From Candidatus Woesearchaeota archaeon (GTDB taxonomy: Archaea; Nanobdellota; Nanobdellia; Pacearchaeales; GW2011-AR1), in assembly GCA_964601175.1 (NCBI GenBank), contig CAZRMJ010000001.1:11280-75279 (forward strand): DNA of 64,000 nt. The letters run 5' to 3'. The notes under the pieces were generated by a model. That model did not search any database and was not told the origin of the DNA. It saw nothing but the letters and a program-made list of their open reading frames with translations. The translations under genes were made by a program, and so were the position numbers. Below, piece after piece: positions 1-64,000 of this stretch (position 1 is the stretch's first letter; each line of letters starts with the position of its first letter).

Positions 1-593
1 GCAGATAATGCTTCAGTTGGTATACTTCTAACTTGTTTAAGTTTGTTCATTGCTAAAGGAGAGCATGATTGAAATCCTTGTGCCATTCTAAAATTCGGGT
101 TTCTCGGAATTATTAGAAGTGAATTAAGTTCCGCTTGTATCCTTTTAGTTAAAGTATCTAATTCTTCTTTTGTTTTAGATCTACAGTTAAAATATAAACT
201 TACATTGAACAACTTGTCTCTTCCTTTTTGAAGATTGGCTAATACTGATTTTGTATCTTTATATTTTATTTGTAGACTTGGGTTTAGTATATTCCTGTTC
301 TTGGCAGAATACAAATCGGCTCTCTGTTTTTGTAATTCTTTATTAAGAAAGATCATCATTGTCTCAATATCATAAGGTTCAATATAAATTGAGATATCAA
401 AATTACCCATTGTACTAATAATTTTATCTAAAAATCCAGTTTCTACATTTCTTGGATAACCGTGAGCATATATTGTTCTATTTAAAATGCTTTTATCATT
501 GTTTGATATTTTAATATGGTTCGGAGTATTTTCTATCTTATTTGGTAAGAAGTCAGTTAATTCTTTACTTGTGCTCTTTTTATTAAATTTCAC
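1..593 (-). CDS. VirB4/TraC/CedB-like conjugative-type ATPase, N-terminal part (gene runs off the left edge)
   Basis: Absent from the ORF track because there is no stop in the window. My minus-strand translation from GTG 593..591 (GGAGGGG at 603..597) is open to position 1: VKFNKKSTSKELTDFLPNKIENTPNHIKISNNDKSILNRTIYAHGYPRNVETGFLDKIISTMGNFDISIYIEPYD...LFNVSLYFNCRSKTKEELD. The GYPr-v--GfL and fDiS-yI-P-D blocks match the pre-ATPase region of VirB4-family proteins as I recall it. Walker motifs would lie off-window. Confidence 0.5.
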   Translation of the reverse strand, partial: MKFNKKSTSKELTDFLPNKIENTPNHIKISNNDKSILNRTIYAHGYPRNVETGFLDKIISTMGNFDISIYIEPYDIETMMIFLNKELQKQRADLYSAKNRNILNPSLQIKYKDTKSVLANLQKGRDKLFNVSLYFNCRSKTKEELDTLTKRIQAELNSLLIIPRNPNFRMAQGFQSCSPLAMNKLKQVRSIPTEALS

Positions 594-1347
594 TCACCCC
601 TCCATTTCTAGAAATAAAGAACCTCTTAAGAAATAGATCTAAGTCATTATCCTTCAACCTATTATTTTTTAGACCTATATTTGTAAGCTTATCTTGGCAT
701 ATTTTAAGTTGAATATTTAAATCGTTTTTTTCTGGAATGACTATATAAAATACTCTGTTCATGACTTCGCTTTCTTTAGTTAACGACTCCAAATGCTTTT
801 TATATCCTTCAAATAATATCTTAAACTTATTATTATCTCTTATTTTTGATTCAAAATCTCTAAAATATTCTTCTAAATTTAATTGTTCCGTGCTCATAAT
901 AATTTGTATTGTAAAATCAATACTATTGAGAAATTTCTGAAATGCTATTGCTATTGCTTGTTTAGACTCTTCTGGTTTAATTGAGAAATTTATTGGATTA
1001 ATCCTCAAAATAGCTATCTTTCTTTTATCTGTAGTTAAAATTAAGTCCTCTTTTATTTCTTTAATAGGTATAAATCTTATCAAACTATTATAATTTTCAA
1101 TTTTCTTTGATTTGTACCAGTATTTCCAATTTTTTATATGCTTATCAAGATCTAAGAAGATAAAACCTATTGCTAATCCACTAAACATTGTTATAAATGG
1201 TATTTTTATTGCAATATTTAGATTTGTTTTAAAAGCAATGAATATAACTATTGGTGCAAATATAAACAAATAGGCTAATTGTTTAAAATTAAGACCAAAC
1301 ATTATTTTTTCCTTGTACTCTAGCTGTTGAGGTATTTCGTAAGCCAT
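583..1347 (-). CDS. PrgI/VirB3-like membrane protein with a VirB4-N-terminal-like soluble domain
   Basis: 254-aa ORF with ATG start. MAYEIPQQLEYKEKIMFGLNFKQLAYLFIF plus a TM hairpin resembles the PrgI/VirB3 signature. The soluble part (AILRINPINFSIKPEESKQAIAIAFQKFLNSIDFTIQIIM) resembles the N-terminal domain of Gram-positive-type VirB4. It overlaps the next ORF by 11 nt. Confidence 0.5.
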   Translation of the reverse strand: MAYEIPQQLEYKEKIMFGLNFKQLAYLFIFAPIVIFIAFKTNLNIAIKIPFITMFSGLAIGFIFLDLDKHIKNWKYWYKSKKIENYNSLIRFIPIKEIKEDLILTTDKRKIAILRINPINFSIKPEESKQAIAIAFQKFLNSIDFTIQIIMSTEQLNLEEYFRDFESKIRDNNKFKILFEGYKKHLESLTKESEVMNRVFYIVIPEKNDLNIQLKICQDKLTNIGLKNNRLKDNDLDLFLKRFFISRNGGVSEI

Positions 1348-1349
1348 TG

Positions 1350-2150
1350 TTAACTCCTAAATTTGCTACGAACACTAAATGTAGCTCTAGTTATTGCAAA
1401 AAGCAGTAGAATTGCCATAAGGATATCTATTAAAAGAAAAGCTGAGATCAATAAAATGATCTGAAAGTTACTAAAGACTCCTACATCCATTAAAGAAGAG
1501 AATCCTATCAATAATACTGCATCAAAAAATGTAATGAATATAGAAACCCCTAGAATATTTAATATTAATGAACCAATATCTCTTAATTTTGGAATAAAAT
1601 AGAAGAAAATACCTATCGGGAAGAAGACTATACCAACAGCAACTATCGTATATCTTAAGGTTAGAACGAATATAGTTATTATTAGTACCAATAAATAACC
1701 TATTAGTAATGCAAGGGCTAATCCTAAACCAATTGTACTATTTACTTGTAAACTAAAAAAGTTACTATCTACTATGCTCAAAGTTGCGGAAGTCATTGTG
1801 GAAGCCAAGTCTAATACTAAGCGGTATAGAAAGAATGAAGACTGAACTAGAACAATCATTATTATTATATTTCTTAACCATTCCTTGGCAGAATCCCTTT
1901 TTTCAGAGTCATAACCAGATATTAGAAAACTTATTCCTGCACCAACAAGTAAAAGAGCATAAAATATTGATAGCATGTAGACTATTATTGCCCATAATCT
2001 AATGAAGATCTCTGTTTGGACTTCAGCAGATAATAAATTTAGAACCAATTGTAAGAATGGCTGGACTGGAGCATTAATCAGATCAAATAAGAAATTAAAG
2101 AAGACCTCTGGAAGACATGATCCTAGATTAACTAATCCACAGCTAGGCAT
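1350..2150 (-). CDS. Polytopic membrane protein, VirB6/TrbL/CedA-like (topology and context only)
   Basis: 266-aa ORF with ATG start. About 6-7 hydrophobic helices and no soluble domain. It sits between the pilin-like gene and the VirB3/4-like genes. Confidence 0.4.
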   Translation of the reverse strand: MPSCGLVNLGSCLPEVFFNFLFDLINAPVQPFLQLVLNLLSAEVQTEIFIRLWAIIVYMLSIFYALLLVGAGISFLISGYDSEKRDSAKEWLRNIIIMIVLVQSSFFLYRLVLDLASTMTSATLSIVDSNFFSLQVNSTIGLGLALALLIGYLLVLIITIFVLTLRYTIVAVGIVFFPIGIFFYFIPKLRDIGSLILNILGVSIFITFFDAVLLIGFSSLMDVGVFSNFQIILLISAFLLIDILMAILLLFAITRATFSVRSKFRS

Positions 2151-2536
2151 CTTCTCATGAATGAAGTCTTAGTGAGAAATGAAAACAAGATATAATTAAA
2201 CAAAATAAATAGAACAATCTTAGAAAATAGTATAAACCTACTTGTTTCAATATCTTTTATAGAGAACTTAAAGTTTGCCTGTGCTCTGGGATAATTTGGG
2301 TTATTGTATCTTGGAAATTCATATCCTTGATCCCATAATATGCATATTGCTTCTTGTCTCTCAGATCCCGATATTTGCGACCAAATATAATTACAGTCAT
2401 TCTTTTTACTTGATTCGGTAAAATTAGAACATTTCAGATTTGATGGGCATGCAGAAGCTATTTGCAACAGCAACAATTTAATAAAAATCCCTGTTGCAAG
2501 AGCTACTGCTATCCTTTTTATTAGCACTTTATTCAT
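2132..2536 (-). CDS. Secreted, C-terminally anchored Cys-containing protein of the transfer operon
   Basis: 134 aa with ATG start. N-terminal signal-like helix, 6 Cys in the mature part, C-terminal TM helix. It overlaps the next gene by 19 nt. Confidence 0.45.
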   Translation of the reverse strand: MNKVLIKRIAVALATGIFIKLLLLQIASACPSNLKCSNFTESSKKNDCNYIWSQISGSERQEAICILWDQGYEFPRYNNPNYPRAQANFKFSIKDIETSRFILFSKIVLFILFNYILFSFLTKTSFMRRCLAVD

Positions 2537-2537
2537 A

Positions 2538-2864
2538 TTAGATCATAAATTGCACAAACCATGGTGCCGCCCAGATTATTGCAAGACCTATAAATACGTA
2601 CATTATTGTATTCTTCGAACTTTCTCGCTTTCTAGGATCAGAACCGCTTGTAATATAACTAATTCCTGCCATTACAAGCATTATAACCGCAACAAATGTT
2701 GCCGCATATTTGATTAAGTTATATATTCTTAACACAGGTTCTAATATTGTATCAAATGTGCGCTTATCTTCTTCTGACAAGGTCTGATTAAATTGGGCGC
2801 TAACAAATTGCATTGCAAAGATATACGCAATAAGCAAGATGCTAACAATTTTTTGTACCTTCAT
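2538..2864 (-). CDS. VirB2/TrbC-type pilin-like protein (CedA1/TedC-like topology)
   Basis: 108 aa. Signal peptide MKVQKIVSILLIAYIFAMQFVSA|Q, then two hydrophobic helices joined by the loop SGSDPRKRESSK. GGAGGT (2876..2871) lies 6 nt upstream of the ATG. ATGA overlap with the upstream gene. Confidence 0.5.
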   Translation of the reverse strand: MKVQKIVSILLIAYIFAMQFVSAQFNQTLSEEDKRTFDTILEPVLRIYNLIKYAATFVAVIMLVMAGISYITSGSDPRKRESSKNTIMYVFIGLAIIWAAPWFVQFMI

Positions 2865-3082
2865 TCTTTCACCTCCTTTTCAGTTGATTGCTCTCTCCAC
2901 TCGTCAAGGTAGGCTCTTGCCTTTCGAAATCTAGCCAGTTTACCTCTGGCATCTTTCTTATACTTCCATTTAATGAATTTAAGACAATTTTTGCAAAAGT
3001 CTTTTTCTTCGTCAATTTCTGTTTCGCAGATGGTGCATGTTTTTTTCATGCATTTGCCGTGATCTAAAACCTTTATAGGCAA
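2861..3082 (-). CDS. Small zinc-ribbon protein (first gene of the transfer operon)
   Basis: 73 aa with CxxC...CxxC (CTICE...CKNC) and a basic C-terminus. The track start is TTG; an internal ATG (MKKTCTICE) is an alternative start. Confidence 0.5.
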   Translation of the reverse strand: MPIKVLDHGKCMKKTCTICETEIDEEKDFCKNCLKFIKWKYKKDARGKLARFRKARAYLDEWREQSTEKEVKE

Positions 3083-3154
3083 TCGGAGACCATTTAGTCG
3101 ACTAAATGGAAGACTAATTAGTAGACTAAATTGACGTCTATTTTGTCTCCGATT
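3081..3154. promoter_or_regulatory. Operator-like nested palindromes in the divergent promoter region
   Basis: Perfect 20-bp palindrome ccatttagtcgactaaatgg (3090-3109). GACTAA half-sites at 3100, 3112 and 3124 with exact 12-nt phasing, plus an inverted copy at 3094-3099. Outer 10-bp inverted repeat aatcggagac (3081-3090) / gtctccgatt (3145-3154). Confidence 0.55.
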
Positions 3155-3185
3155 TTTTATAAAATTAAAAGAGAAAGTTCTGCTT

Positions 3186-3839
3186 ATGGAACAAAATAAG
3201 TTGATCTTAGGAGAATGCTTAGAAGTAATGAAAAAGATGCCTTCAAACTCAATAGACCTAATTATTACAGATCCCCCTTATGGAGACAACATTGCTTATT
3301 ATGGAAATAAAACTATAGAAAATAATGAGAACCCCTTGTTAAATTGTATAGCTTTAGTTGAGTGTTACAGAGTTTTAAGAAAAAACAAAACAATGTATAA
3401 TTTTACAAATTGGAAACATTTGCCTTTTCTTACAGAATTTATATCCAAGTATACCAAGTTCAAAATAAGACATGTAATAGTTTGGAAAAAGCCTAACTTC
3501 GGAATGGGTTATGCTTTTAGACACCAATATGAATTAATTTTAGTTCTGGAAAAAGAGAATCCTAAATATTATCTTACTAATTTTTCAAATGTACAAGAAT
3601 CTAGCTTTATTTCTGGAAAATCAATACACCCACATCAGAAACCTTTGGATTTGATTACTAAAATGATTAAACACAGTTCTAAAGAAGGAGATTTGGTGTT
3701 TGATCCATTCTGTGGAAGTGGCTCTACTTGTGTCTCTGCTAAAATCAATAATAGAAATTGGTTAGGTATAGAACTTGATCCTAAATTTATTGAAATCGCT
3801 AAAAATAGACTCTTGGAGGTAGATAATGGAACAGCATGA
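3186..3839 (+). CDS. DNA methyltransferase, beta-class N6-adenine/N4-cytosine (DPPY)
   Basis: 217 aa. Motif IV IITDPPYG lies N-terminal and motif I FDPFCGSGST C-terminal. HPHQKPLDL block as in the N4/N6 MTase family. Confidence 0.9.
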   Translation: MEQNKLILGECLEVMKKMPSNSIDLIITDPPYGDNIAYYGNKTIENNENPLLNCIALVECYRVLRKNKTMYNFTNWKHLPFLTEFISKYTKFKIRHVIVWKKPNFGMGYAFRHQYELILVLEKENPKYYLTNFSNVQESSFISGKSIHPHQKPLDLITKMIKHSSKEGDLVFDPFCGSGSTCVSAKINNRNWLGIELDPKFIEIAKNRLLEVDNGTA

Positions 3840-3972
3840 TTTAGATAAGTCAAATCCCGAACATGTTATACTGATGCTTGAGGAAATTCTTAGAATATTG
3901 TCTCAGAAGAAAGAGAAATTATGTGTTGAGTGTAAGAAGATTTACCCTTCAGATAAGCTATTTAAACCTTGA
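3826..3972 (+). CDS. 48-aa micro-ORF with a CxxC motif
   Basis: My translation: MEQHDLDKSNPEHVILMLEEILRILSQKKEKLCVECKKIYPSDKLFKP. GGAGG at 3815-3819 lies 6 nt upstream of the ATG. It overlaps the MTase stop by 14 nt. Too short for the ORF track. Confidence 0.3.
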   Translation: MEQHDLDKSNPEHVILMLEEILRILSQKKEKLCVECKKIYPSDKLFKP

Positions 3973-3987
3973 ATAAATCGCTTTTTT

Positions 3988-4965
3988 ATGGAGTTAAATG
4001 ATGAAGTTAGAATAGTTTTTGACGCTAGTTTCAATAATGATTATGCTGGAAATTTAGGAGAAAATGATGTACTAACTAATTTGGAAACATTAAATAGGAT
4101 TCTAAAGAATACAAAACTAGAAAAAGTTGATTATCTTATAAAAATAGTAGAATGCCATTTTATTATGTGCCCTTATTTAGCTTTCGAGTTTTTTATTACT
4201 AATGACCTTATATCTAAAGGTATGCAAGAGTTACACAATTATTTAGAAAACCTTAGATTAAAGAATGATTCATTATATTATGATCATTATCATTATTGCT
4301 TGTTAAGATTACAATATCAATTAAGAAATAAGAAATTTAACTTACAACAATTAAATATGATTAGAAATGGTGTAATTAATTTGCCTGATAGGGCTAAGTC
4401 GGTTAGAGTAAGAGCTATTGGATACACTGATGAAGATATTAGATTAGATGTTGTAACCAAAACCGTTAAAGTAATAGATGATAAAAGACTTGAAATTGTT
4501 AAAGAAAAGTATTCTGGTGAGTTGTTGACCGATGATATAAAAAATCTTAGTGAAAAATTAAAACAAAGTGATTTAAGGGGAGATTTAGCAAATTCTGTTT
4601 TAAAGTTAAAATCCAACTTTTATGAAAAAACCGATGATTTTGATTTAACTGCTTCTGCTCAGCAAATAAGAAATGTTATGATGGATATGATAAAAGATAT
4701 TACTAAAAAAGTAAATAGCGACCAGGAATTAGTTATATCCAATTCTAGTAGAGAAGATGCTGAATACAGAGAATTTTTAGAGAAAAAAGGGATTATTAGT
4801 GATAAAGAAAAGAGACTATTAGATTCTTTCTATAGTTTTATTTCAGATGAGATAAATCATAAATCTCTTACAAAAAAAGAATATTATAGGATTTCACTAA
4901 ACATATTTTCACAAATAGGCTATCTTATAATTGAAGAATATGAGAATTATATTAAAAGTAAATGA
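3988..4965 (+). CDS. Uncharacterised 325-aa protein downstream of the MTase (candidate R-M/defence partner)
   Basis: Long ORF with ATG start and K/E/N-rich helical-looking sequence. I recognise no motif in it. The antisense 99-aa ORF inside it is a shadow. Confidence 0.55.
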   Translation: MELNDEVRIVFDASFNNDYAGNLGENDVLTNLETLNRILKNTKLEKVDYLIKIVECHFIMCPYLAFEFFITNDLISKGMQELHNYLENLRLKNDSLYYDHYHYCLLRLQYQLRNKKFNLQQLNMIRNGVINLPDRAKSVRVRAIGYTDEDIRLDVVTKTVKVIDDKRLEIVKEKYSGELLTDDIKNLSEKLKQSDLRGDLANSVLKLKSNFYEKTDDFDLTASAQQIRNVMMDMIKDITKKVNSDQELVISNSSREDAEYREFLEKKGIISDKEKRLLDSFYSFISDEINHKSLTKKEYYRISLNIFSQIGYLIIEEYENYIKSK

Positions 4966-5086
4966 TTCAATTTAGTGGTTCACATCATTGTGCCATGATG
5001 TACTGGAACCCGGACCGCACTCATGGCTCTTCAGTCCTTTTCGCGTGATGCTGAAAATTTATAATTATACCAAACCTAATAAATAA

Positions 5087-5340
5087 ATGAAAAAGAGACT
5101 TCTAATAATCCGAGGCCTGTTGTTATGAGTGCGGGGTTGTTTAACAACTTGGAAACTTTTGAGGGAAATCATAATCATGATTTGGACTTAAGGTCAATTG
5201 TAAAAGTAAAATCTGACGAAATTCCAGAAGGTGACGGGATTATTGGAAGTCCTCCTTGCCAAAGTTGGAGTTTAGCAGGAGCAATGAAAGGAATATCTGA
5301 TGATAGGGGAAAGCTATTTTATGAAAAGAACTACAACTGA
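5087..5340 (+). pseudogene. Decayed C5-cytosine DNA methyltransferase (Dcm-type) remnant
   Basis: The 71-aa ORF keeps only the motif IV region (GSPPCQSWSLAGAMKGISDDRGKLFYE). An upstream ATG at 5087 gives MKKRLLIIRGLLL* in another frame. Motif I and motifs VI-X are absent. Confidence 0.7.
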
Positions 5341-5402
5341 CTTAGAGTCATCTTACTTTTGAGTAAAAGCAACATTCTTAAGCCTTAATTCTATGTTAAA
5401 TT

Positions 5403-5732
5403 ATGAAAAATAAAAAGATTTGGATTTGGGCAATTATAGGGTTTATTTATGCATTCATACCAATGAGCGTTATGGCTTTTGGTAAGAGTTCTGGAGAGGT
5501 TGGACCTGGAATTATTCTAATCCTTCCACCATTTTGGCCAGTTGCATTTAGTTTTTTTGGAATAATAGGGGTATTTGCATTTTTTGCAAAATTTTCTACT
5601 ACTCTTCTTAATTTTGGCTCTTCTCCTTTAATGAATTACATTTTAATTATATTAACTTTAATTTTTTGGACCATTCTTGGAGGATTAATAGGATATATTT
5701 CTACTAGAAAAGAGAAAATTAAAAACAAATGA
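5403..5732 (+). CDS. Small membrane protein (3-4 TM)
   Basis: 109 aa, ATG start, hydrophobic throughout. Confidence 0.5.
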   Translation: MKNKKIWIWAIIGFIYAFIPMSVMAFGKSSGEVGPGIILILPPFWPVAFSFFGIIGVFAFFAKFSTTLLNFGSSPLMNYILIILTLIFWTILGGLIGYISTRKEKIKNK

Positions 5733-5864
5733 GTATTTTGGATAATATCCGCATTAGTAATTTTGGGCTTACTTATTTTAGGAAGCCATTACTTTTTTGG
5801 CCGGTAATCCAATATCATTCTATTCTACAATTGGTTGCGCATCGAATTAGACTAAAGTGTATCA

Positions 5865-5936
5865 TGCGCGGGCCGGGAATTGAACCCGGGCCACAACATT
5901 GGCAATGTCGTATACTAACCACTATACTACCCGCGC
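5865..5936 (-). tRNA. tRNA-Gly (GCC)
   Basis: Minus-strand read: GCGCGGG TA GTAT AGTGGTTA GTAT A CGACA TTGCCAA TGTTG TGGC CCGGG TTCAATT CCCGG CCCGCGC A. Full cloverleaf, 72 nt, no encoded CCA. Confidence 0.9.
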
Positions 5937-5985
5937 TTAATTCTTATGGACAGAATGGTTTTATAAAGGTTTATTTTTGAAAATT

Positions 5986-6372
5986 TTACTTTATTCTTTT
6001 TAGTATTGCTTCTTCTAAATTTGCTATTCTTCTAAGGATATCTTCGACTCCTTTTTCGGCCTTTCTATTAACTTTGTAATCATATTCTGCTTTTATTCTA
6101 TCTTTTTGTGATTGTCTATTTTGACTCATTAGGATTATTGGAGCTTGTATTGCTGCTAGACAAGACAACACTAGATTTAGAAGTATGAATGGGTAAGGGT
6201 CCCAAACTCTTATCCATGCAATTATATTTATTGCCATCCATACACAAAGAAATGCGAGAAAAAATAGGATGAAGTGCCAGCTTCCAGCATATCTTGTTAA
6301 TTTATCAGCAGCTCTTTCGCCTATTGTTTGACCATGATGAAAGTTTGGTTTATCATAGATCTTATTTTTCAT
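5986..6372 (-). CDS. DUF1003-family membrane protein
   Basis: 128 aa. GSWHFI, DPYPFILLNLVLS..AAIQAPIILMSQNRQ..KDR and the YKVNRKAE blocks are typical of DUF1003. Confidence 0.85.
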   Translation of the reverse strand: MKNKIYDKPNFHHGQTIGERAADKLTRYAGSWHFILFFLAFLCVWMAINIIAWIRVWDPYPFILLNLVLSCLAAIQAPIILMSQNRQSQKDRIKAEYDYKVNRKAEKGVEDILRRIANLEEAILKRIK

Positions 6373-6474
6373 ATTTTACAGAAGATTTTGCTTTTTATAT
6401 ACCTATTTGATGGGTAAACACTAAAAAGCTAAAATGATTAGATTTTAAAACCATTGATTTATGGATATTAGGTT

Positions 6475-6545
6475 GGCCCATTAGTCTAATGGTAGAACAT
6501 CTCGTTTACACCGAGGAGGCGGAGGTTCGATTCCTCCATGGGCCA
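6475..6545 (+). tRNA. tRNA-Val (UAC)
   Basis: GGCCCAT TA GTCT AATGGTA GAAC A TCTCG TTTACAC CGAGG AGGC GGAGG TTCGATT CCTCC ATGGGCC A. One D-stem mismatch. 71 nt. Confidence 0.85.
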
Positions 6546-6551
6546 TTTTTT
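6546..6551 (+). terminator. Oligo-T tract immediately 3' of tRNA-Val
   Basis: A T6 run directly follows the discriminator base. Oligo-T tracts are the known archaeal termination signal. Confidence 0.4.
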
Positions 6552-6573
6552 ATCTAATCTATGCAACAATAAA

Positions 6574-6912
6574 TTAGTCAATTCTAGGATTATAATCTCT
6601 GGGTCTAATTTCCCAAGCTGTAGTATAATGTTTTGCAGCATCTCTAGCAGATTCTGGGCCAATATAAATTAGGCCTGAGTCTATATGTGGGCCTATTTGA
6701 ATGGGATTATCTTTCAATGGTAAAACTCGAAATCCTTGCATCCTGGGATCCTCGCATGAAAAGTAAAAAACAATAGTATTACCTTCAAGGGGGATAGAAT
6801 CGGTAGTTTCATCATTTAGTGAAAATCTATCCGGATCCCAAGGTTGATTATATTTATCAAAAAACATTGCTTTTGTTTTTTCAGTGTCTTCATTTTCTGA
6901 ATATTCTGCCAT
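6574..6912 (-). CDS. Hypothetical protein
   Basis: 112-aa ORF, ATG start, no recognisable motif. Confidence 0.45.
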   Translation of the reverse strand: MAEYSENEDTEKTKAMFFDKYNQPWDPDRFSLNDETTDSIPLEGNTIVFYFSCEDPRMQGFRVLPLKDNPIQIGPHIDSGLIYIGPESARDAAKHYTTAWEIRPRDYNPRID

Positions 6913-6958
6913 ATTCCAACTCTTAAGTAACAGTATTTAAGCCTTTTGAATGATCAGG

Positions 6959-6966
6959 TTTAAATA
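6959..6966 (+). promoter_or_regulatory. TATA box (TTTAAATA) for the GGDEF gene
   Basis: Centred about 26 nt upstream of ATG 6988, the spacing expected for a leaderless archaeal mRNA. Confidence 0.5.
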
Positions 6967-6987
6967 AGAAATTGACCTTTTTTAAGT

Positions 6988-16760: not shown

Positions 16761-17959
16761 GGGTTACAGTTTTTGCATACAAAATTTCTTCCTGTTGAAT
16801 CAGGGATCATAAATCTTTTATTTTTGAATGCTTTACATTTGATACATACTTTTCCACATTGCTTGCATGTTTTTCTTTTCGTTATGCTACATAATTGCTT
16901 TAAGCATAAATTGCAAGATATTTCATTACAATCTTCACATCGTTCTCCACAATTTCTACAAACTAAGTGGCTACCATTACAGATTATTATTTCAGATAGA
17001 TTATTTTTACAAAGATCGCACAATGGAAATTCTATTTTATTTTTTAGAGGATCAAAGCTCATTGTTGCCAATCTAGTTACATCTTTTGATTTGAAGAACG
17101 CTTCTATGGAATAGATTGGATAATCTATTATTGTAGTAGTTATTAGTTTCGTATTTAGTCTTAGGGCATGCTTTTTTTGTTCATTTTCTATAAATAGCGC
17201 TTTTTCTGTACTAAATTGTTCTTTTTGTTTTTCTAGCTCTGCCGGATCTTTAGACCTATTTTGATTTTGGGAGTTATTTATTTTAGATATTTGCTCATCT
17301 ATTTCTTTTACTTGTTGTTCATAATATGCATTTATTCTAGATATCTCTTTAGACAGACTACTTTCAAGAGTATTTGCTATAATCGAGGTTTTATTGTTTA
17401 TAGAATCTTTAATGCTTTCTTTAGCTAAGAGGTAATAATCTCTTAATTCTGTCAATTCAATGTCTTTTTTGTTTAAATTACTTGTCGTAAACCTTTCTAG
17501 ATCTGGATTTATTATTACTCCTTCATCTACATATACTTCATTAATTAGCTTCTCTTCTTCGTTTAGATACTTGTATGTTGTTTGAAATGTAAATTTGAAT
17601 AAGAAATTATGCAATGCATTATTATTTGCTTTTACAAGTGAACAATTAATCAATTTTAGATTTTCTTTAATAAATGAGTCCATATGTAATTTATAGTTTA
17701 AAGAAAGTAAAACTGCTTCTCCTGAATTGTCTAAATAAGACCTCATCATTTTTAGCAAATAACTCTCAGAAGTTATTAGTTCGGTTCCTTGAGTGGAAAG
17801 ATTTTTGTCGAAAACTAATTTGTATGGTTCGTTTTTGCCATAAAATTTTTGAAATTTTTGAGGTACCCCAGTTATTTCTAAGGAATCTCCGGAATCTGAA
17901 ACATTTGCACCTAATTCTTTGAAGAATTTTATGCTAAATTCCTTAAGTTGGGTTTCCAT
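16757..17959 (-). CDS. Coiled-coil protein with C-terminal cluster of six CxxC motifs (triple zinc-ribbon), partner of the SNF2 helicase
   Basis: 400 aa. Its start overlaps the SNF2 stop by 17 nt. C-terminus: CDLC...CRNC..CEDC...CNLC...CKQC..CIKC...CKNC. Confidence 0.6.
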   Translation of the reverse strand: METQLKEFSIKFFKELGANVSDSGDSLEITGVPQKFQKFYGKNEPYKLVFDKNLSTQGTELITSESYLLKMMRSYLDNSGEAVLLSLNYKLHMDSFIKENLKLINCSLVKANNNALHNFLFKFTFQTTYKYLNEEEKLINEVYVDEGVIINPDLERFTTSNLNKKDIELTELRDYYLLAKESIKDSINNKTSIIANTLESSLSKEISRINAYYEQQVKEIDEQISKINNSQNQNRSKDPAELEKQKEQFSTEKALFIENEQKKHALRLNTKLITTTIIDYPIYSIEAFFKSKDVTRLATMSFDPLKNKIEFPLCDLCKNNLSEIIICNGSHLVCRNCGERCEDCNEISCNLCLKQLCSITKRKTCKQCGKVCIKCKAFKNKRFMIPDSTGRNFVCKNCNP

Positions 17960-19730
17960 CTAAGGCCTCCGAAGTGGCTTTTTTGGCATCATTATAATCA
18001 TCTATTCCTTTCTGTATCATTTGACTTATTTCAGTTACATCTTTGGCAAATAGATCTAGGTTATTTTTTGAGTCTATGAATGAATCCATAAGCATCTCTT
18101 CTATTTTTGCAAGTCCTAGTTTGCCAGGGCTATCAAGGCCCAAGTTAAACAATATTGTAGGTAATTCTCCTATTACTAGGCCAATACAGCACATTTTGTT
18201 TATTATCAGGTCAACTACATGCTCTTCCATTGTATCTTTTGTTGCTAAGCTGTAAATGTACATATCTTTAGTTTGGCCTATTCTATCTAATCTACCTATT
18301 CTTTGTTCAACAGACATAGGATTCCAAGGCAGATCATAGTTTATCAAAACATTACAAAATTGAAAGTTAAGACCTTCAGCTCCAGTTTCAGTACTTATCA
18401 TTATTTGGGCTTCTTTTTTGAACTCTTCAATTTTGCGAGTTTTTTCTTCTCTAGTTAAGCCTCCTGTAAACTCAACTATTTTAAGGTTATAAGGCTCTAG
18501 CTTTTCTATTATATATTTTAGAGTAGTAGGATGTTTGGTATAAAGCAGGATCTTTGAATTTTTATCGTTTTTTAGAACTTTATCTATTATTTCTATTAGT
18601 TTTTCTATTTTAGAGTCTTTTGTTATTTTTTTGTATGCATCTATTATCTCTTGTGCAATTTGTTTTGTTTCTGGATGATACTTCTCGCTTTCAGTTATTT
18701 TAGATAAGGACTCTATAGCAGATCTTGAAGAACTTGTTACTTTTGGAAGGATGGCATAGATTATTAGTTTTCCTCTTAACTCATCTCCGTTTGCAGCAAA
18801 ATATTTTGTTTTTAGCAAGTCACATATTGAATCATATATTCTTTTTTCTTCAGATGTTAGATTTACTACTTCTATTTTAGGGATTCTTTTTTTATAGGCT
18901 ATTCCTGTTTCTTCTCTTCTTCTTCTAAGCATTACCTCTTGTAGTCTTCTCCTCAATTCTAATGGATTTAATGGTTTTCTTTTATTTCCCCTGAAAAGGA
19001 ATTTTTGTCTAAATTCTTGTATTGTTCCTAGATGGCCTCTTTTTAACAAGTGAAGTAGATTGTATAATTCTAAAAGGTCGTTTTGAAATGGAGTTGCAGT
19101 TAATAGTAGAAATCTCTTTTTTTGCATCCTATCTACAAATCTCCATCTTGTAGTATTTCTTTGTTTTAATTTATGGGCTTCATCTACTATTAGTAGGTCC
19201 CATGGAATATTATGCGCTTTTTGATGCCTAAATTTTCCAAGTTCTTTATCAAATATTTTTACTTTATCTATTGAGGCTATAACTAAATCAGATTTATCCC
19301 AATCTTCTTCTGATTCTATTATGTGGAAATTCAGATTGAATTTTTCGTTTAGTTCTGCGACCCATTGATCTACTAATGAAGGGGGAGTTAATACAAGAAT
19401 TTTTGATGCAAAACCTCTTACAAGACATTCTTTTATTACCATTCCAGTGGTTATTGTTTTTCCCAATCCAACTTCATCAGCCAATAGGGCTGATCCATTC
19501 ATTTCTCTCAATATATGGAGTGCACCATCTGTTTGATATTTTAATTTATGAGTTAAGTTATCTTTTATTAAATCATAAGATACTAAGCCGTTCAATTCAG
19601 TATTTTTTTCAAGAGTTAATGCGTCTATCTTAAGTTTTGCTGTATCTAATGATCCGAATTTCTTTTGTTCTACTTTTTCAAGGACTTCTAAGTCATCATC
19701 AGAAAACGATTCGTCTATTATTATTGCCAT
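17943..19730 (-). CDS. SNF2/Rad54-family helicase (core only)
   Basis: ADEVGLGKT (I), LIVDEAHKLK (II), LLLTATPFQNDLLELYNLLHLL (III), TETGAEGLNFQ (V), WNPMSVEQRIGRLDRIGQ (VI). I take the ATG at 19730; the track extends to GTG 19736. Confidence 0.9.
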   Translation of the reverse strand: MAIIIDESFSDDDLEVLEKVEQKKFGSLDTAKLKIDALTLEKNTELNGLVSYDLIKDNLTHKLKYQTDGALHILREMNGSALLADEVGLGKTITTGMVIKECLVRGFASKILVLTPPSLVDQWVAELNEKFNLNFHIIESEEDWDKSDLVIASIDKVKIFDKELGKFRHQKAHNIPWDLLIVDEAHKLKQRNTTRWRFVDRMQKKRFLLLTATPFQNDLLELYNLLHLLKRGHLGTIQEFRQKFLFRGNKRKPLNPLELRRRLQEVMLRRRREETGIAYKKRIPKIEVVNLTSEEKRIYDSICDLLKTKYFAANGDELRGKLIIYAILPKVTSSSRSAIESLSKITESEKYHPETKQIAQEIIDAYKKITKDSKIEKLIEIIDKVLKNDKNSKILLYTKHPTTLKYIIEKLEPYNLKIVEFTGGLTREEKTRKIEEFKKEAQIMISTETGAEGLNFQFCNVLINYDLPWNPMSVEQRIGRLDRIGQTKDMYIYSLATKDTMEEHVVDLIINKMCCIGLVIGELPTILFNLGLDSPGKLGLAKIEEMLMDSFIDSKNNLDLFAKDVTEISQMIQKGIDDYNDAKKATSEALDGNPT

Positions 19731-19774
19731 ACACACCCTATTTTGAAAGAGTATTGAACTAACGGTTTTTAAGT

Positions 19775-21061
19775 TTAGGTGTGTTTTTTTGAGATTATTT
19801 TCTTACCTTGCATATATGGCTGAAGAACTTCAGGGATTTTTATACTTCCATCTTTTTGTTGGTAGTTTTCTAGTATTGCAACCATTGCACGAGATGTTGC
19901 TATCGCGGTATTATTCAATGTATGAGGAATATATTTTTCTTTATTTCCTGGATCTACTCTAATCTTTAGCTTTCTGGCTTGTGCATCAGTTAAATTTGAA
20001 CATGATCCGACTTCAAAATATGCTTTTTTTCTTGGAGACCATGCTTCTATGTCTACTTGGATATGTTTCAAATCTCCTAAGTCTCCAGAACATATTCCTA
20101 GAATTCTTATTGGTATCTCTAGATCTTTGAATATTTCTACAGTTGTAGATTGCAATTCTTCAAAGAATGTCATAGATTCTTGGGGTTTACATATAACTAC
20201 CATTTCAACTTTATTGAATTGGTGACTTCTAAATAATCCTTTTTCATCTATTCCGTGAGATCCTATCTCCTTTCTAAAACACATAGAATATGAGGTGAAT
20301 TTTATTGGAAGCTGTTTTTCCATAAGAATGGTATCTAAAAATCTACCTATCAATGAATGTTCACTAGTTCCTATTAAATATAGATTTTCATCATCTATTT
20401 TGTAAATTTGATTTTTCATGTCATTCAGATCTGTTACGTTTTGTATTACTTCTCCTCTAAGCATCAAAGGAGTTTCTACATAAGTAAATCCTTTTTTTGT
20501 TAATTTATCTATTGTAAATCTGATTAATGCTTGATTTAGTAATGCTAAGTCTCCTTGTAAATAATAGAATCCATTTCCACTTGTTCTTGCAGATGCATCA
20601 AAGTCTGCTACTCCTAAAGATTCTGCAATTTCTGCGTGATTTTTTATTTCGAAATCAAATTCTTTAGGTTTTCCGATTCTGCGCATTTGTACGTTTTCAG
20701 AATCGTTTTTACCTACAGCAACTGATTCATGCATCATATTAGGTATTTTTGATAATATTGAATTCAATTCTTCTTCAAGGGAATTCATATTGTTTTCTAA
20801 AGAACTTATTTTTTCAGGAATTAATGAGGCTTCTTTTAACAATTTCTTAGTATCTTTTCCAGCTTTTTTTGCATCGGATATACTCTTCGATATTTTGTTT
20901 CTATCAGCTCTTAATGAATCTACTTGACCTTTCAATTCACGCCACTTTTTATCTTTGGTTAATGCTTCATCTACTAATTTTAATCTGTCATTTTTGAACT
21001 TTTTTTTAATGTTTTCTTTAACTGCTTCTGGATTTTCTCTTAGAAATTTAATGTCAAACAT
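19775..21061 (-). CDS. serS: Seryl-tRNA synthetase
   Basis: 428 aa. MFDIKFLRENPE start, N-terminal coiled-coil arm and class II core motifs (FRKEIGSHG, TSEHSL). Confidence 0.97.
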   Translation of the reverse strand: MFDIKFLRENPEAVKENIKKKFKNDRLKLVDEALTKDKKWRELKGQVDSLRADRNKISKSISDAKKAGKDTKKLLKEASLIPEKISSLENNMNSLEEELNSILSKIPNMMHESVAVGKNDSENVQMRRIGKPKEFDFEIKNHAEIAESLGVADFDASARTSGNGFYYLQGDLALLNQALIRFTIDKLTKKGFTYVETPLMLRGEVIQNVTDLNDMKNQIYKIDDENLYLIGTSEHSLIGRFLDTILMEKQLPIKFTSYSMCFRKEIGSHGIDEKGLFRSHQFNKVEMVVICKPQESMTFFEELQSTTVEIFKDLEIPIRILGICSGDLGDLKHIQVDIEAWSPRKKAYFEVGSCSNLTDAQARKLKIRVDPGNKEKYIPHTLNNTAIATSRAMVAILENYQQKDGSIKIPEVLQPYMQGKKIISKKHT

Positions 21062-21100
21062 GATTATGAGACTTTTTGGATATATTTAAGTCTAATGTCT

Positions 21101-22138
21101 TTAGGCTGCTTCTTCTTTAGTTAGCCAATTTTCTAGTCGTTGTAATGTTTCTATTTCAAATCTTGTTAATCTCTTTAAGTTAAATCTCACTCTTGTTTTA
21201 GGAGATCCTTCATCTATAACTCCTTGAACGTATGTTCGTTGTTTTATTTTTTCTAATAATTCGCGTGCTTCTGATCTTTCTTCAGATACTTTTTCTATTG
21301 TATCTTTTCTTTTTTCAACTACTTTTGATAACTCCTTGAATAAACCTACATGTTCTTCCTTAGTTAAAACATATATCTTTGTTTTATTTGGGCCATCAAT
21401 ACATATACGTTTTAGACATTGTAAATCATAATTATCTCCAAGAACCTTAATTCTTTCTCTTCCTAGTCTTGTTGTTAAAGATTCATCATCTTCAAATATT
21501 GCTCTTATGTCTTTTGAACACAGGTTTTGCCATGAGTTTTCATCTAATTTTCTCGATCTACTCTGTCTTGTTCCATTTAGGAAATCTTCTTTCATTAATC
21601 CGTATAAATGTCTAACGCTATCTTCAATTTTTTCTCCAGTTCTTCTTGATCTTTCTAATGCAAACATCCAGAAAGCAAGATCATTGGGGACGATGTGTTG
21701 ATCTCCCCAGTTTAGTCCAATTGAAGAATATGGTTTTTTTAGATCACTTGCTCTTAGATCATCTTCTCTAATTACTACATCATAATAATAAGCTACATTT
21801 CTATCTTCTGTTGCTCTAAAATCTTCAATTTCAAAAAGTAATCTTTGTTTTGTTCTATCTACTATTCTTTCTTCTAAGAATTCGTAATCTTGTGATGAGC
21901 TTATTGCATAGTGTAATTGAGAATCTACCATTACTCCTTTTGCCCCGCCTTCTCTTTTTCCTGTTTTTACCTCAAGGGTTAGTCTGTAACCATCCATTTC
22001 TCTTTCAGAAATTAAATCAGGTCTTCTCTTATTTCTAGGGTGCCTTCTCATCATGAAAAGCCTTGAAAGCATTTTCTCTGAATCATCTCCGAAAATGTTT
22101 CTGCTGTATGATAAGCATTTATTTGGAGCTTTTGGCAT
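21101..22138 (-). CDS. Hypothetical protein with Hjc-like PD-(D/E)xK nuclease signature in the N-terminal ~110 aa
   Basis: 345 aa. GDDSEKMLSRLF...RRPDLISEREMDGYRLTLEVKTGKRE parallels the Hjc pattern E...PD(10-15 aa)ExK. R/D/E-rich, unlike neighbouring genes. The C-terminal 230 aa are unknown. Confidence 0.45.
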   Translation of the reverse strand: MPKAPNKCLSYSRNIFGDDSEKMLSRLFMMRRHPRNKRRPDLISEREMDGYRLTLEVKTGKREGGAKGVMVDSQLHYAISSSQDYEFLEERIVDRTKQRLLFEIEDFRATEDRNVAYYYDVVIREDDLRASDLKKPYSSIGLNWGDQHIVPNDLAFWMFALERSRRTGEKIEDSVRHLYGLMKEDFLNGTRQSRSRKLDENSWQNLCSKDIRAIFEDDESLTTRLGRERIKVLGDNYDLQCLKRICIDGPNKTKIYVLTKEEHVGLFKELSKVVEKRKDTIEKVSEERSEARELLEKIKQRTYVQGVIDEGSPKTRVRFNLKRLTRFEIETLQRLENWLTKEEAA

Positions 22139-22181
22139 AGAAATTTGTTAAATTATGGCTTTAAATAATTATAAGTTCGTT

Positions 22182-23546
22182 TTAACCATATCTTCTTTGC
22201 ATTCTGTGTGAGTGTCTTCCAGATCCTCTTCCATTGTCTCTTCTATCGTTTCTTCGATCTTCTCTTCTATTGTCAGATCTTCTGTTATTTCCTCCGCCAT
22301 ACCTATCTCTTGAGTAACCACCACTAGATCTTCCATGATCTCTTCTACCTCCAAAACCTCTATTCCTTCCACCGAATGTGAGTCTTCCCCTATTATCTCT
22401 ATCTCCATCTCTTTCTCTAAATCTTACTGCTATTGTTTGAATGTCTTGGGGTATACTTTCTGGTTTTATTTTAATATCTGGGTTTTCTAGAACTCTTCTA
22501 AAACTATCATAATCTCTTTGAGAGACTATTGTTATTGCTATTCCTTCTTTACCTGCCCTTGCAGTTCTACCTATTCTGTGTATATATTCAGTGCTTGTCT
22601 TAGGCACATCGTAGTTGTATACATGAGATACATTCTTTATGTCTAATCCTCTAGCTGCGACGTCAGTACATACTAAGATTAATGCATGTGATGAATGGAA
22701 TTGTTCCATTATTCTGCTTCTCTTATTTTGTGCTAGACCTCCATGAATTGCTATTGCATCTATTTTGTTTCTTTGCAAATTGTGGACTACATAGTCAGCA
22801 TTTCTTCTTGTATTGCAAAAGACCATTACTAATCCCTTTTGTTCAGATTTAAGTAAATGGACTAAAAGTGAGAACTTAAGATTTGAAGGAGTATCATAAT
22901 ATATTTGATAGAGCTTTGTAGGATCTACTTGATTTTCAGATTCTACTAATACTGGTTCATTCATATAATGTTTAGCTATTCTTGATATATCTGATGAAAT
23001 TGTTGCTGAAAATAGTAATGTTTGTCTTTGTTTTGGACATTGATTGATTATAGTAACTACATCATCTATGAATCCCATGTCAAGCATTCTATCAGCTTCA
23101 TCAAGAACTAAGAATTTTAGTTTGCTTAAATCTAAAGAAGCATTTCTTAAATGGTCTAGGACTCTTCCAGGAGTTCCTACAACTATATCTGCTATTCTTA
23201 ATGCATGTTTTTGAGGCTCTATCGACACTCCCCCATATATTTGAACTATTTTAAGATTAGCTTGTCTTGAGTATTTTTCTAAATTTTTACCTATTTGTTC
23301 TGCAAGTTCTCTTGTTGGAGTTAATATTAATGCTTGAATTCCTTGTTTTGCAGATATTTTTTCTATTATTCCTGCACCAAATGCTATTGTTTTTCCAGAT
23401 CCAGTTGCAGAGCTACCTAAAACATCTTTTCCTTGAAGGACTAAAGGTATAGCCTTTTCTTGAATGTGTGTTGGGCTAGTAATTCCATTATCTGAAAGTG
23501 CCTTGACTAGACCTGCGCTTAATCCAAGTTTATCGAATTCGTTCAT
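22182..23546 (-). CDS. DEAD-box ATP-dependent RNA helicase with RG/RGG-rich C-terminal tail
   Basis: Q motif (TSPTHIQ), SATGSGKT, PTRELA, DEAD, SAT, HRIGRTARAG. I take the ATG at 23546 (MNEFDKLGL); the track extends to TTG 23564. The last ~85 aa are RGG/RD repeats. Confidence 0.95.
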   Translation of the reverse strand: MNEFDKLGLSAGLVKALSDNGITSPTHIQEKAIPLVLQGKDVLGSSATGSGKTIAFGAGIIEKISAKQGIQALILTPTRELAEQIGKNLEKYSRQANLKIVQIYGGVSIEPQKHALRIADIVVGTPGRVLDHLRNASLDLSKLKFLVLDEADRMLDMGFIDDVVTIINQCPKQRQTLLFSATISSDISRIAKHYMNEPVLVESENQVDPTKLYQIYYDTPSNLKFSLLVHLLKSEQKGLVMVFCNTRRNADYVVHNLQRNKIDAIAIHGGLAQNKRSRIMEQFHSSHALILVCTDVAARGLDIKNVSHVYNYDVPKTSTEYIHRIGRTARAGKEGIAITIVSQRDYDSFRRVLENPDIKIKPESIPQDIQTIAVRFRERDGDRDNRGRLTFGGRNRGFGGRRDHGRSSGGYSRDRYGGGNNRRSDNRREDRRNDRRDNGRGSGRHSHRMQRRYG

Positions 23547-23605
23547 ATTAAGCAGAGCAAACAACCCTTTTTAAAGGCAAGTGTCTTTGTTTTTAGCAGA
23601 TTAGG

Positions 23606-24652
23606 ATGTTAAATAAAATTGAGGATGGGGTTGTTAGAATTGGTAAAGACCTTAGAGTTTATGAGAGCAAGAATGGAAATTGGAAGGTTTCAGGCAAAGA
23701 ATTTCCTAATGCTTTGAAGATTGTTTCTCTGTTTAAGGCTCACAATAATTTTGATTTTCTTTTAGATAATAAGAATAATAAATTTCTAAAAGGGCAGATT
23801 TTTAAGAAGAAAGTTCAGGGAGCTAGAATAAATGTATTGCCTACTGGAGAGGTTTTAGACAAGGCTTATTCTTTATTTGCAGAAGATTTAACAATCCATG
23901 ATGAGAGTTCCCATGATCATTGGGATGTAATATATAGAAATCCAAATGGTAAATATGCTTATTTGTATACTCTTAAGAAGAAAAATAACTCTTTGAAAAA
24001 TAAGTATAAGAAAGTTGAATTATTTTCCAGGGTTTATAATAAACTGCAGAAAACTGTCGTACAAAATCTAAGTAATGATAAGGATATCTATGCTTTGCCT
24101 TTGTATACTATGTTAAAAACTTGTATGAGGGTCGGTAATGAAACTCATTACAAAGAAACAGGGCATAAAGGACTGACTACATTAAAAAAATCTGATATTA
24201 AAATAAATGATAGGGTAGTTAGTTTTGATTATATTGCTAAATCTGGGGTACCTCTAAATATTGAAGAGGAATTTCCTTTAGATTATATAAAAAGATTAAA
24301 AAATAGACTTAAGGAAATAAAAAATAATGATTTTGTTTTTGCTAATGGTAGAAACCAACCATTAAAAGATACTGAATTTATGAAGGCTTTTGAAAATTAT
24401 TGCGGGTATAAATTTTACCCTCATATAATAAGATCCTATTATGCTACTAAAAGAGTTCAAGATTTTCTAAAACTTCATCATAATAAAGTAAACAAACAAG
24501 AAGTAAAAAATCTTTTTTTAGAAATTGCTGAGAAATTGGGCCATAAAAGATTTGATAAAAAGTCAAATGATTGGAAGAATAGCTATACCGTTACAATACA
24601 CCACTATATACAACCTGAACTTGTTGAGAAATTAGAAAAACTTTCTAATTGA
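23606..24652 (+). CDS. Type IB DNA topoisomerase, short poxvirus/bacterial-like form (tentative)
   Basis: 348 aa. MRVGNETHYKETGHKGLTTLKKSDIKINDRVVSFDYIAKSG parallels vaccinia [35 protein letters not shown]. Later HIIRSY (Arg), LGHKR (His) and HHYIQP (catalytic Tyr). Confidence 0.6.
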   Translation: MLNKIEDGVVRIGKDLRVYESKNGNWKVSGKEFPNALKIVSLFKAHNNFDFLLDNKNNKFLKGQIFKKKVQGARINVLPTGEVLDKAYSLFAEDLTIHDESSHDHWDVIYRNPNGKYAYLYTLKKKNNSLKNKYKKVELFSRVYNKLQKTVVQNLSNDKDIYALPLYTMLKTCMRVGNETHYKETGHKGLTTLKKSDIKINDRVVSFDYIAKSGVPLNIEEEFPLDYIKRLKNRLKEIKNNDFVFANGRNQPLKDTEFMKAFENYCGYKFYPHIIRSYYATKRVQDFLKLHHNKVNKQEVKNLFLEIAEKLGHKRFDKKSNDWKNSYTVTIHHYIQPELVEKLEKLSN

Positions 24653-25040
24653 TATTTTCTTTCTTTTTTTCAAATTTGCTATCTAATGTATATCTATCTG
24701 GACCAAATAGGAATATTGTTAGTGTGGCTAAAGCAAGTCCGAAGTCTCTAATTCCTACTGGTGAAAATCCTATGGAGAGTGCAATTCCAAATAGATGTAA
24801 TCCTAAAATAAGAGAGGAAATCTTTGTGTATAATCCTGTTATTAAAAATAATCCAAATAATAATTCTACAAATCCGTTAATTACTACTAAGTTATTTGCT
24901 GAAATTCCTCCAATTATGAGGAACTTTGGGACATATCCTGCCCATGTACTTGGATCCTTTAACTGACTAAATGAAAAGTAAAAGAATACTAAAGACATTG
25001 AAATTCTTAGTAATAATGGTGCTGCTTCTTTTGAGTGCAT
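24645..25040 (-). CDS. DoxX-family membrane protein
   Basis: 131 aa, 4 TM. LLLRISMSLVFFYFSFSQL start typical of DoxX. Confidence 0.7.
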   Translation of the reverse strand: MHSKEAAPLLLRISMSLVFFYFSFSQLKDPSTWAGYVPKFLIIGGISANNLVVINGFVELLFGLFLITGLYTKISSLILGLHLFGIALSIGFSPVGIRDFGLALATLTIFLFGPDRYTLDSKFEKKKENIN

Positions 25041-25441
25041 TATAATCCTCCTTTAACTTGGAAATCTCCAATTAAGAGTCCAACTCTCATTAATCTGCTA
25101 ACTTGTGATTTTCCATGCTGTGCAGTGAATGCTTGAGTAAATTCATCTGATGTTCCGCAATATGGTACTATCGCTCCAGCTGATCCTGGATGCACTGGAA
25201 GGAACGATGAAATATCATATACTTTTCCATTATATGCTACCCAACAATCATTCATTGAATTATGTTTTGATAATGCTTCTAAGCTTATGGAATTTGATGT
25301 TGCTCCTGTTTGAGTTGTTGCATTTTTTGTAGTGCTTGTTACAGAGCCCGGAGCTTCATATGAAATTGATGATAATCTAATAAATGAAAAAATTCCTATA
25401 GCCAGTATGGTAAGTAAAAGTCCTATGTAAATCTTTTTCAT
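25040..25441 (-). CDS. Membrane-anchored cytochrome b5-like heme-binding domain protein
   Basis: 133 aa. DCWVAYNGKVYDISSFLPVHPGSAG...CGTSDEFTQAF..QH matches the Cyt-b5 pattern. 1-nt overlap with the downstream DoxX gene. Confidence 0.75.
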   Translation of the reverse strand: MKKIYIGLLLTILAIGIFSFIRLSSISYEAPGSVTSTTKNATTQTGATSNSISLEALSKHNSMNDCWVAYNGKVYDISSFLPVHPGSAGAIVPYCGTSDEFTQAFTAQHGKSQVSRLMRVGLLIGDFQVKGGL

Positions 25442-25489
25442 GAATTAAAATAAAAAATAAGCTATTTAAATCTGATGAACTGAAGATCC

Positions 25490-26053
25490 ATGCAGATGAC
25501 TAAAAATATCATTACAATTAACTGTAATAGTCTAAAAGATTGGCACGATTGGCTTGTTGAAAATCATTTGAAAGAGTCTAGTGTTGGAATTATTGTAAAT
25601 AAAAAGCATACAGGAAAAGGGACTATCTCGCATTTAGATTCTATGAAAGAAGCTATTTGTTTTGGTTGGATAGATACAACATTAAAAAGAATTGATGAGG
25701 ATAGATATGTTAGGTATTTTAGAAGAAGAACTGATAAAAGCAAATGGAGTGAAAACACTCTAAGATATGCTAGGGAACTTTTGATTGAAAAGAGAATGTC
25801 TCCTGAAGGTTTGAAAAGATATAATGAGGGCTTAAGCAAGCCTACGCACGATCATGGAATTCCTAAAAATCCTAATCTTCCTTCAGACATTAGAATTCAA
25901 CTTGATAATTTAGGATTATTAAATCAATTTAGAAAATTATCTAAATCTGCGAGAAAAATGCATTTGCGTTATATAATAAAGTCAAAACTTGTTGAAACAA
26001 GACAGAAAAGAATAGATCAGTTAATTAATTTATTAAAAAGTAGATCTGGATGA
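25490..26053 (+). CDS. YdeI/OmpD-associated family protein
   Basis: 187 aa. WHDWLVENH, EAICFGWIDT..KRIDE, RRRTDKSKWSENT. TATA at 25463-25472. Confidence 0.7.
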   Translation: MQMTKNIITINCNSLKDWHDWLVENHLKESSVGIIVNKKHTGKGTISHLDSMKEAICFGWIDTTLKRIDEDRYVRYFRRRTDKSKWSENTLRYARELLIEKRMSPEGLKRYNEGLSKPTHDHGIPKNPNLPSDIRIQLDNLGLLNQFRKLSKSARKMHLRYIIKSKLVETRQKRIDQLINLLKSRSG

Positions 26054-26410
26054 TTTTTTCCACAATCCGTATGATACAAACATTACAGCTAGGAATACTA
26101 ATGGCATCAATATGTTAGATATTGATTCTCCTATGAATCCAAAAGATAACGACGCTCCAATTATATCTATTGTAAATCCAGCATAAGCCCATTCTTTTAT
26201 TGTTCTCCATTTTGTTTGAATTATGGCTACACCACCTAGAACTTTAGCTACTCCTAAAATTAAATTTAGGTATAATGGGTAACCTAACTGAATTAAAATT
26301 TGATTTCCTGCTTCATTTCCAGATAATTCTGAAAATCCGCTAAACAACATAAATGCAGCGAACAAAATTGTAGTAATCCAATACCAGATTTTTACAGATT
26401 TTTTACTCAT
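26033..26410 (-). CDS. DoxX-like membrane protein
   Basis: 125 aa, 4 TM, DoxX_2-like (LGYPLYLNLILGVAKVLGGVAI). Confidence 0.65.
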   Translation of the reverse strand: MSKKSVKIWYWITTILFAAFMLFSGFSELSGNEAGNQILIQLGYPLYLNLILGVAKVLGGVAIIQTKWRTIKEWAYAGFTIDIIGASLSFGFIGESISNILMPLVFLAVMFVSYGLWKKSSRSTF

Positions 26411-26449
26411 GTTGTTTAATGTGTTAATTTCCTTTTTATATCTTTACTA

Positions 26450-26689
26450 TTATCTGTGTTTACATCCTGCCCAACAACATGGTCTGCGTTTTCCATTCAA
26501 AAGATCTTCACACGTTCTCTTTACATGTTCTTTTCTTGTTTCTTCTTTTTTAACGCTAGTTGTCCAACATATCCACTCATTTTTTGCTAGAGGAGTAAGA
26601 TCTTTCCATTTTTCAATAAATTTTGTATTTGATTTTAGAGCCTTTTGTAAATCTGATGGCATTTTATGCATAAATTCTTTCTTCGGCAT
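26450..26689 (-). CDS. Small YdeI C-terminal-domain-like protein (ends RRPCCWAGCKHR)
   Basis: I take the internal ATG at 26689 (MPKKEFMHKMPSDLQKAL...LTPLAKNEWICW...KKEETRKEH). The 42-codon N-terminal extension in the track overlaps tRNA-Ser and is rejected. Confidence 0.65.
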   Translation of the reverse strand: MPKKEFMHKMPSDLQKALKSNTKFIEKWKDLTPLAKNEWICWTTSVKKEETRKEHVKRTCEDLLNGKRRPCCWAGCKHR

Positions 26690-26739
26690 GATATTGATTA
26701 TGTTTTTGAGTTTATAATTTGATTTATTATAAAGAAGTA

Positions 26740-26821
26740 CGCCCGGACCAGGAATCGAACCTGGAGATCCGTAAGGAAAACAGTTTTCGAGACTGTCGCA
26801 GTGCCATTGTGCCATCCGGGC
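26740..26821 (-). tRNA. tRNA-Ser (CGA), long variable arm
   Basis: Minus-strand read: GCCCGGA...ACAGT CTCGAAA ACTGT + variable arm + CCAGG TTCGATT CCTGG TCCGGGC G. 82 nt. Confidence 0.9.
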
Positions 26822-26867
26822 ATTAAAAAATTAGAAAATTAGAGCTTTTAAGTTTTACAACAGAAAT

Positions 26868-27116
26868 CTAGCCCCATCTCCATCTTGCCCTTTCACCTTT
26901 CCTACAACAAACAAAAATCAAAATAATAGTTAACACAATAAATGGAACAAAAACTCCTATCAAAGTATCGCTAACTGAATGAGATTTTATATCAACCATT
27001 CTAAATGTAAATAAAACAAGACCAAGATAAATAACAAGAACTAACCATCCCTCCCAAGAAGAAGGATACCAACCATAACCGTATCTTTTGGCTCTAAACC
27101 AAAGTTTTTTGGCCAT
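26868..27116 (-). CDS. Small membrane protein
   Basis: 82 aa. MAKKLWFRAKRYGYGWYPSSWEGW plus two TM helices. Confidence 0.5.
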   Translation of the reverse strand: MAKKLWFRAKRYGYGWYPSSWEGWLVLVIYLGLVLFTFRMVDIKSHSVSDTLIGVFVPFIVLTIILIFVCCRKGERARWRWG

Positions 27117-27164
27117 AACTAGTACAGTAGTTAGACTTTTAAATACTTAATCATTTAATATATC

Positions 27165-27593
27165 ATGAAAGTAAAAAGAGCTATTCTAATTTCAGTGGCA
27201 TTATATTTTGCAACGCTAGTAGTTGGAATATTATTAACATTACTTGCAATATACGCATTAAGCAGTCTTAGTACATCTCCAACATTTTATTGGGTAATAA
27301 CTATAATCACAACAGTCCTATTAACTAGCTTAGCTTGTTTCTGGTATTTCAGTAAAGCTCAAAGAACAACTAAAGAAGGATTTTTCTTAGGATTAACATT
27401 TGTACTTGTAGCCTTCGTACTCGATATTATTTCATTCTTATTATTCTCTAGAGGAAATGCATTGCTATTAATCAAACAATATTACGGAAACATATCATTC
27501 TATGTAGTAATGTTATTGGTAATTGCAACTTCAGTATTTGTAGGATCAAATACATTATTCAGTTCAAAAAAGATCAAGTCTTCAAGAAAGTGA
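27165..27593 (+). CDS. Membrane protein (4 TM)
   Basis: 142 aa, ATG start, hydrophobic. Confidence 0.5.
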   Translation: MKVKRAILISVALYFATLVVGILLTLLAIYALSSLSTSPTFYWVITIITTVLLTSLACFWYFSKAQRTTKEGFFLGLTFVLVAFVLDIISFLLFSRGNALLLIKQYYGNISFYVVMLLVIATSVFVGSNTLFSSKKIKSSRK

Positions 27594-27624
27594 ATTAGCT
27601 TTAGTATAGTAAAATATAATAACT

Positions 27625-28455
27625 TTGGAGATATTAACCTCTGTGAATTTAAATCAACAGGAAACAATAAATAAGTTAAAAGAGTTAGAAATTAAATTTG
27701 GAAGAAGACCTGTAAAAAGAGATAATAGTAGCCTTTATTCTTTGTCAAGAAAATATTTTGGAACTTGGAATAAAATGTTGTCTAAAGCTGACTATATATG
27801 TAGAGATTTTCAAAAACCTATTATTCCTGAAGAGATGTCTGGTGAATTAGGATATTTTCTAGGTTTAGTTTCAACTGATGGACACATTCAAGTTGTAAAA
27901 AAAAGCGAGAATTATAGACTAATGATATACACTAGCGAAAAAGAAGAGGTAGATCTAATAGTAAAACTTATTTTAAGATTATTTAATTATAAAGCATCAG
28001 TTAAATTAAGAAAGACAGGTTTTAAAAACAGCAGACTAAATTATGAAATTTATATCTCCTCAAAGAACGTCGTAATGTTTGTTAATAGTTTGGGAATTCC
28101 TATTGGAGCAAAATCAACTATAATAGAATTCCCTAAAATATTTATCAATGAAAGAAAATATCTATGGGATTATATAAGAGGTGTTTTTGACGGAGATGGG
28201 TCAATAATACATAGCGGAAACAACCAATTATTTAAGATTAGTTCTGGTTCAATAAAGTTTTTAGAAGGATTACATAAAATATTCATCAATGAGGGGTTCA
28301 ATAAATTTAGGATAAATAAAGATAATAGAGGAAATGTTTGGGATTTAAGGAATAATACTAAATCTGATTTAAATAGATTATATCTTGAGATATATAAAGA
28401 TCCAAAATTTTATTATCCAAGAAAGAAGTTAAAATGGAAAGGACATCATATTTAA
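27625..28455 (+). CDS. Free-standing double-motif LAGLIDADG endonuclease-like protein
   Basis: 276 aa. LGYFLGLVSTDGHI and WDYIRGVFDGDGSI are the two LAGLIDADG motifs. The track start is TTG; a GTG at 27643 is an alternative, so the N-terminus is uncertain. Confidence 0.8.
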   Translation: MEILTSVNLNQQETINKLKELEIKFGRRPVKRDNSSLYSLSRKYFGTWNKMLSKADYICRDFQKPIIPEEMSGELGYFLGLVSTDGHIQVVKKSENYRLMIYTSEKEEVDLIVKLILRLFNYKASVKLRKTGFKNSRLNYEIYISSKNVVMFVNSLGIPIGAKSTIIEFPKIFINERKYLWDYIRGVFDGDGSIIHSGNNQLFKISSGSIKFLEGLHKIFINEGFNKFRINKDNRGNVWDLRNNTKSDLNRLYLEIYKDPKFYYPRKKLKWKGHHI

Positions 28456-28481
28456 AAATCAAGATTTTTAAGTATCTATAT

Positions 28482-28634
28482 CCCCTCATAGCTTAGTGGT
28501 AAAGCACGCGGCTGTAGGATAGCGCAGACATTTTCCTTCCTTGGAAATTAGAGTGAAGCGCAATCAGCATGGTTTCGTTAGAAATCAAGGTATGTAGAAC
28601 CCGCGGTAGCCAAGTTCGATTCTTGGTGGGGGGA
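28482..28634 (+). tRNA. tRNA-Tyr (GUA) with a long intron at or near the canonical 37/38 position
   Basis: CCCCTCA TA GCTT AGTGGTA AAGC A CGCGG CTGTAG [intron] C CCGCG GTAG CCAAG TTCGATT CTTGG TGGGGGG A. C1:G72 is the archaeal/eukaryal Tyr identity pair. About 71 nt once spliced. Confidence 0.85.
28518..28599 (+). other. tRNA-Tyr intron (~82 nt; boundaries approximate)
   Basis: Sequence lying between the two halves of the anticodon arm. UGUAG is repeated at both junctions (28513-28517 and 28593-28597). Internal hairpin ttcc..ttggaa. Confidence 0.6.
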
Positions 28635-28647
28635 TAAATCCCTTAAA

Positions 28648-28980
28648 GTGATTAAATTAGAGATGGATAAAGTATTTGTTAATCCCATAGAAGAAATATT
28701 AAATATATTTTGGAGCACAACGTTTAATTTTTTAAAAGACCCTGCTAAGCTAATAATACCAATATTATTTGCCATAATTGTAGAAAAGGTCGAAGGGAAG
28801 CTAAATTCAATGAAGATAATTTTTCCAGTTAAGAAACCAACAAAAAATTTACATTATCTATTAAATTTTTTAGTAAGAATTTTTATTTCAATTATATTAA
28901 CTTCAATATTGTTTTTTATTTTAGCCGTATTTATCGCAATTAGTCTAGCTTTTATTGGATTTATATTAAACATTATTTGA
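28648..28980 (+). CDS. Possible membrane protein
   Basis: 110-aa ORF with GTG start; an ATG at 28663 is an alternative. Hydrophobic C-terminal half. Confidence 0.35.
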   Translation: MIKLEMDKVFVNPIEEILNIFWSTTFNFLKDPAKLIIPILFAIIVEKVEGKLNSMKIIFPVKKPTKNLHYLLNFLVRIFISIILTSILFFILAVFIAISLAFIGFILNII

Positions 28981-29031
28981 AAAATAGCAAATAATAGAAC
29001 AAAATGCATTTAACAAGCAAAATAATTTATA

Positions 29032-29955
29032 TTAATATTCTATCTTAATCTCGCTTCCATCTCTTGCAACATAGACATAATAATTTCTAGTTTCTTTATC
29101 TACTGTTACTTTTTTTCCATTCTCGCAAGACATGCCATTCAAAACATAAATTGGCCTACCTTGAGAAGATTCAACGGACCATTCTGTAGTTACCGCAGTA
29201 TACCATCTATAATTTATAGATCCCGAAACGCTTTTATCCCAACGAGAAACTATCATATTGTCACAATAAAGCCTCTCCGGATATTGTCCTTTGTATTTTC
29301 CAGAATAACAATTATCAAAATTCTTCTCTATCCTCCACACATCAGTACTTATTAAGGTATTGAGTGCTAATGTGGAAAGTTCTCTTAATGGTAGGGATTC
29401 TGTAGTGCTAGGACATGAAAGTTTATCCTCTGAGATTATTGTAGGATTATTTTGATTTTGATAAGATAGGGTTATTTTAGTAATCTGTCCTAGATTTCCC
29501 AAATTACCTATTACAAGCAATAATAAAAGAACAAAAGAGATCCAAGGTAAAGTTTTATATCTTAGCTTAGCTTTTTCAATCAACATTATTGTTCCCCCAA
29601 TAAAGAGGCTAGTAATAAAAGATAAAAAGATACTTTTTTGGATAACAGTCTCCGTAAATATATAGCTATTAACCACCCAAATAATAGTAGAATATACTAA
29701 TAAATAAAAAATAAACCATCTAAGACTAAAATCTTCATGATTATGACTTCTAAATGCTTGCACTACTATTGAAATAAACAAAGCCGTGAGAAAATTTACT
29801 GCAAAACTATTTCCTATTGCTAATTTGTTAACAAGATAACTGCCTATTAATAAGGCTATAAAAGAGACTAAGAACCATTTAGTAAACTCTAGGAATTTTC
29901 CCTTGAATTTAGAATTACTAGTGTTTAAACTCACAGTCAAAAGTAGTTTATTCAA
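29032..29955 (-). CDS. Membrane protein with C-terminal extracytoplasmic domain
   Basis: 307 aa. About 5 N-terminal TM helices, then a ~140-aa Cys/Tyr/Trp-containing soluble domain. Confidence 0.55.
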   Translation of the reverse strand: MNKLLLTVSLNTSNSKFKGKFLEFTKWFLVSFIALLIGSYLVNKLAIGNSFAVNFLTALFISIVVQAFRSHNHEDFSLRWFIFYLLVYSTIIWVVNSYIFTETVIQKSIFLSFITSLFIGGTIMLIEKAKLRYKTLPWISFVLLLLLVIGNLGNLGQITKITLSYQNQNNPTIISEDKLSCPSTTESLPLRELSTLALNTLISTDVWRIEKNFDNCYSGKYKGQYPERLYCDNMIVSRWDKSVSGSINYRWYTAVTTEWSVESSQGRPIYVLNGMSCENGKKVTVDKETRNYYVYVARDGSEIKIEY

Positions 29956-30145
29956 TATATAAATATTATCTGTAACTTAGATTATATCTTTTAGACGTAA
30001 TATTATGATTAAAAAAGAAATAAGAGTATTAATAAAAAATCTTAAATCCCAAAGATAGCGAACTAAAAATACTTCTCTTAATCAAGAGATAGAACCTTGC
30101 CGTTTAGTATAATAAAGTTTATATTCGATAATTATTTAACAATAG

Positions 30146-30751
30146 ATGTTCGACTCTCCAGAAGAAACTAAGAAGTCTAAAGAAAAGATAACAGATATAT
30201 TTGGTGAAGCCTCAGAGGAAGTTCTAGATATTATAATGGATGTCGCTAGAGCAAGAGTTAGACAAGAATTACCTTTTCTTAAAAAAAACATTAAAAAAAT
30301 GCAATTAAAAAGAGGTGCAGCACTGGAAGCATCAATAGTGATTGAACACGCTTACAACAACTTTCTTCCTTTTTTTACACCTCTTACTAAAGATGAAGTC
30401 ATTAGTTTAAGATTTGGTGATAAAACTAAAAAAGTAAAAGAAATAATAAATGAACATATTGAGGAAGGAATCTTTAAAGAAGAACTATTAAATGATCTAG
30501 ATGAAATAAGATTAATGAGAAATCTATTTGCTCATGTTCCAATAAATTACGAATCTGAAAAATTGCAATTCAATAAACATGATAGATATTATATTGAAGC
30601 AGAAGATAAAAAATACAAAGAAATGGAATTAGAAGATATAGCAAACTCTTTTGATAAAAAAAGCAAAGAATTTAACCAAAAAATATTCAAAGTTATCAAA
30701 ATATTAATTTTAAAAGGCATAAACAACCCCCCACCTAAACTTGAACTGTAA
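30146..30751 (+). CDS. Hypothetical protein with HEPN-like RNxxxH motif
   Basis: 201 aa. LDEIRLMRNLFAHVP fits the R-x4-H signature of HEPN/Abi-type domains. The rest looks helical. Confidence 0.4.
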   Translation: MFDSPEETKKSKEKITDIFGEASEEVLDIIMDVARARVRQELPFLKKNIKKMQLKRGAALEASIVIEHAYNNFLPFFTPLTKDEVISLRFGDKTKKVKEIINEHIEEGIFKEELLNDLDEIRLMRNLFAHVPINYESEKLQFNKHDRYYIEAEDKKYKEMELEDIANSFDKKSKEFNQKIFKVIKILILKGINNPPPKLEL

Positions 30752-30804
30752 TGGTTTACCATTAGTCAAGAGACATTTTTAAACACAAATCGCATTAAAC
30801 AAAC

Positions 30805-31566
30805 ATGTTAATTGATGTTCATTGCCACTTAGACAAACTCATAGAAGAGGGTATTTCCGCTGATAAAGCGATAAAAAATGCTCATAAGAATGGCGTAGAA
30901 GTTATGATTGTGAATGGCACAAATCCTGAACAAAATAAAATAATTCTAGATTTAGCAAAAAAACATCCTGAAGTAAAACCAGCATTAGGGATTTATCCCC
31001 TAGATGCTCTAAAGCTATCTGATAAAGAAATAGACAACGAAATAAAATTCATTTTAGAAAATAAAGAAAAAGTAATGGCAATAGGAGAAGTTGGCCTTGA
31101 TCTAAAAGAAGAAGAATTGCATAAAACACTAGACAAACAAAAAAACAATTTAACTAAATTCATAGAATTAGCTATAAAATTAGATAAACCTATAATAATC
31201 CATTCAAGAAAAGCTGAATTGCATACAATAGAATTATTGGAAAAATTAAACGTAAAAAAAGTTATAATGCATTGTTTCTCAGGAAAAATGTCTTTAGTAG
31301 AAAGAATTGCAAAAAACTCTTGGTACCTAAGCATCCCTGCAAACTCGCATTACAACCAACAATTCCAAGATGTAATAAAAAGAATCCCAATTCAAAATCT
31401 ATTATGTGAAACAGATACTCCTTATTTGCATCCATTAAAAGAATGGCCAAATGAACCTGCAAATGTAATATACAGTTACAAAAAAATAGCAGAGATTAAA
31501 GGAATAAAAATTAAAGAAGTAGAAAAAGAGATAGAAAGCAACTTCAAAAAACTATTTGGCAAATAA
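30805..31566 (+). CDS. tatD: TatD-family metal-dependent hydrolase/DNase
   Basis: 253 aa. IDVHCHL start, EVGLD, IIHSR, HCFSG and ETDTPYL motifs. Confidence 0.9.
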   Translation: MLIDVHCHLDKLIEEGISADKAIKNAHKNGVEVMIVNGTNPEQNKIILDLAKKHPEVKPALGIYPLDALKLSDKEIDNEIKFILENKEKVMAIGEVGLDLKEEELHKTLDKQKNNLTKFIELAIKLDKPIIIHSRKAELHTIELLEKLNVKKVIMHCFSGKMSLVERIAKNSWYLSIPANSHYNQQFQDVIKRIPIQNLLCETDTPYLHPLKEWPNEPANVIYSYKKIAEIKGIKIKEVEKEIESNFKKLFGK

Positions 31567-31597
31567 GATTTATTAACTTAAAAAACAAATAAAATAC

Positions 31598-31855
31598 ATG
31601 ACTGTTGCAGATATTCTAGGATGGATTGGTGCATTTCTATTGTTATTAGCTTATTTTCTATTAGTTCATAAAAATTTAACGAGTAGATCAAAAAGATATC
31701 AAGGACTAAATGTTTTAGGAGCATTACTATTGGCAATTAGCACATATGAAAAAGGGGCATTCCCATCATTTTGGACTAATGTAGCATGGTTTTTCATCGG
31801 ATTATATGGTGTATTCCATATAGTAAAACATAGAAGGTCCATAAAAAAGAGATGA
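31598..31855 (+). CDS. Small membrane protein (3 TM)
   Basis: 85 aa, ATG start. 4-nt overlap with the next gene. Confidence 0.5.
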   Translation: MTVADILGWIGAFLLLLAYFLLVHKNLTSRSKRYQGLNVLGALLLAISTYEKGAFPSFWTNVAWFFIGLYGVFHIVKHRRSIKKR

Positions 31856-32460
31856 AAAAAACAACAAATAAGAAAATAACAAATTTCTTAGGGATATTAT
31901 TTATTGTATGGGGGATAGCCTCAATAATAGATGGAGTTATAGAAGCTAGATGGGGTGCAGCATCAATTCTATGGCTTAGTTATGTAGCCTTATTAGTCAC
32001 AGGAATAGGAATCTTAAGAAGAGATTCTAGCCTCATAGCAAGTCAAATAGCAATTATAGGAATCCCTTATGTTTTGTGGAACATAGATTTTTTCTACAAT
32101 TTATTTACTCAAAAAAGCCTATGGGGAATTACAGATTACTTTTTCACGCAAGGTCCTCTAATTAGTAAAATAATCCCATTACAGCACGTATTTAACATTC
32201 CGTTAAGCCTATATGCAATTTACCTAATAGGTCTGAAAAGAAAAGATTTCTGGAGAATAAGTATAATAGAAATAGCAATACTCTTTGTTATTACAAGACT
32301 AGCAACAACATATGATGAAAATGTAAACTGCATATACCATAACTGTGCAAACTTCGACTTAGGAATATTTTACCCAATAGAATGGTTTGCAGCATTAATA
32401 ATAGTAATATTTGTAACCAGATCCATTCTAATAAAATGCTTTTATAAAAAAGAAAAGTAA
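31852..32460 (+). CDS. Membrane protein
   Basis: 202 aa, about 6 TM. Confidence 0.5.
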   Translation: MKKTTNKKITNFLGILFIVWGIASIIDGVIEARWGAASILWLSYVALLVTGIGILRRDSSLIASQIAIIGIPYVLWNIDFFYNLFTQKSLWGITDYFFTQGPLISKIIPLQHVFNIPLSLYAIYLIGLKRKDFWRISIIEIAILFVITRLATTYDENVNCIYHNCANFDLGIFYPIEWFAALIIVIFVTRSILIKCFYKKEK

Positions 32461-32487
32461 TTTAAATCAAATTTTTAAGAAAATAAT

Positions 32488-32724
32488 ATGAGTTATTTTC
32501 CCTTAGATAATAGACATCAAGCAGTTATAACAGATAGAAGAGAAAGAGAAGGAATTCAAAGAATTACTTTATATGCGGGAGAAATGACTGCAACGGTAAT
32601 AGATTCTAATAATCATCCATTAGGAAGATTTAGAATTCCTGCAAAAAAATCAAGAAAAGAAGCAGTAGAGGATATAATCATAAGAGAAGCTGAAGCAATA
32701 ATCAGCAATAGCCTAAAAAAATAA
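32488..32724 (+). CDS. Hypothetical protein
   Basis: 78-aa ORF, ATG start. Confidence 0.4.
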   Translation: MSYFPLDNRHQAVITDRREREGIQRITLYAGEMTATVIDSNNHPLGRFRIPAKKSRKEAVEDIIIREAEAIISNSLKK

Positions 32725-32741
32725 AATAAAATAAAAAATAA

Positions 32742-33527
32742 TTAGTTACTAAGCTCTGATTCTATCAAAGCTTTAATTTGTGAATAAGGTACTGCACCGC
32801 TAACAAGTTGGCCGTTAACAAAGAACGAAGGTGTTCCTTGAGCTCCAGCAGCTATGCCTTCATTTTGCTCATCATCAAATCTTGAATCATATCTCTTTGA
32901 ATCAAGACAACTTTGAAGCTTACTCATATCCGCTCCAACAGTCTTAGCTAAAGCAGTCATTTTTGCAAGGTCCTCAACATCAGCTTGATTTTCAAAAGCC
33001 TTAGGATAGAATTTCCAGTATAAATCAGAACTCTGATCATTCAAACACCATGCAACAAGTTGTGCAGGATGTCCCCCACTGTGACCCATCATGTATTTAA
33101 CAGCAATTTTTACTTTTCCTGTTTGAACATAATCCTTCATAACATTAGTTACTATAGGCTCCCAAGATGAACTTCTCTGCTTCATATAAGAAACTAATTC
33201 TTCATTATCTCCAGAAGCAGCAGCACAAAATGGACATGAGAAGTCTGAAAATTCTACAATTGTAACGGGAGCATTTTTATCTCCAATAACTGGAGCATTT
33301 CCTATATCTATTTGAGCTCTCTGTGTAGGTTGCAAAGTCTGACCTTGTTGATTAACAACATTTCCAGTTGGACTTTTACCAGGTAAAACCATTAACACAA
33401 CTAATAAAATAACAACACCCAACAAAGCGAATGTTGAATATTTCCAAAGAGTGTCTTTCCTTATTGTAATTGTATCACTTTTTTGTGTTTCCATATCTAA
33501 ACCCCCTTTCATTTGCTTATTTTCCAT
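32742..33527 (-). CDS. Membrane-anchored DsbA-family thiol:disulfide oxidoreductase (CPFC)
   Basis: 261 aa. TM anchor. VTIVEFSDFSCPFCAAA and GTPSFFVNG are DsbA/thioredoxin-fold motifs. Confidence 0.85.
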   Translation of the reverse strand: MENKQMKGGLDMETQKSDTITIRKDTLWKYSTFALLGVVILLVVLMVLPGKSPTGNVVNQQGQTLQPTQRAQIDIGNAPVIGDKNAPVTIVEFSDFSCPFCAAASGDNEELVSYMKQRSSSWEPIVTNVMKDYVQTGKVKIAVKYMMGHSGGHPAQLVAWCLNDQSSDLYWKFYPKAFENQADVEDLAKMTALAKTVGADMSKLQSCLDSKRYDSRFDDEQNEGIAAGAQGTPSFFVNGQLVSGAVPYSQIKALIESELSN

Positions 33528-33586
33528 GATTAAAAATTACGATTCAGGTTTAATAAAGGTTTTGATAAGTTCATTTATAGCTAAGA

Positions 33587-33880
33587 TTAAGCTACAATGC
33601 CTACTAAATCGCTAGTTTGACGACTAAATATTCCATTTACAACTCTTCCAACTAAATCTCTCGGATTAGAAACTCCAAGACTCCTCAAAAATAAAGGAAA
33701 AGTGGTTGGATCATTAAAAGAAGCCCCATAAAATTGACCATTCAAAGTACCAGTTATTGCCATTCTTGTAGCGCTAGTAGACCAATGAATTTTACCCTCC
33801 ATATTATAAAAGTCACTTTCAGGAAAAAGAATTTTATCAAAAACTCCAGATATAGAATAAACATTTACCATAAAAATCAA
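33587..33880 (-). CDS. Hypothetical protein
   Basis: 97-aa ORF. Confidence 0.4.
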   Translation of the reverse strand: MIFMVNVYSISGVFDKILFPESDFYNMEGKIHWSTSATRMAITGTLNGQFYGASFNDPTTFPLFLRSLGVSNPRDLVGRVVNGIFSRQTSDLVGIVA

Positions 33881-33919
33881 TCTAAAAGTGTATATTTAAA
33901 CTTTATCGTATGTTTCTAG

Positions 33920-34441
33920 TCATATCAAAAGCTTACCTATTTTATTAGATATGCTCCAGTTTGCATAACCCAACAAAATTATCGCTAAAAATGAGACTTC
34001 TAATCCTTGAAATGGCAATGCGATAAGAAATCCACTTATTCCAAGAAGAGAAGCTATTCCAATTCCGCAAACTCCTCCAACAAAACACCCAGGGGCAATT
34101 ATCCCTAAGAATACTGCAATAGTTCCAAACAAAGAAGTAGATTTAACACTCTTCAATTTCTTTGTTAAAAAGACACTAAGAGCAATATAAGATCCAAAAA
34201 GAATTGAGATTAAAATCATTCCAATCCATGAAACGCGAGAACTAATTCCAGGAAGTGGAAAAAGATAAGAGTACATTGTGCTAATTAATTTTGCAAAACC
34301 TTGAGTCTGAAGAATCAATCTAAATCCACTAAAGTGAGATATAGTTAAATCCAAAACATAAAAAAATAAAGCACCAAATAAAAAAAGAAATATATATGAA
34401 GGTTTAGAAAAAACTCTTTTAATTCCTTGAATAAATTTCAT
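33920..34441 (-). CDS. Membrane protein with intramembrane Cys pair (GCFVGGVCG)
   Basis: 173 aa, about 5 TM. 4-nt overlap with the upstream 74-aa gene. Confidence 0.5.
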   Translation of the reverse strand: MKFIQGIKRVFSKPSYIFLFLFGALFFYVLDLTISHFSGFRLILQTQGFAKLISTMYSYLFPLPGISSRVSWIGMILISILFGSYIALSVFLTKKLKSVKSTSLFGTIAVFLGIIAPGCFVGGVCGIGIASLLGISGFLIALPFQGLEVSFLAIILLGYANWSISNKIGKLLI

Positions 34442-34662
34442 ATAAATTTCACCTTCTTAATACCTGTCAAGATTAGAATTATTGAAATTGTTAAATATAA
34501 TGCTAATATGTAAGCATTATGAAATATCAAAGTCCCAAATAAGCTATCTTCAACAACATAATTGTTACCATATTCTGAATTGTATCTTACAAAGTAACTC
34601 AAAAATAAAACTGCTAAAATTAAAATGCCAAGTATAAATCTAAATTTGTTAACAAATTTCAT
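34438..34662 (-). CDS. Small membrane protein
   Basis: 74 aa, 2 TM. Confidence 0.45.
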   Translation of the reverse strand: MKFVNKFRFILGILILAVLFLSYFVRYNSEYGNNYVVEDSLFGTLIFHNAYILALYLTISIILILTGIKKVKFI

Positions 34663-34693
34663 GAATTAAAAAGCTAAAAAGAGTTTTTAATTA

Positions 34694-35146
34694 TTACCAG
34701 CCATAGCTGTAATATCTATGACTTGAATAACCATACCCATATGAATATCTGTTTCTTTGTTCTAAAGCAATTCTCTTAGCTTCAAGTTGATATTCTTGCC
34801 TAGAACTCTGTTGATAAGTCTTGAAAGCTTCTTTTAGGACTGCATCATGATCTAATGATTGATAAGCATCTTGGTAATAAGGCCTATTGTCATAATAACT
34901 ACCACATCCTTTGTATCTCCAATTGTAATAACCATCACAATAAGAATAACCTCTATTTGGATAAGAGTATCTAGTATCTGTATCTGTAAATGATATCTTG
35001 AAACCTCTATCCTGACCATTTACATTTTCATTATAAGCAAAACTATCTTTATCTGTATAAGTATAAGTGTTATATCCATAAGCAGATACACTAGAAACTA
35101 AAAGGAAAGCTAGTAAAATTGAAAGTAAAATTCTGTTGCTTTTCAT
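34694..35146 (-). CDS. Secreted Tyr/Gly-rich low-complexity protein
   Basis: 150 aa. Signal peptide and a very high Tyr content (…YSYGYGYSSHRYYSYGW). Confidence 0.5.
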   Translation of the reverse strand: MKSNRILLSILLAFLLVSSVSAYGYNTYTYTDKDSFAYNENVNGQDRGFKISFTDTDTRYSYPNRGYSYCDGYYNWRYKGCGSYYDNRPYYQDAYQSLDHDAVLKEAFKTYQQSSRQEYQLEAKRIALEQRNRYSYGYGYSSHRYYSYGW

Positions 35147-35232
35147 AAAAATGAAGGTTCGTTTAATTATTTAAATCTTAGCATTAGTAAAAAACTAGTT
35201 ACAAATATAAATTGTAAATGTCATAAGTAAAC

Positions 35233-35613
35233 ATGAAAGAAGTAGATTGGAAGAAAAAATTAACTAAAGAACAATATCATGTATTGAGAGAAAAGGGAAC
35301 TGAAAGACCTTTTACCGGAAAATTTTACGATAATAAAGAAAATGGAATGTATGTTTGTGCTGCATGTGGAACAGAACTTTTTGATTCAGATGTAAAATTT
35401 GACTCTGGAACTGGTTGGCCAAGTTTCTATGATGCAAAACCAGGAGCAGTCAAGTTTGTAGAAGACAATAGCTTAGGAATGAGCAGAACTGAAGTAGTTT
35501 GTGCAAAATGCGGGGGACATTTAGGCCACATATTTAATGATGGTCCAAGAGAAAAAACAGGAAAGAGATTTTGCATAAATTCATGTTCTTTAGATTTTAA
35601 AAAGAAAAAATAA
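35233..35613 (+). CDS. msrB: Peptide-methionine (R)-S-oxide reductase
   Basis: 126 aa. GTERPFTG, two CxxC pairs, [15 protein letters not shown] and RFCINS. Confidence 0.95.
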
Positions 35614-35668
35614 GTAAAAAATCAAAACAGATACAAATGTTTAAATAGCTAACAAATTCAGATATAGC

Positions 35669-36301
35669 ATGTCCGATATATTAAAAGCTCTAAACTGGAG
35701 ATATGCAACAAAAAAGTTTGATGCATCCAAAAAAATATCTAATGAAGATCTAAATGAATTGTTAGAAGTATTGATGTTAGCTCCATCCTCATTTGGTCTT
35801 CAGCCATATAAATTTGTAGTTATAAACAATCACGAATTAAGATCAAAAATCAAGGAACATGCTTGGCACCAATCACAAATAACTGATGCATCTCATCTTA
35901 TTGCAATATGTGCAAAGAAAGATGTTTCTGAAGAATACATAAAGGAATTTGTACAAAATACAGCAGATAAAAGAAAAATACCTGTTGAATCATTAAACAG
36001 CTACAAGGACATGATGGTCAACTTCAGAAAAAGTCTTACTAAAGAACAAACAGAAGATTGGTCTAAAAGACAAAGCTATATTGCATTAGGAATGTTATTG
36101 CAAACAGCTGCTATGAAAAAAATAGATGCATGTCCAATGGAAGGTTTCAATCCTCAAGAAGTGAATAAGATATTAGGACTAGATGATCAAGGGTTAACAA
36201 CTGTTGCCCTATGTGCATTAGGCCATAGATCCTCTGAAGATAGTTATGCAGATTATGCTAAAGTAAGATTATCAAAAGATAAAACAATAAAAACATTGTA
36301 A
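35669..36301 (+). CDS. Nitroreductase-family NAD(P)H oxidoreductase
   Basis: 210 aa. RYATKKF, APSSFGLQPYKF and the MEGF blocks are typical of the NfsB-like family. Confidence 0.85.
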   Translation: MSDILKALNWRYATKKFDASKKISNEDLNELLEVLMLAPSSFGLQPYKFVVINNHELRSKIKEHAWHQSQITDASHLIAICAKKDVSEEYIKEFVQNTADKRKIPVESLNSYKDMMVNFRKSLTKEQTEDWSKRQSYIALGMLLQTAAMKKIDACPMEGFNPQEVNKILGLDDQGLTTVALCALGHRSSEDSYADYAKVRLSKDKTIKTL

Positions 36302-36339
36302 CTAAGTAAACTTATATATCTTAAAAATTTAAAGTACTA

Positions 36340-37275
36340 ATGAATAAAAGAGCGAGTGCGATAAATACAATTATCATCATACTTTTATTGGGAGTCATAG
36401 GATTTTCAGCATATTACTTATACCAAAATATGCCTGGAGATCCAATAAATCTTAAAACATTAATTACAAAACAGCCATTGGTAAATAATAGCATACCTAG
36501 CAAACAATTTTATGACAGAATGAGATATCCTGATAGAAAAATAAGCTATTATATTTCTGAGTCATGTCCCAAAACTAAATATGATTACATGGTAAAAGCA
36601 TTTCAAGAAATTGATTCAAAAACCATACTTTCATTTAGTCAAACATCTAAAGAAAATGCTGAAATAAGTGTATTGTGTTCTGACGTATCTCCAACAACAG
36701 AAGAAAGAGGACATTTTGTAGCCGGAGAAGGAGGACCATCAAAGATAATAAATTCAACTTTATACTCCATTATATTAGAAGGAAAAATAGCATTATACAG
36801 AGAAAGCTCATGTAAAAACTCAAATGTTGCAATTCATGAACTATTGCACACATTAGGTTTTGATCATAATAATAATCCAAAAAGCATACTTTACCCAACA
36901 TTAAATTGCGATCAAACAATAGACCAAGAGATAATAGATAGCATTGATGAATTATATGAAGCAGATTCTCTTCCAGATCTTGCATTTGATTCTTTAAATG
37001 TAACAAAAAAAGGAAGATATCTAGACTTTAATATGAATGTAGTAAATCAAGGATTAGATTCTGCAAACAACATACAAGTAGGAGTTTATGCAGACAACAA
37101 ATTTGTACAATCATTTGATCTAAACTCAATCTCCATAGGTGCAAAGAAAATAGTTAATGTAGAAAATCTAAAAATACCTATAGGTGCAAAGAAAATAGAA
37201 TTTATTATAGATTATAATAATCAAATATCTGAACTATTTGAAAACAACAATAAAATAGAAGTGAATACTGCTTAA
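36340..37275 (+). CDS. Membrane-anchored metzincin-type zinc protease with C-terminal CARDB-like domain
   Basis: 311 aa. HELLHTLGFDH (HExxHxxGxxH). The C-terminal ~100 aa are Ig-like (PDLAF..LNVT...NQG...). Confidence 0.8.
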   Translation: MNKRASAINTIIIILLLGVIGFSAYYLYQNMPGDPINLKTLITKQPLVNNSIPSKQFYDRMRYPDRKISYYISESCPKTKYDYMVKAFQEIDSKTILSFSQTSKENAEISVLCSDVSPTTEERGHFVAGEGGPSKIINSTLYSIILEGKIALYRESSCKNSNVAIHELLHTLGFDHNNNPKSILYPTLNCDQTIDQEIIDSIDELYEADSLPDLAFDSLNVTKKGRYLDFNMNVVNQGLDSANNIQVGVYADNKFVQSFDLNSISIGAKKIVNVENLKIPIGAKKIEFIIDYNNQISELFENNNKIEVNTA

Positions 37276-37319
37276 GGCCAAAGGGAATATTTATATACCC
37301 ACTATAGCCACAATATAAC

Positions 37320-37556
37320 ATGGAAAAAACAACTATTCAGATAAGCAATAAAACTCTTGAAAGATTGAAGATGCTTAAGATTGTTGAGAAGCAGTCTTAT
37401 GATGACATACTCAATAGTTTAATAGATAATAGAGATGAAGAAATTCTGAGTAATGAAGAAATAGAAGAAATTAAACTAGGTCTTGAAGATATTAAAAAAG
37501 GAAAGTTAAGACATATAGAAGATATTGCTAAAGAATTGGGAATATATTTAGGTTAA
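37320..37556 (+). CDS. Antitoxin (RHH/RelB-like) of a type II TA pair
   Basis: 78 aa. Its stop lies 1 nt before the RelE start. N-terminus TTIQISNKTLERLKMLK looks RHH-like. Confidence 0.6.
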   Translation: MEKTTIQISNKTLERLKMLKIVEKQSYDDILNSLIDNRDEEILSNEEIEEIKLGLEDIKKGKLRHIEDIAKELGIYLG

Positions 37557-37557
37557 A

Positions 37558-37806
37558 ATGTATTCTATTGAATTTACTGCTACTGCTGAGAAATTCTTAA
37601 AAAAATTAGAGAAAAAAGATGCAGAATTGATATTAAAAAAAATATATGAAATAAGAGAAAATCCATTTAGATTTCTGAAAAGATTACAGGGAGAAAAATT
37701 ATGGAGGTTAAGAATATCTGACTTTAGAGCAATTTTGGATGTAATAGTATCAGGCAATAAGATAGTCGTTATTAGAATTGGACATAGGAAAAATATTTAC
37801 AGCTAA
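37558..37806 (+). CDS. relE: RelE/StbE-family mRNA-interferase toxin
   Basis: 82 aa. LWRLRISDFRAILDVI...IVVIRIGHRKNIY matches the RelE/ParE-fold pattern. Confidence 0.8.
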   Translation: MYSIEFTATAEKFLKKLEKKDAELILKKIYEIRENPFRFLKRLQGEKLWRLRISDFRAILDVIVSGNKIVVIRIGHRKNIYS

Positions 37807-37844
37807 ACTTGTTCGTAATCGTACGTTCGAATCCTTAAAAGTAA

Positions 37845-37927
37845 TGCGGGAGCTAGGATTCGAACCTAGGTAAGCACTAAGCATCACGGCCTTAACGTGA
37901 CCCATTTGACCGCTCTGGCACCCCCGC
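37845..37927 (-). tRNA. tRNA-Leu (anticodon reads AAG in the standard 5-bp stem/7-nt loop fold)
   Basis: Minus-strand read: GCGGGGG TG CCAGAGCGGTCAAATGGG TCACG TTAAGGC CGTGA + long variable arm + CTAGG TTCGAAT CCTAG CTCCCGC A. 83 nt. Confidence 0.85.
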
Positions 37928-38008
37928 ACGTATCTGTCAAATAATAACAGCTTTTAAGGCTTACTAAATTCAAAACACTTTTATAACATCTATCATACAA
38001 AACCTAGC

Positions 38009-40048
38009 ATGACAAAAAAAGAGCAATCTAGGCTTCAAAGCCTACAGTCGAATCACGTTAGTTCGTGGAAACCAAAAGAGACAGTTATTTTACCAGATGA
38101 CTTTGAAGAATTAATTCAAGGAACTCTTAAAACTGCAGATTCTCTTTCATTCTTAAAAGATGAGGAGAAAAAAACAGAAAATATCTTTTCTCAAGTAAAC
38201 TGGGATCTAAATGATAAAAATGGTAAAATAACCCCTTTAAAATTTTCAAATGGTAAAACTCAAGAGGATATAGTAAGCGAAATATTAGAATCTATAAAAT
38301 CTGGAGAGAAAATAATTTTCTTACACGGTGCATGCGGTACAGGAAAATCTGCAATAGCATTAAACGTAGCTCGCAAATTAGGAAAGAGTTCAATAATTGT
38401 TCCAGTAAAAACTCTTCAAAGACAGTATGAAGATGATTATGCTGAAAGAAAGTTTTTGTACAAACCAGATGGTAAAAAAATGAAAATAGCCGTACTTACT
38501 GGAAGAGAAAACCATGATTCAATAGTAAACCCTGGGGTTTCATGTGCAGATCCGGAATTACCTGAAAACATCAAAATATCTGAAAAAAATTATTCAAAAT
38601 TAGCAGATCATTTTAGAAATAATCCTTTTGTTTCAGGACAAGATCTTCCAGATTACAAACACATAAGAAGATTATCGATAGCTCCTGCAAATCCTTATTG
38701 GAGTCCAATAGTTCCTTCAAGTTATGACTTAAACCAATTAAAAGATGCAAAAAAAATAAAATATGAAGGATGCGATGGAAGAGAGTATACTTTCTATCAT
38801 AGAAGGCCTGGATGCTCTTATTATGATCAATATTTAGCTTACAAAGATGCAGATGTAATAATATTTAATGGAGCCAAATACAAAGCAGAATTAGCGCTTG
38901 GAAGAAAACCCTCAACAGAAATAGAAATAATAGATGAAGCAGATGAATTTCTAGACAGCTTATTCCAACAAGATGAAATAAATTTAACAAGACTAGGAAA
39001 TAATCTATCAACCATAGTTCCAGAAAGCTTAGAATCAAAAGAGACAATAAAAGAAATTCTTTCAATAATAGGATTAGAAGAACAAAACAAAAGAGCATTA
39101 GGAGTAGATGAAAATGAGATACATAATCTGGATGAAACTAGAGTCAAAAAAATATTCAAACTAATCACTAAAGATAAAGAACTTGAATCTGAGATACTTG
39201 TAGATGAAAACAATTATTCTAACAAGGCACTTGAAATAGCACGGAATTTAGAAGAAATGACTGAAGAAGTATATCTAACTTACAGAAAAGAAGACGAAAA
39301 TCTGATAATAAAACTTGTAAGTACAAATCTATCTCAAAAAATATCAGAACTATTAGACAAAAGCAAAGTACTCTTATTTATGTCAGGAACTCTTCATTCT
39401 GAAAATGTATTAAAAAATATATTTTCATTAAAAAAATTCAAAATAATACAAGCAGAAACCCTAAATCAAGGATCTATAGAGATAGTAATGACTGGAAAAG
39501 AAAGAGACTGTAAATATTCCAATTTCAAAGATGGAGGTTATACTAGAAAAGAATATCTGGAAGCACTAAATCTCTCTGTAGAAAGAGCAAAAAGACCAAC
39601 TTTAATCCATGTAAATGCGTTTCAAGATCTTCCAACAGATCAAGAAAAAGTAAAATATAATCTTAAGGAATTAACGAGTCAAGAAAATCTGATAAGTCTT
39701 CAAAAAGAAGATAAAACTGGAAGAGTCATTTCACTATTCAAACAAGGCCTAAACAATAAGTTATTTTCAACAAAATGTACTAGGGGAATAGATTTCCCAG
39801 GAAATATGTGCAATTCAGTAATATTCACAAAATATCCTAATCCAAATATTTCAGATACATTCTGGAAAATACTTCAAAAAACACACCCAGATAATTTCTG
39901 GGAATTTTATAGAGATAAAGCATATAGAGAATTCCTTCAAAGAATATATAGAGCAGTTAGATCAAAAGAAGATCACGTGTATATATTATCTCCAGACATA
40001 AGAGTTCTACAATCAGTAAGGAGATTACAAAACGGACAAAACAATTAA
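38009..40048 (+). CDS. Rad3/XPD/DinG-like SF2 helicase (Helicase_C_2 type)
   Basis: 679 aa. HGACGTGKS (Walker A), IIDEADEF, LLFMSGTL, TRGIDFPG, RIYRAVRSKEDHVYILSPDIR. Confidence 0.55.
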   Translation: MTKKEQSRLQSLQSNHVSSWKPKETVILPDDFEELIQGTLKTADSLSFLKDEEKKTENIFSQVNWDLNDKNGKITPLKFSNGKTQEDIVSEILESIKSGEKIIFLHGACGTGKSAIALNVARKLGKSSIIVPVKTLQRQYEDDYAERKFLYKPDGKKMKIAVLTGRENHDSIVNPGVSCADPELPENIKISEKNYSKLADHFRNNPFVSGQDLPDYKHIRRLSIAPANPYWSPIVPSSYDLNQLKDAKKIKYEGCDGREYTFYHRRPGCSYYDQYLAYKDADVIIFNGAKYKAELALGRKPSTEIEIIDEADEFLDSLFQQDEINLTRLGNNLSTIVPESLESKETIKEILSIIGLEEQNKRALGVDENEIHNLDETRVKKIFKLITKDKELESEILVDENNYSNKALEIARNLEEMTEEVYLTYRKEDENLIIKLVSTNLSQKISELLDKSKVLLFMSGTLHSENVLKNIFSLKKFKIIQAETLNQGSIEIVMTGKERDCKYSNFKDGGYTRKEYLEALNLSVERAKRPTLIHVNAFQDLPTDQEKVKYNLKELTSQENLISLQKEDKTGRVISLFKQGLNNKLFSTKCTRGIDFPGNMCNSVIFTKYPNPNISDTFWKILQKTHPDNFWEFYRDKAYREFLQRIYRAVRSKEDHVYILSPDIRVLQSVRRLQNGQNN

Positions 40049-40251
40049 TTCTTCTTATCTTTTTTTAACTTGCTGTGTACATTTTTGTAAGCTTCAGTCC
40101 AAGCAACTCTTTTTCTATCTCTTTTAAGTTTCAATGTACTTTTCATACATTTTGAACTACAAAAATAACTTGTACTTCCATCATTCTTTAACAAATAAGT
40201 ACCCTTGAAATCTTCTTGTTCTCTCCCACAAAAATTACATTTAGAGATCAT
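40045..40251 (-). CDS. rpl24e: Ribosomal protein L24e
   Basis: 68 aa. CNFCGREQEDFKGTYLLKNDGSTSYFCSSKC zinc-ribbon pattern of L24e. Confidence 0.9.
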   Translation of the reverse strand: MISKCNFCGREQEDFKGTYLLKNDGSTSYFCSSKCMKSTLKLKRDRKRVAWTEAYKNVHSKLKKDKKN

Positions 40252-40559
40252 TATGAATGTGCTCCCTTTGTAGCTCCCTTAACACGGCGAGCTTCAATTT
40301 CAGTTTCTCTCAATGTGATAAGATCTCCTATTCTAACAGGGCCTTTAACATTTCTACGCATTTCTTTTCCTTCATTTTTACCTTCTAGAATCTTACATTC
40401 GACCTGAGTAATTTCTCCCCTAGCACCAGTTCTTAATATTAATTTTTGAACTACTGCTTTAGCAGGTTGTTCGTTAGAAAGTTTAGTAGGAGAACTAGAA
40501 GTTGTCGATTGAGAACTATTATCCTTAGCAGGTCTTTGTTTACCTCCACCCATTATCAC
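40251..40559 (-). CDS. rps28e: Ribosomal protein S28e with a ~35-aa N-terminal extension
   Basis: The C-terminal 65 aa (AKAVVQKLILRTGARGEITQVECKILEGKNEGKEMRRNVKGPVRIGDLITLRETEIEARR) form the S28e core. Confidence 0.9.
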   Translation of the reverse strand: MIMGGGKQRPAKDNSSQSTTSSSPTKLSNEQPAKAVVQKLILRTGARGEITQVECKILEGKNEGKEMRRNVKGPVRIGDLITLRETEIEARRVKGATKGAHS

Positions 40560-40882
40560 TTACCTCTTGTCTTTAATGCTTGTATTTCTTTATCTGCTTC
40601 ACCTGCATCAATTATAGCAACAGCACTAGTAGAAACAGGAATTCCAACAGCAACACCAAGCTTTTGTTTTGAGTCAACTTCAAAAGAAGGAATGCCCTTC
40701 TCTTTAGCAATAACGGATAAATGTGAAACAATTTCTTTAGGAGAAACATCTGCAGCATAAAATACAGCTTTAGCAACTCCTCTTTCTATAGCCTTAGTAA
40801 CTTCGTTAGTACCTTTGTCAACTTTTCCAGTTTTTCTTGCCTTTTCTATTATGTTGTAGTAATCCATTTTTTCGTGAGCCAA
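40556..40882 (-). CDS. rpl7ae: Ribosomal protein L7Ae
   Basis: GTNEVTKAIERGVAKAVFYAADVSPKEIVSHL...KGIPSFEVDSKQKLG. The track start is TTG; an ATG at 40867 (MDYYN) is an alternative. Confidence 0.9.
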   Translation of the reverse strand: MAHEKMDYYNIIEKARKTGKVDKGTNEVTKAIERGVAKAVFYAADVSPKEIVSHLSVIAKEKGIPSFEVDSKQKLGVAVGIPVSTSAVAIIDAGEADKEIQALKTRGK

Positions 40883-40960
40883 ACAAAAGAAGATGCCTCC
40901 TTAAGTCATTGGCATATGTGGGTAAAAATATGAGTATATAAAGTTTTCTTATGACAAAGA

Positions 40961-41617
40961 TCAAGATCCAAAAGCTAATTTTAATACAGGAAGAAAGATA
41001 ATTCCAAAAACAACCCATTGAATAAATAATGCTATGAGCCCAAAGGCATACTTCTTAAGATAAGATGCTTTATTTCCTCTAAATCTTCCCTCTGTAACCA
41101 TTAAAGCAAGAGAAGGAAATAGCCCGTAAACAAAAATTATAATCAGAGCATAAAGTGAACCTATGATTGGAGAGTTAAATATACCAATTAAAACCTGACC
41201 AGAACGTTCAACAAAAACGCCATATATTCCAGTAATTAAAAATACCTCTTTCTTTGAATATTTATAACGCTTTAACAAAAAGTACCATGCAAACATAACC
41301 AGCGAATAATATACAAAACCAAAAAGAATATCTTTAACAGGACTTGCACTCAACAATACTCTTTGATCTGCAGAGATATCTAAATTCTCAATTATTGCGA
41401 GTAACTCTGTAATTAAACCGAAAATAACTCCAGAAATTACAAAGGCTGCTAATGGAGAAAATCGATTCAGAAAAAGAAAAATTTTATCTTTAAAAAAATA
41501 GGTAACTATAGCTAAAGGTGCAAGAAAAGCCATAGGTCCACTTGTAAATCCTAAAAATGTGAAAATAATTGCTATAAAAATTAAAAAAATATGTTTTTTC
41601 ATAAATAAATAAAACAA
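40961..41617 (-). CDS. Membrane protein (6-7 TM)
   Basis: 218 aa, hydrophobic. Confidence 0.5.
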   Translation of the reverse strand: MFYLFMKKHIFLIFIAIIFTFLGFTSGPMAFLAPLAIVTYFFKDKIFLFLNRFSPLAAFVISGVIFGLITELLAIIENLDISADQRVLLSASPVKDILFGFVYYSLVMFAWYFLLKRYKYSKKEVFLITGIYGVFVERSGQVLIGIFNSPIIGSLYALIIIFVYGLFPSLALMVTEGRFRGNKASYLKKYAFGLIALFIQWVVFGIIFLPVLKLAFGS

Positions 41618-41673
41618 AATTACTATATATAGTTTACAAAAATTTTAAATACCCTTTGAACTTTAACAAAAAG

Positions 41674-42297
41674 ATGATAAAAAAGACATTTACAATACTA
41701 TCATTATCTTTCATCATTCTAGCTTCATTAGTAATTGCTGCGGGAAGTTCTACTGGATCAGGAAATAACAATGCTCCTGCAAGAGTTACTGCTTCTCAAG
41801 TGGGCACAGTATCAACATGTGAAGATATAGAAACAGTAGAGGGAAGAATTAAGTGCAGACTTGAAAACAGAGAATTAGCAAGAGAAGAAAAGAATAATTC
41901 TGTAGAAGAAGCTTGTAGATCAGGTTCAAACGCTACAAAAAGAGCTTGTGAAGCACTTTACCAAAGATCTGCAAGATGTTATCAAGAATCAAACAATGAT
42001 ACTAAAAGAAGGTGCCTTTTACAAGAATCAGGAATAAATTTCAATAAAGGTGGAACATTTAGAGCAGCCCCTGAAGAGTCAAAAAGAAATTATGTTGTTT
42101 TACTATTATATGAACTTCAAGAAAGAATCGAAAATGCTCAACAAACAGGAAAAATAACCTCTGATCAAGCAGCAAGCCTTATAGCTAAAATAGTCGAAAT
42201 AAAGAAAATGACTATAGCTGGAGATACAAGAGCAAATATAGTTGTAAAAATAAATGAATTCAGAAAAGAATTCAAAAACACATTTGGAGGAGCATAA
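41674..42297 (+). CDS. Secreted Cys-containing helical protein
   Basis: I take the ATG at 41674 (MIKKTFTILSLSFIILASLVIAAG signal); the track extends to TTG 41656. TATA at 41643-41651 fits a leaderless start. Confidence 0.5.
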   Translation: MIKKTFTILSLSFIILASLVIAAGSSTGSGNNNAPARVTASQVGTVSTCEDIETVEGRIKCRLENRELAREEKNNSVEEACRSGSNATKRACEALYQRSARCYQESNNDTKRRCLLQESGINFNKGGTFRAAPEESKRNYVVLLLYELQERIENAQQTGKITSDQAASLIAKIVEIKKMTIAGDTRANIVVKINEFRKEFKNTFGGA

Positions 42298-42299
42298 TA

Positions 42300-42503
42300 A
42301 TGAAAATAATAATTTGGGCAATAGTTGCAATAGTAGTAATAGGGGGCTTAGCTTGGTTTATGTCATCTGATTCAAGCCAAAGCAGCACAAGCAATACAGA
42401 AAATCAAAATACTGGACCTCAAGAGATCACAGAAAGCGGAAACATAAATTCTAACGATCAAGTATTTAACGAAATAGATAATGCCTTATCTGCATTAGGC
42501 TAG
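42300..42503 (+). CDS. Small N-terminally anchored protein
   Basis: 67 aa. One TM helix, then a Ser/Asn/Gln-rich tail. Confidence 0.4.
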   Translation: MKIIIWAIVAIVVIGGLAWFMSSDSSQSSTSNTENQNTGPQEITESGNINSNDQVFNEIDNALSALG

Positions 42504-42543
42504 TTTTCTAAAAACTTATATATCTTCGATAGTCTAAATAAAT

Positions 42544-43452
42544 ATGGTAGAAAGAATATCATTTCACGAAGAAATAAGAAAAAACAAAATAAGGTCTGTT
42601 ATTTTAATGTTTTTTGTAATGTTAATACTAATATTATTAGGATATGTAATCTCATTTGTATTTGATCCTTCTTACTTTTTTTTCATAATGATTTTATCTA
42701 TAATAATCTCTATATCCTATACATTAATTAGTTATTATAATTCGGATAAAATAGCTATTGCATCAGTTAATGCAAAACCTGCATCAAGCATACATCATAG
42801 AAACTTCATAGAAGCTGCAGAAAACATGGCCTTAGCATCTGGACTTCCATTACCAAAGCTATATGTGATGAATTCAGAACAGATAAATGCGTTTGCTTCA
42901 GGAAGAGATCCAAAAAACGCAGTAATATGCGTTACAACTGGAGCCTTGAATAAATTGAATAAACAAGAGTTAGAAGGAGTCATAGGACATGAAATGTCCC
43001 ACATAGCAAACTATGATGTTAGATTCATGACCTTTGCAGCAGTAGCAATAGGAATGATCTCAATTATTGCAGAACTTTTCCTAAGAAGTTTATGGTTCTC
43101 AAATAGAAACGATAGGGAAAGAGATGGAAGAGCACAAATTATACTAATCGTAATAGGAATAGCATTATCTATATTAGCGCCAATTCTAGCTAATTTAGTT
43201 TCATTAGCAATATCAAGGCGCAGAGAATATGCTGCAGATGCAACTGGAGTTAAATTAACAAGATATCCCCCAGGATTGGCTTCAGCATTAAAAAAAATAA
43301 AGACAGATTATTCAAATAATTCAGAGAAAAGAAAGTTTCCAAAAGCAGTAGCACCATTATTTATCTCAGACCCCTTTAAAAAGAAATTTCAAAACATATT
43401 TTCAACACATCCAGATATCGACGATAGAATTAGAAAGCTAGAAAGGATGTAA
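42544..43452 (+). CDS. htpX: HtpX-like M48 zinc metalloprotease
   Basis: 302 aa. NAFASG, GVIGHEMSHIANYD (HExxH), REYAADA and STHPDIDDRI. Confidence 0.9.
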   Translation: MVERISFHEEIRKNKIRSVILMFFVMLILILLGYVISFVFDPSYFFFIMILSIIISISYTLISYYNSDKIAIASVNAKPASSIHHRNFIEAAENMALASGLPLPKLYVMNSEQINAFASGRDPKNAVICVTTGALNKLNKQELEGVIGHEMSHIANYDVRFMTFAAVAIGMISIIAELFLRSLWFSNRNDRERDGRAQIILIVIGIALSILAPILANLVSLAISRRREYAADATGVKLTRYPPGLASALKKIKTDYSNNSEKRKFPKAVAPLFISDPFKKKFQNIFSTHPDIDDRIRKLERM

Positions 43453-43638
43453 TCATAAAGTTCTCATTAATATATGTAAATAGAATATAGAAAATTTTAT
43501 AAAGATAATCTCTTAGTAATTTATATGAATAGAGGAGCAATGAGTAGTTCTTGGAATTATTCTAACTGCAAGTCTATTAAGATTAAGTTTCGCACTTCAA
43601 ATTAGTGCCCTCTTCTTCTTCTAAAACAATATCACAAA

Positions 43639-43968
43639 ATGAGCGGCACTATTAACAAATCACGTAATGGAAATTTGATCAATCTAGCTAGCAGGCAGAG
43701 CTGCGTTAGAGTAATAAGAAGATCAAATCTACCAGTAATCTTGAAAGCAGAGACTGAAAAATTCATAGAGAGAAATCTAATACCTGAATGTGGTCGAGTT
43801 TCCCCAAATTGCCTAAAAGCATTCATGATAAAAACAGCTCAAAAAATGGGATTAAACAGGATAATTCCTTACCTATCTAATATGTTTAAATCAAACATAG
43901 GGTATAGAGGATACTTCTTAGACCAAGGAAATTTGTTCAGAGTTGAGCTCTCTAATTATGTTGATTAA
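43639..43968 (+). CDS. Doubtful ORF
   Basis: 109 aa with atypical composition. Its last 51 nt overlap the convergent HAD gene. Confidence 0.25.
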   Translation: MSGTINKSRNGNLINLASRQSCVRVIRRSNLPVILKAETEKFIERNLIPECGRVSPNCLKAFMIKTAQKMGLNRIIPYLSNMFKSNIGYRGYFLDQGNLFRVELSNYVD

Positions 43969-44610
43969 TTTACTTAAGTCTTTAATTATATAATCCGGAT
44001 TTTTCTTAGAGATATCTTTTCTACTTGACCAAGAGCTCTTATTCGCAACTACAACCCCATAACATCCAGCACCTTTTGCTACATCTGCATCAATATCTTT
44101 ATCGCCTACATAAATAACTTGAGAAGGATCCAATTTATATTTTTTAATTAATTTTTTTATCTGAAACGATTTATTATTCTTAAATTTATCAGATCCATAG
44201 ACTTCATCAAAGAAATTGGAGTTTAAAATTTTTAAACATTTTAATATAAAATGAGTAACATTATTTGAAAGAATAATTTTTCGGGCATCTATTTTTTTTA
44301 AAGAATAAAAGTTCTTACAAGGTTTAACTTTCTTGCATTCACTAATAAAATCTTTGGTTATTCCATTAAAAACTGCATTTACCATATCTGAAGACAATCC
44401 TGCAAGAGTAAGATAATGTTTTAACGGCGTATTCCCAAAGAATTTCAAGAGATCTTTAGTGAGGGAGATTTCAAATTTTAGCAAATGCTTTTTAACTATA
44501 TTAAGAAGAAGTTTTCTAGTATCAACAAGAGTACCATCAAAATCAAAAACAACCATTTTTATTTCCGGGTACTCCTTATCTGAAGTAACCCTCCTAAATA
44601 AAGAGCTCAT
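43918..44610 (-). CDS. HAD-superfamily phosphatase
   Basis: 230 aa. VVFDFDGTLVDT (motif I), ILSNN (II), YVGDKDIDADVA (IV). ATGA overlap with the upstream gene. Confidence 0.85.
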   Translation of the reverse strand: MSSLFRRVTSDKEYPEIKMVVFDFDGTLVDTRKLLLNIVKKHLLKFEISLTKDLLKFFGNTPLKHYLTLAGLSSDMVNAVFNGITKDFISECKKVKPCKNFYSLKKIDARKIILSNNVTHFILKCLKILNSNFFDEVYGSDKFKNNKSFQIKKLIKKYKLDPSQVIYVGDKDIDADVAKGAGCYGVVVANKSSWSSRKDISKKNPDYIIKDLSKLINIIRELNSEQISLV

Positions 44611-46700
44611 TTTTTATTTCTTTCAGAGAACTTTTTAATAAAATCTCTACTCTTGGAATGATCTATAACCTTAACTACTTCCCAAGTTCCTGCATATTGA
44701 GTCTTTTCAGTCTTAACGGTACTTACAACTTTTCTCCTAATAGAATCTGAAACTAAAAGCTTTGAATTGGAAGCATAAGCAAGTCTCTTCGAATAACTTA
44801 CCAAATTACCTGTGCTTGTAAAGTGGAATTTACCTTCATCCATTTCACTTATTATCTCGCCATCACTTATTCCAATACCAAATCTAGCACTATCATTGTG
44901 ATCTTTCATATGCTCTAAGAATAACGCTTGTATTCTTCTTCCAAGGTTTACAGCTGCAAGTTCATTATCTTGAACATGAGTAAGTCTTGGAGAGAATAAA
45001 ATGACTTTGTAATCTCCATCAACATAGACCTTAGCACCAGTTTCTTGAGCCAAAGATAAAGACCTATCCATGGTTTCATTAACGGCAGGAGAACTGCTGC
45101 TTACATATAAAGACATAGCGACTGCCTTTTCTCTTATTCCTTTATCTTGAGTACCAAACAAATCAGAAGGAGAAACTTTCTTTTGATCTGAAAAACCAAC
45201 TGAAGTATCAGTTTTCTTAGAACTTAAGAAAGATAAGCCAAGTTTCTTTTCAGAAGGTTTGCTAAACCCTGTGTCCATTGATTTAGGCTTGTTAAACAAT
45301 CCATTATTAGGCTTATTATCTACAACAAAATCAGTCTTTAATGGAGTTTTAAGATCAAAATTACTTGAAGCAGTAGGAGCTTTACCATATTTCTTGACCC
45401 TGATTCTTACTTGAACAAGAATTATAATCAAAATCAAAAGTATTACTGCAAGCCACCATATCAAAGGATCGGTAAATGTATTTATTACATCCTCTCTAAA
45501 ATTAGTAACTTTAACTGCATTTCCTGTAAGAAATGCGCTTCCAAGATTCTTATTCTCTCCTGATTCAAGAACTGAAATAGAATAGTCTCCATCTGGGGCT
45601 CTAAGAGTAAATTTCTGAGTTTCTCCTGGATTAAGTTTAATCTGCTTAACTTCTACATAAGATCCTATAGTGATCTCTAAAGGACCATTATAAGGAGAAT
45701 TACCAATATTAGTGACTATCAAAGTGTTATTTATCAAACTAGTCTGCAAAGTATTAACTTCCTTCAAATAAAATAATTTTCTGCTAGATAAATCATCAAC
45801 AGTAGCTTCTATGCTCCAATAACCTGGAGTATCATTCAAAAAGAAAGTCATCTTCTGATCTTCTCCAGACTTTATGACTTTTCTTACAAAAGGAATTCCT
45901 TTTGGTTTATCTATTGAAAGAGTTATTTCTTTGGAAATCTTATCACCTGCTTGATCTACAGCATCAACTCTAAATGTAAATTCAGAGTCTGGTTCAGGAT
46001 TATCTTTACTAACAAATATAGTTACTCCCTTTAATATTTGATTCAAGCTAAATTTGTCAGAATAATTCCCGAAATTTATTTTTCTGGAATTATGATCTGT
46101 AGTATGTACCTCTAATCTAATATCATGTTCTCCAGATTTAGAATCTGAAGGCAAAATTAAGCTCATATTAAATCTTCCATCTGTAACGACTGCAGATTTA
46201 TACAAGTTAAGTGATGGAATGAAAAGCTCTACAAATCCGTTAACTCTAAAACCGCTTTCCTCGACAGCATTTCCAGAAATATACAAAGAACTTCCAGGAT
46301 CATAACTATTAAACTCAAGTTCAGCATCTAAAATTATATTTCTTGAGAGAACAAAAGAATTGCTCTCTGTATGTTCACTTCCAAAAGTAGCCTTCAAAAA
46401 ACAAGAATCTGTAATATTATATATCAATGGATCAAATAATTCCGTACTAACCAAAATTTGTTTCTCGACGTTAGGTTCAAGAGTGATAAAACTGTTGAAA
46501 ATATTTGAACTATAATTTGAACCACAAACTAAATCAACCATATAATGATCACTTGCAGAAGAAGTAGATATCAGAGTGGTCTGTACATCTATCCTATCCC
46601 CTAAATTATATACTGGATTTAAAGATCCAACAAAAATGCTAGAAGACCCTAAAGGTAGTAAAACCAGGAATAATAAAATCACCAACCACTCTTTCATCAA
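44607..46700 (-). CDS. Single-pass membrane protein: large Ig-like ectodomain plus a cytoplasmic degenerate cyclase-homology-like domain
   Basis: 697 aa. Signal peptide, TM helix WWLAVILLILIIILV, Ser/Lys-rich linker. The C-terminal ~170 aa align by eye to the class III cyclase fold (details in findings). Confidence 0.55.
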   Translation of the reverse strand: MMKEWLVILLFLVLLPLGSSSIFVGSLNPVYNLGDRIDVQTTLISTSSASDHYMVDLVCGSNYSSNIFNSFITLEPNVEKQILVSTELFDPLIYNITDSCFLKATFGSEHTESNSFVLSRNIILDAELEFNSYDPGSSLYISGNAVEESGFRVNGFVELFIPSLNLYKSAVVTDGRFNMSLILPSDSKSGEHDIRLEVHTTDHNSRKINFGNYSDKFSLNQILKGVTIFVSKDNPEPDSEFTFRVDAVDQAGDKISKEITLSIDKPKGIPFVRKVIKSGEDQKMTFFLNDTPGYWSIEATVDDLSSRKLFYLKEVNTLQTSLINNTLIVTNIGNSPYNGPLEITIGSYVEVKQIKLNPGETQKFTLRAPDGDYSISVLESGENKNLGSAFLTGNAVKVTNFREDVINTFTDPLIWWLAVILLILIIILVQVRIRVKKYGKAPTASSNFDLKTPLKTDFVVDNKPNNGLFNKPKSMDTGFSKPSEKKLGLSFLSSKKTDTSVGFSDQKKVSPSDLFGTQDKGIREKAVAMSLYVSSSSPAVNETMDRSLSLAQETGAKVYVDGDYKVILFSPRLTHVQDNELAAVNLGRRIQALFLEHMKDHNDSARFGIGISDGEIISEMDEGKFHFTSTGNLVSYSKRLAYASNSKLLVSDSIRRKVVSTVKTEKTQYAGTWEVVKVIDHSKSRDFIKKFSERNKK

Positions 46701-46742
46701 TATTCAAATGATACAACGTATATAAATATTATTAGGGGAAAA

Positions 46743-47348
46743 CTATTTACGATACAAAACTTTTCTCGGGACCAAATCTCCTTTTTCAACAAGGTCCTCA
46801 ACAGGCTCCCTAGTCCTGGTAAGCTTTCCAAACTTGTCTGCAAAAAATAGATGTCCGTTTTCATTTCCAAGATATAATGCAACATGAGTATAACCAGCCC
46901 CACTTTCTGTTGCAGGAACATTATACTTACTCTTAGGATAAAAGAAACCAACTATCATACCTGGTTTCAAATCATCAGATCTAGCAAGATCTTCTAAATC
47001 TCCAACAGAATTAACATTTATTTCGCCAATTTTATCAGAATCTCTAATCTGCCATGAATTTGCAGCCGGATAATCTATATTAAAGACATCTTTAGCAGCA
47101 AGCCTTACATATCTAGAGCACATACCTGCAGGAACAGTATCTTCAGAATAAACAGGACCCTCTAAAACTCTGCCCTCTATTGAACTGTGCGATTGATCTA
47201 AACCAGTAATACCTGCAAAAACAGGAGCTGAACTCTTTACCTTAGAAGCTGAACCATTATTTGCTCCTAACATAGCAACAGCTCCAGCTAATGTCATGGC
47301 TAAGGCTACCTTAGCCCATCCTCTTCCTCTAGAATATCTGTCACTCAT
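46743..47348 (-). CDS. Secreted NlpC/P60-family cysteine peptidase-like protein
   Basis: 201 aa. Signal-like N-terminus (SRGRGWAKVALAMTLAGAVAML). GMCSRYV (Cys), about 55 aa, LKPGMIVGFF, then YTHVALYLGNENG (His): canonical NlpC/P60 order. Confidence 0.65.
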   Translation of the reverse strand: MSDRYSRGRGWAKVALAMTLAGAVAMLGANNGSASKVKSSAPVFAGITGLDQSHSSIEGRVLEGPVYSEDTVPAGMCSRYVRLAAKDVFNIDYPAANSWQIRDSDKIGEINVNSVGDLEDLARSDDLKPGMIVGFFYPKSKYNVPATESGAGYTHVALYLGNENGHLFFADKFGKLTRTREPVEDLVEKGDLVPRKVLYRK

Positions 47349-47438
47349 AAAAAAACACCTCTTTATAGCTTTTTAAATCTTTTTATTAGTACTATTAAGC
47401 AGTGCTAACAGAAATAAGAAGTAAAAACTCAACATCAA

Positions 47439-47448
47439 TTTTAAATAT
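47439..47448 (+). promoter_or_regulatory. TATA box (TTTTAAATAT) for thrS
   Basis: Centred about 25 nt upstream of ATG 47469. Confidence 0.5.
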
Positions 47449-47468
47449 CTCTTTCTTTTAAAGAAGAT

Positions 47469-49187
47469 ATGGAAATATTAACATTACATTGCGACTATGC
47501 TAAATTTAAAGCTCTAAAAAAAGCAGTAAAGGACATAGAAGATGATGCTGAAAAAGAAGGAGATATAAAAGAATGCCTAGTAGTGCTAACTTCTGTAGAA
47601 CAAGGAGATAATCAAGAAACATTAAATCAACTTGTCCAGTCTATAGAAAAAACCGCTAAAGAAGTTAAAGCTGAGAATATAGTTCTCTATCCTTATGCAC
47701 ACCTATCATCTAATCTGGCAAAACCCATAATTGCATTAGAGCTATTAAAGGAAGCTGAGATTCTATTAAAAAAGAAGTTCAAAAAAACAGTCAGAGCACC
47801 CTTTGGATATTACAAAGAGTTTGAATTCAAATGTAAAGGACATCCATTAGCTGAATTAAGTAAGGAGTTCAGAGCAGAAGGGCAAACAGAGACTAAATCT
47901 AAAATAATCTCAAAAGAAGAAACAATAGACCATAAAAAATTACTAAGTCAAATTTCTAGATCTAAGCTAGATACTTCAAAGTTAAAAGAAAACGACCATA
48001 GAATACTAGGACAAAGATTAGATTTGTTTAGTTTCAATGAAGTTGCTCCAGGAATGGTATTCTGGCATAATAATGGGCTTACAGTATACAACGAACTAAT
48101 TAATTTCTGGAGAGAAGAACAAAAGAAAGAACACTATAATGAAATAAGAACTCCTCAAATAATGGATTCCAAACTATGGAAAGTTTCTGGACACTGGGAT
48201 AAATATAAAGAAAACAATTTCACTACACTTTACGAAGATAGACCATTCCTAGTGAAACCTATGAATTGTCCTGGAGGAATGCTTGTATTTAGAGCAAATT
48301 CAAAATCTTACAAGGATCTGCCTTTAAGAGTTGCCGAGATGGGAACGGTCCATAGAACAGAACTATCAGGAGTTCTTAATGGATTATTTAGAGTAATACA
48401 ATTTACACAAGATGATGCACATATATTCTGTGCAGATGACAAACAAGCAGAAGAAGAAATAATAGAGGTAGCAAAACTAATACAAAAATTCTACAAAAAA
48501 TTCAAATTAGAATTTGATCACGTTGAATTATCAACAAGACCTGAAAAAAGAATAGGCAGCGATGAAACATGGGATAAAGCTGAAAAAATGCTTGGAAAAG
48601 CTCTAGATAAAATAAAAATAAAATATAAAGTCAATAAAGGAGATGGAGCATTCTATGGTCCTAAAATAGATTTCCATGTAAAAGATTCATTAGGAAGAAC
48701 TTGGCAATTATCTACAATCCAATTAGACTTTTCACTTCCAGAAAGATTCGAACTCGAATTCACAGACAAAGACAACAAACAAAAGAGACCAATAATGCTT
48801 CACAGAGTAATTTATGGATCATTAGAAAGGTTCATAGGAATTTTACTAGAGCATACTAATGGAGCCCTTCCATTATGGTTATCTCCAAAACAAGTAAGAA
48901 TAATCTCATTCACTGATAGAAATGATAAAGCAGTTGAATCAGTAGCTAAAGAATTAAGAAATTCAATCCCTGACTTAAGAATTGATACGGATACAAGATC
49001 TGACACAGTTCAATCAAAAATCAGGGACGCAGAATTATTAAAAATAAATTATATAATTGTCATAGGAGATAAAGAAGAAGAAAATAAAACTCTTGCAGTT
49101 AGGCAAAGAGGAGAAAAACCAAAATTCGGAATAAAAATACAATCTTTCATAGAACAATTACAAAAAGAGATTTCTGAAAGAATTTAA
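47469..49187 (+). CDS. thrS: Threonyl-tRNA synthetase, archaeal type with N-terminal editing domain
   Basis: 572 aa. MEILTLHCDY start (archaeal DTD-like editing domain), class II core (FTQDDAHIF, MLHRVIYGSLERF) and a C-terminal anticodon-binding domain. Confidence 0.95.
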   Translation: MEILTLHCDYAKFKALKKAVKDIEDDAEKEGDIKECLVVLTSVEQGDNQETLNQLVQSIEKTAKEVKAENIVLYPYAHLSSNLAKPIIALELLKEAEILLKKKFKKTVRAPFGYYKEFEFKCKGHPLAELSKEFRAEGQTETKSKIISKEETIDHKKLLSQISRSKLDTSKLKENDHRILGQRLDLFSFNEVAPGMVFWHNNGLTVYNELINFWREEQKKEHYNEIRTPQIMDSKLWKVSGHWDKYKENNFTTLYEDRPFLVKPMNCPGGMLVFRANSKSYKDLPLRVAEMGTVHRTELSGVLNGLFRVIQFTQDDAHIFCADDKQAEEEIIEVAKLIQKFYKKFKLEFDHVELSTRPEKRIGSDETWDKAEKMLGKALDKIKIKYKVNKGDGAFYGPKIDFHVKDSLGRTWQLSTIQLDFSLPERFELEFTDKDNKQKRPIMLHRVIYGSLERFIGILLEHTNGALPLWLSPKQVRIISFTDRNDKAVESVAKELRNSIPDLRIDTDTRSDTVQSKIRDAELLKINYIIVIGDKEEENKTLAVRQRGEKPKFGIKIQSFIEQLQKEISERI

Positions 49188-49245
49188 AGACATATCAGCT
49201 AAATATTTATATACCATTCAATCGATTTCCTATTAGAGAGGTCAA

Positions 49246-49866
49246 ATGAAAATTCAACCATATATACAAAAACTTGAATCATCCGAAGCTTATAAAAAAT
49301 TCATAAAAGATAATTCTGAATCATTCCTTGTAGCAGGTTTCTTTGTATTAGACTATGAGACTGGAGTAAATATTCATCAAATAGATTATTATGTACCTTC
49401 AAGAAAACAAGTAGCAGCATTCAATCTAGATGGAGACGTACAAGTACGCCTTTTAGATATGATGAGTAAAGATAAAGTCCCTCAAAGATTAGACATTAAA
49501 ACGAAAATAGATCTAGATGCAATAAAAGGCATATTAGAAGATGAAATGAAAAATAGAAGTATAACTGAAACAATAAGAAAATGTGTAGCAGTTATACAAA
49601 TGGTAGATGGAAAAAAATTATGGGTATTAAGTTGTGTTCTTTCAGGAATGGAAATCCTAAAAGCTCACATAGACGATGAATCAAAAACGGTTCTAAAGAT
49701 GGAAAAAGCATCTATATTAGATTATGTGAAAAGAATGCCTCCTCTTCCAGCACAACAACCGAAATTAGACAAAGAACAATTAGAAAAACAAATACAACAA
49801 TTAGATAATTTAAAGAAACAGTTGCAAAAAGAAGAAGAAAAATTAGAGAAAGAAGGAAAAAATTAA
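49246..49866 (+). CDS. Hypothetical protein with C-terminal coiled coil
   Basis: 206-aa ORF. Confidence 0.5.
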   Translation: MKIQPYIQKLESSEAYKKFIKDNSESFLVAGFFVLDYETGVNIHQIDYYVPSRKQVAAFNLDGDVQVRLLDMMSKDKVPQRLDIKTKIDLDAIKGILEDEMKNRSITETIRKCVAVIQMVDGKKLWVLSCVLSGMEILKAHIDDESKTVLKMEKASILDYVKRMPPLPAQQPKLDKEQLEKQIQQLDNLKKQLQKEEEKLEKEGKN

Positions 49867-50417
49867 CTCTTATTTTTTAATCCCCAAAGTTGTTTAGTAT
49901 ATCCTCTAGGTTCACAATCAGATTCTCTAAATCCTAATTTGTTTCTCAAAGCAACAACTTTATTTCTAGCAGAAGAAACTTGTTTCATAGAACACAAAAC
50001 TTCAAGCTCCAAAAACCATCCAAGTTTCTTAACAAAATTAAGTTCTATATGAACCCCATCTCTTGTTTTATACAGTTCTGTTGTTTTTTCCTTATGTAAC
50101 CATCTTCTAAATCCAAAATCTTCAATTAATTCAAAAAAACCTTTTATATCTGAAATTTCAAACTGAACTTCTTTCTTTGCATGCACTCCCTTAGAAAAAC
50201 TACTCCTTTTCTTGAAATTAACTTCTCTTACCGATCCCTTATCCCTTATACGTAAACTCTTTTCAGGATATTCAAAATATTCTAAGCTGTAATAATCATC
50301 CTTCTTAGTTTCACGTCCGACAAACTTAGCAATTTCTTTTATTTTATTTCTAATAGCCTTAACATCCTTATCCCTTATGGGAATCTTAGTTTCAACTTCT
50401 ATCCAACTCATAAACAC
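49863..50417 (-). CDS. CYTH-domain protein (CyaB-type class IV cyclase / triphosphatase family)
   Basis: 184 aa. IEVETKI (ExExK) at the N-terminus and an alternating charged beta-strand pattern. Confidence 0.8.
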   Translation of the reverse strand: MFMSWIEVETKIPIRDKDVKAIRNKIKEIAKFVGRETKKDDYYSLEYFEYPEKSLRIRDKGSVREVNFKKRSSFSKGVHAKKEVQFEISDIKGFFELIEDFGFRRWLHKEKTTELYKTRDGVHIELNFVKKLGWFLELEVLCSMKQVSSARNKVVALRNKLGFRESDCEPRGYTKQLWGLKNKS

Positions 50418-50466
50418 CTCAATAATAAAGTAATCTCTGTATTTTAAAAGTGTTTACCTTGAATAA

Positions 50467-50949
50467 TCAAATTAATAATTTCATATCAAACATTCTTTTT
50501 TTATCATATGCAGAAACCACTTTGAATCCAAGGTCTTCATAAAGTTTAATGGCTCCCAGGTTTTTAGCGGAAACACATAAACCAATTGAATTAAAACCAT
50601 TTTTCTTACATTTTTCAACAAAATGTTCAATTAATTTAGAACCTATCCCTCTACCGCTAATACCTGCCATAATCCAATTAATATAAGCTAAATGTCTTAG
50701 AGAGTCATCAGATCCAAGTAAAAATCCATCCAATCTACTTGAGGTTATATGGCCAATTAATTGAAAATCTTCCTTTCCATCAAGCACATCGGTAAAAAAG
50801 TGAGGAGTATACCTTTCAATATGATCTCTAACTTTAGAAGAAGGATAGTATCTGCTAGTTTCTTGCAATCTATGATGAAAAATATCAAATACAGTGCCAA
50901 CTAATCCATAATCTTCAGGTGCTCTAAGCAATCTGCATCCAGACTTCAT
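50467..50949 (-). CDS. GNAT-family N-acetyltransferase
   Basis: 160 aa. GISGRGIGSKLIEHFVEKCKKNGFNSIGL is the acetyl-CoA-binding motif A. Confidence 0.8.
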   Translation of the reverse strand: MKSGCRLLRAPEDYGLVGTVFDIFHHRLQETSRYYPSSKVRDHIERYTPHFFTDVLDGKEDFQLIGHITSSRLDGFLLGSDDSLRHLAYINWIMAGISGRGIGSKLIEHFVEKCKKNGFNSIGLCVSAKNLGAIKLYEDLGFKVVSAYDKKRMFDMKLLI

Positions 50950-50993
50950 AGAACTTGCCTAAAAAATCTAAATATAAAGCTTTCTAAAAAAAA

Positions 50994-51446
50994 TCAAGCG
51001 CAACTAACCGGTTGAGTAGTTATTTGACACAACTGACCGTTACTCTTCAAAACAATATTGACTTTAGAAGCATTAATTGTCAATCCACTAACACTTACTG
51101 AAGTAGTCTCAAGCTCGTCAAAGCTTCCAGCTCCAGTGCTTGCAATTGAAGGAGAAGGAGAATATCTTTCTATGTTACCAGAAGCGTCCTCAAAAACCAA
51201 TTCCACAGATTCAAAATTTCCAGCACCTGGATTCCTCTTTAGTTTAACATTCCATCCACTTACATCTGAAGAACAACTTATAGGTTCGACATTAATAGTA
51301 AAACAATCACTTTGAATTCCTTTGGTACCTTTATCAATAGTTTGTTTTACAACAGACCAAACAACAGCTATACTTACAATGACAAGAAGGACTATCAAAA
51401 CATTAGCAACAACTTCACTAACACCCCTTCTATTTAGAATCATCAA
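50994..51446 (-). CDS. Archaeal type IV pilin-like protein (class III signal peptide)
   Basis: 150 aa. MMILNRRG|VSEVVANVLIVLLVIVSIAVV is a prepilin-peptidase-type N-terminus (DUF361-like). Confidence 0.7.
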   Translation of the reverse strand: MMILNRRGVSEVVANVLIVLLVIVSIAVVWSVVKQTIDKGTKGIQSDCFTINVEPISCSSDVSGWNVKLKRNPGAGNFESVELVFEDASGNIERYSPSPSIASTGAGSFDELETTSVSVSGLTINASKVNIVLKSNGQLCQITTQPVSCA

Positions 51447-51545
51447 ATTACAAAATATTCATTAGTTTATAAATATCTGCATTAGAAACGATTATTTCTA
51501 ATAAAACAAGATAACATTTAAATACATTTTAACACTCATTAAGTA

Positions 51546-51827
51546 ATGAAAAAGATGATGAAAAAAATAAGGAGTTCTTCTTTGCAGAATTATATGGGCC
51601 TTAGACCTTATGCATTAGGACATGCATTAGGAATGATGAGCATAATAGTGTTAGTGTTTTATGGTCTATTCGTATGGTTCAGCAATTATGAATCCGCATT
51701 CATAATAGCAAAATATCCAATATCTTTTTCATTTTATGACTGGACACTTATTTTTGGACTAGTGCAAAGTTATGTACTATTCTATGTATTAGGTTGGGTA
51801 TTTGCCAGACTTTACAATAGTTCTTAA
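51546..51827 (+). CDS. Small membrane protein
   Basis: 93 aa, 2-3 TM. Confidence 0.5.
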   Translation: MKKMMKKIRSSSLQNYMGLRPYALGHALGMMSIIVLVFYGLFVWFSNYESAFIIAKYPISFSFYDWTLIFGLVQSYVLFYVLGWVFARLYNSS

Positions 51828-52691
51828 TTATCTTAGAATTTTTTTCATACAATCTTCAGAGCAACAATTGTGCATCTGCTTCTGACAATCAGGACAAACA
51901 AACATTAATTTATTACAAAATTTATTTTTACAATTTCTATACTGATCAGATTTAGCACTGCAATGTATGCAATCACTAACGGGGCTTTGATTTCCTTCTA
52001 CATCTGAAGTTAATCTCTTATCAAAAACAAAACAGCTTCCCTCCCATGCAGTATTAGGGAGTTTCTGACAAAAGTTTATGATGCCTCCATGTAATTGAGA
52101 AACATTAGTAAAACCTTTATCAATCATGTAAGCACTAGCCTTTTCACACCTTATTCCCCCAGTACAATACATAACTATTGGAGTATCCTTGGAAATTTTA
52201 AGACCATCAACAAAATTAGGAAATTCTCTAAATGTTTTTATTTCTGGATTAATAGCGCCCTTAAATCTGCCAGCATTAAACTCATAATCGTTTCTCGTAT
52301 CTAAAACAACAACATTTTGACCATTATAAGACTCTAAAAATTCCTGAGGCGAGATATGTTTTCCAACCTTGGACATATCAAGCGATTTATCGATTCTTAT
52401 TATTTCGTTCTTGACTTTTATAACCATTTTATCAAATGGGTGATGTATTGCAATTTCTTCCTTAAACTCTATGCCTTTGAAAAGCTCATTATTTGATAAA
52501 AAAGATTTATATTTTTCAATTTGCTCTTCTGTTCCAGAGATTGAACCGTTGATACCTTCTTTCGCAAGTAAAACTTTACCTTTAACCCCCAAATCCAAAC
52601 AAAATTTAAGATGATCTTTCTTAATTCTATCAAGATCCTCTAAATCAACGAACTTGTAAAACAGTATAACATTTATCATGAAAATCTCCAA
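51828..52691 (-). CDS. trhO: Rhodanese-domain protein UPF0176/TrhO-like (tRNA U34 hydroxylase family)
   Basis: 287 aa. ILFYKFV, AKEGINGSISG, CTGGIRCEKAS and a C-terminal Cys-rich tail. Confidence 0.85.
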   Translation of the reverse strand: MEIFMINVILFYKFVDLEDLDRIKKDHLKFCLDLGVKGKVLLAKEGINGSISGTEEQIEKYKSFLSNNELFKGIEFKEEIAIHHPFDKMVIKVKNEIIRIDKSLDMSKVGKHISPQEFLESYNGQNVVVLDTRNDYEFNAGRFKGAINPEIKTFREFPNFVDGLKISKDTPIVMYCTGGIRCEKASAYMIDKGFTNVSQLHGGIINFCQKLPNTAWEGSCFVFDKRLTSDVEGNQSPVSDCIHCSAKSDQYRNCKNKFCNKLMFVCPDCQKQMHNCCSEDCMKKILR

Positions 52692-52755
52692 TATTCAAGG
52701 TATTTATTTCTATTCATGGATTGTTTTAAATATACCAAGTTATTAAATAATAAGG

Positions 52756-53397
52756 ATGGTGATTGGAATTTTAGATTGGCTTAAAAATCTAGCAAGTTAT
52801 GTAAGCTCACTACCTGCCGGATATAGTAAAGTTACTGCACTTGCGGCATATATGATTTTGATATTTGTTTATGCCCTTTTCATTTGGAAAGTCTACAAAG
52901 CCATATCAAAGAAAGATATAATTTCTATAAACTTAGGACAGTATAATTCTTTTGAGCACCCAGTAGCAAACAAAGTCTTTGCAGCACTACTTTATTTTAT
53001 AGAGTATATAATAATCTTACCGTTCCTCATATTTTTCTGGTACTTACTTTTTGCAATAGTTTTACTATTCTTCTCAGAAAATCTTTCATTAGAAAACATA
53101 TTACTATTATCTGCTGCAGTAGTAGGATCAATAAGACTTCTAGCATACTACAAACACGAGATAGCTATGGACATAGCAAAGCTTCTACCCCTTACAATAC
53201 TTGGAATAACAATACTTAATCCAAAATTCCTAGAACTAAGCAGATTTGTAGATTCATTTAACCAGCTTCCAGAGCTTCTTCTATCTGTGGGTTATGCCCT
53301 TGTGTTTATAGTTTCATTAGAAATTATATTAAGATTCTTAGACCTATTCAGAAGAGTCATCTTTGATTATGGAGATGAAGAAGAAAAAGATGATTAA
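52756..53397 (+). CDS. Membrane protein
   Basis: 213 aa, about 5 TM, acidic C-terminus. Confidence 0.5.
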   Translation: MVIGILDWLKNLASYVSSLPAGYSKVTALAAYMILIFVYALFIWKVYKAISKKDIISINLGQYNSFEHPVANKVFAALLYFIEYIIILPFLIFFWYLLFAIVLLFFSENLSLENILLLSAAVVGSIRLLAYYKHEIAMDIAKLLPLTILGITILNPKFLELSRFVDSFNQLPELLLSVGYALVFIVSLEIILRFLDLFRRVIFDYGDEEEKDD

Positions 53398-55070
53398 AGA
53401 GAATTATCTTTTAGTCTTTCTTGTATCTGTTTAACATGAAGTCTTCCTTCTTCCTTTAATATTTTTCTGTTAAATTTATCTCTAACAAGCATACTTGCCA
53501 TAAAATCTCCCCCCAAATAATGAGGAGTTATTACATAATCTGCTCCACTATTGTAAAGATCTATTGCATTATGAATTTGATTAGAAGTAGATATAAACGA
53601 ACATTCTTTATTATCAATAGATTTCAAAATACTAATATTTGTTGAATAATCTGGAATTGTAGAAATAATCATTTTTGCAGAATTTATCTTTATACTCTTC
53701 AGAAAGTCGTAGTCATTAGCATCCCCATAGACACAATTAATTCCTTTCTTAGAAAGATTCATTATAGTCACAGGATTATAATCCACAACTAAATATTTCT
53801 TCTTAGTCAAATTAAATGCCTTAACCAAATTAAATCCTAAACGACTATATCCAAAAAGAACTATGTCGTACTTTCCTACATTGTTATTAGAGTCCAAACT
53901 TCTTCTTTTGCCATCAAATAGTCCCAAAAATCTAGAGACATAACCATAAATCTGGTTAGAGAAATAAATTGCATAACTACTCAATGAAACAGTAATCAAA
54001 GTGACTAATATAGTCAAAGAAAATATCGACTGAGGGATGTGACCTAAACTATATCCCATTAATACAACTATCAAAGAAAACTCGCTAACTTGAGTCAAAC
54101 TAGTGCCTACCATAAAATTAGTTCTCTTCTTGAATCCAAAAGATCTAGTTAAACCCATTACAATAAATGGCTTAATTATTAATATAAAAGAAGAAAATAT
54201 CAAAGCATCTTTAATCAAATTAGAAGATATTGGAGAAGTTAATTGAGCTCCAAAATAAACAAAAAATAAGATTACAAAAAAGTCTCTTATTCCTTTTACT
54301 TTAGATTTTATCTCTAAATTATATTTAGAAGAAGCAATTACCATTCCAGCAATTAAAGCTCCTATCTCTGCAGATAAGTTCATTATTTCAAATAAAGCAG
54401 AAATTACTAAAGCCCATCCTATGCTTACTAAGAAAAGAACTTCTTGATTTTTCGCAGCAAAACTCAATGCTCTTGAGAATATCAACTTACCAACAAAAAC
54501 AACTAAAATGATCATTAGAACAAATCTCAATATCTGTGAAAATATTAGTGAGATTCCCCCAGTAGAAACAACAGGTATAACCATAAGAGCAATAGCAGCA
54601 ATAAAGCTCTCTACAATCAATATGCCTAAAGCAATCTGTCCATGAAGAGTCTCCATTTCTTTCTTATCTGAAAGTATCTTCACAACAACTACTGCGCTTG
54701 AAAAAGAAAATGCAAGAGCAATATACAAAGAATGAATTATACTAAATCCTAAAAAGTGGGCAATTAGAAAACTAGCAGAGCAAACTATTGCGACAGTAGA
54801 AATACCTCCAACTATAGAAGCACCCCCTATATTCTTTATTATCCTAAAATCAAGGCTAGTACCTATAATAAATAAAAGCAATGCAATCCCGACAGTAGAT
54901 AAAGATTTCAAATAAGTAGAAGTATCTATTAAATTCAAGAAAAGAGGACTAACAACAACTCCTGTAAGAAGATAAGCAACTATCAATGGTTGTCTTATCG
55001 ACCTACCTATAAAAGCTATAATAGCAGCTATTCCAACAACAATTCCTATCTGTGAAAGTAAACTATCCAT
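53394..55070 (-). CDS. CPA2-family cation:proton antiporter (Kef-type) with C-terminal RCK/TrkA-N domain
   Basis: 558 aa. About 12 TM, then a Rossmann-like stretch YDIVLFGYSRLG. Confidence 0.9.
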   Translation of the reverse strand: MDSLLSQIGIVVGIAAIIAFIGRSIRQPLIVAYLLTGVVVSPLFLNLIDTSTYLKSLSTVGIALLLFIIGTSLDFRIIKNIGGASIVGGISTVAIVCSASFLIAHFLGFSIIHSLYIALAFSFSSAVVVVKILSDKKEMETLHGQIALGILIVESFIAAIALMVIPVVSTGGISLIFSQILRFVLMIILVVFVGKLIFSRALSFAAKNQEVLFLVSIGWALVISALFEIMNLSAEIGALIAGMVIASSKYNLEIKSKVKGIRDFFVILFFVYFGAQLTSPISSNLIKDALIFSSFILIIKPFIVMGLTRSFGFKKRTNFMVGTSLTQVSEFSLIVVLMGYSLGHIPQSIFSLTILVTLITVSLSSYAIYFSNQIYGYVSRFLGLFDGKRRSLDSNNNVGKYDIVLFGYSRLGFNLVKAFNLTKKKYLVVDYNPVTIMNLSKKGINCVYGDANDYDFLKSIKINSAKMIISTIPDYSTNISILKSIDNKECSFISTSNQIHNAIDLYNSGADYVITPHYLGGDFMASMLVRDKFNRKILKEEGRLHVKQIQERLKDNSL

Positions 55071-55221
55071 CTCTTTTATTTATTAAGAACTAAAACAATT
55101 TTAAATGTATGGTTAATAAGTATTATAAACCATGATTAAGAGCTAAAACTATCATATTCATCTCCTAAACTGAGATGAAAGAGCCTGGTTTTCGCGGCGG
55201 AGCCAGGCCCACATCTTAATG

Positions 55222-55231
55222 TTTAAATATA
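55222..55231 (+). promoter_or_regulatory. TATA box (TTTAAATATA)
   Basis: Centred about 25 nt upstream of ATG 55251. Confidence 0.45.
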
Positions 55232-55250
55232 AGATATTCCATAATAAAAC

Positions 55251-55355
55251 ATGACAGATCAAAATAAGGAAAAAAAGAAGTCAAATAACGAAAAGAAATC
55301 TAAGGAAAACAAGAAAGACTCTCAAAAAGACAAGCATGCTTGTGAATTCTGTTAA
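55251..55355 (+). CDS. 34-aa Lys-rich micro-ORF ending HACEFC
   Basis: My translation: MTDQNKEKKKSNNEKKSKENKKDSQKDKHACEFC. Well-placed TATA box. Below the ORF-track size cutoff. Confidence 0.3.
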   Translation: MTDQNKEKKKSNNEKKSKENKKDSQKDKHACEFC

Positions 55356-55416
55356 TAGATCTTTAATCTAAACTTGAAGCGAAGCCTTTTTAAACCACTT
55401 TTTACTCTCTGCATCC

Positions 55417-55725
55417 ATGGGAGTAGTAAGAATAAAATTAAGCAGCATTGACATAGGTCAGTTGAACTCAGTTATCGACATGATCAAAGATCTTTCTAAC
55501 AAATCCGGAATAAATATGCGCGGACCAATCCCATTGCCAACAAGACACATGAAAGTAACCACAAGAAAATCTCCTTGTGGTAACGGAACAGCAACATTTG
55601 ACAGATTTGAGATGCGTGTTCACAAAAGGATAATAGACATTCCAGCACAAGACAGAGTGTTAAGACCATTAATGATGCTAAAGATTCCTAGATCTGTTCA
55701 GATCAAGATAGACATTAAAGAATAA
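55417..55725 (+). CDS. rps10: Ribosomal protein S10
   Basis: 102 aa. RIKLSS...GPIPLPT...FEMRVHKRIIDI pattern. TATA-like TTTTTAAAC at 55387-55395. Confidence 0.95.
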   Translation: MGVVRIKLSSIDIGQLNSVIDMIKDLSNKSGINMRGPIPLPTRHMKVTTRKSPCGNGTATFDRFEMRVHKRIIDIPAQDRVLRPLMMLKIPRSVQIKIDIKE

Positions 55726-55754
55726 GCTTATAATTAGAATTTCTATTAATCCTT

Positions 55755-56783
55755 ATGGAAAAAGTGGTCATAATAGGAGGAGGTTTTGCAGGTACTACTG
55801 CTGCTAAAGCCCTTGATGGAAAATGCGATCTTACTTTAATAGATACAGAAGATTTCTTTGAATATACTCCTGGAATATTAAGAGTTCTTGTAGAACCAGA
55901 GCATTACAAAAAACTACATGCTAAACATAAAGATTACTTGAAGCAAACAAAAATAGCACTAGGACACGTAACTAAAATATCAGATAATGAAATAATATTA
56001 GCAGATAATAAAAAAGTAAAATATGATTACTTAATCATTGCATCAGGAAGTAGCTATAATTCTCCAATAAAAGAAGAGGATACTTTTTTTGCAACAAGAG
56101 TCAAACACCTTTTAGACGCACATAAAAAAATACAAGAATCAAAAAGCATAACTGTAGTTGGAGGAGGCATAGTCGGAGTAGAATTAGCAGCAGAACTAGC
56201 AACACATTACAAAGAAAAAGATATCACTTTGATACACTCACACCAAAGATTAATGGAAAGAAATAACAAAAAAACAAGCATTTACGCTGAAAAATTCTTG
56301 AAAAAATATAGAGTAAAAATAATATTTAATGAAAAAATAATAAAAAAAGAAGGTAAAAAACTGATCTCTCAATCGGGAAAACAATATAATTCAGATGCAT
56401 CATTTTTCACAGTTGGAATAAAACTAAACATATCTTTTATGCAAGATAATTTCTCTAAATATGTAGACAAAGGAATACTAGTTAATGAATATCTGCAAAT
56501 TCCTGATAAAAAGAATATTTTCGTTGCAGGAGATGTAACTAATATAATTGAAGAAAAGACTGCTCAAAATGCAGAGCATCATGGTAAAATAGCTGCATCA
56601 AATGTCTTAGCAACAATAAAAAACAAAGAAATGAAAAAATATGAATCCAAAAAAAGACTAATTGTTATTTCTTTAGGAAAGAATTGTGGAATCATAGAAA
56701 ACGGAAGATTAACAGTAACTGGATGGATCCCTTCAATACTTAAAATAATCATAGAAAAAATGGTTATGTCCAGTTTTAGATAA
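55755..56783 (+). CDS. FAD-dependent pyridine nucleotide-disulfide oxidoreductase (NDH-2/AIF-like)
   Basis: 342 aa. VVIIGGGFAGTTAA and VVGGGIVGVELAAEL dinucleotide folds, plus FVAGDV. Confidence 0.85.
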   Translation: MEKVVIIGGGFAGTTAAKALDGKCDLTLIDTEDFFEYTPGILRVLVEPEHYKKLHAKHKDYLKQTKIALGHVTKISDNEIILADNKKVKYDYLIIASGSSYNSPIKEEDTFFATRVKHLLDAHKKIQESKSITVVGGGIVGVELAAELATHYKEKDITLIHSHQRLMERNNKKTSIYAEKFLKKYRVKIIFNEKIIKKEGKKLISQSGKQYNSDASFFTVGIKLNISFMQDNFSKYVDKGILVNEYLQIPDKKNIFVAGDVTNIIEEKTAQNAEHHGKIAASNVLATIKNKEMKKYESKKRLIVISLGKNCGIIENGRLTVTGWIPSILKIIIEKMVMSSFR

Positions 56784-56815
56784 ATGCTTAAATATCCTAC
56801 ATTATTTTCAGAAGC

Positions 56816-57436
56816 ATGGGAATGGGAGATGAAATTCTTGTTGTTAAAAGAGATGTTTTGTTCAAAAATGATAATTTTGAAGGATTTATAGACTCTACAA
56901 AGAAAAATTTTATAGACTTAATTCTAAAAAATATAGAATATAAAATAAGAAGCAATGAACTAGAAAACGATAATAAGTGGCAACAACCAATTCCTTACGT
57001 TTGGCTTTTGAATCCTGAAACCAAAATGGTTTTTTTGTACAAGCGATCTAAAACAGGAAATGAAGGGAGATTATATGATAAGATATCTGGAGGAGTGGGC
57101 GGACACATAGATAAAAAAGAGCTTGTGGAAAACAATATAGACCCAATAACTCAAGCAATGATGCGAGAGTTAATGGAAGAAACAGTGATGGAAGAATATC
57201 CAAAACCTAAGATTATAGGTTATCTAAATTATAATTCAGGAGTAGAAGATGTACATTTTGGAATTGTTGCAATAGGCGAAACAACAAATGAAGTAAAACC
57301 TGCAGAAGATATGACTCATGGACAATTTTATTCAATAGATGAAGTTGAAGAAATATTTGATGCTAAAAAAGACCAAGTAGAAAAATGGACCTTAGCTTCT
57401 TGGCAATTCATCAAAGATTATCTGAATAAACTTTAA
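56816..57436 (+). CDS. NUDIX hydrolase
   Basis: 206 aa. Nudix box GGVGGHIDKKELVENNIDPITQAMMRELMEE. Confidence 0.8.
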   Translation: MGMGDEILVVKRDVLFKNDNFEGFIDSTKKNFIDLILKNIEYKIRSNELENDNKWQQPIPYVWLLNPETKMVFLYKRSKTGNEGRLYDKISGGVGGHIDKKELVENNIDPITQAMMRELMEETVMEEYPKPKIIGYLNYNSGVEDVHFGIVAIGETTNEVKPAEDMTHGQFYSIDEVEEIFDAKKDQVEKWTLASWQFIKDYLNKL

Positions 57437-57623
57437 TAAAAATCAGAAATCAAAAAATCGATGCACCATTTAAACCAGGGTAAGGGGTTTAGCGATACTC
57501 GATTTTTGGATGTTCGAAGTGTTTATCACACATTTTTATGGAAACACTTGCGACATAATATACATTCCAAAATATACTTGCAAAGCAAATCTCCTTTAAA
57601 AATAAACAAATTAAATATGATTT

Positions 57624-58283
57624 ATGGTCGCAGGACTCTTTGTAGCATTTGAAGGTGTTGATGGCTCTGGTAAGACAACACAAATTGGAAGAGTTGCTGA
57701 AGCTATAAAATCCTGGGAAAAATACCAAGATGTAATTTTAACAGGAGAGCCCACATATAGAGCAAAAAAAATAATAAGAGCCCTAAGGACAGAGGGGAAT
57801 CCATTTTCACATCCTGAAATAATGGCTCAAGAATTTGTAGAAGATAGAAGAGCCCATTATTCTGGTTTAATAAGAGGAGATTTGGTTAATAGAAGAGTAG
57901 TTCTATGTGACAGGTTTTCTATGTCCACGATAGCATATCAGTCAGTACAAGGAGTCCCAATAGAAAGGTTAATTGAAATGCACGAAGAAAATTTAATCGG
58001 TACTCCTGATATTACGTTTTACATTGCAATTAGTGCTGATACTGCAATAGAAAGAATGAAACTTAGAAGTGCACCAAAAGAAAAATTTGAGAATCATAGT
58101 TTCATAAGAGATTTAGTAACAAGATATGAAGAAATATATCAAATGTTGCAAGAAGGCAAAAACCCAAAACTAAATAATCTACTTGGGAGAGTCATTAGAT
58201 TAAATGGAGAAATTTCAATGCCGGAAGTAACTCATTCCATGACCAATCTAATTGAACCAATTTACCTCGGGAATAAAGAATAA
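57624..58283 (+). CDS. tmk: Thymidylate kinase
   Basis: 219 aa. FVAFEGVDGSGKTTQ P-loop and the CDRF motif. Confidence 0.9.
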   Translation: MVAGLFVAFEGVDGSGKTTQIGRVAEAIKSWEKYQDVILTGEPTYRAKKIIRALRTEGNPFSHPEIMAQEFVEDRRAHYSGLIRGDLVNRRVVLCDRFSMSTIAYQSVQGVPIERLIEMHEENLIGTPDITFYIAISADTAIERMKLRSAPKEKFENHSFIRDLVTRYEEIYQMLQEGKNPKLNNLLGRVIRLNGEISMPEVTHSMTNLIEPIYLGNKE

Positions 58284-58330
58284 ACAAATTCTAGGAATGT
58301 TTAAAACACCTTATTTCTAAAAAGCATTAA

Positions 58331-58413
58331 GCCCGGATGGCGCAGTGGTTACCGCGTTGGTTTGGAGAACCAATTTCCGCAAGGATTCCCAGGTTCAAAT
58401 CCTGGTCCGGGCG
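58331..58413 (+). tRNA. tRNA-Ser (GGA), long variable arm
   Basis: GCCCGGA...TTGGT TTGGAGA ACCAA + variable arm + CCAGG TTCAAAT CCTGG TCCGGGC G. 83 nt. Confidence 0.9.
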
Positions 58414-58439
58414 TCCGTATTTTGTTATTTTCATATTAT

Positions 58440-58694
58440 CTAATCTTCAACCCATCCCATTTCATCATACTTTTTATCATCTAAAATTTCATAACCTTCT
58501 TTAGTACCAATTGCACCATATATTTGATTATCCCTTATCTCAATTTTAACCAAACCCATTTCTTCAAGTTTAAGGAAAATTCTCATATATTTCTTAAGAT
58601 CTTCCGGAGTTCCATTTGATGCTCTGATAGGATCGCTTTGCCATGATCTGCATATGTTCCAAAGAGTCTGAAATTCTTCTTTAGTTATTTCCAT
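58440..58694 (-). CDS. Hypothetical protein
   Basis: 84-aa ORF. Confidence 0.45.
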   Translation of the reverse strand: MEITKEEFQTLWNICRSWQSDPIRASNGTPEDLKKYMRIFLKLEEMGLVKIEIRDNQIYGAIGTKEGYEILDDKKYDEMGWVED

Positions 58695-58775
58695 AATTTT
58701 TAGAAATTATAATGGTATAAATGATTTTCTGTGACCTTCTATTTAATTTATTAATGCCTTATGATTTATTGTTAG

Positions 58776-59216
58776 ATGAAAAGATCAACATATAATTTTA
58801 ATAAAGAACTTTTATTCGCCGAAATTGGGGCAGTTATTGGAGCTCCTTTATTGCCTTTTATTATTACTCTTCTAACTGATGATCATATAGTTTTGTCAGT
58901 TCTTACAGTTATAGGCGCTCAGGCTGGGGCAACAACTATTTGGTTAATTACTAGGATATATAATCAAAAAATTGGGAATATATTTAGTGTTAAAAAGTTG
59001 GCAAGAGATATAGCTTATTTTACCCCTGCTGCCTTTTTGATAGCAAGTATAACTTACTATCCAACTCTTTATTTTACTACACATTACTTTCTTGAACAAA
59101 AAGAGCATATATTACTTGCAGCTATGTTGGGAGAGATCTTGGCGTTTGTACTTTTTATGACTGCAATTAATGTTTATAGAATATATCTTATAAAATATTA
59201 TGATGTGGAACTATAG
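58776..59216 (+). CDS. Membrane protein (4 TM)
   Basis: 146 aa. Confidence 0.5.
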   Translation: MKRSTYNFNKELLFAEIGAVIGAPLLPFIITLLTDDHIVLSVLTVIGAQAGATTIWLITRIYNQKIGNIFSVKKLARDIAYFTPAAFLIASITYYPTLYFTTHYFLEQKEHILLAAMLGEILAFVLFMTAINVYRIYLIKYYDVEL

Positions 59217-59229
59217 ATTAGATTTTTAA

Positions 59230-59832
59230 CTAGATTTTATCGTTAATATTACCTATTCCACCAGACATCTTATCCTTTAATGCATGGTATTCTCTTACAT
59301 TTCCAAGTCGGTAATATAAATCCAAAAGCCTGTTCTGAATATCTAATTTTTCACTATGGTTTAGATCTAAAGATAACATTTTTTGATATACTTCTTTTGC
59401 ATTGTTTCTTCTATCATTCTTCATGTACGCTTGAGCTTGTGCAAAATGAAATTGTTTATAGAGTTGTTTCATATCTATTTTTTCTCTATCATTTCCAAGA
59501 GCAAGTGCTTGAACAAATAATCTATCTGCTTCTGTGAAATTATTTCCTCTAATATTAAATTCTACAGACTTCATGAATTGACCTATCTTTTCTTTGTAAG
59601 TTGTAGTTATATCTGCAGCAGCCCTTATTGTTTTAGCTGCATCTAGAAACATTCCTTTTTGTTCGTATATTTTTGTTAATTCTATTAATACGAACTTTCT
59701 TGTATCAAAGTCTAATTGAGATTTAATTGCTCTTTGTAAATATGACATCTTGACATATTCACCCATGGTTTTTATTTTGGCATCTATCTCAGCTCTTGTT
59801 CTTTCAGTTATTGGCTTATCTATTACGTGCAT
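59230..59832 (-). CDS. Hypothetical helical (TPR-like) protein
   Basis: 200-aa ORF. Confidence 0.5.
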   Translation of the reverse strand: MHVIDKPITERTRAEIDAKIKTMGEYVKMSYLQRAIKSQLDFDTRKFVLIELTKIYEQKGMFLDAAKTIRAAADITTTYKEKIGQFMKSVEFNIRGNNFTEADRLFVQALALGNDREKIDMKQLYKQFHFAQAQAYMKNDRRNNAKEVYQKMLSLDLNHSEKLDIQNRLLDLYYRLGNVREYHALKDKMSGGIGNINDKI

Positions 59833-60032
59833 GTCAAGAAAAGCTGGTTTCTATTTATAATGATTATTGTTATAATCTGTATAGAATTAATTAGCAACTA
59901 GAGGTGATTGTTTCATAAAAAGTTCGAAGTATCAAATTGATTTTTCGCTATAAAATAATCTTAAAACCACACCTCTAGATTGAATATTATATTTTATCTA
60001 TGTTAAACTTATATATAAACCTTTGCTTATGT

Positions 60033-62837
60033 CTATTGTGGCAGGATATTCTTGAGATCTTGGCAGAATTGGCAGTTTTTTTCAAAGTCACACATTTTGA
60101 ATCCATTCTTTCTTGCATCAATTATTTTTTTTGCGGTTTGGACAATTTCAGATTTTACTTCATTTAAATCAAAAAGAGTTCTAATACTATGTACTTCTCT
60201 TGCAGTTCCTTTTTCATCAAGGTTAAATTCTAATGGATGTTCTTTTTGGAGCATATCTAAAATTAATTTTTTAGGTTTTCCATATTTTGTTGCAGCTAAA
60301 GCGTATATTCCAAGTTGCCAGTTTCTGTACTTGGGTTTTATTTCATATTTTCCGGTTTTATAATCGATTATGGTTAAATTACCTTCATCATCAAAATCTA
60401 TTCTATCTGCATAACCGTTGAATAAAATGCCATCTATTTCTGTCCTGAGATGTTTTTCAGTCATTGAATTTTGATTATATTTTGATTTATTTCTTTCAAA
60501 GAATACTTTTATCATAAGCATTGCTTCATTCAAGTCTATATTTGGGTATTCAGACATTTGGATTATTTTTGTAAGATCTTCTATTTCTTTCAATGTTTTG
60601 CAATTTTCTTTTACTACTTTATCTAGGACTTTATGGATAAATGTACCTAAAGTTATTGCTTCCCAAGACTCTGGAGCTTTATCTGGCATGTTATACACAT
60701 ATTTCATCTCATATCTTTTTTGACATTCATCAAATGTCTGTAATGCTGAAGGCGAAAATGATATGACTTCTGATTCTTGATTTATTTCTGATGCTGGTTT
60801 AATTTCATCTTTAGGAGATTCATATAGGTCTAAGTCATCTTTAGTGAATTCTATATTTTGGTTTGAGGTGTAATCTATTTCTCTTAGGAATTGGCTTGGT
60901 TCATACTTTCTTTGTCCATATTCTTTAGCATATGTCATGTAAAGTCTTTTCTTGGCCCTAGTTATTCCTACATAAAATAAGCGTCTTTCCTCTTGTATTT
61001 GGGAATCATTATCCTCGGTTTTGGTTTCTGGTCTTTCTATAGGGAATTTTTTTTGAACTAGTGAAGAAATTATTACTGAATCATATTCTAGGCCTTTTGT
61101 TGCATGATTGGTCATTATTTTTATTCCATCATTAATAGTTTCTGGAGCTTCAATGTTTATACCTAGAGAATCTAAGGCGTTTAGATGGTACAATAAACCT
61201 GAAAGATCATTAACTTCGTTTTCAGGAAGATCTTTCACAAAAGAATAGAATTTTTCTAGTGATGGAATTGATTCTTTGTCTTCGAAACCTAGAAGCTCAT
61301 ATAATTTTTTTAATATATCTAGAGGTTTTGACTTAGATATTTCTGATATGCTGTTAATTGTAGCCCTTATTGACTGCAATATCATTGAGTTGTTTTCAGA
61401 TATCTTAAAATCAGTTTTCATAAATTCTTCACAAATGCAATCTTTCTTTTCACGAGACCATTTTTGTATTTCTTTTGTTATTGTTAAATGATCTTTGCTA
61501 TCTTTTATGTTTTGATTAACTATCTCCCATATAGAAGCTTCTCCGCCATTGGATTTGTTTGTTATTTTGTCTGCTATATTGAGATAAGCTCTTATTAGTC
61601 TTATTTTTTGTTCCTTTAGTAGAGATTCTTTATTTGCGCTTATATAAGGTATTTTTTCATAATCTAAATGTTTCTTTAACATCGAAGATTGTTGATGAGT
61701 CCTAAATATTACGCATATTTTGTTTAGAGGGGTATTATTTTCGATTTCTTTTTTTATTATTTCTATTATTTTTCTTACTTCTTCTTTGCTATTTTTTAAT
61801 TCAAAAATATTTATTTTTTCTCCTTCAATATTATAAGCACTTTTAACCTTGAAACATTCTTCTTTATTTTTATAATTGTTTTGTATAAGTTCATGCGCTA
61901 TATCTAAGATTCTATTTGTAGATCTATGTGATTTGTCAAGTTTGAACATTTTATCTTCGGTTAAATTGAAGATTTCTTTGAAATAGTTGAAGTTGTTGGA
62001 GTAAGCACCTCTAAATCCATAAATCGATTGATTTAGGTCTCCAACTACGGTGATATTTCTTTTTCTTGCTATTTTATCTAATAATACACATTGTATTTTA
62101 TTGGTGTCTTGAAATTCATCTACTATTACATAATCAAAATCATCTGCTATTTCAGGATACTTTTCAAATAATTTTAAGGCTTCATTGTGTAGATCTGAGT
62201 AATCAAGTCCGTTGTTTGCTAACTTGAGTTTTTCATACATCTTCCATGTTTGTATCAATTTTGCTTCTTTTATCGTTTTTTCAAGAGCTTCTTTTTTGTT
62301 TTTTAGTTCTAGTATTTGTTCCTTAGATATTTTTTTTATGTGGTTTGTATTTATCTTGAAATTAACTTCTTCAAGTTCTGAGATCAGATTGGAAATTTCA
62401 TTGCTTGAAATTGCTTGCCCATTGAAATCTTCTAATTTTTTACCTAGGTCTTTGTTGGAGGATATTTTTTCTATGTATGAATTGCATAATATGGGGGCTA
62501 TTTTGAAATTTTTGTGCAATAGGATTTTTCCATCATCAGGGGTTATTATCTTAAAATTTTCTTTAATCCCTATTTTGCTTCCATAGGACCTTAATATGTC
62601 TGCGCAAAATCCATGAAATGTTCTTATTAATGGTTCTTTTTGTTTAAGATGAGGAATTATCCTTTCTCTTAAGTTATTTACTGCTTCATTTGAAAATGTT
62701 AAACAAACTACTCTTTCTATAGGATAAGCTGATTTGTTTATTATGTGCTTTAGTTTTTCTATTATGCTATATGTTTTTCCAGTTCCCGCTCCGGCTAAAA
62801 CTGCACATGGACCTTTAAGATTTTCAACATAACTCAT
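60033..62837 (-). CDS. UvrD/PcrA-type SF1 helicase fused to a C-terminal RecB/Cas4-like PD-(D/E)xK nuclease with Cys cluster
   Basis: 934 aa. LAGAGTGKT, VDEFQDTN, GDLNQSIYGFRGA, VGITRAKKRL. Nuclease part: GTFIHKVL, YADRIDF, IIDYKTGK, QLGIYALA. Cys cluster: C in ECQKRY plus CDFEKNCQFC. Confidence 0.9.
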   Translation of the reverse strand: MSYVENLKGPCAVLAGAGTGKTYSIIEKLKHIINKSAYPIERVVCLTFSNEAVNNLRERIIPHLKQKEPLIRTFHGFCADILRSYGSKIGIKENFKIITPDDGKILLHKNFKIAPILCNSYIEKISSNKDLGKKLEDFNGQAISSNEISNLISELEEVNFKINTNHIKKISKEQILELKNKKEALEKTIKEAKLIQTWKMYEKLKLANNGLDYSDLHNEALKLFEKYPEIADDFDYVIVDEFQDTNKIQCVLLDKIARKRNITVVGDLNQSIYGFRGAYSNNFNYFKEIFNLTEDKMFKLDKSHRSTNRILDIAHELIQNNYKNKEECFKVKSAYNIEGEKINIFELKNSKEEVRKIIEIIKKEIENNTPLNKICVIFRTHQQSSMLKKHLDYEKIPYISANKESLLKEQKIRLIRAYLNIADKITNKSNGGEASIWEIVNQNIKDSKDHLTITKEIQKWSREKKDCICEEFMKTDFKISENNSMILQSIRATINSISEISKSKPLDILKKLYELLGFEDKESIPSLEKFYSFVKDLPENEVNDLSGLLYHLNALDSLGINIEAPETINDGIKIMTNHATKGLEYDSVIISSLVQKKFPIERPETKTEDNDSQIQEERRLFYVGITRAKKRLYMTYAKEYGQRKYEPSQFLREIDYTSNQNIEFTKDDLDLYESPKDEIKPASEINQESEVISFSPSALQTFDECQKRYEMKYVYNMPDKAPESWEAITLGTFIHKVLDKVVKENCKTLKEIEDLTKIIQMSEYPNIDLNEAMLMIKVFFERNKSKYNQNSMTEKHLRTEIDGILFNGYADRIDFDDEGNLTIIDYKTGKYEIKPKYRNWQLGIYALAATKYGKPKKLILDMLQKEHPLEFNLDEKGTAREVHSIRTLFDLNEVKSEIVQTAKKIIDARKNGFKMCDFEKNCQFCQDLKNILPQ

Positions 62838-62869
62838 TAATCTAATGAAATCTATCGGTTTATATTATT

Positions 62870-64000
62870 TTATAGAATTTCACCGTGACCTATTAGTCTC
62901 CAGTGATTATTGATATTTCTTGCCAGGCCCACTTTATCATTTTTGAATGGCACTATAGGTATTTTTAGAGATATTTCAGAACGCTCTTTATCTAGCCTAG
63001 ATATTGTTCCTACAGTTACTGAAGTATTTATGGATAACATCAATGTTTCCCCTGGTTTTAGAGGATTTATTTGAACTCCTCCGACATGTTCATTGAATAG
63101 ATGGTGTTTTATTGAAATTTTAGTTGTTATTTCAGGAAGGTTTCCATTAGTAGAGACTACGCATCCAGACAATAGGTCTGTTTTTCCAAGGGACATATCT
63201 AATTCTGTTTCTATGGCAGAATTTCCTCCAGGGGTAATTTCATTTACTTTGTTTGATCCCTTGAATAAGGAAACTATTTTTGTTTTGATTGTTTTGTATT
63301 TGATTTGATTTGCTTCTTTGATTATGATTCCCGGTTTTATTTCTATACTATCCCCTACTTTTAATGTGCCTTTTTTTAATGTGCCTCCTATTACTGCTCC
63401 GTGTAAGTCTTTTGGTTTTGTTCCAGGTTTATTTATATCAAAACTTCTAGCTACCAAGAATAAAGGATTATCTTTTAGATTTCTATCCGGGATTTTTACA
63501 TTGCATAAAGCTTCATATATTCTTTCTAAGTTTATCTCTTGTTGAGATGATACTGGGATTATTATAGCGCTTTCTGCAATTGTTCCTTTGAATTCTTTCT
63601 TAATGATATTATAATTTTCAATTGCTTTTTCCTTTGAAACTAGATCTATTTTATTTTGAACTATTATCACATTTTGAATGTTCTTGGCTTGTAATGCCAT
63701 TAAGTGTTCTCTTGTTTGAGGTTTTATTCCTTCATTTGCTGCTACGACAAGAATTGCTGCATCAACTATAGCTGCACCGGAGAGCATTGTTGCCATAAGC
63801 ATTTCGTGTCCTGGGGCATCTATGAATGTGATATATCTTTGTTTTTCACCTGCATTTTTTATGTTGTATTCTTTATCTTTTGAGATAGTTATATCTGCAT
63901 ATCCTAATTTTATTGTTATTCCCCTCTTTAGTTCTTCAGAATGTGTATCTGTCCATTTTCCACTTAACTTGGATAATAAAGTTGTCTTTCCATGGTCTAT
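62870..64000 (-). CDS. eif2g: Translation initiation factor aIF2 gamma subunit (N-terminus off-window)
   Basis: My translation of 63803-64000 continues the track ORF upstream: IDHGKTTLLSKLSGKWTDTHSEELKRGITIKLGYADITISKDKEYNIKNAGEKQRYITFIDAPGHEMLMATML, then QNKIDLV and domains II/III. Confidence 0.95.
   Translation of the reverse strand: MDHGKTTLLSKLSGKWTDTHSEELKRGITIKLGYADITISKDKEYNIKNAGEKQRYITFIDAPGHEMLMATMLSGAAIVDAAILVVAANEGIKPQTREHLMALQAKNIQNVIIVQNKIDLVSKEKAIENYNIIKKEFKGTIAESAIIIPVSSQQEINLERIYEALCNVKIPDRNLKDNPLFLVARSFDINKPGTKPKDLHGAVIGGTLKKGTLKVGDSIEIKPGIIIKEANQIKYKTIKTKIVSLFKGSNKVNEITPGGNSAIETELDMSLGKTDLLSGCVVSTNGNLPEITTKISIKHHLFNEHVGGVQINPLKPGETLMLSINTSVTVGTISRLDKERSEISLKIPIVPFKNDKVGLARNINNHWRLIGHGEIL

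Follow-up and report, generated by a model that had tools for sequence, protein, structure and literature searches.

A conjugation-like gene cluster of a Candidatus Woesearchaeota archaeon with a split VirB3-VirB4 ATPase and a predicted nuclease-fold domain

The module found on Mollicutes ICEs and plasmids is composed of a pilin-like protein (Mbov_0395), a membrane protein (Mbov_0396), and a VirB3-VirB4 ATPase (Mbov_0397) whose VirB4 part carries a fused membrane hairpin at its N-terminus. Together with the CD1110-family VirB4 of Firmicutes ICEs, this module represents the MPF-FATA systems, which cross the single-membrane envelope of monoderm bacteria. Chromosomal T4SS are also found in the Patescibacteria (CPR), ultra-small and host-dependent organisms in which these systems lie near oriC and are thought to serve host interaction, not conjugation (PMC12102498). 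Their parts are a VirB4 of MPF-FATA ancestry, PrgI, a VirB6-like protein, a pilin of the T4SS_pilin family (PF18895), and a separate homologue of the VirB4 N-terminus (TrsD), with a relaxase usually absent (PMC12102498). No VirB3-VirB4 fusions are reported there, and the text does not contain the word ‘nuclease’, so no nuclease domain of VirB4 is mentioned (PMC12102498). Within the archaea, the Ced and Ted systems of Thermoproteota combine a minimal set of VirB2-like, VirB6-like, and VirB4-superfamily proteins without a relaxase (PMC9905601) and have been described only from Sulfolobales and Thermoproteales (PMC12102498). For the SPEARE-type proteins of Nanohaloarchaeota, which are DPANN archaea, a cell-contact system has been predicted in which a VirB4/TraG-like ATPase domain of the VirB4 superfamily lies inside one giant adhesin-like protein, and pilin, PrgI, and VirB6-like genes are not described (PMC10266531).

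Here, we analyzed a 64,000-nt stretch of DNA (the window) from a Candidatus Woesearchaeota archaeon (GCA_964601175.1, CAZRMJ010000001.1, positions 11,280–75,279), at the left end of which six minus-strand genes are tightly packed at 1–3082 (Table 1). An earlier, sequence-only reading had described these genes as a Ced/Ted- or conjugation-like operon of a small-genome archaeon, and its six ORFs were all reproduced with their coordinates, junctions, and overlaps. The operon, which belongs to a small-genome DPANN archaeon, is T4SS- and conjugation-like: it does hold members of the VirB2, VirB3/PrgI, and VirB4 families and, probably, an analogue of VirB6. Given the profile matches of the pilin, PrgI, and VirB4, the resemblances of these three to T4SS proteins are not due to chance. 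The archaeal context was likewise borne out by a thermosome subunit at 8643–10259 and by homologues labelled Nanoarchaeota, Woesearchaeota, or Pacearchaeota. Taken as a whole, the earlier interpretation was partly supported.

Table 1. Positions of the transfer cluster and neighboring features in the window.
Feature	Position	Strand	Remarks
VirB4-type ATPase, first 197 codons	1–593	-	Leaves the window; 11-nt overlap with the 254-aa ORF
PrgI/VirB3-like + VirB4 N-terminal domain, 254 aa	583–1347	-	2-nt gap to the 266-aa gene
Polytopic VirB6/TrbL-like protein, 266 aa	1350–2150	-	19-nt overlap with the 134-aa gene
Cys-containing surface protein, 134 aa	2132–2536	-	1-nt gap to the pilin gene
VirB2/TrbC-type pilin precursor, 108 aa	2538–2864	-	Shares 4 nt (ATGA) with the Zn-ribbon gene
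Zn-ribbon protein, 73 aa from TTG	2861–3082	-	First gene of the operon
Divergent promoter region, transfer operon versus methylase gene	3050–3185		Read from sequence; putative function
Orphan N6/N4 DNA methyltransferase	3186–3839	+	N6_N4_Mtase, E = 1.2e-36; divergent to the operon
C5-methylase fragment	5125–5340		Near the cluster
tRNA-Gly(GCC)	5865–5936	-	3' end toward the cluster

The proposed pilin proved to be a VirB2/TrbC-type protein, matching two Pfam families above their gathering scores: T4SS_pilin (E = 4.6e-14, 52.7 bits, cutoff 26.6) and TrbC/VirB2 (E = 8.4e-9, 36 bits, cutoff 27.9). In this it is clearer than its Mollicutes counterpart, and its match to the Mbov_0395 pilin-like model (9.3e-6) fell under that model’s cutoff. 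A signal peptide ending FVSA|Q is followed by two hydrophobic helices with the joining loop SGSDPRKRESSK, and 12 alignment columns are invariant across 35 orthologues. The gene immediately upstream encodes a small protein with a CxxC...CxxC pattern and weak zinc-ribbon Pfam matches (E = 0.005–0.05), whose family, as grouped by clustering, occupies the same position in all 28 related loci that carry it. Its place as first gene of the operon stands, but an ATG at 3049 is a likelier start than the TTG at 3082; the resulting 62 aa agree with its homologues and with the gene as called in the close relative L086.

Downstream of the pilin gene, the 134-aa product had been taken for a secreted Cys-containing protein. 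It has an N-terminal signal or anchor and a Cys-containing ectodomain, but it is not merely secreted, since a transmembrane anchor is present at its C-terminus as well. Profile searches of Pfam and NCBIfam returned no match. In this family the ectodomain is variable, measuring ~130 or ~450 aa, and the gene always sits between the pilin and VirB6-like genes. The 134-aa and 450-aa families align in hhalign over their N-terminal 60 columns (probability 97.7, E = 2e-12) and have the C-terminal anchor in common. We regard the protein as a candidate for an adhesin or for a component associated with the pilus.

For the 266-aa protein, the earlier VirB6-like call can be kept as that of a probable analogue, its basis being a weak TrbL_3 (PF19590) match in the homologue of a close relative and the fold of its AF2 model (pLDDT 81.7), whose top three PDB matches were all to TrwI/VirB6 of R388 at sub-threshold scores (E = 0.055–0.09, TM 0.38). 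The protein itself has no Pfam match, and it differs from the Mollicutes Mbov_0396 protein in showing no profile similarity to it. Residues 54–107 are predicted to form a helix-loop-helix homologous to the pilin: BLASTP aligned 43 aa at 40% identity (E = 1e-8), hhalign of the two families gave a probability of 96.2 (E = 2e-9), and T4SS_pilin was matched by 15 of the 35 family members. The 266-aa protein is a candidate VirB6/TrbL-like channel or pilus platform.

The assignment of the 254-aa protein to PrgI/VirB3 was right about its transmembrane hairpin, which matched Pfam PrgI at 28.3 bits (cutoff 27). The protein is nevertheless not VirB3 alone because the same ORF includes a VirB4 N-terminal (TraC-like, TrsD-like) domain, and a precomputed PF26593 TraC-like match was found. 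On VirB4_plasma, the NCBIfam model of Mollicutes VirB3-VirB4 proteins, it covers positions 3–276 (E = 1.7e-17), and the truncated ATPase ORF carries on at positions 291–474 (E = 1e-15), this ORF also matching the CD1110 VirB4 model (6.8e-14). A single VirB3-VirB4 polypeptide of ~990 aa is encoded in 56 of 80 related loci. Judging from these alignments, the two ORFs represent the halves of a split VirB3-VirB4 gene. They are also translationally coupled. Throughout the split clade (ATPase identity 72–94%), the second ORF has its own start codon, and at each locus this codon is preceded at 5–8 nt by a GGAGG-type ribosome-binding site. This conserved site and the identical split in five independent assemblies argue that the split gene is functional. 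Some related loci have another split point, with PrgI alone followed by VirB4.

Leftward extension of the contig (public contig L001, 5301–7628) yielded the full ATPase of 775 aa, in which the VirB4 middle region precedes a motor of the P-loop type and, at the C-terminus, an extra domain, the latter two lying beyond the window edge. The proposal that the truncated ORF is VirB4-type was upheld by Walker A (ASSGSGKS) and Walker B (LLVIDESW) motifs and by matches to P-loop_TraG (1.6e-27), DUF87, and AAA_10. Against NCBIfam models, the protein scored 308 bits on CD1110 VirB4 of monoderm bacterial conjugation (just under the cutoff of 325), 256–306 bits on VirB4_plasma, and only 38 bits on CedD (cutoff 600). 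Identity to plasmid copies is 24–32%, and the nearest are CD1110-type conjugation ATPases, which places this VirB4 closest to the MPF-FATA families.

The C-terminal domain lies beyond the reach of every plasmid VirB4 match and sets the archaeal ATPase apart from plasmid VirB4s. Its model (pLDDT 91.9) found mostly PD-(D/E)xK nucleases as top fold matches, among them Cdn1, NucS/EndoMS, Can2, R.BspD6I, TnsA, and Hjc, every one at E > 1e-3. Across 33 sequences, residues E658, H662, P688, D689, E702, and E704 do not vary. We therefore describe it, from the model, as a predicted nuclease-like domain of PD-(D/E)xK fold. Its third motif is ExE in place of ExK, so catalysis is not assured. The domain is also found as a standalone, membrane-anchored protein whose neighbors are a different HerA/VirB4-like ATPase and an integrase of the family seen beside the cluster in related loci. 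At locus L090, the standalone form lies beside a giant surface protein that is comparable to the SPEARE-type proteins and has a HerA/VirB4-like P-loop as well as a transmembrane helix.

More than 1000 homologues of the ATPase were found, the best 120 of which are at least 56% identical, some on contigs of up to 885 kb, and GTDB species-representative genomes hold a relative of the cluster in at least 165 places. The 80 loci retrieved came nearly all from Woese- and Pacearchaeota MAGs. The cluster is no one-off but widespread in Nanoarchaeota-type DPANN genomes, and our literature search found no paper on this system. Neighborhoods were counted in the 54 of 80 loci with enough upstream DNA, where the pilin was present in 49, the surface protein of either size in 42, and the VirB6-like gene in 53. 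In many species the module directly follows a tRNA-Asp gene and a tyrosine integrase, and at least nine loci share the order tRNA-Asp, tyrosine integrase, methylase, RHH (ribbon-helix-helix), and cluster. Only one candidate attR was seen among 11 loci: in L057, 15 nt from the 3' end of the tRNA are repeated 14.7 kb downstream. Variable cargo follows the cluster, including restriction, reverse-transcriptase, and methylase genes, and paralogues in one genome are 55–62% identical to each other versus 81–88% to copies of other species. The module probably derives from a mobile element; in the window’s genome, where it has no integrase, it may be fixed in place.

In the promoter region, a TATA-like box lies ~26 nt upstream of each start codon, each box adjoined by the inverted repeat ATCGGAGAC / GTCTCCGAT, and a span of only 57 bp (3092–3148) contains five motifs of the GACTAAWT type; this layout is kept in L006, L011, and L086. 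A methylase occupies the same position in 36 of the 54 counted loci, belonging to the window’s family in 29 and to the MT-A70 family in 7. The tRNA-Gly(GCC) gene forms a border between housekeeping genes, which lie to its right, and the region of the methylase and transfer genes to its left. In L086 the border is the same, there without the 2 kb at 3972–5864, and the cluster occupies the same site with a 94% identical ATPase, which fits vertical inheritance. It is possible that this tRNA gene is an old integration site, although this is unproven because no repeat of its 3' end was found in the 9.4 kb of extra DNA; nor is there an att repeat at the window’s cluster. The lack of a relaxase, coupling protein, or integrase, already noted for the window, persisted in profile searches of the extended contig. 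Furthermore, among the conserved neighbors of related loci we found genes neither for a relaxase or coupling protein nor for a VirB8-like protein or cell-wall hydrolase, and therefore canonical conjugation is not encoded.

The closest annotated gene order (pilin or pilin-like, membrane protein, VirB3/4 ATPase) is that of Mollicutes ICEs and plasmids. A Spiroplasma plasmid has this order, but a coupling protein is present there and none follows the archaeal ATPase. From MPF-FATA systems of bacteria the cluster differs in its archaeal host and in having no relaxase that we could find, while a single membrane is crossed in both. Its frequent VirB3-VirB4 fusion and its integrase, tRNA, and methylase neighbors distinguish it from the Patescibacteria systems. 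Considering all of this, we put a probability of about 0.55 on a minimal, envelope-spanning, conjugation-like T4SS core of MPF-FATA lineage that is conserved in Woese- and Pacearchaeota, has DNA as its substrate, and originated in a mobile element. That the apparatus functions in DNA transfer is something we infer from its genes.

A less probable reading, though one to be taken seriously, is a domesticated machine for host interaction or uptake, resembling the chromosomal T4SS of Patescibacteria, that attaches the episymbiont to its host and takes up nucleic acids or molecules of other kinds; in that case the nuclease domain would serve nucleotide salvage or recombination by cutting the incoming DNA. 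The parts list is that of Patescibacteria (VirB4, TrsD, PrgI, VirB6, T4SS_pilin pilin, no relaxase), and in one cultured Saccharibacterium the corresponding genes are essential for epibiotic growth (PMC12102498). Many small genomes carry the cluster, its site is fixed in two related genomes, and a variable surface protein would suit host-specific contact. However, a mobile element is the better match for the frequent tRNA-integrase-methylase-RHH context, for cargo that varies, and for paralogues that diverge within a genome, and no host-targeted effector genes are conserved beside the cluster.

DNA import of the Ced/Ted type, in which cells of the same species exchange chromosomal DNA for recombinational repair, follows the same minimal logic of an archaeal VirB2-like pilin, VirB6-like protein, and VirB4-superfamily ATPase without a relaxase (PMC9905601). 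We regard it as unlikely, and the Ced/Ted label of the sequence-only reading was not sustained: the ATPase is only distantly similar to CedD and scores far higher on CD1110, the PrgI hairpin with its TraC-like N-domain and the gene order follow the MPF-FATA pattern, and the lineage is different, with DPANN not mentioned in the primary Ced/Ted paper (PMC9905601). The direction of transfer is not readable from sequence. The least probable reading takes the cluster for what remains of a conjugative element in decay, with its VirB4 frameshifted, its integrase lost, and its genes no longer working. While the broken VirB3-VirB4 frame (11-nt overlap, +1 frame change), the missing integrase, and the nearby C5-methylase fragment would fit decay, the split with its start codon and ribosome-binding site is common to a whole clade, all ORFs are intact with Walker and nuclease-motif residues retained, and splits elsewhere, with PrgI alone and VirB4, exist as in many working T4SS.

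If the cluster is a conjugation-like core, the pilin would be exported, cleaved at its signal peptide, and built up by polymerisation into either a pilus or a conduit of short length, with the VirB6-like protein and its pilin-like hairpin providing a membrane platform and channel. The variable surface protein might, speculatively, mediate contact. Anchored by its PrgI hairpin, the VirB3-VirB4 ATPase, whose homology is evident, would power assembly and translocation, acting in the window’s genome as two translationally coupled chains. The substrate would most likely be DNA, and the PD-(D/E)xK-fold domain may process it, doing the work of a relaxase, which is absent, and possibly also that of the likewise absent coupling protein. 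Thus, the nuclease-like domain of the motor ATPase could replace the missing DNA-nicking enzyme.

The transfer cluster is a real, well-conserved minimal T4SS-like system of MPF-FATA ancestry (the conjugation class of monoderm bacteria) in DPANN archaea. Three of its features are unusual: VirB3 and VirB4 are usually fused but are split here, the motor carries a nuclease-fold domain, and the VirB6-like protein contains a pilin-like hairpin. The six co-directional, packed minus-strand genes described in the sequence-only reading were found again in the ORF table and by translation of positions 1-593. An exact-protein look-up located the same genes in five independent assemblies, the longest of which, the contig L001 that extends the window leftwards, is 99.9% identical to window positions 1-5893. 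The window itself is AT-rich (about 30% GC) and archaeal, and it encodes Ser- and Thr-tRNA ligases of archaeal type. Zinc-ribbon matches of the first gene product are weak.

Features of the window and of related loci (window positions unless a locus is named; L001, contig extending the window leftwards; L057, L086 and L090, related loci)
Feature	Position	Strand	Remark
Zn ribbon, 73 aa	2861-3082	-	first gene
Pilin, 108 aa	2538-2864	-	ATGA overlap with the Zn-ribbon gene
134-aa protein	2132-2536	-	1-nt gap after the 108-aa gene
266-aa protein	1350-2150	-	19-nt overlap with the 134-aa gene
254-aa protein	583-1347	-	2-nt gap after the 266-aa gene
Open frame leaving the window	1-593	-	11-nt overlap with the 254-aa gene
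Complete ATPase, 775 aa	L001 5301-7628
290-aa membrane protein	L001 7853-8725		3' of the ATPase
Promoter region	3050-3185
Palindrome ATTTAGTCGACTAAAT	3092-3107		within the promoter region
Orphan N6/N4 DNA methylase	3186-3839	+	divergent from the cluster
Segment missing from L086	3972-5864		about 2 kb, methylase to tRNA-Gly
C5 DNA methylase fragment, 71 aa	5125-5340
tRNA-Gly(GCC)	5865-5936	-
tRNA-Gly of L086	L086 6214-6341		counterpart of window 5865-5936
GGDEF protein, 193 aa	6988-7569
Thermosome subunit	8643-10259		archaeal marker
tRNA-Ala(GGC)	10965-11035
Large parallel-beta-helix surface proteins	11077-14181; L001 12032-15311		on both sides of the cluster
400-aa and 456-aa proteins	14195-17959		neighbours of the SNF2-family helicase
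SNF2-family helicase	17943-19736
tRNA-Leu(AAG)	37844-37928
Integrase, stand-alone domain copy, surface protein	L090 3989-9626		in this order
About 92-aa conserved protein	L057 19350-19631		example

Extending the contig leftwards, as the sequence-only reading had proposed, gave the whole ATPase in L001, followed 3' by a 290-aa membrane protein and then by convergent genes for large beta-helix surface proteins. The 290-aa protein was rejected as a component of the system because it is present in only 2 loci. The earlier remark that no relaxase, coupling protein or integrase accompanies the cluster also holds for L001 and for the scanned window ORFs. Large parallel-beta-helix surface proteins flank the cluster on both sides, and the beta-helix gene 3' of the ATPase, with its 517-, 131- and 455-aa neighbours, is kept in at least two further loci of the same clade: L011 has all four, downstream of a different tRNA (tRNA-Asp), and L022 has the 517-aa and beta-helix genes. 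This group may travel with the transfer genes.

The complete ATPase bears out the VirB4 identity proposed from its truncated frame. It matches the Pfam models P-loop_TraG (96.7 bits), DUF87/HerA and AAA_10, contains Walker A (ASSGSGKS) and Walker B (LLVIDESW) motifs, and is already called VirB4 or TraC by database pipelines. The PrgI/VirB3 signature suspected in the 254-aa protein is present, with PF12666 matching residues 5-78 narrowly over threshold (28.3 bits vs 27), and a TraC-like model (PF26593) falls on the same ORF. On the NCBIfam model of the Mbov_0397 Mollicutes ICE ATPase (894 positions), the 254-aa protein covers positions 3-276 and the truncated ORF positions 291-474; because these segments are successive, the two ORFs encode adjoining parts of a single VirB3-VirB4-type protein. 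Of the 120 best database homologues, most are single chains of 980-1050 aa with PrgI, TraC-like and P-loop domains, and within these 120 a length of about 750-800 aa is seen only in the nearest relatives (72-94% identity). Fused homologues open with MAYEIPQQLEYKEKI, as does the 254-aa ORF, and the break between the two ORFs corresponds to a variable linker of the fused proteins. Among 80 species-level loci, the PrgI hairpin and VirB4 are fused in 56, split after the hairpin in 7 and split after the N-domain, as in the window, in 6; in the other 11 the ATPase is cut by the contig end. A GGAGG-type motif lies 5-8 nt 5' of the ATPase start codon in every split-clade locus. A recent frameshift or pseudogene was rejected as the origin of the pair on the strength of the clade-wide split, the conserved ribosome-binding site and the identical arrangement in five assemblies. 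Judged from these sequences, the split is an evolved gene fission with predicted translational coupling. The separate N-terminal piece parallels TrsD, a free-standing homologue of the VirB4 N-terminus that is abundant in Patescibacteria (PMC12102498).

Among the NCBIfam VirB4 models, CD1110 gives the best score and falls just short of its cutoff (308-322 bits vs 325). It is followed by Mbov_0397 (VirB4_plasma; 256 vs 590), F-type TraC (160 vs 567), VirB4_CagE (105 vs 643) and CedD (38-40 vs 600), and the ATPase is not an equivalog-level member of the CD1110, Mbov_0397, TraC-F or VirB4_CagE families. Because CD1110 lies just under its cutoff and the other models far below theirs, we place the ATPase, by sequence, in a clade of its own, related to the MPF-FATA class of monoderms. 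The Ced/Ted label offered in the sequence-only reading has to be dropped, as the CedD score puts the ATPase outside the Ced family and Ced/Ted membership was rejected on the ATPase model scores; published accounts of Ced and Ted concern Thermoproteota (PMC9905601). A search of 72,556 plasmids returned CD1110-family ATPases of Firmicutes and Actinobacteria as best matches, at 24-32% identity, and the plasmid matches listed stop by about residue 850 of a 997-aa fused homologue, most of them by 810. The nearest annotated architecture is that of the Spiroplasma plasmid pSPh245, which has the same gene order as the cluster, namely a pilin-like Mbov_0395, a membrane protein Mbov_0396, the Mbov_0397 ATPase, a small ORF and a coupling protein, except that the coupling protein is missing here. 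Comparison of the VirB6-like profile with the Spiroplasma Mbov_0396 protein found no similarity, and the profile comparison with Mbov_0395 reached only E 2.5e-3 (probability 12).

The 108-aa protein is a VirB2-type pilin, as its topology had suggested: it matches T4SS_pilin (PF18895) at 52.7 bits vs a cutoff of 26.6 (E 4.6e-14) and TrbC (PF04956) at 36 bits vs 27.9 (E 8.4e-9). The apparent signal ending FVSA|Q, read from the sequence, and the pair of hydrophobic helices with a short charged loop between them likewise hold, and the loop (SGSDPxKRE) is conserved in a 35-sequence alignment. A sequence search against solved pilus structures gave no significant match, and the pilin profile retrieved from solved structures only RNase kappa hairpins, which we judged spurious.

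No Pfam or NCBIfam model matched the 134-aa and 266-aa proteins, and profiles of the latter, the VirB6-like protein, found no match among solved structures. Its homologues (n=93, each about 270 aa) are, where named, from Nanoarchaeota and Pacearchaeota MAGs (metagenome-assembled genomes), except for one Staskawiczbacteria-labelled record. An AlphaFold2 model is an all-helical bundle (pLDDT 81.7) whose three best PDB matches are all TrwI/VirB6 of the R388 T4SS, at weak values (E 0.055-0.09, TM 0.38). A weak Pfam match to TrbL_3 occurs in a close relative, with none in the query, and the gene's position beside VirB4 fits VirB6/TrbL. Residues 54-107 are homologous to the helix-loop-helix of the pilin (BLASTP E 1e-8); the two profiles align with a probability of 96.2 (E 2e-9), and 15 of 35 VirB6-like family members match T4SS_pilin. 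This hairpin gives a hint as to how platform and pilus subunit may be related.

In the 134-aa protein, a Cys-containing ectodomain lies between a hydrophobic N-terminal segment and a C-terminal anchor; at other loci a protein of about 450 aa takes the place of the 134-aa protein. Both have the C-terminal anchor, and their first 60 alignment columns are shared (hhalign probability 97.7, E 2e-12); they are one family with a variable ectodomain. Such variability is the pattern expected of a contact or adhesion protein; that this is the role of the 134-aa family is a guess.

The motor extends past the end of all VirB4 models. Its residues from about 612 to 766 are highly conserved, with E658, H662, P688, D689, E702, E704, G706 and K719 invariant in 33 sequences. 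An AlphaFold2 model of this domain, made from the 94%-identical homologue (pLDDT 91.9, pTM 0.87), has a small alpha/beta subdomain followed by an alpha-beta-beta-beta-alpha-beta core, and places D689 just before strand 2 and both E702 and E704 in strand 3. The top Foldseek PDB matches are mostly PD-(D/E)xK proteins, namely Cdn1 (E 2.6e-3, probability 0.99), NucS/EndoMS, Can2, R.BspD6I, TnsA, Hjc, Mus81 and the tRNA-splicing endonuclease; none of the Foldseek matches reached E 1e-3. The best sequence match among solved structures is a VRR-NUC-type nuclease (E 0.81), in which PD...EVE of the domain aligns to PD...EVK. The third motif is ExE, not (D/E)xK, and an invariant Lys lies 15 residues on, in the next helix. 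We regard a PD-(D/E)xK fold of the domain as established, and the domain as a candidate nuclease of putative activity.

Searching 1.84 billion representatives with a profile of the domain yielded 687 proteins that carry it, many of them short stand-alone forms with a transmembrane helix plus coiled coil, or a Zn ribbon, N-terminal to it. At one related locus, L090, an integrase from the same family as the T4SS-adjacent ones (62-69% identical to them) is followed by a 305-aa membrane-anchored copy of the domain and then by a giant surface protein (over 1045 aa) with a C-terminal transmembrane helix and a HerA/VirB4-like P-loop. This layout ties the domain to the HerA/VirB4-like ATPase class a second time, in a different arrangement. 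It resembles that of the SPEARE proteins of Nanohaloarchaeota, a group in whose giant proteins a VirB4-like domain is on record (PMC10266531).

Relatives of the ATPase are encoded at 165 places in the GTDB species, each represented in the scan by a single genome. Almost all of the 80 places retrieved carry Woesearchaeota, Pacearchaeota or Nanoarchaeota labels, and several genomes have two copies. ORFs were called and clustered in these loci, with methylase, ribbon-helix-helix (RHH) and integrase identities taken from Pfam. In 54 loci the upstream DNA amounts to 4.5 kb or more. The VirB6-like gene is present in 53 of the 54, the pilin in 49, the surface-protein family (134 aa or about 450 aa) in 42 and a divergent orphan DNA methylase (N6_N4 or MT-A70) in 36. 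The Zn ribbon and an RHH protein (weak NikA-like match, E 3.9e-4) each occur in 23, and a tyrosine integrase in 20. At least nine loci follow the order tRNA-Asp(GTC), integrase, optional cargo, methylase, RHH, transfer genes. One of 11 tRNA-Asp loci, L057, repeats 15 nt of the tRNA 3' end 14.7 kb further downstream, where an attR would be expected. A second 15-nt match, in L028, lies inside the pilin gene and was set aside. Recurrent downstream genes encode type I restriction subunits, reverse transcriptase, C5 methylase, Fic, deaminase and nucleases, and a Pfam/NCBIfam scan of the recurrent neighbour families showed no recognisable relaxase or coupling protein. Paralogues within a genome are 55-62% identical to one another and 81-88% identical to other species' copies. 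No relatives were found in IMG/VR viral contigs. Taken together, the clusters look like an integrated mobile-element family, with boundaries shown in one case only.

A conserved protein of about 92 aa, without a family except for a weak DUF7354 match, recurs in 21 loci within L020-L084, at a distance of 1.4-10 kb on the downstream side of the ATPase. Its gene is on the ATPase strand in 20 of the 21, often head-to-head with an Lrp/AsnC-type regulator, and in L057 it stops 150 nt ahead of the candidate attR. A small conserved gene, c8, which has an Lrp-like neighbour, was rejected as the element's right-hand end because variable cargo extends past it. Some cluster-bearing contigs (L012, L017, L021, L046; protein P0130) are filed as Gammaproteobacteria, Bacteroides, Bdellovibrionales, 'bacterium' and Staskawiczbacteria MAGs, probably through binning errors. 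In a published analysis 37 'Patescibacteria' VirB4 proteins group with archaeal homologues (PMC12102498), and misfiled archaeal contigs might account for some of these.

In the window's close relative L086 (ATPase 94% identical), the cluster occupies the same place. The two share on the housekeeping side the order thermosome, hydrolase, GGDEF protein, tRNA-Val, DUF1003 protein, tRNA-Gly and then methylase. The segment missing from L086 encodes a 325-aa protein without a family, the C5 methylase fragment and a 109-aa membrane protein, and appears to be a small indel hotspot beside the tRNA. The window has no integrase, and no att site repeating the tRNA-Gly 3' end was found in the 9.4 kb available beyond the window. 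Mean nucleotide identity to the close relative is 95% right of the tRNA border and 87-88% left of it; because the profile is a mosaic (70-96%), this step was not counted as evidence of transfer. The transfer module here may be an old, fixed insertion.

The divergent promoter region is nearly palindromic, with a TATA-like box by each inverted-repeat arm (ATCGGAGAC and GTCTCCGAT) and five GACTAAWT-type motifs within 57 bp, the palindrome ATTTAGTCGACTAAAT included. The layout is kept in L006, L011 and L086, and the region is likely an operator for a shared regulator. In the L086 tRNA-Gly, some 53 additional bases separate tRNA positions 39 and 40, and the window copy is uninterrupted; the insert resembles an archaeal tRNA intron carried by one strain and lacking in the other.

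GGDEF-domain proteins are uncommon in archaea; the diguanylate-cyclase-type protein in the window matches at E 1.5e-40, with a weaker match to a Cas10 palm domain. For the SNF2-family helicase the highest scores come from the DISARM models DrmD and DpdE, both far under their cutoffs, and the helicase is flanked by two proteins without a family; this region may be a defence locus. The tRNA-Ala(GGC) and tRNA-Leu(AAG) genes are ARAGORN calls below the Rfam tRNA gathering score.

DNA transfer by a machine derived from a mobile element is the best-supported function of the cluster, and we give it a probability of about 0.55. The main rival is host-directed uptake. Within the transfer reading, we put forward tentatively, as a rather unlikely elaboration, that integrative elements of Nanoarchaeota-type DPANN would spread between cells by relaxase-independent conjugation. 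The VirB3-VirB4 motor would then itself cut and feed the DNA by means of its fused PD-(D/E)xK domain, and a pilin-derived VirB6-like protein would build the conduit.

For archaea, the way in which DNA is cut and loaded for transfer when no relaxase is present is a recognised open question (PMC9905601). Hundreds of genomes conserve a VirB4 motor into which a nuclease-fold domain is built, and this motor is a concrete and testable candidate for the step. Our literature search, which covered subscription journals thinly and leaves absence unproven, returned no paper on the cluster in Woese-, Pace- or Nanoarchaeota. With four to five proteins, it is among the smallest T4SS-like gene sets and is therefore attractive for structural work. 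The T4SS of Patescibacteria is well described and is essential to epibiotic life in the one cultured species tested (PMC12102498). The cluster is an archaeal counterpart of that system, and the two major groups of ultra-small symbionts may therefore both depend on minimal machines that are related.
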